Of a stretch of DNA of 27,784 nucleotides, positions 1 through 27,784 are shown in pieces. Positions within the stretch are counted from its first letter, which is position 1. Every line of letters starts with the position of its first letter. Origin of the DNA: a virus (lineage: Duplodnaviria; Caudoviricetes); IMG/VR virus record IMGVR_UViG_3300036833_000118, positions 1 to 27,784 of that record, one strand, 5' to 3'. The notes beneath the pieces are model-generated. The model was given only the letters and a program-made list of their open reading frames with translations, made no database searches and had not been told where the DNA came from. The position numbers were made by a program, and so were the translations under genes.

Positions 1-243
1 CGTGAAGGCCTTTGAATACTTCCTGACTGCGGAGCCTGAGCTTCTGGTTGGACCATCGCGGTTCTCCTTACGCAGGCCGACGAAGATTGTTTGTATCCTG
101 CCGATGGCAATAATCGCAGCGATCCGTTCCTTGATGTCAAGTTTTTGATTGACGTCGGCGTCCTCAAGTTCGTCAAGCAGCCGCGCGATCTGTTCGTAGA
201 GGCGCGAATTGACGGCGCGCGGGTCGGAGTTTGAAATCGTCAT
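1..243 (-). CDS. Hypothetical phage protein, 3' truncated by the window edge
   Basis: ATG at 243 overlaps the upstream stop (ATGA). Reads open to base 1 (MTISNSDPRAVNSRLYEQIARLLDELEDADVNQKLDIKERIAAIIAIGRIQ...). Confidence 0.75.
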   Translation of the reverse strand, partial: MTISNSDPRAVNSRLYEQIARLLDELEDADVNQKLDIKERIAAIIAIGRIQTIFVGLRKENRDGPTRSSGSAVRKYSKAFT

Positions 244-1475
244 TGGCTGTCCCCTTGTTGAGATTGCAGCGGCCCAAGATTGGGGCCGCGATAGGGTTCA
301 CCTTTCAGCAGCGCCCCGGTAGTAGCGCCGGCTGCGCGCTGGCCGGCGGCGCCGATCGGGCGCGCTGCCATGGAGCCTGTCGCATATCCGGCACGCCGCG
401 CAAGGTGATGGAGCGGCCAATGTGCCCAATAGGCGTGCGGTGCGACGGCGAAGCCTGCGCCATGAACGGCGGCGTGTGTGCCCAACGCGGCCGCAGCCCG
501 GCGAGCCACAGGGCTAGCCGCAAACGCCCCTGCTGCGGCGCCGGCCGCCATCTGGGCTTCCTTTGCGCTCCAATAGTCCGCGTCGCTCGTGGTACCCTCC
601 ACGGGCTGCAGGCCGGCGGCCACGGCCCCGCGTGTCGCACCGCCGGCAAGGCGGGCCGTGGCCGGAAACCGGGCGGCAGCCGCCCCGACGCGCTTGCCCG
701 TCGCGCTGGCGGCGTCGCTGGCGGCCAGCCGTGCCCGCTTGGCGGCTGTAGGGGGACCGATGGGAGGTGAGGGCGGGTTCGGTGTCTCGAACGCTGGGCG
801 GGCTTTGGAGGGCCGTACAGGCCCCCTTTCCGGACCCGGAAAATAGTCGCGGGGGTGCGTCCAAAGTTCCTTCGCGGCGCCCGGGCCTGTGGTTCCCTCT
901 TTCACTGCGCGCCGGCCGATGTCGGCCGGGGTCTCCACCGCCCGGCGCACGGCGGCATAGCCCCACGGACCAGCCTCCACCGCTGACCTCACACCTTGGA
1001 GGCCGGCTCGGCCGGCTTCGGCAGCCCGGCTGGCCTGACCGGCGAAGCCCGCCGCGCGGGCAAGGCCGCCAAGCGGGATGAACATCGAGCCGATCTCGCC
1101 GCCGAGTTCCGCGACCCTTCCGGTCGTGGTCGAACGGCCATAGTTGCGCCATTCCTTCATTGCGTCGCGCAGGAACTGTGGCGCGACCCGCATGCGCCGG
1201 CCGGTGATCTTGTGCAACAGAAACTCGGCAAACTGTCCCATACCCTCCAGCGGATCGCCGACAACGCCATAAGCGCCACCGGCCGCCCCCGTGCCCAAGG
1301 CCGAGTTCTCAGCTTTGGCTGGAGGCGCTTTGGCTGGGGCCGCTGCTGCGGCGGACGGCCGGGCGCGACTGTGCTGCCGCTGCACCCGGGCAATCACGTC
1401 AGCCTTCGACATGCCCTCGGGCGCGGTGACCTTGTAGCGCGTGCCGTCCGGCGCCGAGATGATCCACTCGGTCAT
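240..1475 (-). CDS. Putative internal virion/ejection protein (Ala/Gly-rich)
   Basis: N-terminal WIISAPDGTRYKVTAPEG motif is typical of podophage ejection proteins. Ala/Gly-rich amphipathic segments; ATGA coupling to the upstream gene. Confidence 0.6.
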   Translation of the reverse strand: MTEWIISAPDGTRYKVTAPEGMSKADVIARVQRQHSRARPSAAAAAPAKAPPAKAENSALGTGAAGGAYGVVGDPLEGMGQFAEFLLHKITGRRMRVAPQFLRDAMKEWRNYGRSTTTGRVAELGGEIGSMFIPLGGLARAAGFAGQASRAAEAGRAGLQGVRSAVEAGPWGYAAVRRAVETPADIGRRAVKEGTTGPGAAKELWTHPRDYFPGPERGPVRPSKARPAFETPNPPSPPIGPPTAAKRARLAASDAASATGKRVGAAAARFPATARLAGGATRGAVAAGLQPVEGTTSDADYWSAKEAQMAAGAAAGAFAASPVARRAAAALGTHAAVHGAGFAVAPHAYWAHWPLHHLARRAGYATGSMAARPIGAAGQRAAGATTGALLKGEPYRGPNLGPLQSQQGDSQ

Positions 1476-3781
1476 TGCATCCTCTCGATCTTCACTCCGT
1501 CGTTCGGCGTCTGTTCCCGCTCAAGTTTTTGCAACAGTCTGATCGCAGCGCCGACGCTCTCTTGCGTCGGCGAGGGTTCGCTGACGTACTCCGGGCCAAG
1601 CGTGTTCTCGATATTGCTGGCATTGGGTCCGGCGACATAGCCCAGATAGAGCTTGCCAAGCGATCCGATATTACGGCCGACACCGGCGACGTAGCGCTGC
1701 ACCAGTGCGTTCATGCGGTCATGGGCGAGTACCTGCCGCCGCTGGACCCCAGCGATGACGTTATCGACGCCGTACCATTTCCAGTCCAAAGTGGCCATGT
1801 CATCGTGTCGGCCTGTCACTGTCGGTTTGCCGCCGGTCAGAGCGCGCTGTGTCTCATTGGCGACGGCTTCTGTATCCGTTGCGATCTCCATGATCAGCCG
1901 CTGCGCTTCCGGCGGCACACGCCCCAGCCAACTACGTCCTACGGGGCCGGCGCCCGCATAGCCCTGAAGGAGGCTGAGATCGTACTTCTTCAGTTCGTTA
2001 AGATCGCGTTCCAAACGTCCGGCGTGGAAGTCAAGTGTCGCGATTGACGTCATATTGCGGGCATCCTGCCCGGTGGCAAAGCTCAGTTTGGTCGCATATC
2101 GAATTTTGGCACTGTCGGCCGTGAAGGTGCTATCGGCCTTCTGTCCAAGGCCAAGAACTTTCTGGATGTAGCTCAAGTTTCGCCACCCCGACAGCGGGAC
2201 TGGAAAGTCGCCGGAAATATAGCCACGCAAGGTTTTGGCGAACTCCGGATTGACGCCTTGCAACGCCGTGAAAACGTCCTCTCTCTTGATTTTGGGATCG
2301 TTCATAATGCCGACCATATCTCTTTCGATCTCGTTCCTGCGAGCGACCCCGTAGCTCTTGATGATCTTTGGGATCGGCGCGAGTTGCGGACTGGGGATCG
2401 TGCCATTGGCAAGCTGCTGCCCCAACTGGTCGATCTGGTAAGGGTCAAATCCCTTTGAGCGCGCCAAGTCCAAGGTTGGCGAGTGCTTGTCCTCGATGGT
2501 TTGTAGTGGTGGAGGTGTGTCAGGTCGTGTCGAGGGCTGCCCCGTTGGCGCTCGCGCAGCCGGCGCGGCTTGCCCCGGCACAGCGCCTTGCGACGGTGTC
2601 TCCGCTTGCGCAAGCTGTTGCGCCCCGGGCTGTGGAGCGTCGCTCATGGTGCCGGTATCGGCCTGCGCTAACTGGATTGGCCGCTGGGCAGGCGCCGCCT
2701 GCGACGTTTGATCATCTGTGTCGGCTGCATCTGCGGGCGGAGCTGCTGGCGCTGTCTTGGCTGGGGTCTCAGATGGCGTTTCAGTCTCGGCCGGCGTTTC
2801 AGTCTCGGCCGGCTCGGTTGTGTTAGGTGCCTCACCCGGTTTGGTGGTGCCAGCATTAACCGGATCGGCCGGCCATGACAATTCGGTCTCGCCGGGTTGT
2901 CCCTTCGCGGGTGGTGCGGGCACTTGTCCCGGGGGTGTTGGCGTCGTCCCAGCATTCGGATGCAGCTTGTACGGCTCAAGCTGATCATCGGCGTCCTTCT
3001 GCTTCTGCTTGATCGTATCGAGACGTGACTTCGCGATCTCTAGATCGACCGCCGCCCGCTGTTTCTTCAGGTCTTGGCTTGACCCGTCGAGGTACTTCAT
3101 CAGCTTGTCAACGGCAGAATAATCGCCGCGCTCAATCAAGCCTTTCAGGAACTCGTGGTTATACTGCCATGCGAGTTGCCAAAGACGATCGTGTAGCTCT
3201 TCAGGCTCGACGATCTTGCCATTTTCGTCCGTAAAGGCGTGATAGGCCTCCTTGGCCCGCCGGATGAACTCGTCGAGCCTGTAATCCGCCAACTTCATGT
3301 TGGTGATCATTTGCTGATGGCTGGCACGCGCCTGCTGCGCGAAGCCCTTGCTGAAAGCATCGCGTCCGGCGAAGTAGTCTTTGCCAGCTTGGATCATCGG
3401 CATCGCAATGCCGGGCGCCGCGTACTGTCCCAAGCCGGTCGTGAGCCCGTGCATGATGCCGGGCATGTCGCGCTCGGTCGGCACATGCATGCCCTCGGGC
3501 GTGCCGCCTTGGTAATTCTTCATCCCGGCCAGCACCCAGTCGTCGGTGCCCCAGTCGGTGTGCGGCCGGTCGCGCAGCGCCGGGTTCATGTAGGTCGGAA
3601 CATAGGGGGTGAACGGCGGCACGTCGCCGATTGGTCCCAGCCGGCGGAAGCCGTAGGGCGCGGCGTCGTCATCCAATCGTTGCTTGAACCCGGTCTGTTC
3701 CGTTGGCTGTTGCGGTTGCGGTTGCGGCCCGCCGACCTGACCCTGTGCGGGTGGCAGCGCCCATGCGAATGTGTCAGACAC
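1472..3781 (-). CDS. Putative large internal virion/ejection protein
   Basis: 769 aa; helical domains separated by a long P/T/A/Q linker. GGAGG SD before GTG; located in the ejection module. Confidence 0.6.
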   Translation of the reverse strand: MSDTFAWALPPAQGQVGGPQPQPQQPTEQTGFKQRLDDDAAPYGFRRLGPIGDVPPFTPYVPTYMNPALRDRPHTDWGTDDWVLAGMKNYQGGTPEGMHVPTERDMPGIMHGLTTGLGQYAAPGIAMPMIQAGKDYFAGRDAFSKGFAQQARASHQQMITNMKLADYRLDEFIRRAKEAYHAFTDENGKIVEPEELHDRLWQLAWQYNHEFLKGLIERGDYSAVDKLMKYLDGSSQDLKKQRAAVDLEIAKSRLDTIKQKQKDADDQLEPYKLHPNAGTTPTPPGQVPAPPAKGQPGETELSWPADPVNAGTTKPGEAPNTTEPAETETPAETETPSETPAKTAPAAPPADAADTDDQTSQAAPAQRPIQLAQADTGTMSDAPQPGAQQLAQAETPSQGAVPGQAAPAARAPTGQPSTRPDTPPPLQTIEDKHSPTLDLARSKGFDPYQIDQLGQQLANGTIPSPQLAPIPKIIKSYGVARRNEIERDMVGIMNDPKIKREDVFTALQGVNPEFAKTLRGYISGDFPVPLSGWRNLSYIQKVLGLGQKADSTFTADSAKIRYATKLSFATGQDARNMTSIATLDFHAGRLERDLNELKKYDLSLLQGYAGAGPVGRSWLGRVPPEAQRLIMEIATDTEAVANETQRALTGGKPTVTGRHDDMATLDWKWYGVDNVIAGVQRRQVLAHDRMNALVQRYVAGVGRNIGSLGKLYLGYVAGPNASNIENTLGPEYVSEPSPTQESVGAAIRLLQKLEREQTPNDGVKIERMQ
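2775..2813. repeat. 18-bp tandem duplication encoding PAETET x2
   Basis: ggcgtttcagtctcggcc repeated twice exactly. Confidence 0.85.
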
Positions 3782-5822
3782 GGGGGCCTCCTCCTGCTAG
3801 CCGCAGAATGTCATTCACGCCAAGGGCTCTTGCCAGCGGATTGTTGGGATCGGGCATCTGTTTTGGCAGCCCCTCCATCGGGTCTTGGGTCGGCCGCCAC
3901 GATCTGGCCAAATCGGCGCCGACCGGTTCCCCTCTGCGATCCTCGACATTTGGGCTCTGTCGCCAGCCGGGATAGGCGGTATTGAACTGGCGAGCCTGCC
4001 TCTGGGCATAAGCTTCAGCCGCCAGTAGCTGGGCGGGACCGGCCAACCGTGGCAGCGGCTGCAACAGCGAGGCGCGGCTCGCTTCCGGCACGCTGTAGCG
4101 CTGGACGCCGCCTTTGTTGATCCTGTTGTAGCGCGCCATCAGATTTTCCGGTGACGGGCGAAGGTAGTCCCGGGCGAATAGCTTTGCCGCATCCTCGGGC
4201 GTGCGGGCATTGTTCATGGCCTGCCATAGCTGCGGATAGTTCTGTTTGAGGTTGGCAGCGAGGAACTGAGTTTGCAGTTGTGGATCGCGCCAGTCCCGCC
4301 CGTTCAGCCAGCGCGCGTAGTTGTTCCACTCGTCGCCGCCCTCCTGATAGAGCCCGTGCGCATTGTTCGCTTCGGTGCCCCGGAACTCGGGGTGATTGGC
4401 CTGATCGGCGATCGCGACGTTGCTCGGGTTAAAATCGCTCTCGGCCCCGACGTTGAACAGGATGCCCTGAATGGCATTGTTGCGGGCTCCACTGGCGCGC
4501 AGCGTGTCGGTGACAATCGGCGTCACGGCGGTTCTGCCGGTCGGCATGGTACCGTCGGGCTGCCGGCTCGGAGCGACTGCTGCCGCACCGCCGCCCAAAG
4601 GCCGCCGCGTGCCTGCCTCCAAGCCTCCGCTCGGCTGTCCCGAAGCATCGACCGGCTGCGTTGTGACGCGCGTTGGTGCTGTCGTACCCGGTGCCTGACC
4701 GGGCGGTCTCGGCCGTGGGGGTATCTGGCCGGGTGCTCCGGGCTGACCGGATGCCCCGACGCGGTTGCCCTGCGCATCGACCAGTCCCTGACCGGGCACA
4801 AAACGCATTCCGGGAGGCGCTGGTGGGAAATTCATCGGATTGGTGCCCGGAGGTGCGGCTTGCCCTTGGGCGAGCCACGGAGCTCCCTGACCGCCTTGCT
4901 GGCCTCCCATGCCGGGCATGCCGGGCACGCCACCCATCCCCGTCATGTCCTGCACGAGCTTCATCAGGGACTGGGGATTGCCCGACATGATGCCCAAGAT
5001 GTCGCTGATGATGTTGCCGGTCCCCCCAGCGCCGGGAAAACCACCTTGACCGGCTGCGCCAGTCTGTCGTGTGCTTGAGGGCAGGGTCGTGGCCGCTCTC
5101 CCTTGCGCCGGAGGGCTCGTCTGCGCAGGGCCGGGGCTGGGGGCCGCGTCCTGCGAAGCCGAAGGATCAGTTGAAGTATCTGGAGGAGTACCTGCGGAGG
5201 GATCGGCGCGCTGACCGTAGTTTGGCCATCCGGGTACGTTGCCGGTATAGCTTGGAACCTGCATCTTGTTGCCGGCGACATCCTGCGCGGATGTTTGCGC
5301 CCAGTCCGGCAACTGTACGCCACCTGCCGGTGCCGTTTGCACGGGCGCCTGCTGTGCCGTTTGCACAGGCACCTGCTGTGCCGTCCAGCCGGACGGCCCG
5401 GCGACATTCGGCTGTTGCGCGGGCGAGAACGGTCCCTTGCTGGTGTCCATGGCCGCGACTGATGGCGGCACTGGCGTAGGCGCCTGCTGCGGCGCCTGCG
5501 GCGCCTGTGGCTGCGGCGTAGGGTCCGGTCCCGTCTGGGTGCCGGCCGGCGTGCTGCTCTGCTGGCCGCCAAGGTCTTCGGTGCCGGTCGGGCCAATGCC
5601 TGACTGATTGCCGGTGATCGCGTCCATGGCGGTGGTCGATCCGGTTGGGTCGAACACTTGCGAGAAAGCCTGATCGCCGCCGGTCGCTAGCCCGTCGGTG
5701 CCGGTGCCGGTGCCGCCAAATCCTGTAAGCGCACCCAGAGCGTTGCCGGCGCCGCCGGTCAAGCCACTCAACAGCGAGCCGAGACCGCTGCTGCCGCTGC
5801 TACCATCAAACAGGGTGCCCAT
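3774..5822 (-). CDS. Virion ejection protein with phage tail-type lysozyme (Phage_lysozyme2-like) domain
   Basis: C-terminal GILFNVGAESDFNP...AHGLYQ...QTQFL...TPEDAAKLFARDYLRP matches the tail lysozyme pattern. Low-complexity G/Q/P N-terminus. Confidence 0.75.
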   Translation of the reverse strand: MGTLFDGSSGSSGLGSLLSGLTGGAGNALGALTGFGGTGTGTDGLATGGDQAFSQVFDPTGSTTAMDAITGNQSGIGPTGTEDLGGQQSSTPAGTQTGPDPTPQPQAPQAPQQAPTPVPPSVAAMDTSKGPFSPAQQPNVAGPSGWTAQQVPVQTAQQAPVQTAPAGGVQLPDWAQTSAQDVAGNKMQVPSYTGNVPGWPNYGQRADPSAGTPPDTSTDPSASQDAAPSPGPAQTSPPAQGRAATTLPSSTRQTGAAGQGGFPGAGGTGNIISDILGIMSGNPQSLMKLVQDMTGMGGVPGMPGMGGQQGGQGAPWLAQGQAAPPGTNPMNFPPAPPGMRFVPGQGLVDAQGNRVGASGQPGAPGQIPPRPRPPGQAPGTTAPTRVTTQPVDASGQPSGGLEAGTRRPLGGGAAAVAPSRQPDGTMPTGRTAVTPIVTDTLRASGARNNAIQGILFNVGAESDFNPSNVAIADQANHPEFRGTEANNAHGLYQEGGDEWNNYARWLNGRDWRDPQLQTQFLAANLKQNYPQLWQAMNNARTPEDAAKLFARDYLRPSPENLMARYNRINKGGVQRYSVPEASRASLLQPLPRLAGPAQLLAAEAYAQRQARQFNTAYPGWRQSPNVEDRRGEPVGADLARSWRPTQDPMEGLPKQMPDPNNPLARALGVNDILRLAGGGPRV
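5330..5384. repeat. Imperfect 24-bp tandem repeat encoding QQ(V/A)PVQTA
   Basis: gtgccgtttgcac(g/a)ggc(g/a)cctgct, about 2.3 copies. Confidence 0.75.
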
Positions 5823-5828
5823 GGCCTA

Positions 5829-6299
5829 TCATCCTACTCCTGCGGCGAGGGCGTCAGTGCCGCCGGCCGCCGCCGCGCCCTGACCCGCCGCCGCTTGCCC
5901 GGCAAGCTGGCTCAATTGGTTGTTCTGCTGGGCCGCTTGCTGGTTCTGGGCAATGACGTTTGCGGCGGTGCCGGGAATGGCCGGATTGCTTATGTTGGTG
6001 GTCTGAAGCTGGCCTAATGCCGCATTCGCGATGTCGCCAAGCCCACTCACATCCTTTTTCTCGGCGGTTCCGGGACTGCCGAACTGGAGACTGCCGCCTG
6101 ACGCTGCCGCCGTCGCCGGATCGCCGCCGAACACATTGGGGTCCGGCACGCCAAGGCCAAGCTGGTGGTAGCGATTGCTGATCATCTCGGTGCCGAAGCC
6201 CAAGGCCTGCTGGATCGCGTTGATGTCGAAGCCGGACAGGCCGCTGCCGAGAGTGCCGCCTCCCTTGCTGCTGCCGCCGCCGCCGAAAAGACTGCCCAT
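5829..6299 (-). CDS. Small Gly/Ala/Gln-rich putative ejection (pilot-like) protein
   Basis: Starts MGSLFGGGGSSKGG (alternative start at 6308). Composition and position fit small ejection proteins. Confidence 0.6.
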   Translation of the reverse strand: MGSLFGGGGSSKGGGTLGSGLSGFDINAIQQALGFGTEMISNRYHQLGLGVPDPNVFGGDPATAAASGGSLQFGSPGTAEKKDVSGLGDIANAALGQLQTTNISNPAIPGTAANVIAQNQQAAQQNNQLSQLAGQAAAGQGAAAAGGTDALAAGVG

Positions 6300-6304
6300 G
6301 ACTG

Positions 6305-6721
6305 TCACCCTATGCTGGCGTTACCGCCGCTGGTATCGGTGCTGCCGCCAGTGTCTAGGCTGCCGGTTGTCGAACCGAAATTGCCGCCCGTCGAACCGAA
6401 GCCGGCGCTTGACGCCAGATTTTGCAGGCTTGAGTTGGCGGCCTGCGCGGCGGCGGCATTCTTGTCGGCAAGGCCGGCAGCCTCCGAGGCGCCACCGATC
6501 CCTGCGGCGGCATCGGCCATGGTTTTCATGGTCGATAGGCCGGTGCCAGAACTGGCGAACTGCGAATTGTTCTTCAGGATGTTCTGGCCCATTGTAAATT
6601 CGGCAAGGGCTGCCTGCTGTGGGCTGAGACTGCTGGGGGTGCTGGTGGCGCCACCCTTGCCGCCGCCGAATGCGCTGGATGCCTTGCCGCCCAAGGAACC
6701 GAGTAAACTTGTCGTGCCCAT
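6305..6721 (-). CDS. Small Gly/Ser/Ala-rich putative ejection protein
   Basis: MGTTSLLGSLGGK..., low complexity, immediately downstream of the GNAT-like gene. Confidence 0.6.
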   Translation of the reverse strand: MGTTSLLGSLGGKASSAFGGGKGGATSTPSSLSPQQAALAEFTMGQNILKNNSQFASSGTGLSTMKTMADAAAGIGGASEAAGLADKNAAAAQAANSSLQNLASSAGFGSTGGNFGSTTGSLDTGGSTDTSGGNASIG

Positions 6722-6725
6722 GGCT

Positions 6726-7151
6726 TTACAGCCTCAGATTAAAACGCGGTGAAGTCTCGGTGGCGCCCATCCTGCGCGCCAGCATGGTGATGTCGGCGTT
6801 TTCCGACGTGAGGCGCCACGTCGAACACTTCCTCCGCTTGGCCCACTCGACGGACACGCGCAGCAGCCTCAAGGCTTCCCACATGCCGCCGTCATCTGCG
6901 CAGATCGCGATGACGTTGCACTCGAACTCGGCGGGTGTCCATGGAACGCAGCACAGCATCGCGATCAGGAGCGCGTTGTCGGTGCGGATCGGAAGGAAGA
7001 GCAGCGGTGACTTGAGGACGATGTTGACGAACCAGCCTTCGGTGCCCTCAATGTCGAATTTGTCCGGCGGGTAGCGCTTGGCGAAGACCATGCGGAGCCA
7101 TGGCAGATCGGCCTCGGACATCGGCCGAACGGTGACTTCTTCTTTGGTCAC
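6726..7151 (-). CDS. GNAT-fold acyltransferase-like virion assembly protein
   Basis: VTVRPMSEADLPWL N-terminus and EWAKRRKC...LARRMGA C-terminus fit the GNAT pattern. GTG start overlaps the upstream TGA. Podophages often carry such a gene before the ejection genes. Confidence 0.6.
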   Translation of the reverse strand: MTKEEVTVRPMSEADLPWLRMVFAKRYPPDKFDIEGTEGWFVNIVLKSPLLFLPIRTDNALLIAMLCCVPWTPAEFECNVIAICADDGGMWEALRLLRVSVEWAKRRKCSTWRLTSENADITMLARRMGATETSPRFNLRL

Positions 7152-7549
7152 CAAAAGGGGTACGTCCAGCTTATCGCTGGCGGAGGCAGGGCCACATTCG
7201 GCGAGATCGTGTTGGCGCCCACGTAGTGCTCGATCCAATTGTCGAACTCCCAGAGTTTGCGTTGCCTTGGATCGTCCAAGTCATAATCGCGCAGGAGGCC
7301 ACCTATGCGCAAGCCTATCGTTGACGCTCCAAACTCGGTTGGCAGGTGCTGTAGTGCGTCATTTTGGGCGGTCTGATGGTTCAAGGCCCACGGCCCGGCC
7401 GGATTGGCGGGCTGCATCTCGTCGATGAAATATGGAACGACGCTAAACCTGTCGAGAGGGGACATTACCCCGAGGGCATTCCTATGCGACATAGCATGTT
7501 GAAAAGCGAATGTCGGATCGCTGAAGTTCAGCAACTCCAGAGAGGACAT
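7148..7549 (-). CDS. Hypothetical virion-operon protein
   Basis: ATG at 7549, 1 nt after the upstream stop. 133 aa with spaced His residues (FQHAMSH, LNHQTAQ, IEHY). Confidence 0.7.
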   Translation of the reverse strand: MSSLELLNFSDPTFAFQHAMSHRNALGVMSPLDRFSVVPYFIDEMQPANPAGPWALNHQTAQNDALQHLPTEFGASTIGLRIGGLLRDYDLDDPRQRKLWEFDNWIEHYVGANTISPNVALPPPAISWTYPFW

Positions 7550-7550
7550 G

Positions 7551-7853
7551 TCACTCGCCCGGCTTATCGCGGCCTCGCACCGACCGCGACAACAGCGTTG
7601 ATGCTTCCTGCGGCGGGGCGCGGGTGTTGTGCGAGCCGATTGGATCGAAGCCTTTCGGCGAAACGCGATCAACTCCCATGTCCGACGATGGGCCGTCCAT
7701 CAAAAGTCCGCCCGGCCCCACTCTCGGCTCCGTTCCAAGTCGCAGCGGCCCGGCTACAGCGCGATCCGTCCGCCGGAAGCCATCAGGCGTGAGGAAGTCG
7801 GCCACGGGTTGACGCTTTACCGGCGGCCATTCACCTTGCTTACGCTCTGGCAT
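7551..7853 (-). CDS. Hypothetical protein
   Basis: TAATG coupling to the upstream peptide; GGAGG SD; 100 aa. Confidence 0.65.
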   Translation of the reverse strand: MPERKQGEWPPVKRQPVADFLTPDGFRRTDRAVAGPLRLGTEPRVGPGGLLMDGPSSDMGVDRVSPKGFDPIGSHNTRAPPQEASTLLSRSVRGRDKPGE

Positions 7854-7933
7854 TACTTCCTCCGTTTATGTCGGCGAGCCTTGCGGAGATTGCGCCGCGC
7901 GGCGGCTTTCTGTTTTCCCGTCGGTCTTGCCAT
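7853..7933 (-). CDS. 26-aa basic peptide MARPTGKQKAAARRNLRKARRHKRRK
   Basis: Strong SD AAGGAG followed by CTTGACAC-ATG. Stop overlaps the next start (TAATG). 13 of 26 residues are R/K, none acidic. Confidence 0.75.
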   Translation of the reverse strand: MARPTGKQKAAARRNLRKARRHKRRK

Positions 7934-8273
7934 GTGTCAAGCTCCTTTCTTGACGCTTGATCAGTCGCTCGTACATCCGCCACGGCAGCACCACAAGCGG
8001 GTCCTGCCGATCGCGCTTCAGGAACAGCAGATCATACTCGCCAAGCCAGCGCTCCAGCAGCGCAAAGCCTTCGCCGTCCTTTCGTGCCTTGACTTCCGCA
8101 ACGGCAGGGGCTTCTTCCCTGCCAAACGCGTAGATGTCGAGATCATATCCCTGACCGCGAAAATGCGAAGCACCACTGAGAGGGTAGCGCTCCGCATGGA
8201 CGCCAATCTCTTTGTGTGCGTTGACGATCTCGCATTCGACCCGGTTGCCTTTGCGCCGCTGGCTTGCACTCAT
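7866..8273 (-). CDS. PD-(D/E)XK Holliday junction resolvase-like endonuclease (Hjc-type)
   Basis: SQRRKGNRVECE...PLSGA...YDLDI...AEVKARK motif. AGGAG SD and ATGA coupling. Confidence 0.75.
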   Translation of the reverse strand: MSASQRRKGNRVECEIVNAHKEIGVHAERYPLSGASHFRGQGYDLDIYAFGREEAPAVAEVKARKDGEGFALLERWLGEYDLLFLKRDRQDPLVVLPWRMYERLIKRQERSLTHGKTDGKTESRRAAQSPQGSPT

Positions 8274-8446
8274 CTTCGCTTGCTCCTGACTGGGCCAGTG
8301 CGCGCACCGGGTCGCGGACTGCGACCACCGCGTTCACGGCCACCTCCCCTTTTTGCACGTGACCAATCGCTTGGAAACGCATCATCGTGCCACGGCATTC
8401 TGCACACCGGGCCGCGACCGCCCGGATGATGTTTGCGCCGGGCCAT
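8270..8446 (-). CDS. 58-aa Arg/Gly-rich basic peptide (MARRKHHPGGRG...RSKRR)
   Basis: ATG 1 nt after the upstream TAA; its stop overlaps the resolvase ATG. Confidence 0.65.
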   Translation of the reverse strand: MARRKHHPGGRGPVCRMPWHDDAFPSDWSRAKRGGGRERGGRSPRPGARTGPVRSKRR

Positions 8447-8447
8447 G

Positions 8448-8594
8448 TTACGGGTTCCGTCGGCTGCGTCGTCCGCGTCCGAGGCCCTGCCGGTGGCCAC
8501 GCGCCCGCTTGACCCGACTTGTCGGACGAAGCGTAGCGAAGCGGCCGGCGGGATCGACGCGGGAGCGCGGCCCAAGGTTGATACCTCTAGCCAT
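8448..8594 (-). CDS. 48-aa Arg-rich basic peptide (MARGINLGPRSR...GRGRRSRRNP)
   Basis: SD GAGGAGG; TGATG coupling with the upstream ORF. Confidence 0.7.
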   Translation of the reverse strand: MARGINLGPRSRVDPAGRFATLRPTSRVKRARGHRQGLGRGRRSRRNP

Positions 8595-8770
8595 CAGAGC
8601 CTCCTCATCGGTCTCATTGTGGAACGGGACGCCATGTGTGGTCCCTTGCGATAACTGTTGGGCCGGGGGACAAAGCGGGGCAGCCGCCAGTCCCCCGGCT
8701 TGACCGGGTTTGCGGCCCTCATAAGATTTCGCGCATTGTTGTGGGCAGACCCAATACGCGGGGCGGGCAT
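8594..8770 (-). CDS. 58-aa basic peptide (MPAPRIGSAHNNARNLMRAANPVKPGDWRLPRFVPRPNSYRKGPHMASRSTMRPMRRL)
   Basis: SD GGAGG; TAA-ATG abutting; fills the gap exactly between its neighbours. Confidence 0.7.
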   Translation of the reverse strand: MPAPRIGSAHNNARNLMRAANPVKPGDWRLPRFVPRPNSYRKGPHMASRSTMRPMRRL

Positions 8771-8839
8771 TTACCGCCTCCGTGAGCGCCGCGCTCTGAT
8801 CCTGCGGGCTCTGCGGGTCATTCTCAGTTTCCGTGCCAT
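8771..8839 (-). CDS. 22-aa protamine-like peptide MARKLRMTRRARRIRARRSRRR
   Basis: 12 Arg + 1 Lys. AGGCGG upstream; stop abuts the next ATG. Confidence 0.7.
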   Translation of the reverse strand: MARKLRMTRRARRIRARRSRRR

Positions 8840-8849
8840 GCGGCACCGC

Positions 8850-8900
8850 CTATCGGCGGCTACGACGGCGCCGGCTACGCCTTCCGCGACGTTTGGCCAT
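8850..8900 (-). CDS. 16-aa protamine-like peptide MAKRRGRRSRRRRSRR
   Basis: 10 Arg + 1 Lys. SD GGGAG about 9 nt upstream; first ORF after the nozzle gene. Confidence 0.65.
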   Translation of the reverse strand: MAKRRGRRSRRRRSRR

Positions 8901-8963
8901 TTGCTCTTCTCCCATTTCTGGTGTGAGGCTAAGTTGTTACGCGCGGGCAGCGTACTCCTTTTG

Positions 8964-10589
8964 TCAAGCCCCGAAAAGCGTCCTTTGCTCGCCGCCGACG
9001 TGAAGCCTCTCGATCGTGAAATCCGGGGACAGGCTGGTGAGGTCGATCGCGGCTGCAATACCGCCGCCCTCGATCGGCTGCGGCAGAATGTCGGAAATCT
9101 TGCCGTCGGTTAGCTCGAAGCCGACGTCCTGCACGCCGGCCGGCACGCCGCCTCCGCTCGTCGTCACGGTGCCGGTGATGCCGACGCCCCTCCCGAAATT
9201 GTCGGTCAGTTCCAGATACAAGCGCTTGAAATTCTTGATGGTGAGCATTGCGGTCCCGGAGCCGCGCAGCGCCTTGGTCGAGAGCCGCTTCGGCAGTTGG
9301 TTGTCCGGCTGCGCAAAGAGTTGGTAGAGCGAGGTGCCGTCGGTCCCGTAGGGTATGAGGGTGCTGTCCTGCTCGTAGTGCGCAATCTGGGTCAGTTCGA
9401 GGTTCTGGCTGGCGACGGACCAGAACTGGTTTCCCTGTGTCGGGTGCCACATCAGCAGCAGGTTTCGCGTCACGCCAAACGGGTCCTTGAAGCGCCCGTT
9501 GCAGAGCAGCACGCGGAAGCCGAACATGGTTGCGGTGCACATCGTCGGCAGATAAAGCGACGTGTCCAGCGTGTTGTAGATGTTGGTGACCTTGCCGCCA
9601 ATCTCCTGCGCGTCGCCGCCCTGCATCAGATAGATGCCGGCGCCATTGTACATCGTCATGTAACGGCCGATGCGACCGACCGGACGCGGGAAGCGGTGGC
9701 CGACTTGCGGATCAATGTTGGCGTAGTTGAAGTTCGTGACGTAGGGCGATCCGGTGGCGCCTGTGCCGGACAGTTGGATGTTGCTGATCAGGTCGGTCGA
9801 ACTGTCGCCGAACACGAACAGGTAGCCGGCCGACGCCGCCATGTCCATGAAACTGTAAGTCAGCTTGTCGCCGAAGTAGCCGAACGATCCGCCGCCGTTC
9901 GTGGTCGAAAAGTCGGCCCCGTTCGAGGGCGCCGAGAAGCTGACGACATCCTTGCCGGCAACGAACAGCCGCTCCTGATAAACCTCCATGGTGTAGATGC
10001 CGGGCAAGCCAGTCGGCATGACAGTCACCGGGGGAGGCGGAGTGATCTCGGCCGCATCGGTCAGCCAGTCCGGCGCGGTCTGTCCGGGCGAGGTCAGCAC
10101 CTGACCGTCCCATGCGTAGAGCCCTTTTGGCGAACCGAACAGCACGCCGCCGCTCTGGCCTTGCACACTGCCGAAGAAGCGCGGGCGCCAGACCTTGGCG
10201 CAGCCCCAGTATTGCGGCGCGATCGGCTCCCAGATCACGCCGATCCGCGTGACCGTCTTGAGGTCGAGATCGACTTGGTCGATGTTGCCGTCGGATAGAA
10301 ACATCCAGCCCAGACGCCCGCCGTTAGCGGGGCCGGGTGCAGCAAACTGCGGAGTGGGATACCCGATGAACCCGAGGAAGATACGTAGGATCGTAGTGCC
10401 CGCTGGAGCGGTGTAGATCGCCGGGCCATGGCCCCAGCAGGAGCGCAGGTTTCCGGGTCCGATGGCGAACAGGTTCTCATTCCACCATTCTTGTTGATCA
10501 TCTATAGTGCCCCGTGTAGCCTGTTGGTTCAAACCCCTAAATTGATCCAGCGTAAAAATTTCCGGAGGATTTGCGCTTTGTATAGGCAT
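8964..10589 (-). CDS. Putative tail nozzle / packaged-DNA stabilisation protein (P22 gp10 / T7 gp12 analogue)
   Basis: 541 aa, beta-rich repeats (ERLFVAG, YLFVFG), N-terminal FRGLN motif, located downstream of the adaptor. Confidence 0.7.
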   Translation of the reverse strand: MPIQSANPPEIFTLDQFRGLNQQATRGTIDDQQEWWNENLFAIGPGNLRSCWGHGPAIYTAPAGTTILRIFLGFIGYPTPQFAAPGPANGGRLGWMFLSDGNIDQVDLDLKTVTRIGVIWEPIAPQYWGCAKVWRPRFFGSVQGQSGGVLFGSPKGLYAWDGQVLTSPGQTAPDWLTDAAEITPPPPVTVMPTGLPGIYTMEVYQERLFVAGKDVVSFSAPSNGADFSTTNGGGSFGYFGDKLTYSFMDMAASAGYLFVFGDSSTDLISNIQLSGTGATGSPYVTNFNYANIDPQVGHRFPRPVGRIGRYMTMYNGAGIYLMQGGDAQEIGGKVTNIYNTLDTSLYLPTMCTATMFGFRVLLCNGRFKDPFGVTRNLLLMWHPTQGNQFWSVASQNLELTQIAHYEQDSTLIPYGTDGTSLYQLFAQPDNQLPKRLSTKALRGSGTAMLTIKNFKRLYLELTDNFGRGVGITGTVTTSGGGVPAGVQDVGFELTDGKISDILPQPIEGGGIAAAIDLTSLSPDFTIERLHVGGEQRTLFGA

Positions 10590-11069
10590 GATCTGACCGC
10601 CGCCGACGTTCGTTCACTTCTCGATTATAACCCTAACACAGGCGCGTTGACTTGGCGCGCTACCAAAAGCGGCCGTCGCCGCAAGGTCGCTGGAACGACT
10701 GGAGAATGGGGTAACCACGGGAAGCGCCGCCGCACTATCACCATCGATTATGTAATCTACAAGGCTCACCGGATCATCTGGCTTTGGATGACTGGCAAAT
10801 GGCCGACGCGCACGATTGACCACGTCAATCGCAATGCGCTCGATAATCGCTGGAAGAATTTGCGGCTTGCTACACCGTTGCTCCAAGTCACAAATCGAGA
10901 CATGCTCAGAAACAACAAAAGCGGCACGACCGGCGTTTTCTTTGATAAGTCCAAAAAGACAAATCCGTGGCGTGTTGAGGTGCGCAATACCTACGTCGGA
11001 GTGTTTCCCACCAAAGAGGCAGCCCGCAAGATCGCTAAACGTCATTTTCTTCCCAAGGAAAAATCCTAA
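10578..11069 (+). CDS. HNH homing endonuclease with AP2-like C-terminal domain
   Basis: LLDYNPNTG...YKAHRIIW...IDHVNRNALDNRWKNLRLAT...NNKSGTTGV. TTG start 8 nt after GGAGGA (10564-10569). Confidence 0.88.
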   Translation: MYRHDLTAADVRSLLDYNPNTGALTWRATKSGRRRKVAGTTGEWGNHGKRRRTITIDYVIYKAHRIIWLWMTGKWPTRTIDHVNRNALDNRWKNLRLATPLLQVTNRDMLRNNKSGTTGVFFDKSKKTNPWRVEVRNTYVGVFPTKEAARKIAKRHFLPKEKS

Positions 11070-11557
11070 GTGTCAAGTAAAATGCTTGACACTAATTTGT
11101 CGTATGCGCGTTGGACCTGCGCAAGCATCTGACCGCCGCCCTGTTCCTCCAGATTGGCGATCTCGATCAGCAGCAGATCGAACATATCCTCTCCCGAAAG
11201 CGGCATGATGGTCTTCATGTCGAGGCGGTTCACGACGCGATAGGGCGGCCCGTCCTTGACCGCCTCAACCAGCGCCGAGGGACGATTGCAAGAGGAGAAG
11301 ATGAACGCCAGCCGCTCCGCGAGCGGGCCGATCAATTCAATGATCTCAACACGGTCGGTGAACGGCACGGCTTGGTGGCGAAAGATGTTGGTGCCGTAGA
11401 TGGAATGAAACAGCCCCGCCAAGCAGACGTATTCGGGGGCCTTGCGCTGTTTCAGCAGAGCGTAGGTGCCGACAAGATGGTCGAACAGCGTCCGGCCGGA
11501 ATGCTTGACGCCGCCGGTGCGCGCGCGGAGGAATGTTTCGATCTTTTCATCCAGCAT
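11066..11557 (-). CDS. DUF6817-like (HD-related) protein
   Basis: HSGRTLFDHLVGT...LAGLFHSIYGT...IGPLAERLAFIF signature. Confidence 0.78.
   Translation of the reverse strand: MLDEKIETFLRARTGGVKHSGRTLFDHLVGTYALLKQRKAPEYVCLAGLFHSIYGTNIFRHQAVPFTDRVEIIELIGPLAERLAFIFSSCNRPSALVEAVKDGPPYRVVNRLDMKTIMPLSGEDMFDLLLIEIANLEEQGGGQMLAQVQRAYDKLVSSILLDT
11069..11093. other. Inverted repeat at the convergent HNH/DUF6817 junction
   Basis: agtgtcaag-taaaatg-cttgacact, a perfect 9-bp stem. Confidence 0.6.
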
Positions 11558-12128
11558 CGGGCGTGTCCGTCTTGAACATCAGCGTGACGCGCAGCACCGG
11601 GCAGGTTCGCGAGACCCCGCGCGCCACATGCGGGATCGTGCCGTCAAACATCAGCATCCGGTTCGGGTGCGGATAGACGCTGGCGACAATATCGGTTTTG
11701 CCTTGGTTGAAGAAGACGGTTTCACCGCCCCAGTCAGGATGCCATCGCTGGTGCGGATAGTAGATGGTCGTATAGGTGCCCGGCAGCGTGCTGTCGGTGT
11801 GCAGCGTGCCGTCGCTGCCATAGGCGGCGCCATTGGCGTAGCAGCGGATCAGGCGATGACCCGGCAGCAGATGCTCCGCAAGGTGACGCCAGAAGGCGAG
11901 GATGATCGGAACCGCCGCTAGCTCGTGCTCGCAGTCGTAGGCGTCATGCTCCGCAGTGCCGGGCCGGTAGCCGCCGAAATGTCGGTGCCAGAATGCAAAG
12001 CTGTCGGTCTTGTCCTGCGATTTCCAGCCAAATGCCCAGCCGCCGGCATGCAGGAAATTGTTGACCGCCCGACGTTGTTCGTCCGGCAGCACGTCATTGT
12101 GGATGCGATAGACGAGTTCATCCGCCAT
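11547..12128 (-). CDS. 2OG-Fe(II) oxygenase, prolyl-4-hydroxylase-like
   Basis: HTD (HxD), WGGET, PNRMLMFDGTIPH, distal R (LRVTLMFK). Likely start MADELV at 12128. Confidence 0.88.
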   Translation of the reverse strand: MADELVYRIHNDVLPDEQRRAVNNFLHAGGWAFGWKSQDKTDSFAFWHRHFGGYRPGTAEHDAYDCEHELAAVPIILAFWRHLAEHLLPGHRLIRCYANGAAYGSDGTLHTDSTLPGTYTTIYYPHQRWHPDWGGETVFFNQGKTDIVASVYPHPNRMLMFDGTIPHVARGVSRTCPVLRVTLMFKTDTPDAG

Positions 12129-12966
12129 CGCCGCCGCCGCCGCCGTCGCCGCCGCCGCCGTCGCCACCGCCGGTGCCGTCGCCGCCGGTGCCATCGCCGC
12201 CGGTGCCGTCGGCACCATCGGTACCGTCGGTGGCGCCATCTTCACCTTCTGTCCCATCTTCGCCTACGACGCCATCGAAGCCGACCGTCGAGGGGCCGAC
12301 GGGAGCGCCCATGGGGCCACTAAATCCCACCCCCGAGAGCCCCGGGCCGAATGCCCCTTCCGGGGCTCCAAACGCGCTCGGGGCCGGACCAACCACTCCG
12401 CTTTCAGGTGCCCCGAAAGTGGCAGGTCCCGGTCCACCGAAGGGGCCGCCGCCATCACTCGGGGCGCCGCCACCGCCACCGCCACCGCCACCACCGCCGC
12501 CGCCGCCACCACCGCCGCCGCCGCCACCACCGCCGCCGTCCGTGCCGCCGCCTGTGCCGCCGCCTGTGCCGCCATCCGTACCTGCACCACCGCCAAAGCC
12601 ATCACCGCCAAAACCACCGCCAAAGCCATCACCGCCGCCAACGCCGCCAAAGCCGCCGCCCGCGCTGTTAAACTTTCCGCCGCCGCCATAGGGATACCCA
12701 GCACCGCCGCCGGCCAGTTGGGCGAGAGACGGCGAGAAGCTTGCTTGGAACTGGGGTTGCAACTGGGGCTGGGGCGCGAACTGAGGTGGTTGGAAACCTC
12801 CGCCACCCCTACCAAGAGCCCACTGATCCGGAGACTGGGGTTGAGGCTGGGGTTGGTACTGGGGTTGAGGCTGCGGCTGAAACTGGGGTTGCATCGCAGG
12901 CTGACTTGCCGGAAGAACCCCGCCGCCCCTACCAAACGCCCGCTGATACATGGGTGGAAGTGGCAT
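12118..12966 (-). CDS. Gly-rich low-complexity protein (PQ repeats, poly-Gly, GP/FG block, GGD tail)
   Basis: SD AGGAG; ATG 1 nt after the adaptor stop; 282 aa. Confidence 0.65.
   Translation of the reverse strand: MPLPPMYQRAFGRGGGVLPASQPAMQPQFQPQPQPQYQPQPQPQSPDQWALGRGGGGFQPPQFAPQPQLQPQFQASFSPSLAQLAGGGAGYPYGGGGKFNSAGGGFGGVGGGDGFGGGFGGDGFGGGAGTDGGTGGGTGGGTDGGGGGGGGGGGGGGGGGGGGGGGGAPSDGGGPFGGPGPATFGAPESGVVGPAPSAFGAPEGAFGPGLSGVGFSGPMGAPVGPSTVGFDGVVGEDGTEGEDGATDGTDGADGTGGDGTGGDGTGGGDGGGGDGGGGGDGG
12466..12537 (-). repeat. GGC/GGT trinucleotide run encoding 24 consecutive Gly
   Basis: (gcc/acc)x24 on the + strand. Confidence 0.9.
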
Positions 12967-12967
12967 G

Positions 12968-13660
12968 TCACGCACTCCTGAGTGTTGCGCCATATGCGTT
13001 CGCGATGAACTGCGGACAGACGGCGGCAGCGCACATCGGCAGTTCGGTGTTGAAGAGTTGTGCCATCGCCTGCGCGTCCTCCCGACGCTGTTGCTGTAGC
13101 AGGCACAGCACCGCCGACCAGTAGGCGATCGCGTCGTTCCACGGATAGGGGATCGGCTCCGGGTCGTTGTCGGTGAGCAGCGGGAACGGGATGCATGTGA
13201 GATCGACATCCATCGGCATTTCCATCGACGGGATCGGCGCGAGATAGAGCTTGCCGATCGGGCCGTCGTTCAACTGCGCGTACCAACCCGGCTCGCTGAT
13301 CGCACCGTAGAAGGTGCCGTTGTAGATGCGGAAGCGCGCCTGAAAATCGGTCCACACGACGCGGCGCCACATCGGCTTCCAGCCGCCTTTGCCGATCGCG
13401 ATCGCGAGCGAGCGGCAGGACAGGATCGACTGCACGCCGGTCATCTCCTGCTGCACGAGGGCATTCCAGTCGGAGAACGGATAAATCTCCTGACCCGGCT
13501 TAGTCATGGTTCCGGGAGGGACGACGCGGAGGCACCCGCTGGAAGCTGCCACCCTTCGGCGAGCGCGATTGATGTAGCTGGTCAGGGTTGGCAGGCTGAA
13601 GAACTGCCCCTGCGGATCGTTCAGGAAATTCTGCGTCTCCGTGATGTATCGAGACAGCAT
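12968..13660 (-). CDS. Putative head-tail adaptor protein
   Basis: MLSRYITETQNFLNDP...LTSYINRARRRVA...LYLAPIPS...DPEPIPYPWNDAIAY is a typical podophage adaptor pattern. Confidence 0.72.
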   Translation of the reverse strand: MLSRYITETQNFLNDPQGQFFSLPTLTSYINRARRRVAASSGCLRVVPPGTMTKPGQEIYPFSDWNALVQQEMTGVQSILSCRSLAIAIGKGGWKPMWRRVVWTDFQARFRIYNGTFYGAISEPGWYAQLNDGPIGKLYLAPIPSMEMPMDVDLTCIPFPLLTDNDPEPIPYPWNDAIAYWSAVLCLLQQQRREDAQAMAQLFNTELPMCAAAVCPQFIANAYGATLRSA

Positions 13661-14543
13661 TGCCGTTGCCTTTCGCACCCAGCAGTGTTCCTCCGGGAGC
13701 ATGTGGACCCCAACCGTTCAGTACGATGGGCGGCGTCGTCACGATCATATTCGGTGGTGGCGGCGTTGTCTGTACGCTCACGGGCGGGTTGGGGAACGTG
13801 GTGGAGAAGCCGGGGAACACGATCGGATGGCTGCCGCCGATCACGGGCTGCGTAATCCCGGCCACGGATGGCGGGACCGCAGCGGCGGCGACGGCGGGTC
13901 CGACCAAAGGTCCAACCGGCACCGGGACGGGTGTGTGGCCGCCCGTCGCGGGCGGGAAGACCGGCGGCGGCGGCAGCCCGAATGTCGGCGGCGGGACAAT
14001 CGGCGTGAAGGCCGGGAACACGGCGGTGCTCCCTGCCCAGTAGGTGAAGAACTCGGCCCCGGATACGCCCGTACCGTCCGGCGTGGTGACGCTCACGGTT
14101 ACCGGACCCAGAGCGTGAGCCGGCGCCGTCGCCGTGATCGAGGTGTCGCTGACCACAACCACGTTGGTCGCCGGCTGGCCGCCGAACTGAACGGCAGTCG
14201 CGCCAGTAAAGCTGAGGCCGTGGATGGTCGAGCTAGTGCCGCCGGCCGGCGGACCACGGTTCGGACTGATGCTGCTGACAACCGGCACTCCCAGATAGGT
14301 GAAGCCCGCTGCCAGCGTGCCGGCTCCGGTCGGCGCCGTGACAACGACATCGGCCGCGCCTGCGGCGTGTGCCGGCGTGTTTGCAGTGATCGAGGTGTCG
14401 CTGACATCGACTATGTTGGTGGCGGCAATGCCGCCAAACGTTACGGCTGTTGCGCCAGTGAAGCCGGTGCCGGTGATGGTCACTGGCGTTCCACCAGCAA
14501 TCGGACCCGTGTTCGGAGCGAGGCTGGTGACAACCGCTGCCAT
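13500..14543 (-). CDS. Virion decoration protein with two IPT/TIG Ig-like domains and a Pro-rich tail
   Basis: Two VTSL/ISPNxGPxAGGT..TIxGxxFTGATAVxFGG...VSDTSITA repeats; SD GGAGG. Confidence 0.88.
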   Translation of the reverse strand: MAAVVTSLAPNTGPIAGGTPVTITGTGFTGATAVTFGGIAATNIVDVSDTSITANTPAHAAGAADVVVTAPTGAGTLAAGFTYLGVPVVSSISPNRGPPAGGTSSTIHGLSFTGATAVQFGGQPATNVVVVSDTSITATAPAHALGPVTVSVTTPDGTGVSGAEFFTYWAGSTAVFPAFTPIVPPPTFGLPPPPVFPPATGGHTPVPVPVGPLVGPAVAAAAVPPSVAGITQPVIGGSHPIVFPGFSTTFPNPPVSVQTTPPPPNMIVTTPPIVLNGWGPHAPGGTLLGAKGNGNAVSIHHGDAEFPERSAGAVLQPANPDQLHQSRSPKGGSFQRVPPRRPSRNHD

Positions 14544-14807
14544 TTACCGCCTCCAGATGGGCTGCACCTGCGGCGGGCATGGTAGCGGCTGCGCACAGGG
14601 ATTTCCGATCAGGCCGGTGCCCGGTGCGCGGGTCTCGCTCTCGTAGCGCCACGGCAGACGCGGCAACGGAAACTGACCCTGCCACCATGGCGGAACGCAA
14701 CTGTTCTGCCACGAATAGGGCGGGTCAAGGTTCTGCGAGCACGGGATGACGTAGTGCGGCCACTGCGGCGGACAGGCGATGGGTCTGGCGAAAGGCGGTC
14801 CCCACAT
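14544..14807 (-). CDS. Pro/Trp/Cys-rich small protein
   Basis: SD GAGGTG; fills the capsid-IPT gap; stop abuts the next ATG. Confidence 0.65.
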   Translation of the reverse strand: MWGPPFARPIACPPQWPHYVIPCSQNLDPPYSWQNSCVPPWWQGQFPLPRLPWRYESETRAPGTGLIGNPCAQPLPCPPQVQPIWRR

Positions 14808-14816
14808 GTGTCACCT

Positions 14817-15845
14817 CTACGGAGCCGGCGCGGCCGGGAAGCCCGGTGCACCACCCGTGATCCCGCTCAGAATGACCCCGGTCGATGGCTTCGAGCATAC
14901 GAGGTTCAGCGCGGTGAGCGTCAGACCGACGCTGGCGATCTGGCCTTGCGGAATGGTCGAGTACCAGCCGGTCCACGCGAAGTTGGCGTCCTCGTGAATG
15001 ACCAGCGTGATGTACTTGCTGTTGAAACCGAACGCAGTGCCGACCGGACAGTTGAGATCGAAGAAGATCGGGGTGTCACCCAATAGAAGCCCACGGAAAC
15101 CGGAATTGACCGGATCGTCCTTGCCCCAGCGCGAGGAGGGATCGTTGTTGTAGCGTTCTACCGACATGAAGTCGGTGAGCAGTGTCGTCCAGTCCTCGAC
15201 GCTCGTCACCACGAAATCGAGCGCCTCGCCGCCCGAGTGTTTCACCGCCTTGAGCAGCGCCGGGATGAACGTTGCTCGGGTGAGGATGGCGCCTGCGGCC
15301 GGCACGCTGAGCCCGGCCCATGCCGGATAGGTGGCGCGATCGAGGCCGCCATAGACGCCGGTGGCGCCATAGGCGTCGTTGAGCGAGAACATTTGCAGGA
15401 CGTTCGTGGTAGCAGGTCCGAACAGTGCCCCGGCGAGCGATGCCAACGCCGAGTTCTTCATGTCGTTCAGCTTGAGCATCAGCCGCGAGGCCACCGCGAT
15501 GGCGTCCTGCGTGACCAGTTGCTCAAGGCCAAGCGAAGTCACTGGCGTTGCCAGCGCACACATGTTGAACTCGGCGTTGACGGTTGCCGCTACATCTGCG
15601 GGTAGGTTGAATTGCCCAGCCGGGCCGATCCAAGAACTCGTTACATATTGCCCGGTCTGCACCGGCTGGGTGTAGGGCGATACGCCGCCCGAGGCGCGGA
15701 TGGCATTTCTGAGGAGTAGCGCCAGCAGCGGGTTCTGCCGATAGAGCAGCACGACCACCATTTGAGAGAACACGCGACGCACGGTCGCTTGCAATTCGAG
15801 GCCTATCGGGCCACTCGGAATTAAGCCGGTGCCGAGGACGGGCAT
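14817..15845 (-). CDS. Major capsid protein
   Basis: 342 aa following the scaffold; strong SD AGGAG; YGGLDRATYPAW and GFRGL...TPIFFD motifs seen in podophage capsids. Confidence 0.85.
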   Translation of the reverse strand: MPVLGTGLIPSGPIGLELQATVRRVFSQMVVVLLYRQNPLLALLLRNAIRASGGVSPYTQPVQTGQYVTSSWIGPAGQFNLPADVAATVNAEFNMCALATPVTSLGLEQLVTQDAIAVASRLMLKLNDMKNSALASLAGALFGPATTNVLQMFSLNDAYGATGVYGGLDRATYPAWAGLSVPAAGAILTRATFIPALLKAVKHSGGEALDFVVTSVEDWTTLLTDFMSVERYNNDPSSRWGKDDPVNSGFRGLLLGDTPIFFDLNCPVGTAFGFNSKYITLVIHEDANFAWTGWYSTIPQGQIASVGLTLTALNLVCSKPSTGVILSGITGGAPGFPAAPAP

Positions 15846-15862
15846 GTGTCAAGTCTCCTGCT

Positions 15863-16402
15863 TTACCTGTTTCGCTCCCGCTCCTCGTCGGTGCGGATCG
15901 CTTTCATGATCTCGTTCCGCCCCCACGCCTCCGGGTCTTTGGCGATCTCGCCAAAGCCGGCCTGCTTCTCGTGGTGCCAGTAACCGCCGTCGAAGGTCGC
16001 ATCCGTCGGTTTCGGCTCCTTGCTCGACAACAACATCGCGGCGGCTTCATAGTCGCCGATGTTGCGATCGATCATCAACTTCTCAAGCCGCCCCATCGCA
16101 TCGTCGGTGAAGCCGTGCTTGTCCTGCGTGGCCTTGCGGATTTTCTTGAAACGCGCATCCTCTTCCGCGCGCAGCCGCCGCTCCTCGGCTGCCTCGCGTT
16201 CCTGTTTTTCCCTGTTGAGGCGATCCTCGACGCGGTTCTCGATGTCATAGTCGGGGATTTGCAGCGTCGGATATTTCTTCTTGATAAGCGACTTGGCTTC
16301 GCGGTTGAGCGCCGGATCGTTATAAATGCTCTCGACGAAATCGGCCACTTGGCGCCGCGCCTGCAGAAAGTTGAACTCTTCATCGCTTAGCTGTCTAGGC
16401 AT
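15863..16402 (-). CDS. Putative capsid scaffolding protein
   Basis: Charged coiled-coil protein directly upstream of the capsid gene. Confidence 0.65.
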   Translation of the reverse strand: MPRQLSDEEFNFLQARRQVADFVESIYNDPALNREAKSLIKKKYPTLQIPDYDIENRVEDRLNREKQEREAAEERRLRAEEDARFKKIRKATQDKHGFTDDAMGRLEKLMIDRNIGDYEAAAMLLSSKEPKPTDATFDGGYWHHEKQAGFGEIAKDPEAWGRNEIMKAIRTDEERERNR

Positions 16403-16414
16403 GGTCTTTACACC

Positions 16415-16600
16415 CTAGCTGTTGTTGTTCTTCCCGCCTATGGAGCCTTGCAGGGGCACGCCACCTTCAGGTTTCGGAACCACCTTCGGTATGGCGCCCC
16501 ACTCGGAGATTTCGCTCTGAGTATCCACCTGAAGGACCGTCCTTGGAGGCGTCTCAGGCGGCGAAGTGATCGGCGGATCGTAAGACCTGTTTTGAGCCAT
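16415..16600 (-). CDS. Small hypothetical head-module protein
   Basis: SD AAGGAG; 61 aa. Confidence 0.7.
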   Translation of the reverse strand: MAQNRSYDPPITSPPETPPRTVLQVDTQSEISEWGAIPKVVPKPEGGVPLQGSIGGKNNNS

Positions 16601-16630
16601 GTGTAAATCTCCTTACTTGACATCCATTTT

Positions 16631-17113
16631 TCACGCCCCGGGCAAAGGTGTTGAGGGCGATGGCGCCTGATCGCCGGGCGGCTGCGGGCCGCCACCGGTA
16701 TCCGGTGTTGACGGCGGGCCGCCCTGTCCGCCGCGCTGCGACATGAGTTTCTGCATCAGCGCATTGCGCATGGTCGAGCGCAGCAGGTCCATCAGTTGGG
16801 TTTGCTGTGCGCCGGCTGTCGGGGCGCCTTGCGGCAGATGCTTCGACAGGCGGCCGATGGCGTTGACACAGTCACGATGCTGCTGGCTGCCGGTCGCCAG
16901 ATTGGGCAGACAGGATTGCAGCATATCGACCGCTGTTTTCATCTGCATGATGCCCTGCGCCATGTTGCCGGGGCCGGGCGCCGAGACCTGCGGCGACATG
17001 CGGCTGCGCATCAGGCCGGCGAGGACTGGGCCGCCACCGGGCTGGCCACCTGCTCCGCCGCCGCCTGCACCGGGCGGGGGTGATGTCTGAGGATCGGTGT
17101 CCGTCATGGACAT
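16631..17113 (-). CDS. Hypothetical G/P/Q-rich head-module protein
   Basis: Helical core flanked by G/P-rich ends; between portal and scaffold. Confidence 0.7.
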   Translation of the reverse strand: MSMTDTDPQTSPPPGAGGGGAGGQPGGGPVLAGLMRSRMSPQVSAPGPGNMAQGIMQMKTAVDMLQSCLPNLATGSQQHRDCVNAIGRLSKHLPQGAPTAGAQQTQLMDLLRSTMRNALMQKLMSQRGGQGGPPSTPDTGGGPQPPGDQAPSPSTPLPGA

Positions 17114-17214
17114 AGCGTTCACCCTCTTAGCCGCCCCACCAGCGGGGGCAGGGGCATTGGTCGCCAGCGGGGCGGTGCCTCCTTTTCGAGGAGAGGCGGC
17201 CGGAACCTACACCC

Positions 17215-18933
17215 TCATCCCCGCTTCCGTCCAGCCTTCCCCGCCTGCTTGTGCTGGCCGATCCCGATGACGTCGCGTACCAAGTCCTCCTGCTTCTGCT
17301 CTTGCGCAGCCTTCGCCTGATCTTTCTGGCGCTGCCGCAAACGGGCGAGCAGCAGTTCGGCGCCCGGCGGATGCAGCATGTGGATCAGGTCCTCGCTGTC
17401 AATGGCGCCGGCCCGGGCGAGTGCGATCGCCACTTGCCGGTTGTCCTCGGCGAATGCCGGCGAGGCCGAATGGCTATCGACCTGCACTTGGAACCCTTCC
17501 GGCATATCAACCAAGGTGAACTCGGTTCCCTTGTCGGTGACGTAGATCGAGGCGTCCATGGCCTGCATGATGCGGAGCGCGAGATATCCGCTGGTGGCAA
17601 GCTGACGTTCAACGCGAGCCGCTTGATCGATCAATCGGGGGGATGATGTCCGAACCAACGTCTGCGCGTGAACGCCAGCACGCACGCCCGGCTCGCCCTG
17701 TCCACCCATGATTGGCGAAAAACCGGATGCCTCGTCAAACAGCTTGAACAGGAACTCCAGTTCCTGAAGATAGTTTTCCGGCGGCGGTTCGACCAGCTTC
17801 GACGCCTTGGCGTTCGGGTTGGGGTCGTTCATGAAGCCGCCTTCGTTGATGATCTTGAAATATTGCTCCTCGGTCACCGACGTGAAGCCGGAAAGGACCT
17901 GCGGCGCATTGACGTTGCGGTCCCACATCACCTTGATGTCACGGAGCCGCTTGGTCAGCACGTCCTGCAACATCTGCACATCGGCGACCATGGAGCGGCC
18001 CCAGAAGTAGCCCGGAGTGGCCTGCGCCTGCACCTTGATGAAGGGCTGGTGGCCGGGGACGCGCGAGATGTTGCGGCGCTGGTTTTCGCCTTCGATGATG
18101 ATCATCTCGGGGCCGTAAACCGCCTGAATTGTCGTATAGTCGCCCTGTCGCTTGCTGTCCTTGACCCAGAGTTCGCAGAGTTTCACCGTCGGCTGGAATT
18201 GCTGTTGCGGTCGCCACGGGGTCGGGACCGGGAATACGTTGACGATGCCGGCCGCCGATGGCTGATCGCCAACGTCGCCCAGCGGCTGGAGGCCGCCGAC
18301 CACCATCTGGTGGAAGTAGCTCGGTTCCATCTCTTCGCGCTTGGACGGCGAGGCGTCGAGGATGCGCTCGAAGATCGCTTTCTTCTTCGGGTGGTCGATA
18401 TCCTCCAGTATGGAGCGCAGCCGCGAGATCGTCGGATAGCTGACGTGGCAGAACGCCTCCTGCTCATCGAGATCGAGCACGGTCTCGGACATGACGCCGA
18501 AATTCTGCGGATGCACGGGCGCGAGCTTGAAGCTGCCATGATCGGACGGCATGTGCTTGAGCAAATAGCAGCCGTTGACCAGCGACCACACCGTTGCCTC
18601 GGCGAAGGTGATATCGCTGTCGGTCTGGCGATAGTCGGCTGTCAGCTTTTCGCTTGTCACCTGCGCGCGTTCGAGCACGTCCTCGGGTTCGGTGCTGTCG
18701 AAGATGATGTTGAAGCGCACATCGGTCGGCTGCATCAGGAAGCCGGCAAGGCGATCGATGAACGGTTTGATCTTGTTGTAGATCGCCGCCTGCGAGCTAT
18801 AGGTGCCCATGTAGTAGTATTGATTGGCGCGGGTGTAGACGAGGCCCCGCTCTTCTGACGAGGCCATGGTCTCGTCAACAACTTCCTTGGTCCACTCTTC
18901 GAGTTCTTGGTTATTCTCCGGGATACGCAACAT
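17215..18933 (-). CDS. Portal protein
   Basis: 572 aa from MLRIPENN; IYNKIKPFID, FWGRSMVADV..LQ motifs and a Q-rich C-terminal helix; located between terminase and scaffold. Confidence 0.85.
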   Translation of the reverse strand: MLRIPENNQELEEWTKEVVDETMASSEERGLVYTRANQYYYMGTYSSQAAIYNKIKPFIDRLAGFLMQPTDVRFNIIFDSTEPEDVLERAQVTSEKLTADYRQTDSDITFAEATVWSLVNGCYLLKHMPSDHGSFKLAPVHPQNFGVMSETVLDLDEQEAFCHVSYPTISRLRSILEDIDHPKKKAIFERILDASPSKREEMEPSYFHQMVVGGLQPLGDVGDQPSAAGIVNVFPVPTPWRPQQQFQPTVKLCELWVKDSKRQGDYTTIQAVYGPEMIIIEGENQRRNISRVPGHQPFIKVQAQATPGYFWGRSMVADVQMLQDVLTKRLRDIKVMWDRNVNAPQVLSGFTSVTEEQYFKIINEGGFMNDPNPNAKASKLVEPPPENYLQELEFLFKLFDEASGFSPIMGGQGEPGVRAGVHAQTLVRTSSPRLIDQAARVERQLATSGYLALRIMQAMDASIYVTDKGTEFTLVDMPEGFQVQVDSHSASPAFAEDNRQVAIALARAGAIDSEDLIHMLHPPGAELLLARLRQRQKDQAKAAQEQKQEDLVRDVIGIGQHKQAGKAGRKRG

Positions 18934-19147
18934 GGTCTTGCCAAATCCAGTGTCCGAGGTGGAAATTATAGCTACTGTAGCCGATCCTCGGCAGCACGTC
19001 GCTGTCCAGCACGTCCTGAAGCGGCGGGTCCGACGCGATCGCGATGACGTAACGCGTGCGCGGCCACGACAGGTGTTTTCCGTTGTAGGGGCCGCCGGTG
19101 CAGTGTCCGTGGTACTTGCCTTCGCTCTGTCCGATGTTCTGTTCCAT
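18911..19147 (-). CDS. Hypothetical protein (CTGGPYNG motif)
   Basis: SD GAGGG; GGPxxG motif common in small phage proteins. Confidence 0.6.
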   Translation of the reverse strand: MEQNIGQSEGKYHGHCTGGPYNGKHLSWPRTRYVIAIASDPPLQDVLDSDVLPRIGYSSYNFHLGHWIWQDHVAYPGE

Positions 19148-19157
19148 GTTTCCCTCA

Positions 19158-19616
19158 CTACCAGAGTTTTATCATTCGCCTTTTTGATGCTTCGATCAAG
19201 TCGGGTTCCGCCCCGCTCTTCAGGTTTGCCTGTAGCACGTCGAGACCGTTGCCGTACTTCAAACGGCTCTGCCGCCCGGCCGCGACCGCCTGTTGCAGCG
19301 TCTCCTGTGCCGCCGACCATGTCGAGGCCGGGACGTTGGCTGTCGTATCCTTGTAGCGCACCTTGGTGCGGTCGCCCTCCTTGCGCCCCACGGTCATGTC
19401 GCTGACATGGTAATCACTTGACGCGATCTCCTCAGCGAGGGCGTGTGCGCGTCCCGTGGCCGATCCGCTAAGTGCGACGGGTCGAAATTCCTGTCTCATA
19501 GACCGCTGCGCGCACATCGGACATTCCGGCGCTGGATCGTCAATCTGATCCATTGACAACGTCACATCCATCATGTGCATGCAATCTTCACAGGCGTAGG
19601 TGCGGACGATGGGCAT
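19158..19616 (-). CDS. FmdB-like zinc-ribbon protein
   Basis: MPIVRTYACEDC...PECPMC. Confidence 0.75.
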   Translation of the reverse strand: MPIVRTYACEDCMHMMDVTLSMDQIDDPAPECPMCAQRSMRQEFRPVALSGSATGRAHALAEEIASSDYHVSDMTVGRKEGDRTKVRYKDTTANVPASTWSAAQETLQQAVAAGRQSRLKYGNGLDVLQANLKSGAEPDLIEASKRRMIKLW

Positions 19617-19618
19617 GG

Positions 19619-19891
19619 CTACAAGGTCAATTCCTTAATGATCCACATAACGCTTTCCTCCAGCGAGGTGAGGGCTAGCGCTTGATAACGGAGCGAGCCC
19701 GGGACGTTCTCAGCCTTCGGCATCACTTTCGCATAGAGCGTTTCCAGTTCTTCGGCCTTGGTCTTGATCTGATCGTGCAGCGCCTTCTCATCGTTGGTCA
19801 GCGCGCGGTAGCGCGGCCGGAAGCGTGAAGTCGCCAGCTTGACATCGTCGCTCTGGCGAGCATCTGGTTCACCTTCGTAGACATTCGGCAT
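19619..19891 (-). CDS. acb2: Acb2/Tad1-like nucleotide-signal sponge (putative anti-CBASS/anti-Thoeris)
   Basis: YRALTNDEKALHDQIKTKAEEL...RYQALALTSLEESVMWIIKEL resembles the Acb2 YRxLSxEE..N.K and R..AxAxTxL..xxM hairpin; 90 aa. Confidence 0.68.
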   Translation of the reverse strand: MPNVYEGEPDARQSDDVKLATSRFRPRYRALTNDEKALHDQIKTKAEELETLYAKVMPKAENVPGSLRYQALALTSLEESVMWIIKELTL

Positions 19892-20291
19892 GGTCTCTGC
19901 CTTTCAAATGTGGGAGGTTACTTGCTTGCCGGCCGTGCTTGACCCGATCCAGTGCATTGTCGCTTCGTGTGCCGTAACGGATGTTGCTACGTCGAGTATT
20001 CAGCTTGTCACCATCATTGTGACACACTTCTTCCCCCAACGGGCAAGGGCCAATGAAAGCGAGTGCGAGGAGGCGATGAATTGGAACGCCGGGATGTCCA
20101 CCACCAAGTTTCACTCTCAGGTATCCACTGTTGAGGACGGGGGTTAATACGCGGCCCGGAAAGCGCCGAAACGCGGGTCTGTTGGTTGTTTCGCTACGCG
20201 GATCGTAAATCAAACGATCAATGCTGCGAACGCGGCCAAGGTCTGAAACCTCGTAACCGGGATGGCCGGGGATTGCGCGCCATTCTTCCAT
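19869..20291 (-). CDS. NUMOD4-HNH homing endonuclease
   Basis: EEWRAIPGHPGYEVSDLGRVRS (NUMOD4) and HRLLALAF...CHNDGDKLN...NIRYGTRSDN (HNH). Confidence 0.9.
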   Translation of the reverse strand: MEEWRAIPGHPGYEVSDLGRVRSIDRLIYDPRSETTNRPAFRRFPGRVLTPVLNSGYLRVKLGGGHPGVPIHRLLALAFIGPCPLGEEVCHNDGDKLNTRRSNIRYGTRSDNALDRVKHGRQASNLPHLKGRDHAECLRR

Positions 20292-22084
20292 CAGAATTTC
20301 TCGTGTCGTTGTCTAGCCTTCCGGTTGATTTCGGCCATCTTCTGGCTAAAGGCGAACGAGAGCAGGGTGCCCGGGTCTTGCGGCGGTCGCTCGCCCTGAA
20401 CCGCGTCCCACGTCAGTTTCCTCGCGATCAGTCCGGGCCGCCGCCACTCGATCCACGCATGATGCGCCAGAACCAGCGCCGAAACCAGATCATCGTTGAC
20501 GCCGGTATCGGGGCCGGCGCCGATCCAGCCGCCGTCCTCGATGATGGCCTGTAGCTGCTGCACCAGCCGGGGCGATCTGATTTCGACGCGCCGCAGCATG
20601 AGACTGTCGCGCACTTCCGAGTAGACCTGATGCTTGTTGTCCTGATTGGCCTTCCACGCGATGACGTTGCCGGCGCCGCCCAGCGTGTCGGGCCGCTTGT
20701 ACAGGAACCAGCGCACCGCGCCGATCATGTCGAGAATGCTGCCCGTGCCCGGGTCGCCTTGCAGGATGCCCTGCTCCGCAAGTTGCCGCAGATTGCGCAC
20801 CTCGGGGAGCACGGCCGCGCCGACGCCGGTCACTTCGAGGTTGGCGAGGTGATCCCGGTACGCGCCGGCCATGTGCGCCAGCACCCATGCGAGTTGATAG
20901 GTCAGCGGGCGGTTGGTGCGAAACTCGGCGACCTGCACCACCTTGTCGGCATAGCAGCGCAGCACCTGAATGGCGTGGTCGTTGGCGTCACCGCCGCCGC
21001 CGCCGGACGGATCGACGCCGATGGTGTAAAGGCCGTCCGGCACAGGCGGCTCGTAAACCCGGAGCATGGCCTCGTCGCGGTCGGATGTCGGTTCGATATG
21101 CGAACCAAGGAACGTCTCCTCGAAAATGTACTTGTAGCCCTTGTACGGCGCGCCCTGCGCCAAGTGCTCGCCGATTTCCAGCGTGCGCTTCGCGGGGAAG
21201 AAGCCAGAGCCCGACGCGATGAAGCATTCGCGCTCATGCCACGGATAGTGCCGCAGCATGTATTCTTCAGCCCTGAACTCGTTCTCGCGCCGCCACCACG
21301 CGATCTGCTCTGGCTTGATCGTGTGTCCATAGTTCTGCTTGACGTAGCGCGCTCGCTCGATCTCGTCCTCGGTCAGATGACCGTCCCAGTAAATCTTGTA
21401 GTCGGGATCGTTCTTCGGGATGCTGTAGGTCGGGTTGGCCCAGAAGCCGATGAAGATGAACCGCATGTGGCGGTCGGCCTTGGCCTGCTGGCAATGATTG
21501 TAAAACCAGTTGAAGCCGTTGGCGATGCTCTCCCAGATGTAGAGCCGGTGCGGGTTCTGCCGGGCCAGCGACGCCTTGAGACTTTCGACGCCGGCCAGCG
21601 ACTTCCACTGCGCGCACTCGGTGGCGTGCATCATGTTCAGCGCACGCGACGCACCGAGGTCCGGATTGGACGCCGCAGCCATAAGATCGATGACAGAGCG
21701 GTTCGCAAAAGCCATGCCAGAGCGATTGTTCTGTATGAGCTTGTGCTCCGGGCCGCGCCATTCATCAGGTAGAGTTTCCAGAAGGCTCGCAAATATGCGT
21801 CTAAGGCGCTCAAGATTATCCGTTCGATCGGCAATGATCGCACCTTGCACACCTTCGTTGGCCAGCGCCCAGAACAGTTCGATGACGGACGATACTGTTG
21901 TGATGGCGACTTGTCGGCACTTCAGGATGACGAACTCGTGGACGCCTTCTTGCAGCCCGCGCGCCACCGCGTCGATGACGATCTTCTGCGATGGCCACGG
22001 GTCGATGTGACAGCGACCTTCCTCCTTGGTATCGAGTTCGACACTTGACAGAAGGTCATATATCCCTTGGCGGATTGTTGCCAT
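20291..22084 (-). CDS. terL: Terminase large subunit
   Basis: VILKCRQVAITT (Walker A region), MMHATE (Walker B), WESIANG (coupling motif), IGVDPSGG and NDDLVSA (RNase H-like nuclease). Confidence 0.92.
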   Translation of the reverse strand: MATIRQGIYDLLSSVELDTKEEGRCHIDPWPSQKIVIDAVARGLQEGVHEFVILKCRQVAITTVSSVIELFWALANEGVQGAIIADRTDNLERLRRIFASLLETLPDEWRGPEHKLIQNNRSGMAFANRSVIDLMAAASNPDLGASRALNMMHATECAQWKSLAGVESLKASLARQNPHRLYIWESIANGFNWFYNHCQQAKADRHMRFIFIGFWANPTYSIPKNDPDYKIYWDGHLTEDEIERARYVKQNYGHTIKPEQIAWWRRENEFRAEEYMLRHYPWHERECFIASGSGFFPAKRTLEIGEHLAQGAPYKGYKYIFEETFLGSHIEPTSDRDEAMLRVYEPPVPDGLYTIGVDPSGGGGGDANDHAIQVLRCYADKVVQVAEFRTNRPLTYQLAWVLAHMAGAYRDHLANLEVTGVGAAVLPEVRNLRQLAEQGILQGDPGTGSILDMIGAVRWFLYKRPDTLGGAGNVIAWKANQDNKHQVYSEVRDSLMLRRVEIRSPRLVQQLQAIIEDGGWIGAGPDTGVNDDLVSALVLAHHAWIEWRRPGLIARKLTWDAVQGERPPQDPGTLLSFAFSQKMAEINRKARQRHEKF

Positions 22085-22289
22085 CAACGTCGCCCGCGTT
22101 CGGGGTTCCCGGTTCGGCCACTCTAGCGTAAATGTTCCCGGCGCGTCTACGGAAGCCGCCAGAGATGAACTGCGGCGGGGCGGGCGGCCGGCTCTGCGCT
22201 TCTAGCAGGCTGGCGATCCGGCGCAGTTCCAAAAGGATCGCGTGCACATCACCGGTCCCGATATCGGGTGGAAGCTGTCCCATTTGCAT
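22056..22289 (-). CDS. Hypothetical protein upstream of terL
   Basis: SD AGGAG; 77 aa. Confidence 0.6.
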   Translation of the reverse strand: MQMGQLPPDIGTGDVHAILLELRRIASLLEAQSRPPAPPQFISGGFRRRAGNIYARVAEPGTPNAGDVDGNNPPRDI

Positions 22290-22311
22290 CTCCTGTCATC
22301 ATGGCTATATT
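22284..22311 (+). promoter_or_regulatory. Candidate sigma70-type antisense promoter
   Basis: TTGCAT-N16-TATATT directly upstream of two hairpins. Confidence 0.45.
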
Positions 22312-22317
22312 ACACAT

Positions 22318-22392
22318 CTGCTGACCACGGTCAGCATCTCCACTATCAGACTTCTTGCCGTCGGCTTGTTCCTCGACAGCCGACGGCTTTTT
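22318..22392 (+). ncRNA. Candidate antisense small RNA with anti-Shine-Dalgarno linker
   Basis: 5' hairpin tgctgacc-ac-ggtcagca (22319-22336), 20-nt linker tctccactatcagacttctt, then a terminator hairpin with T5. Confidence 0.5.
22357..22392 (+). terminator. Intrinsic terminator, antisense to the coding strand
   Basis: gccgtcggct...agccgacggc 10-bp stem followed by TTTTT. No U-tract follows the stem on the minus strand. Confidence 0.65.
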
Positions 22393-22394
22393 CG

Positions 22395-22619
22395 TCACAC
22401 GACCTGCCAGTCTTTCGCGAGCAGGTCGCTCTGCGAGCACAGCCACGGCACCAGATCGCTTTGGACTGTCCGGATGTACACATAGGGCAGCGTCATCTTC
22501 GAGCCGTCGTCGGGAACCTGCAATTTCAGATACATTTCCTTGCCGTTCCATCCGGAGCGAGCAACGCGCTTGCCGCTCCGCAACTGCTCCACTGCCCAGC
22601 CAATGTCGTCGTCTGCCAT
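22395..22619 (-). CDS. tad2: DUF2829 / Tad2-like protein (putative Thoeris anti-defence sponge)
   Basis: IGWAVEQLRSGKRVARSGWNGKEMYL...PWLCSQSDLLAKDW signature; SD AAGGAG. Confidence 0.85.
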   Translation of the reverse strand: MADDDIGWAVEQLRSGKRVARSGWNGKEMYLKLQVPDDGSKMTLPYVYIRTVQSDLVPWLCSQSDLLAKDWQVV

Positions 22620-22620
22620 T

Positions 22621-22881
22621 TCACTTCTCCTTGCTCTGCTTCAGATCAATGATGACGTTGCCGGTGACCGGATCGTAGGGCTCACCGATCTTCGGCATGT
22701 GTTCCGGGAAGGTTGTCACGTCATGTTCCCAGCGCCATAGGCCATAGTCCCGCAACGAAGCAGCGAGCGCGGCGGTCTGCTCGGCGGTCCATTCATCAAA
22801 CGGGACGGGATTTTTTCTTGGTTCGCCGTGCGCCGTGGCGGACAGCAGCAACAATAGCAGCACGCTAAATTTTTTTATCAT
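22621..22881 (-). CDS. Small protein with predicted signal peptide
   Basis: MIKKFSVLLLLLLSATAHG has a basic-hydrophobic-AxG pattern. Confidence 0.6.
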   Translation of the reverse strand: MIKKFSVLLLLLLSATAHGEPRKNPVPFDEWTAEQTAALAASLRDYGLWRWEHDVTTFPEHMPKIGEPYDPVTGNVIIDLKQSKEK

Positions 22882-23107
22882 TGCCGGTTTCCTTTGTGGG
22901 GAGGGCGGCCGTCGGGAACGGCTCGACCAGAAACATCAGGTTCTCATCGGCGATCCACTCCACCGCCGTCTCTGGCCCGATCAGTCGGCCCTTGAGCGCG
23001 ACGCCGATCGCCACAATCTCGCTGTCCATCAGTTTCGCCCGCGCCGACGCCACCCGGAGCGCCGCCAGAAGAAATTCGCGGTGGGTTTCATCGTCCAGCG
23101 CGCTCAT
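22865..23107 (-). CDS. Hypothetical protein
   Basis: 80-aa helical ORF tightly packed with neighbours; GAGG SD. Confidence 0.65.
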   Translation of the reverse strand: MSALDDETHREFLLAALRVASARAKLMDSEIVAIGVALKGRLIGPETAVEWIADENLMFLVEPFPTAALPTKETGNDKKI

Positions 23108-23310
23108 TTACAGACCTCGTACTTGATCCGCCGGCAGATTGCCCTAGCACGCTTGACGTCGTCGAGTGCCTTGAATTCGTCCGGCAAGGCCGCCATGGTT
23201 TCGTCAAGCATGTCAGTGACGTCAAGCAGCATGCTGATCAAGGTCTCGTTTTTTACTTCGAGCGTTTTGAGACGATCGCGCATCTCTAACAGTTGTTCTT
23301 CCGACTTCAT
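23104..23310 (-). CDS. Hypothetical coiled-coil protein
   Basis: ATGA coupling at 23307-23310; GAGG SD. Confidence 0.6.
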   Translation of the reverse strand: MKSEEQLLEMRDRLKTLEVKNETLISMLLDVTDMLDETMAALPDEFKALDDVKRARAICRRIKYEVCK

Positions 23311-23555
23311 GATCGACCTCTCGCTTCTGGCGGATACGTAACGCCCTCGCCGAACTTCCATTCAAAAACCGTGCAGTCGCCGTCATCGGTGATGATGACG
23401 CGATCCACAATGCCGTGCCGCGCCGCCACGTTGTGGGTGTAATGGTGCGCGACCTCGACCGCTTGCTTGGCGTCAACGAAGCGACGCACGTATTCATACG
23501 TACCATCCTCGAAAAACTGGCACACTGAAAATTTCTCGTCCGTCTCGTTATCCAT
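23307..23555 (-). CDS. Hypothetical early phage protein
   Basis: SD GTGGAGA; FSVCQFFEDG..YEYV...RVIITDDGDC..FEW. Confidence 0.75.
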   Translation of the reverse strand: MDNETDEKFSVCQFFEDGTYEYVRRFVDAKQAVEVAHHYTHNVAARHGIVDRVIITDDGDCTVFEWKFGEGVTYPPEARGRS

Positions 23556-23567
23556 GCTCTCTCTCCA

Positions 23568-23987
23568 CTATTGCAGCAGGTCTGACAGCTTCAGCAAAAC
23601 GACGGAAAAGCGTCCCGCGTCGCCGCCATGTTCGCGATGCTGTCCGGCTTGGTAGGCTGCTCGCGCCAGTTCTTTTAACCGTTCGACCGGCAGCATCAGA
23701 TAGAGCAGCGTCCTGCCGTCCCGGCGCAGTTCATGAACCCAGTAATCAGCTTCCGTCGTTGCGATGCCGGATGGCTGGCCGTCACAGGCGTATTCGATCG
23801 CGATGTTGCCGGTCTGCTCCCATTGCCACGTTTCCGACTTCAACTCGATTTTTTCAATATTGGCGGCGCAGAAGATTTCAGCCAAGCATCGCTCCCGGAT
23901 CAAGGCGTCCGACAGTTGCAGATCGAACTTTCGATCTCGGTTGAAAATGATCTTGCCGGTAAACGGATCGCGATCGGGCTCTGCCAT
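23568..23987 (-). CDS. PD-(D/E)XK-like phage protein
   Basis: FDLQL...IELKSE...TGNIAIEY...PSGIATTEADYW pattern; SD GTGGAGA. Confidence 0.6.
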   Translation of the reverse strand: MAEPDRDPFTGKIIFNRDRKFDLQLSDALIRERCLAEIFCAANIEKIELKSETWQWEQTGNIAIEYACDGQPSGIATTEADYWVHELRRDGRTLLYLMLPVERLKELARAAYQAGQHREHGGDAGRFSVVLLKLSDLLQ

Positions 23988-24090
23988 GATACGTCTCCAC
24001 TACTGACCTAATTGAACCGGAATTTTTTTATTTTTTTGTAATCGAATTCCGACTGAAATTTTTTTTGGGATTTTTTTTGTCAAGTGTTCC

Positions 24091-24119
24091 ACTTTACATT
24101 TTTTTTTGGTCCAAGTCAA
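24091..24119 (-). promoter_or_regulatory. sigma70-type promoter with an A9 tract in the spacer
   Basis: TTGACT-N17-TAAAGT; a second TTGACA at 24078-24083. Confidence 0.6.
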
Positions 24120-24223
24120 GGGGCGGATGCCAGCGGGCGCAGTCTGACCGCCGCTTGGGGACGGCGAGGAGGGGCGCCCGCTGGCTTTCGGCAGTCCGTC
24201 TGCCGTCCCTTATGGCCCTCCTC

Positions 24224-24568
24224 TTAGCGCAGGAACTCGGTTGCGGCTTCAGATTTACATGGCGCGTCGGTTTCCTTCAGGATGAACCGAACATCGACCA
24301 CGTCGCCATCCTTCAGTTCGTCCCAGTGCCATAGGATGTAGCGATGCCCGACCGGGAAGGTCCGGCCCTCCTGCTGGTACGGATCGTTGGTGATGCGGCT
24401 ATTGTTGCAGCCCAGATGAGTGATTGCGATGTTGGGCTGCCCGGTGAGCGGGTAACCAACGCGGCGCATCAAGTATCGTTGCGCGTCATTGTCGGCCTGT
24501 CCGAGGTTGATGCAGAGCAGCGGGATGAAGGTCCCGTGATCCCGCAGTTCCAAAATCTTGACTTCCAT
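24224..24568 (-). CDS. Hypothetical early phage protein
   Basis: SD GGAGG; 114 aa (LELRDHGTFIP...WDELKDGDVVDVRFIL). Confidence 0.75.
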   Translation of the reverse strand: MEVKILELRDHGTFIPLLCINLGQADNDAQRYLMRRVGYPLTGQPNIAITHLGCNNSRITNDPYQQEGRTFPVGHRYILWHWDELKDGDVVDVRFILKETDAPCKSEAATEFLR

Positions 24569-24571
24569 GGT

Positions 24572-24778
24572 TCAGCCCTCCGCCCGAAGGAAAACGGAAT
24601 ATTTGTCTTCCAGCTCTTTCTCGGTCAAAGAGCGCGGATCAACCGAACCAAGCCAATCCAGAAACGCTTGCGCCTTGTCGTGATCCTCGAACACCGGCCC
24701 GAATGCCCACATGGACACAGAGCAATACAGGATTGCGCCGTCGGACGCCTGATCACCTTGTAAGATACGAACACCCAT
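24572..24778 (-). CDS. Hypothetical protein
   Basis: SD AAGGAGG; 68 aa. Confidence 0.7.
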   Translation of the reverse strand: MGVRILQGDQASDGAILYCSVSMWAFGPVFEDHDKAQAFLDWLGSVDPRSLTEKELEDKYSVFLRAEG

Positions 24779-24782
24779 TTGG

Positions 24783-24968
24783 TCAGCCCTCCTTCACGCC
24801 GGGGCACGCGGCCACCAGCGCCCGCAGTTCGGCGTCCGACTTTCCCGCCTTGATCGCGTCGCCAAGCACATCACAGAGCTTGGTGATCGAGAGCATCGGG
24901 ATTTGAAAACCGGCGATCGCGCGCGATATGCGCGCCTCCGCCATCTTTCGTGAACGTGCTGTAGACAT
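24783..24968 (-). CDS. Hypothetical protein
   Basis: SD GTGGAG-A7-TG start (MSTARSRK). Confidence 0.65.
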   Translation of the reverse strand: MSTARSRKMAEARISRAIAGFQIPMLSITKLCDVLGDAIKAGKSDAELRALVAACPGVKEG

Positions 24969-25113
24969 TTTTTTCTCCACTGTCAGGATGTAAAGACGAC
25001 TAGCTTACACGGCAAATAGCCAAAAGAATTTTTTTCCGCAGGAATAATTTTTTTTTGCCTTCAAGTTTCCTTGAACCGAGGCTGGCGGCCCCGGCCCCGG
25101 CCCGGCCACCGCC

Positions 25114-25140
25114 CGCCCGGGCGGTTTCGCCGCCCGGGCG
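25114..25140. other. Perfect 11-bp GC hairpin
   Basis: cgcccgggcgg-tttcg-ccgcccgggcg just after the stop at 25147; no adjacent U-tract on either strand. Confidence 0.65.
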
Positions 25141-25146
25141 TTCGCG

Positions 25147-25380
25147 TCAGGAGTGAGTGTATCCGTCAGGTTCGATCCCGAGCCACATGCCGCGCCATTC
25201 GATCATGACGCAACCCGGGCCGGGATGAACGCGGCGGCGAAACCGCCGCCATTGGATCGTTGTGACCTTGACGTGACCACCTTTGAAACTGTCCCGATAT
25301 CCGGGACTGATCCAATTTGGAAAGTCGCGCTGGAACACCCGGAACAACGCGACGCGTTGCGCTCGCGTTAGCGGGGTCAT
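25147..25380 (-). CDS. Hypothetical phage protein (C-terminal GMWLGIEPDGYTHS)
   Basis: ATGA coupling; 77 aa. Confidence 0.7.
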   Translation of the reverse strand: MTPLTRAQRVALFRVFQRDFPNWISPGYRDSFKGGHVKVTTIQWRRFRRRVHPGPGCVMIEWRGMWLGIEPDGYTHS

Positions 25381-25778
25381 GGCTTTTTGCCGTGGTAATG
25401 ATACGCCACATCGGCCGCAGTCTCGAAGACGTTGTGAATAACTGGCTTAACCGGTCGCGCGTCGCTGGCCCATGCCTGCACCTCGTGCATCATGGCGTTG
25501 AACGTCGCGCCGTCAATTTCGCCAGCGTCTAGCATCTGGCCTAGCCAGACCGAAACGAGGAACACGGTTCCGTCAATCGCCGCGTCCGGACTGTCTGAGG
25601 TCTCGCGTTTTGCAAGCTCTCGCTCCCGGTCTTGAATTCGCCATTCGGCATCGCGACGTCCGTTCTTGAGACCGCTACTGCGGAAACATGGCCAGCACGC
25701 CACAAGCCCGGCATCCTTCGGGCCGTTGCACAACGGGCATAGGTGGTGCGCTCTTACGCGCGGATTATCGATTTTCAT
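25377..25778 (-). CDS. Zn-finger-containing hypothetical protein
   Basis: CPLC...CWPC; SD TGGAG before MKIDNP. Confidence 0.65.
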   Translation of the reverse strand: MKIDNPRVRAHHLCPLCNGPKDAGLVACWPCFRSSGLKNGRRDAEWRIQDRERELAKRETSDSPDAAIDGTVFLVSVWLGQMLDAGEIDGATFNAMMHEVQAWASDARPVKPVIHNVFETAADVAYHYHGKKP

Positions 25779-25818
25779 TGTTGTTGCTCCATTATCAGAC
25801 CGCCAAAATTGGCTAATG

Positions 25819-25851
25819 AAAAAAACCGCGCGGCACAAAATGCCGCGCGGT
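25819..25851 (-). terminator. Intrinsic terminator after the DUF932-like gene
   Basis: ccgcgcggca-caaaa-tgccgcgcgg stem followed by T7 on the minus strand. Confidence 0.85.
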
Positions 25852-25862
25852 CGTCACGTCAA

Positions 25863-26951
25863 TCAGTTGGCCGCAAGTTCCAGAACCTTGCCTGCCACGC
25901 GTTCGAATTCAACGCGCGTATCTTGATGCGGGATCGATCGGGCATAGGCAGTCGCGGCCGTGGTCACGTCCCACAGGTTTTCTATCGGGCGATCTTCCTC
26001 CGCTATGTGCAACGCCTTGAGCGGCTCGACTTTCGACGCGCCGAACCGCTCTCGCAGGAACGCGTCCAGATGGTCCTTGTCCAATCGCTTGTCCCGAGCC
26101 TGTTCGATCGCATTCACGACCGATGACGCGGAACCGTTCGCATAGGCGATCAACGCGGGTTGCATCTCATCAAGGTAACGATCGGGAGCCCCGCCAGTGT
26201 GACGAATACTGACTTGCTTGTATTCGACAGCACCCCAAACGATCCGGTTGGCGCAGACGTAGTCGAAAAGGAACGTCGCCATTCCGAACGTCTTGGAACC
26301 GACTTCACTGTTCCACATGAACATGCCGCGCGCCACACTTCCCATCTGCCCGTTGCGGCGGTTCGGAATTTCAATCCGGTTGTGCTCGTCTGCGAGGAAC
26401 ACGAATAAATCCCGGTCGCTCGCGTAAAGCGTCGTATTGGCTTTCGTCACTGCAACAGCCTTGCCGAATTCGCCGGGAACCTTCCAGTCACCGCTAACCC
26501 CATCGCCGAACCGCTGTACCAGCGTGTCGAGAATGTCCGAGTTCCAGATGCGGCCGTAATTAGGTCCGGTCGCAGCGCGCACGATGTTCTCACCGCCGTT
26601 CCGCGTCAGGATGCCAACTTCTTCGACGTCTCGCGAGAACTGTAGGCCGTAGTTGACGCAGTCCGCCGCAAGCGGCGCCGGCAGTTTCGACAGATAACCG
26701 GCTGGCGCTTTGGCCAGACTGGCCAACTGCCCGAACGCCCAATTGGTGGGTTCGTAAGCCTCGTCTCGCACATCGACTAACATCCCGGTGTTGTCGATGG
26801 TTGGAACGCAGCGCAACCGGCTGGTACGGACGACCGATTGGTGGCTGTTGTCGCGAAGCGTCTCGAAATGCCGGCGCATATCGATCAACGAGGTAAAACG
26901 TTCATCGTCAGGCCGTGACGCCCATTGCTTGGAAGCTTGCATAAGTTCCAT
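25863..26951 (-). CDS. DUF932-like phage/plasmid protein
   Basis: WNSEVG...FDYVCANRIV...IRHTG...NLWDVTTAAT pattern; SD GTGGAGA. Confidence 0.75.
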   Translation of the reverse strand: MELMQASKQWASRPDDERFTSLIDMRRHFETLRDNSHQSVVRTSRLRCVPTIDNTGMLVDVRDEAYEPTNWAFGQLASLAKAPAGYLSKLPAPLAADCVNYGLQFSRDVEEVGILTRNGGENIVRAATGPNYGRIWNSDILDTLVQRFGDGVSGDWKVPGEFGKAVAVTKANTTLYASDRDLFVFLADEHNRIEIPNRRNGQMGSVARGMFMWNSEVGSKTFGMATFLFDYVCANRIVWGAVEYKQVSIRHTGGAPDRYLDEMQPALIAYANGSASSVVNAIEQARDKRLDKDHLDAFLRERFGASKVEPLKALHIAEEDRPIENLWDVTTAATAYARSIPHQDTRVEFERVAGKVLELAAN

Positions 26952-27032
26952 GGTAAATCTCCACTCTGGTTAGGAACGCTCTGGGAGTGGCGTTCCGTGC
27001 TAGGCCGGATCAACCGGCCTAGTGTCGGAACG

Positions 27033-27218
27033 TCAACTGAGCCGTGACGGCTCGTTAACAGGGTCGTCGCATTCGATGACGCGGGTTTCTCGAACCGCCG
27101 TCCATCGATACGCCAAATCGCTGACATACAGTTCCGCTTCCGCTCTCGTTTCAAAACGCAGTGCATTGCCGCACCAATTGCCGGAACTGTCAGCGATCAC
27201 TTCAGGTTTGAAAGACAT
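27033..27218 (-). CDS. Small hypothetical early protein
   Basis: SD TGGAGA; MSFKPEVIADSSGNWCGNALRFET. Confidence 0.7.
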   Translation of the reverse strand: MSFKPEVIADSSGNWCGNALRFETRAEAELYVSDLAYRWTAVRETRVIECDDPVNEPSRLS

Positions 27219-27439
27219 AGTCAGATCTCCATTGTTAGGGTTTCAGTTTCATCACGGGCATTGCAGACGCGATATTCCTTCCACCGCTCCGCTTTGTCGT
27301 GACTGAGGTTCCAGAGGCGCTCTTAACGCTTGGCCAGTACTAGGCGCCCTATGCGAGATTGCGGGGTCCGTTCCCAATAGTCGCGCTGCCAACGCGTCTG
27401 CGGCGATCAACTCCAAAGGCGCACTACGCGCCCATGGTC

Positions 27440-27469
27440 AAGATACCGGATGTCGCCGTGATCTGTCAA
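27440..27469 (-). promoter_or_regulatory. Candidate early sigma70 promoter
   Basis: CTTGACA-N18-TATCTT, oriented towards the early cluster. Confidence 0.6.
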
Positions 27470-27784
27470 GAGGATTGCTTTACACTTATCGGTTGCAGAC
27501 GCGCCGATGTTCCATGCTGCAACTGCGTAAATTCGATAAAACCGACCGGGTGTCACTTGGTACCGGAAAACGCCAAAACGCACCACGGACCTTCCCCGAG
27601 CGTTTAAACCTGTCAAGTGAAAAGTGCGACACTCCGCCAGATCGTTCGCGACGTTTGTTGCCACACCCCACAGCACCCGGCATCCCTCGCGACTTGTCAA
27701 GGCCAATGATCGCGCCACGCCTCTTGACACGCGACGCTGGTTGTGGGTTGCGTCAAGTGCTGCGATTGACACGCCTTCATTGCC

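What the first reader, a model, noticed from the sequence alone, without database searches (positions are those of the whole stretch)
7853..8900. Array of six tiny Arg-rich protamine-like genes inside the virion operon
Seen: between the nozzle and ejection genes lie short, closely packed ORFs, most with SD motifs: MAKRRGRRSRRRRSRR (8850-8900), MARKLRMTRRARRIRARRSRRR (8771-8839), a 58-aa basic ORF (8594-8770), 48-aa MARGINL...GRGRRSRRNP (8448-8594), 58-aa MARRKHH...RSKRR (8270-8446) and MARPTGKQKAAARRNLRKARRHKRRK (7853-7933). Junctions are TAA-ATG, TGATG, ATGA or TAATG, and five of six start MAR/MAK. None is correctly delimited by the 60-aa ORF track. Known: protamines, baculovirus P6.9, adenovirus VII/mu and microvirus J are small basic genome-condensing proteins, whereas tailed phages are generally thought to package naked DNA. 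Inference: a multi-peptide DNA-condensing or charge-neutralising core system, or co-ejected DNA-shielding or ribosome/membrane-active peptides.
Basis: partly seen in the sequence, partly recalled or inferred. Interest (0 to 1): 0.9.

Follow-up and report, generated by a model that had tools for sequence, protein, structure and literature searches.

The report
Protamine-like peptide array in tailed phages
A family of uncultured tailed phages keeps a fixed row of tiny, overlooked, arginine-rich genes under protein-level selection among its virion genes, and these peptides likely bind and partly neutralise the DNA inside the phage head, a protamine-like job not expected in tailed phages and not yet tested.

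Summary
Confirmed. Six minus-strand ORFs (16–58 aa; each net +11 to +14) lie between a likely tail-nozzle gene and the GNAT/ejection genes of an uncultured terminase/HK97-fold phage; the sixth follows an inserted resolvase gene. All 50 of 50 informative loci of the clade (window included; nozzle-like gene 49–88% identical) carry 3–8 such peptides in fixed order. Five families show purifying selection in the predicted frame (pN/pS 0.27–0.47; nozzle control 0.46). Most families join a short conserved motif to an arginine tail. A distant sister clade (capsid ~36% identical) has 10–14-aa Lys/Arg peptides behind the portal gene in 56 of 58 loci. No Pfam, PHROG or ESM Atlas family matched, and ten paper searches listed no tailed-phage precedent. 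Best reading (0.5, inferred): internal head peptides that dock on virion proteins and partly neutralise packaged DNA. Rivals: intracellular DNA coating, capsid cement, RNA/ribosome binding, lysis. No expression, virion or binding data exist, and polycations are reported to impair phage DNA ejection. The scan's index held no look-alike of this DNA.

The parts
8850..8900 (-). Peptide A, 16 aa, pure protamine-like (MAKRRGRRSRRRRSRR), net +11; SD upstream; an in-frame ATG at 8915 is probably not the start
   Evidence: type A in 34 of 50 loci; not tested by pN/pS (low complexity)
8771..8839 (-). Peptide B, 22 aa, net +13, core motif TRRARRIRAR
   Evidence: 43 of 50 loci by the automatic count, which missed the window's own copy; pN/pS 0.27
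8594..8770 (-). Peptide C, 58 aa, net +12, WRLP..PR..SYRKG motif, ends RRL
   Evidence: 44 of 50 loci; alignment; pN/pS 0.45
8448..8594 (-). Peptide D, 48 aa, net +14, near-invariant LGPRSRVDPAG motif plus Arg/Gly tail
   Evidence: 46 of 50 loci; alignment; pN/pS 0.47
8270..8446 (-). Peptide E, 58 aa, net +13, two motifs (PW..D..P.DW and PRPG.RTGP)
   Evidence: 40 of 50 loci; alignment; pN/pS 0.43
7866..8273 (-). Holliday-junction-resolvase-like PD-(D/E)XK gene, 135 aa, inside the array; the slot holds RuvC-like or VRR-NUC genes in other members
   Evidence: PF24608, phrog_244; slot 21 RuvC-like, 17 VRR-NUC, 9 PD-(D/E)XK in 47 loci
7853..7933 (-). Peptide F, 26 aa, net +13, predicted basic helix QKAAARRNLRKARR, own SD, overlaps the resolvase 3' end
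   Evidence: 35 of 50 loci; alignment; pN/pS 0.45
7551..7853 (-). Conserved 100-aa protein of no known family; closes the array on the 3' side
   Evidence: cluster in 47 of 47 loci; no Pfam/PHROG hit
8964..10589 (-). 541-aa likely tail nozzle/hub; fixed 5' anchor of the array
   Evidence: identity weak
6726..7238 (-). GNAT-like gene that opens the putative ejection-gene block (start codon uncertain)
   Evidence: phrog_1249; a ~530-aa gene directly abuts a GNAT gene in Mx8 and BUCT555
14817..15845 (-). Major capsid protein, HK97 fold (context)
   Evidence: phrog_9953; PDB 7f38 by sequence profile E 9e-6 and by fold E 7e-5
17215..18933 (-). Likely portal (572 aa, net -16) ending in a Gly/Lys/Arg-rich tail (context)
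   Evidence: weak PF23899 hit, E 0.0012, below the curated cut-off; last 15 aa net >=+3 in 67 of 69 distinct tails

Best explanation
The array is a conserved set of separate arginine-rich peptide genes under protein-level selection in the phage's virion gene block, and the peptides are likely internal head components that would dock on head proteins through their short conserved motifs and partly neutralise the packaged DNA with their arginine tails. Shown: real coding genes, separate reading frames with stop-start overlap, fixed position and order, motif-plus-Arg-tail design, similar net charge per peptide. Inferred: late co-expression with the virion genes; loading into the procapsid before packaging (a packaging motor would probably strip peptides off incoming DNA; from general knowledge); partial rather than full charge neutralisation, which would lower packaging load or stabilise the particle; possible co-ejection with the DNA.
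For: 50 of 50 informative loci carry the array; order B<C<D<E<F kept in 47 of 47. pN/pS 0.27-0.47 in frame, 1.19-2.28 in the two shifted sense frames, nozzle control 0.46. SD-led basic micro-ORFs occur at 1.375/kb inside the interval and 0.009/kb outside. All E hits (56 of 56), all F hits (8 of 8) and all D hits with enough upstream DNA (54 of 76; 22 too short) lie downstream of the nozzle-like gene. Net charge varies less than length across 256 distinct peptides (CV 0.22 vs 0.42). A sister clade has 10-14-aa Lys/Arg peptides between portal and head genes in 56 of 58 loci and none in 576 kb elsewhere; these are too short to fold and fit a generic polyanion-binding job. Portal C-termini of the clade end in similar basic Gly-rich tails (67 of 69). 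The likely portal (-16) and a putative ejection protein (-15) are acidic.
Against: No evidence of expression, of presence in virions or of DNA binding. PMC3281028 (passages) states there is no evidence that basic proteins contribute much to neutralising phage DNA and that dense packing leaves little room. PMC13330545 (passages) reports that Mg2+ or polycations impair ejection and infectivity of lambda and phi29. 60 copies of each peptide would neutralise only about 5% of a 42-kb genome; 415 copies about 38%, at 11 MDa against 27 MDa of DNA. No shared capsid-targeting sequence like that of T4 internal proteins, only a common MAR start (154 of 293 have AR at positions 2-3). The interval is not purely structural: a resolvase sits inside the array in 47 of 47 loci, so position alone does not prove a virion role. 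Mx8 and BUCT555, with related capsids and 39-50 kb genomes, have no such array, so this virion plan does not need it.
Confidence: 0.5

Rival explanations
1. The peptides act in the infected cell, not the virion: they would coat or compact newly replicated phage DNA (or the host nucleoid) late in infection, shielding it from nucleases while the co-located resolvase debranches it for packaging.
For: A resolvase-type gene sits between E and F in 47 of 47 loci although three unrelated families fill the slot. It avoids the problems of space in the head and impaired ejection. The composition suits generic DNA binding.
Against: Does not explain the near-invariant non-basic motifs unless they bind proteins; the sister-clade peptides sit in the head module far from any resolvase.
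Confidence: 0.2
2. The motif-bearing peptides (C, D, E) are structural cement or docking pieces of capsid, portal or ejection core, like Patience/Adjutor gp4, and the Arg tails are only anchors; net DNA neutralisation is incidental.
For: Invariant short motifs with Trp/Pro; sizes of 40-60 aa match Adjutor gp4 (54 aa; Patience gp4 is disordered when free; PMC11965321 passages).
Against: Types A, B and the sister-clade 13-mers are almost pure Arg/Lys with no docking motif; copy number per genome varies from 3 to 8 and modules fuse or drop out, which is unusual for stoichiometric cement.
Confidence: 0.12
3. They are RNA- or ribosome-binding regulators (arginine-rich-motif antiterminators, or translation inhibitors) that would tune late gene expression or shut down the host.
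For: B and F look like arginine-rich RNA-binding helices (resemblance to lambda N and HIV Rev recalled, not tested). In the sister clade a covarying pseudoknot lies between the two peptide genes.
Against: No Rfam hit in the window; no enrichment of terminator-like sites was shown around the array (8 found vs 4.8 +/- 2.2 in shuffles); six to nine families seem too many for one regulator; the late virion position is atypical of host-shutoff genes.
Confidence: 0.1
4. They are disruptin-like cationic peptides that would break the outer membrane at lysis.
For: Size and charge overlap phiKT gp28 (56 aa, +7; bioRxiv 10.1101/515445 passages); helical hydrophobic moments of 0.66-0.90 are not low; a muramidase follows the array in 3 of 47 loci.
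Against: No muramidase of that family in the interval in 44 of 47 loci; hydrophobic residues are only 0-21% and no 11-residue window is hydrophobic (max 0.04); in sister record MW202753 holin and peptidase genes lie about 19 kb from the peptides.
Confidence: 0.08

Closest known systems
Protamine-like viral core proteins: baculovirus P6.9, adenovirus pVII and mu
   Same: Small, about 30% Arg, Gly/Ser/Pro-rich, no hydrophobic core, encoded among structural genes; PMC3281028 (passages) names these as DNA-condensing proteins.
   Different: Here in an HK97-fold, terminase-packaged bacterial virus; up to nine short families in one tandem array rather than one or two genes; no sequence match to any Pfam family; no maturation protease or kinase identified in the 55%-complete record.
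Microvirus DNA-binding protein J (features recalled, no paper read)
   Same: Phage-encoded basic peptide of 24-40 aa that joins a basic stretch to a capsid-binding motif.
   Different: J serves ssDNA packaged without a terminase motor; no Pfam or PHROG match; here several motif types coexist.
T4 internal proteins IPI, IPII, IPIII
   Same: Small non-essential proteins inside a tailed-phage head at about 360 copies each; IPI is injected with the DNA (PMC9958956 and PMC7697877 passages). They show that tailed-phage heads can hold extra small proteins.
   Different: [quoted passage not shown]
Patience/Adjutor gp4 capsid accessory protein
   Same: 54-102 aa, disordered when free, binds HK97-fold hexamers (PMC11965321 passages).
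   Different: A single gene; the searched text gave no mention of basic or positively charged character; no similarity was tested or found.
phiKT gp28 disruptin
   Same: 56-aa cationic late peptide of a podophage.
   Different: gp28 lies between endolysin and holin and is predicted amphipathic; these peptides are tied to the nozzle-like gene and poor in hydrophobic residues.

Membership tests
Protamine-like viral core proteins (P6.9, pVII, mu) | Small, arginine-rich, strongly basic product of a real gene | tested here: met
   16-58 aa, 30% Arg, +11 to +14 each; purifying selection in B-F
Protamine-like viral core proteins (P6.9, pVII, mu) | Sequence homology to a described family | tested here: not met
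   No Pfam hit at E<=5 for B-F; PHROG only E 0.017-0.12 to unknown-function families for F; ESM Atlas no usable hit for E; A (16 aa) too short to scan
Protamine-like viral core proteins (P6.9, pVII, mu) | Present in the virion, bound to and condensing the genome | not testable with these tools
   Needs virion proteomics and DNA-binding assays
Protamine-like viral core proteins (P6.9, pVII, mu) | Regulated by phosphorylation or proteolytic maturation | not tested
   No kinase or protease among the 30 window ORFs scanned; record is 55% complete
Microvirus J | Partner of an ssDNA genome in a jelly-roll capsid | tested here: not met
   Terminase large subunit and HK97-fold capsid
T4 internal proteins | Shared ~10-aa cleavable N-terminal capsid-targeting sequence | tested here: not met
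   Only the first 2-3 residues are shared among families
Capsid accessory/cement peptides (gp4 type) | Binds major capsid protein | not tested
Disruptins (phiKT gp28) | Encoded in the lysis cassette beside endolysin and holin | tested here: not met
   Muramidase in the interval in 3 of 47 loci; lysis genes far from the peptides in MW202753
Disruptins (phiKT gp28) | Amphipathic helix with a hydrophobic face | tested here: inconclusive
   Moments 0.66-0.90, but driven by Arg; hydrophobic fraction 0-0.21

The most novel reading that the evidence does not exclude
A widespread group of short-tailed dsDNA phages packages a protamine-coated genome: a modular kit of up to nine peptide families, each a docking motif plus an arginine tail of about +13, builds a nucleoprotein core inside an HK97-fold head and travels into the cell with the DNA. 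A minimal two-peptide version exists in a very abundant sister clade, so protein-neutralised genomes may be common in tailed phages and hidden only by gene-length cut-offs and tryptic proteomics.
Probability: 0.35. Interest if true: 0.92.

Novelty: new variant of a known kind. Interest (0 to 1): 0.8.

Why it matters
Tailed phages are held to pack DNA neutralised by small cations and polyamines, with little role for basic proteins (PMC3281028). A conserved multi-gene protamine-like array in a terminase/HK97 phage would break that rule. It would make testable how a pressurised head can tolerate polycations, and whether such peptides lower packaging force, stabilise particles or shield injected DNA. 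It also exposes a blind spot: these genes fall below annotation cut-offs (in MW202753 the stretch is annotated as opposite-strand hypotheticals) and would vanish in tryptic proteomics. Even if a rival is right, this is a new, strongly selected microprotein array with synthesizable 13-58-aa products.

Tried and rejected
Chance ORFs from GC-rich codon shadowing: rejected; the antisense frame that shares third positions also gives pN/pS below 1 (0.41-0.70) but always above the sense frame. One polyprotein by readthrough: rejected, C-D overlaps by 1 nt in 31 of 36 loci, D-E by 1 nt in 16 of 26, and B-C spacing falls in all three frames; programmed frameshifting was not tested. Non-coding RNA: no Rfam hit, and third codon positions are the least conserved. 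Dedicated promoter before the array: a motif trained on post-portal regions scored no better than shuffles in 47 regions (p 0.67). Expression: no RNA holder listed; the one DNA run may be the source of the window, where 24 of the 33 listed variant positions in B-D fell on third codon positions. Cultured close relative: none in INPHARED; best cultured hits Mx8 and BUCT555 at 26-27% capsid identity. Host: three short contigs in MAGs labelled Caulobacteraceae, Xanthobacteraceae and Terriglobales disagree and may be misbinned; unresolved. Nozzle fold: low-confidence model, no significant match; Mx8 p52 and the BUCT555 gene at that position showed no detectable similarity. Capsid-peptide complex prediction: tool not available, no verdict. 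F profile against 1.84 billion representatives: 5 hits, one a 354-aa protein with four repeats of the motif; tblastn of F against INPHARED found nothing. E profile against 5.8 billion proteins: 16 hits, unnamed or 'hypothetical'. Paper searches: searches gave 0 papers; some searches listed papers, none describing such an array by title or abstract start; subscription papers and supplements were not searched.

Full report
Observation. The six ORFs are present as described, on the minus strand: A 8850-8900 (16 aa), B 8771-8839 (22), C 8594-8770 (58), D 8448-8594 (48), E 8270-8446 (58), F 7853-7933 (26). They total 228 residues, 30% Arg, net +76, and each carries +11 to +14 whatever its length. 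Clear SD motifs precede A, C, D and F. F is separated from A-E by a 135-aa PD-(D/E)XK resolvase-like gene (PF24608, phrog_244) and overlaps its last 68 nt. Five basic ATG-ORFs fall in 8270-8963, against 0 of 2000 shuffles reaching five and at most two in 38 same-size windows elsewhere.

Context. The window is a whole, 55%-complete virus record. It encodes a terminase large subunit, a likely portal (weak PF23899 hit), an HK97-fold capsid protein (phrog_9953; nearest structure cyanophage A-1(L)), an adaptor-like gene, a 541-aa gene, the array, a GNAT-like gene and long genes, one with a tail lysozyme domain (PF18013). This is a short-tailed-phage layout. The 541-aa 'nozzle' label rests on position and on non-significant Foldseek ranks from a poor model. 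The longest related contigs are 40-43 kb. The host is unresolved.

Conservation. The nozzle-like gene found 8 IMG/VR loci; the capsid gene found 156, of which the best 80 were kept. Of these 88 loci plus the window, 62 reach the nozzle 3' end; 7 lack the downstream 100-aa anchor and 5 duplicate a contig, leaving 50. All 50 of 50 carry 3-8 basic micro-ORFs (median 6) in that interval. This automatic count is a lower bound: it missed the window's own B. Some loci are near-identical pairs and not independent. Families: D 46, C 44, B 43, E 40, F 35, A 34, plus three absent from the window (H 24, G 13, I 6). Order B<C<D<E<F holds in 47 of 47 loci with three or more of them. SD-led basic micro-ORFs occur at 1.375 per kb inside the interval (115 in 84 kb) and 0.009 per kb outside (11 in 1,199 kb); alternative starts count separately. 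Searches by peptide rather than by neighbour gave the same place: 56 of 56 E loci and 8 of 8 F loci in IMG/VR, and 54 of 76 D loci in JGI metagenomes (22 had too little upstream DNA), lie downstream of the nozzle-like gene; these sets overlap the first.

They are protein-coding. Pairwise pN/pS in the predicted frame is 0.27 (B), 0.45 (C), 0.47 (D), 0.43 (E) and 0.45 (F), like the nozzle control (0.46); shifted sense frames give 1.19-2.28; third-position identity is 0.37-0.43 against 0.62-0.83 at positions 1-2; against the two closest relatives pN/pS is 0.17-0.41. A was not tested. 217 of 293 classified peptides have an SD-like word upstream. C-D overlap by one base in 31 of 36 loci and D-E in 16 of 26, the pattern of translational coupling (established knowledge), and one that excludes a simple readthrough polyprotein. 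No Rfam family matches. No RNA run was listed, so expression is untested.

Anatomy. Most families pair a short conserved motif with an Arg/Gly tail: D LGPRSRVDPAG, E two Trp/Pro motifs, C WRLP..PR..SYRKG, F a QK.AARRNLRKAR helix. Type A is pure protamine-like. Modules are gained, lost, duplicated and once fused (G with H in L006). Net charge varies less than length (CV 0.22 vs 0.42). A resolvase-type gene sits in the interval in 47 of 47 loci, from three unrelated families: 21 RuvC-like, 17 VRR-NUC, 9 PD-(D/E)XK. A muramidase is there in only 3 of 47. No Pfam or PHROG family fits B-E; F has only weak PHROG hits; the ESM Atlas gave nothing usable for E.

Beyond the clade. Two GenBank metagenomic phages with 36% capsid identity lack the array after the nozzle homologue (profile E 1.6e-24), but each has two SD-led 13-aa Lys/Arg peptides between the portal and the next head gene. 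In MW202753 that stretch is annotated as two opposite-strand hypotheticals. Their clade is large (about 1800 stored stretches estimated; 80 loci kept). Of the 58 of 80 loci that span the slot, 56 hold one or two such peptides, and none occurs in 576 kb elsewhere. Homology to type A cannot be shown for so simple a sequence; it may be convergence. The cultured phages Mx8 and BUCT555 (26-27% capsid identity) have no array, and a ~530-aa gene directly abuts their GNAT gene. Portal proteins of the window's clade end in basic Gly-rich tails (67 of 69).

Mechanism. Shown: separate, selected, strongly basic peptides fixed in the virion gene block of one clade, and simpler ones in the head module of another. 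Inferred: late co-expression, loading into the procapsid through the motifs, and partial neutralisation of packaged DNA by the tails (0.5). Against: PMC3281028 (passages) says there is no evidence that basic proteins contribute much to neutralising phage DNA; PMC13330545 (passages) reports that polycations impair ejection; 60 copies of each peptide would neutralise about 5% of 42 kb, and 415 copies 38% at 11 MDa. T4 shows that heads can hold about 360 copies each of three internal proteins (PMC9958956, PMC7697877; passages), but through a targeting sequence absent here. Rivals: intracellular coating of replicated DNA beside the resolvase (0.2); gp4-like cement (0.12; PMC11965321 passages); RNA or ribosome binding (0.1); disruptin (0.08; bioRxiv 10.1101/515445 passages). 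PMC8954989 (passages) added nothing on small basic virion proteins. Microvirus J, lambda N and Rev comparisons are recalled.

Novelty. Ten full-text searches listed no protamine-like array in tailed phages; five gave zero papers, the others were judged from listings and the passages named above. Subscription papers and supplements were not seen. The scan's own index had no look-alike by sequence or place and no match by words; one search showed notes on basic core proteins in giant viruses and one tailless bacterial virus, which I did not check. It works, by inference, like P6.9, pVII/mu or J, but fails the homology test and cannot be filed in those families. Verdict: real and strongly conserved, a new variant of a known kind, function untested; interest 0.8.

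Noticed in passing
L090:3545-3622 (MW202753) and 31 further sister-clade sequences, alignment A7: A conserved ~60-nt RNA-like element between the two 13-aa peptide genes: a GNRA-type hairpin, then a 4-bp stem whose loop pairs downstream as an H-type pseudoknot just before the SD. 97.5% of cells pair; 5 of 10 pairs have both-side changes, two of them in the pseudoknot helix (structure set by me from the alignment). No Rfam match. Possible new riboswitch, ribozyme or translational control element.
   Followed up: partly
window 7866-8273 and the same slot in 47 loci: The resolvase slot between E and F has been filled by three unrelated nuclease families (RuvC-like, VRR-NUC, PD-(D/E)XK) without moving.
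   Followed up: partly
window 17203-17218 (minus strand), just after the portal stop: A conserved motif (GGG.TAG.TT-like) follows the portal stop in many relatives and is the top-scoring site in the window; late promoter, or a remnant of the sister clade's RNA element.
   Followed up: partly
L036:16459-17724 and 7 other loci; window 12118-13209: A long Gly-rich, acidic protein (380-560 aa) sits inside the array between resolvase and F in 8 of 47 loci; the window has a Gly-rich ORF with an acidic end elsewhere. A possible acidic partner of the peptides; no Pfam hit.
   Followed up: no
window 11066-12257: A DUF6817 gene and a 2OG-Fe(II) oxygenase gene sit in the virion block after the Gly-rich ORF; perhaps a protein- or DNA-modifying pair.
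   Followed up: no
window 19619-19891: Acb2/Tad1 hairpin-domain protein (PF24729), a likely anti-CBASS or anti-Thoeris signal sponge, between terminase and portal.
   Followed up: no
window 10428-11069 (+) and 19869-20291 (-): Two HNH endonuclease genes, one on the opposite strand overlapping the start of the nozzle-like gene.
   Followed up: no
L052, L059, L067, L068, first 70 nt after the nozzle stop: A stretch resembling the first small peptide gene of L051 but with ACG where ATG would stand; a decayed copy or a non-canonical start.
   Followed up: no
P0017: A 354-aa protein holds four tandem repeats that match the F profile, so the F helix also occurs as a repeated module in an unrelated protein.
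   Followed up: no
L091:23503-23652 and L317:25407-25634: Other small basic proteins in the sister-clade records (49 aa, phrog_2423; 75 aa) outside the head module.
   Followed up: no

Follow-up and report, generated by a model that had tools for sequence, protein, structure and literature searches.

A predicted antisense small RNA at the early/late gene border of a phage genome, with a seed matching the ribosome-binding sites of its own early genes

The window, i.e. the whole stretch of 27,784 nt that was analysed, is a single virus record in which 38 genes were called, all on the minus strand, the strand that the gene calling covered; gene and start calls come from a simple hexamer-plus-Shine-Dalgarno (SD) caller, which has the SD score built in. 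Profile searches place terL, a major head protein and a tail lysozyme to the left of position 22,395, and DUF932, a Tad2-like gene and small genes without assigned function to its right, and from this gene content we take the former to be late and the latter early. Two anti-defence-like genes are found, one with an Acb2/Tad1 hairpin domain among the late genes (19619-19891) and the Tad2-like gene, last of the early ones. Several related contigs measure 40-43 kb and no near cultured relative was found (best matches of 36% for both terL and the capsid). The host hints are weak and point to Alphaproteobacteria: the product of gene 23568-23987 has relatives in Pelagibacter and Puniceispirillum phages, and DUF932 in an Erythrobacter phage. 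A single terL match is on a MAG contig of 5 kb bearing the title Terracidiphilus; this contig may be a binned virus. A search restricted to tyrosine integrases (PF00589) returned none in five related records, one of them rated 100% complete, and on this thin basis a lytic role is more likely than one in immunity. The features of the early/late border are as follows.

22056..22283, minus strand: first putative late gene (gene call, 75 aa), overlapping terL
22284..22289, plus strand: predicted -35 box TTGCAT, falling between RBS and ATG of the first late gene, which is on the opposite strand
22306..22311, plus strand: predicted -10 box TATATT, 16-nt spacer from the -35 box, +1 predicted near 22317-22318
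22319..22336, plus strand: 5' hairpin of 7 bp with a 4-nt loop (folding), variable in sequence among relatives and absent in some
22337..22356, plus strand: single-stranded linker with the candidate anti-RBS seed UCUCCACUAUCAGAC, unpaired in the MFE and centroid structures
22357..22392, plus strand: terminator-like hairpin and U-tract, the latter on the plus strand only, abutting the tad2 stop codon
22395..22619, minus strand: last putative early gene, Tad2-like (tad2; PF11195, E 1e-24)

The first late gene has no match in Pfam and PHROGs (as a 77-aa form) or in NCBIfam (as the 75-aa form) and has a single relative, at 75%. An earlier note had proposed that the gap between this gene and tad2 encodes a phage small RNA, made of a promoter, a 5' hairpin, an open linker and an intrinsic terminator, and sequence and folding place all these parts exactly where it had put them. 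The element overlaps no called gene. The 77-nt plus strand folds into two hairpins with the linker open between them (-33.3 kcal/mol, z -6.07, matched by none of 200 shuffles), and the linker sequence CTCCACTATCAGACT is kept in two relatives (L003 and L005; L-numbers label the loci of relatives) though their stems differ. The predicted RNA would measure about 75-77 nt in the window, and 50-95 nt would be expected across the clade. Individually, two of the parts are less conspicuous: the promoter TTGCAT-N16-TATATT is there, but such boxes alone are no more frequent in the window than expected by chance (7 sites vs 3.7 +/- 2.3), and the terminator, a hairpin at 22357-22387 followed by T5 at 22388-22392, was not called by a simple terminator scan of the window. 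Taken together, the general traits of a trans-acting sRNA, a promoter and an intrinsic terminator without a reading frame, are predicted to be present. The linker faces six early RBSs, whose matched positions are exactly as numerous as had been claimed:

23562..23571, minus strand: RBS of gene 23307-23555, 10/10
23994..24002, minus strand: RBS of gene 23568-23987, 9/9
24974..24986, minus strand: RBS of gene 24783-24968, 12/13; part of the match may go untranscribed owing to a weak promoter immediately upstream
25787..25800, minus strand: RBS of gene 25377-25778, 13/14, the best duplex
26957..26965, minus strand: RBS of the DUF932 gene 25863-26951, 9/9
27225..27238, minus strand: RBS of gene 27033-27218, 11/14, the weakest candidate target (-9.2 kcal/mol, about background)

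The motif CTCCA[CT]T or CTCCACT occurs nine times on the plus strand of the window (in the element, at the six RBSs, at 4487 and at 22587). Within the window, the linker pairs with the 13 early starts 4.4 kcal/mol better than with the 24 late starts, a preference that was reached by none of 1000 shuffled linkers, and again by none of 1000 when the CUCC core was held fixed. An exception among the late starts is that of gene 18911-19147 (19155-19170), which pairs with the linker at -17.8 kcal/mol, as well as the early targets do. The motif is missing at 7 of the 13 early starts, leaving six matched genes. Of the six targets, five are preceded by an intergenic gap or by the end of the contig; genes in this position also give the stronger signal in the clade as a whole (11/25 clusters vs 4/25).

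The early region contains further structured DNA. Seed-matched early genes are preceded by structured intergenic modules of 70-85 nt, both here (26955-27032) and in L003, L004 and L005, as well as in L008, L012, L066 and L166; each genome of the L008 clade has several copies of one module (TGAACG, a variable hairpin, CGTTCA). These modules are possibly RNA processing sites and presumably resemble the RNase III sites of T7. An imperfect inverted repeat at 24990-25010 (TGTAA...TTACA), kept in L003 and possibly an operator, overlaps a weak predicted promoter and lies 18 nt before the ATG at 24968. A second long plus-strand hairpin with a short T-run (24140-24200), kept in L003 and L005, adjoins an A/T-tract region with a predicted minus-strand promoter.

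To follow the element among relatives, terL searches yielded 80 viral, 80 metagenomic and one MAG locus, partly duplicates, from which 130 loci were examined: the window and 129 others that include the start of terL and 300 nt or more ahead of it. An antisense unit of promoter, optional hairpin, linker and terminator lies ahead of the first late gene in 81 of them, the window included, corresponding to 48 distinct elements in 38 clusters. The U-tract served to pick the elements and is therefore not independent evidence, whereas the promoter pattern played no part in the selection; TTG-N3-N16-18-TA occurs at the right distance in 46 of the 48, compared with rates of 7.5% in random antisense windows and 15% in shuffles, and 25 of the 46 have an extended -10 TG (L130 and L176, in which the pattern is absent, were left out of later tests). 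The two boxes keep their spacing while the start codon of the late gene shifts relative to them, which argues for the antisense orientation of the promoter. The strongest upstream hairpin begins at -3 to +4 of the predicted +1 in 20 of the 41 elements that have such a hairpin. On a MAFFT alignment of 13 elements, RNAalifold recovered six terminator pairs, three with two-sided change; the 5' hairpins stayed unaligned there and their covariation was assessed by inspection. Neither the stems (G-T to A-C 34:23, not significant) nor whole-element folding (antisense strand favoured in 24/46 vs 19) assigned the strand. No candidate element was found in 49 of the 130 loci, several of them with long upstream DNA (one, L062, was missed by the filter). 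A sequence-only model gave at most one weak match in the 32 element-less loci searched and none in the 16 DUF932 loci searched; over 49 sources it returned the window, a weak match in L053 (E 0.05) and two chance-level matches. The conserved architecture of a small-RNA gene, as judged from these comparisons, is in all probability real.

The relatives also allowed the match between seed and early leaders to be scored. The accessible windows of 46 elements were compared with 376 early and 483 late starts, accessibility being considered for the element only. Among the 29 clusters with at least five early starts, 13 have early starts that rank the element of their own phage within the top tenth (p 1.4e-6); the late starts used as a control did so in 6 of 30 clusters (p 0.07) and, with a Wilcoxon p of 0.012, are not quite flat. 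Mean energies were -9.7 kcal/mol for own early, -8.3 for foreign early, -8.2 for own late and -8.1 for foreign late starts, and the window element ranks first of 44 for its own early starts. A test restricted to the linker is weaker (top tenth 10/35 early vs 3/30) because in one clade (L008-L012, L036, L066, L166) the seed, UUGCUCUCCU, sits in the terminator loop, with early starts that read AGGAGAGCA. An identity score of at least 8 was reached by 104/683 own early, 1300/30421 foreign early and 22/880 own late comparisons. Individual motifs behave similarly: GGAGAGC is found at 48/90 early and 3/86 late starts where the element has its complement (nine elements, L006 included) and at 3/286 early starts of the other 37, and GTGGAG at 27/120 early and 1/134 late starts with a complement against 8/256 early starts without.

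Single loci illustrate how far the seeds differ. The element of L028 (TCCTAACAGGAG) matches its own early leader at 12/12 positions, those of L025 (CATAGTGGAG) and L106 (CTAAGTGGA) match an early start of their own phage, that of L007 (TACCCGAAACGG) does so with one G-U, the match of L010 (TAGACCCATG) spans the start codon, and L003 shows a 12-nt loop match to one gene. One early family has different leaders in L006, L007, L010, L028, L036 and L106, and each of these leaders is matched by the element of its own phage; over early gene families in general the own element was better in 83 cases and worse in 45. In reciprocal tests between near neighbours, the own element was favoured at early starts in 13/15 (p 0.004) and 12/15 pairs (p 0.018), and at late starts in 9/15 and 10/15; the pairs were picked by hand, some from open forks, and one of the late values is a single gene. 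The covariation of seed and early SDs that the earlier note had called for is thus seen as an own-phage match, but with few independent contrasts: kin share both traits, and on a terL tree of 35 rows the two motif traits yield only 2-3 independent pairs, which is not significant. Moreover, the L019/L060/L064 clade has an early motif of its own, GGAGCA (15/28 starts), without an exact complement in the element. From sequence comparison, it nevertheless appears likely that the small RNA pairs with the early RBSs of its own phage.

Other features of the elements deserve mention. Those of L019, L060 and L064 are short (48-57 nt) and lack the 5' hairpin. Many elements from different clades share a TTGGG or TAGGG motif a few nucleotides ahead of the terminator (e.g. 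L007, L008, L012, L025, L106, L177); in some it matches ACCC-rich start-codon bases, and in others it has no visible target. The hairpin-linker junction holds an 8-mer (22332-22339 in the window) that is identical to the first late gene's RBS region (22286-22293) in the window, L004 and L005; its third base differs in each of the three and the match is not general in the clade. The first late gene was rejected as a general target (top tenth in 6/46, p 0.56).

We propose that the element encodes a trans-acting anti-RBS sRNA that would act as a brake on the translation of a subset of early genes, an explanation that we hold to be the best available and reasonably probable. The host sigma70 polymerase would likely transcribe the predicted RNA convergently with the early operon, protection would come from the 5' hairpin and the terminator, and the exposed seed would cover the extended SD of the leader genes in trans, thereby blocking their translation; as the RNA accumulates during infection, early output would fall while late expression begins. 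Host sigma70 transcription, pairing in vivo and repression are all inferred. The timing of action is the most speculative part of this reading: a sigma70-type promoter would fire early, which suggests a brake that builds up and does not require a switch activated late, and a delayed brake fits as well as the early-to-late switch suggested by the earlier note. The interpretation given in the earlier note survives in part: conservation and covariation argue well for an antisense sRNA gene with a seed matched to its own phage's early RBSs, which would reach 6 of the 13 early genes in the window and not the whole early regulon.

Several features could also be explained if the shared motif were the binding site of a protein, either on DNA, like a stoperator, with one orientation shared by the early genes and the early/late border, or on mRNA, like the sites of RegB or RegA, the copy in the element being just one more site. 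On the DNA, the element copy and the six targets indeed point the same way. Furthermore, the matches show no wobble bias: the internal mismatches of the two best window targets are C-A, a caveat already raised in the earlier note that holds clade-wide, with G-U to A-C ratios of 9:11 inside matches (1:6 in the window's cluster) and of 29:49 at their flanks, vs 107:218 in foreign pairs. The T4 RegB consensus, GGAGRAYARAA (PMC3014915, excerpt), also recalls the many early starts here that are A-rich behind GGAG. However, the matches sit in predicted unpaired RNA, 7-mers being enriched 5.0-fold in unpaired parts, 1.2-fold in stems and not at all in promoter DNA, and the seed lies in the linker in one clade and in the terminator loop in another, while single elements (L003, L010, L025, L066, L166) carry several unrelated seeds, some over the start codon of one gene. 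A protein site also leaves the conserved antisense promoter and U-tract unexplained, and no repressor, RegB-like or RegA-like family was found in 40 window proteins, a set to which about one third of a 42-kb genome, lying outside the window, would not contribute. We thus find this explanation unlikely.

A unit acting only in cis, in which the convergent promoter and the hairpin would stop or weaken read-through from the early genes into the late operon and the seed would be the relic of a duplicated leader, seems slightly less likely still. Such a unit would suit the position of the hairpin, which in 29 of 46 elements follows the last called early stop codon at a distance of 3-18 nt. In its favour, too, a search of the window from tad2 to the late genes gave no further terminator on the sense strand, early leaders are often repeated modules and some elements have no seed match. 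Yet a relic would not track the present early RBS motif of each phage nor form an exact complement of 8-13 nt in a loop, and the U-tract is absent from the sense side in 45 of 46 elements. Alongside its sRNA role, the element may also act in cis where the early operon ends.

It is quite improbable that the real targets of the sRNA are host mRNAs and that the match to phage RBSs reflects a generic anti-SD core. The anti-SD seeds of rhizobial AbcR1/2 do reach hundreds of mRNAs (PMC8844928, excerpt), but the early preference of the window linker is lost when CUCC is kept and the rest shuffled, and the specificity for own over foreign starts persists once the generic SD effect is subtracted. Finally, it is very improbable that the motif is an orphan RBS belonging to a minus-strand gene that is lost or tiny: its orientation is that of real RBSs and a GTG at 9 nt opens a 7-codon frame in the window, but an ATG follows the element GGAG by 4-12 nt in only 3 of 48 cases, against 27.5% of 2500 sense GGAG (true RBSs included), and no frame is conserved.

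The element bears comparison with the start-associated sequences (SAS) of cluster K mycobacteriophages, extended RBS repeats of non-structural genes that occur in one orientation and were proposed to be an RNA or protein site (PMC3203893, excerpt). SAS are also found in cluster EF Microbacterium phages (PMC7302621), and their function is still described as "not known" (PMC11373665). The window likewise has an extended RBS repeat in one orientation, with six copies at early RBSs and none on the other strand. The SAS is a near-invariant 13-mer, whereas the motif of the window clade, 9-14 nt long, varies and differs between relatives. In four K1 phages a single SAS copy is reversed and has no gene attached to it (PMC3203893, excerpt); we count 16 forward and 1 reversed copies in Adephagia and 14 and 1 in Curiosium, and in both the coding strand has a long hairpin whose 10-nt loop is the reversed copy (Adephagia, L182:30600-30750; Curiosium, L181:32342-32490; related loci, L183-L192). 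In Adephagia late transcription is reported to start between genes 92 and 93 (PMC11373665, excerpt), which is the site of this hairpin. The cluster K complement of the SAS thus lies on the gene-coding strand at the late transcription start, whereas here it would belong to an antisense unit of its own. The hairpin region is present in 193 mycobacteriophage records, and in 12 aligned phages 11 of 33 pairs show two-sided changes, a count reached in 0 of 500 shuffles, the structure being derived from the same alignment. The prediction that loop and SAS covary failed, as the SAS is the same in the seven phages examined while the loop drifts: an exact complement is found only in the two K1 phages, a partial one in Amohnition, Cain, Fefferhead and Shandong1, and the loop is lost in MacnCheese and Hurricane, of which MacnCheese keeps 18 SAS copies. 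As a parallel case, the cluster K hairpin is a mixed lead rather than support. That phages widely use an RNA counterpart of RegB, in which a single sRNA at the early/late border reads a private extended-RBS code of the early genes and switches off the whole class, and that this would also explain the SAS of K1 phages, is tempting to speculate but rather doubtful. It does offer a concrete hypothesis for repeats unexplained since 2011, testable in a cultured phage.

Known regulatory RNAs resemble the element in part. Rfam gave no match at gathering score in the window and two chance-level matches at E <= 10 around the element. The rhizobial AbcR1/AbcR2 and NfeR1 act on many mRNAs through short, independent anti-SD seeds in a loop and between stems (PMC8844928, excerpt), and the element similarly has its anti-SD seed in a loop or a single-stranded linker. 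However, AbcR RNAs are chromosomal, encoded beside lsrB, bind Hfq and target host transport and metabolism genes, whereas the element lies between the phage tad2 and the gene before terL and its seeds vary with the leaders of its own phage; in view of this location and of the Rfam result, we rejected an AbcR-type identity. The c4 RNA of P1/P7 (about 77 nt) pairs through its loops with RBS regions of its own mRNA with variable specificity (PMC5320573, excerpt), so that size, phage origin, RBS pairing and variable specificity are all shared. The element differs in having two hairpins, a predicted promoter of its own and several early targets that are unlinked; c4 forms three stem-loops, is released by RNase P from a longer transcript and acts in immunity and lysogeny, and a c4 identity was rejected in the absence of an Rfam match and of three stem-loops with a'/b' loops. 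Lambda OOP, aQ and P22 sar are short phage antisense RNAs that set developmental timing (PMC12197685, excerpt), each described against one target gene, whereas the element has several distant ones. The main-text parts covered of that 2025 review of phage sRNAs contain no comparable case, and a literature search that left most subscription papers outside found no phage sRNA silencing several of its own early genes; a 2020 paper called the function of sRNAs in lytic phages "less obvious" (PMC8244752).

The closest functional parallel is a protein. In T4, RegB, with S1, shuts down early mRNAs class-wide via the GGAG of their Shine-Dalgarno sequences (PMC3014915, excerpt), and the likeness with RegB and RegA lies in this shut-down of the early class through the RBS. 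RegB cuts RNA and reads bases 3' of GGAG, whereas the predicted reader here would be an RNA, the window motif is extended on the 5' side of GGAG and close relatives use different codes. Class-wide early shut-off through the RBS is thus known from T4, where a protein performs it; if our proposal is true, an sRNA would act in this way on several early genes of its own phage, and a seed that covaries with a private RBS code in dozens of phages would provide ready-made compensatory alleles.
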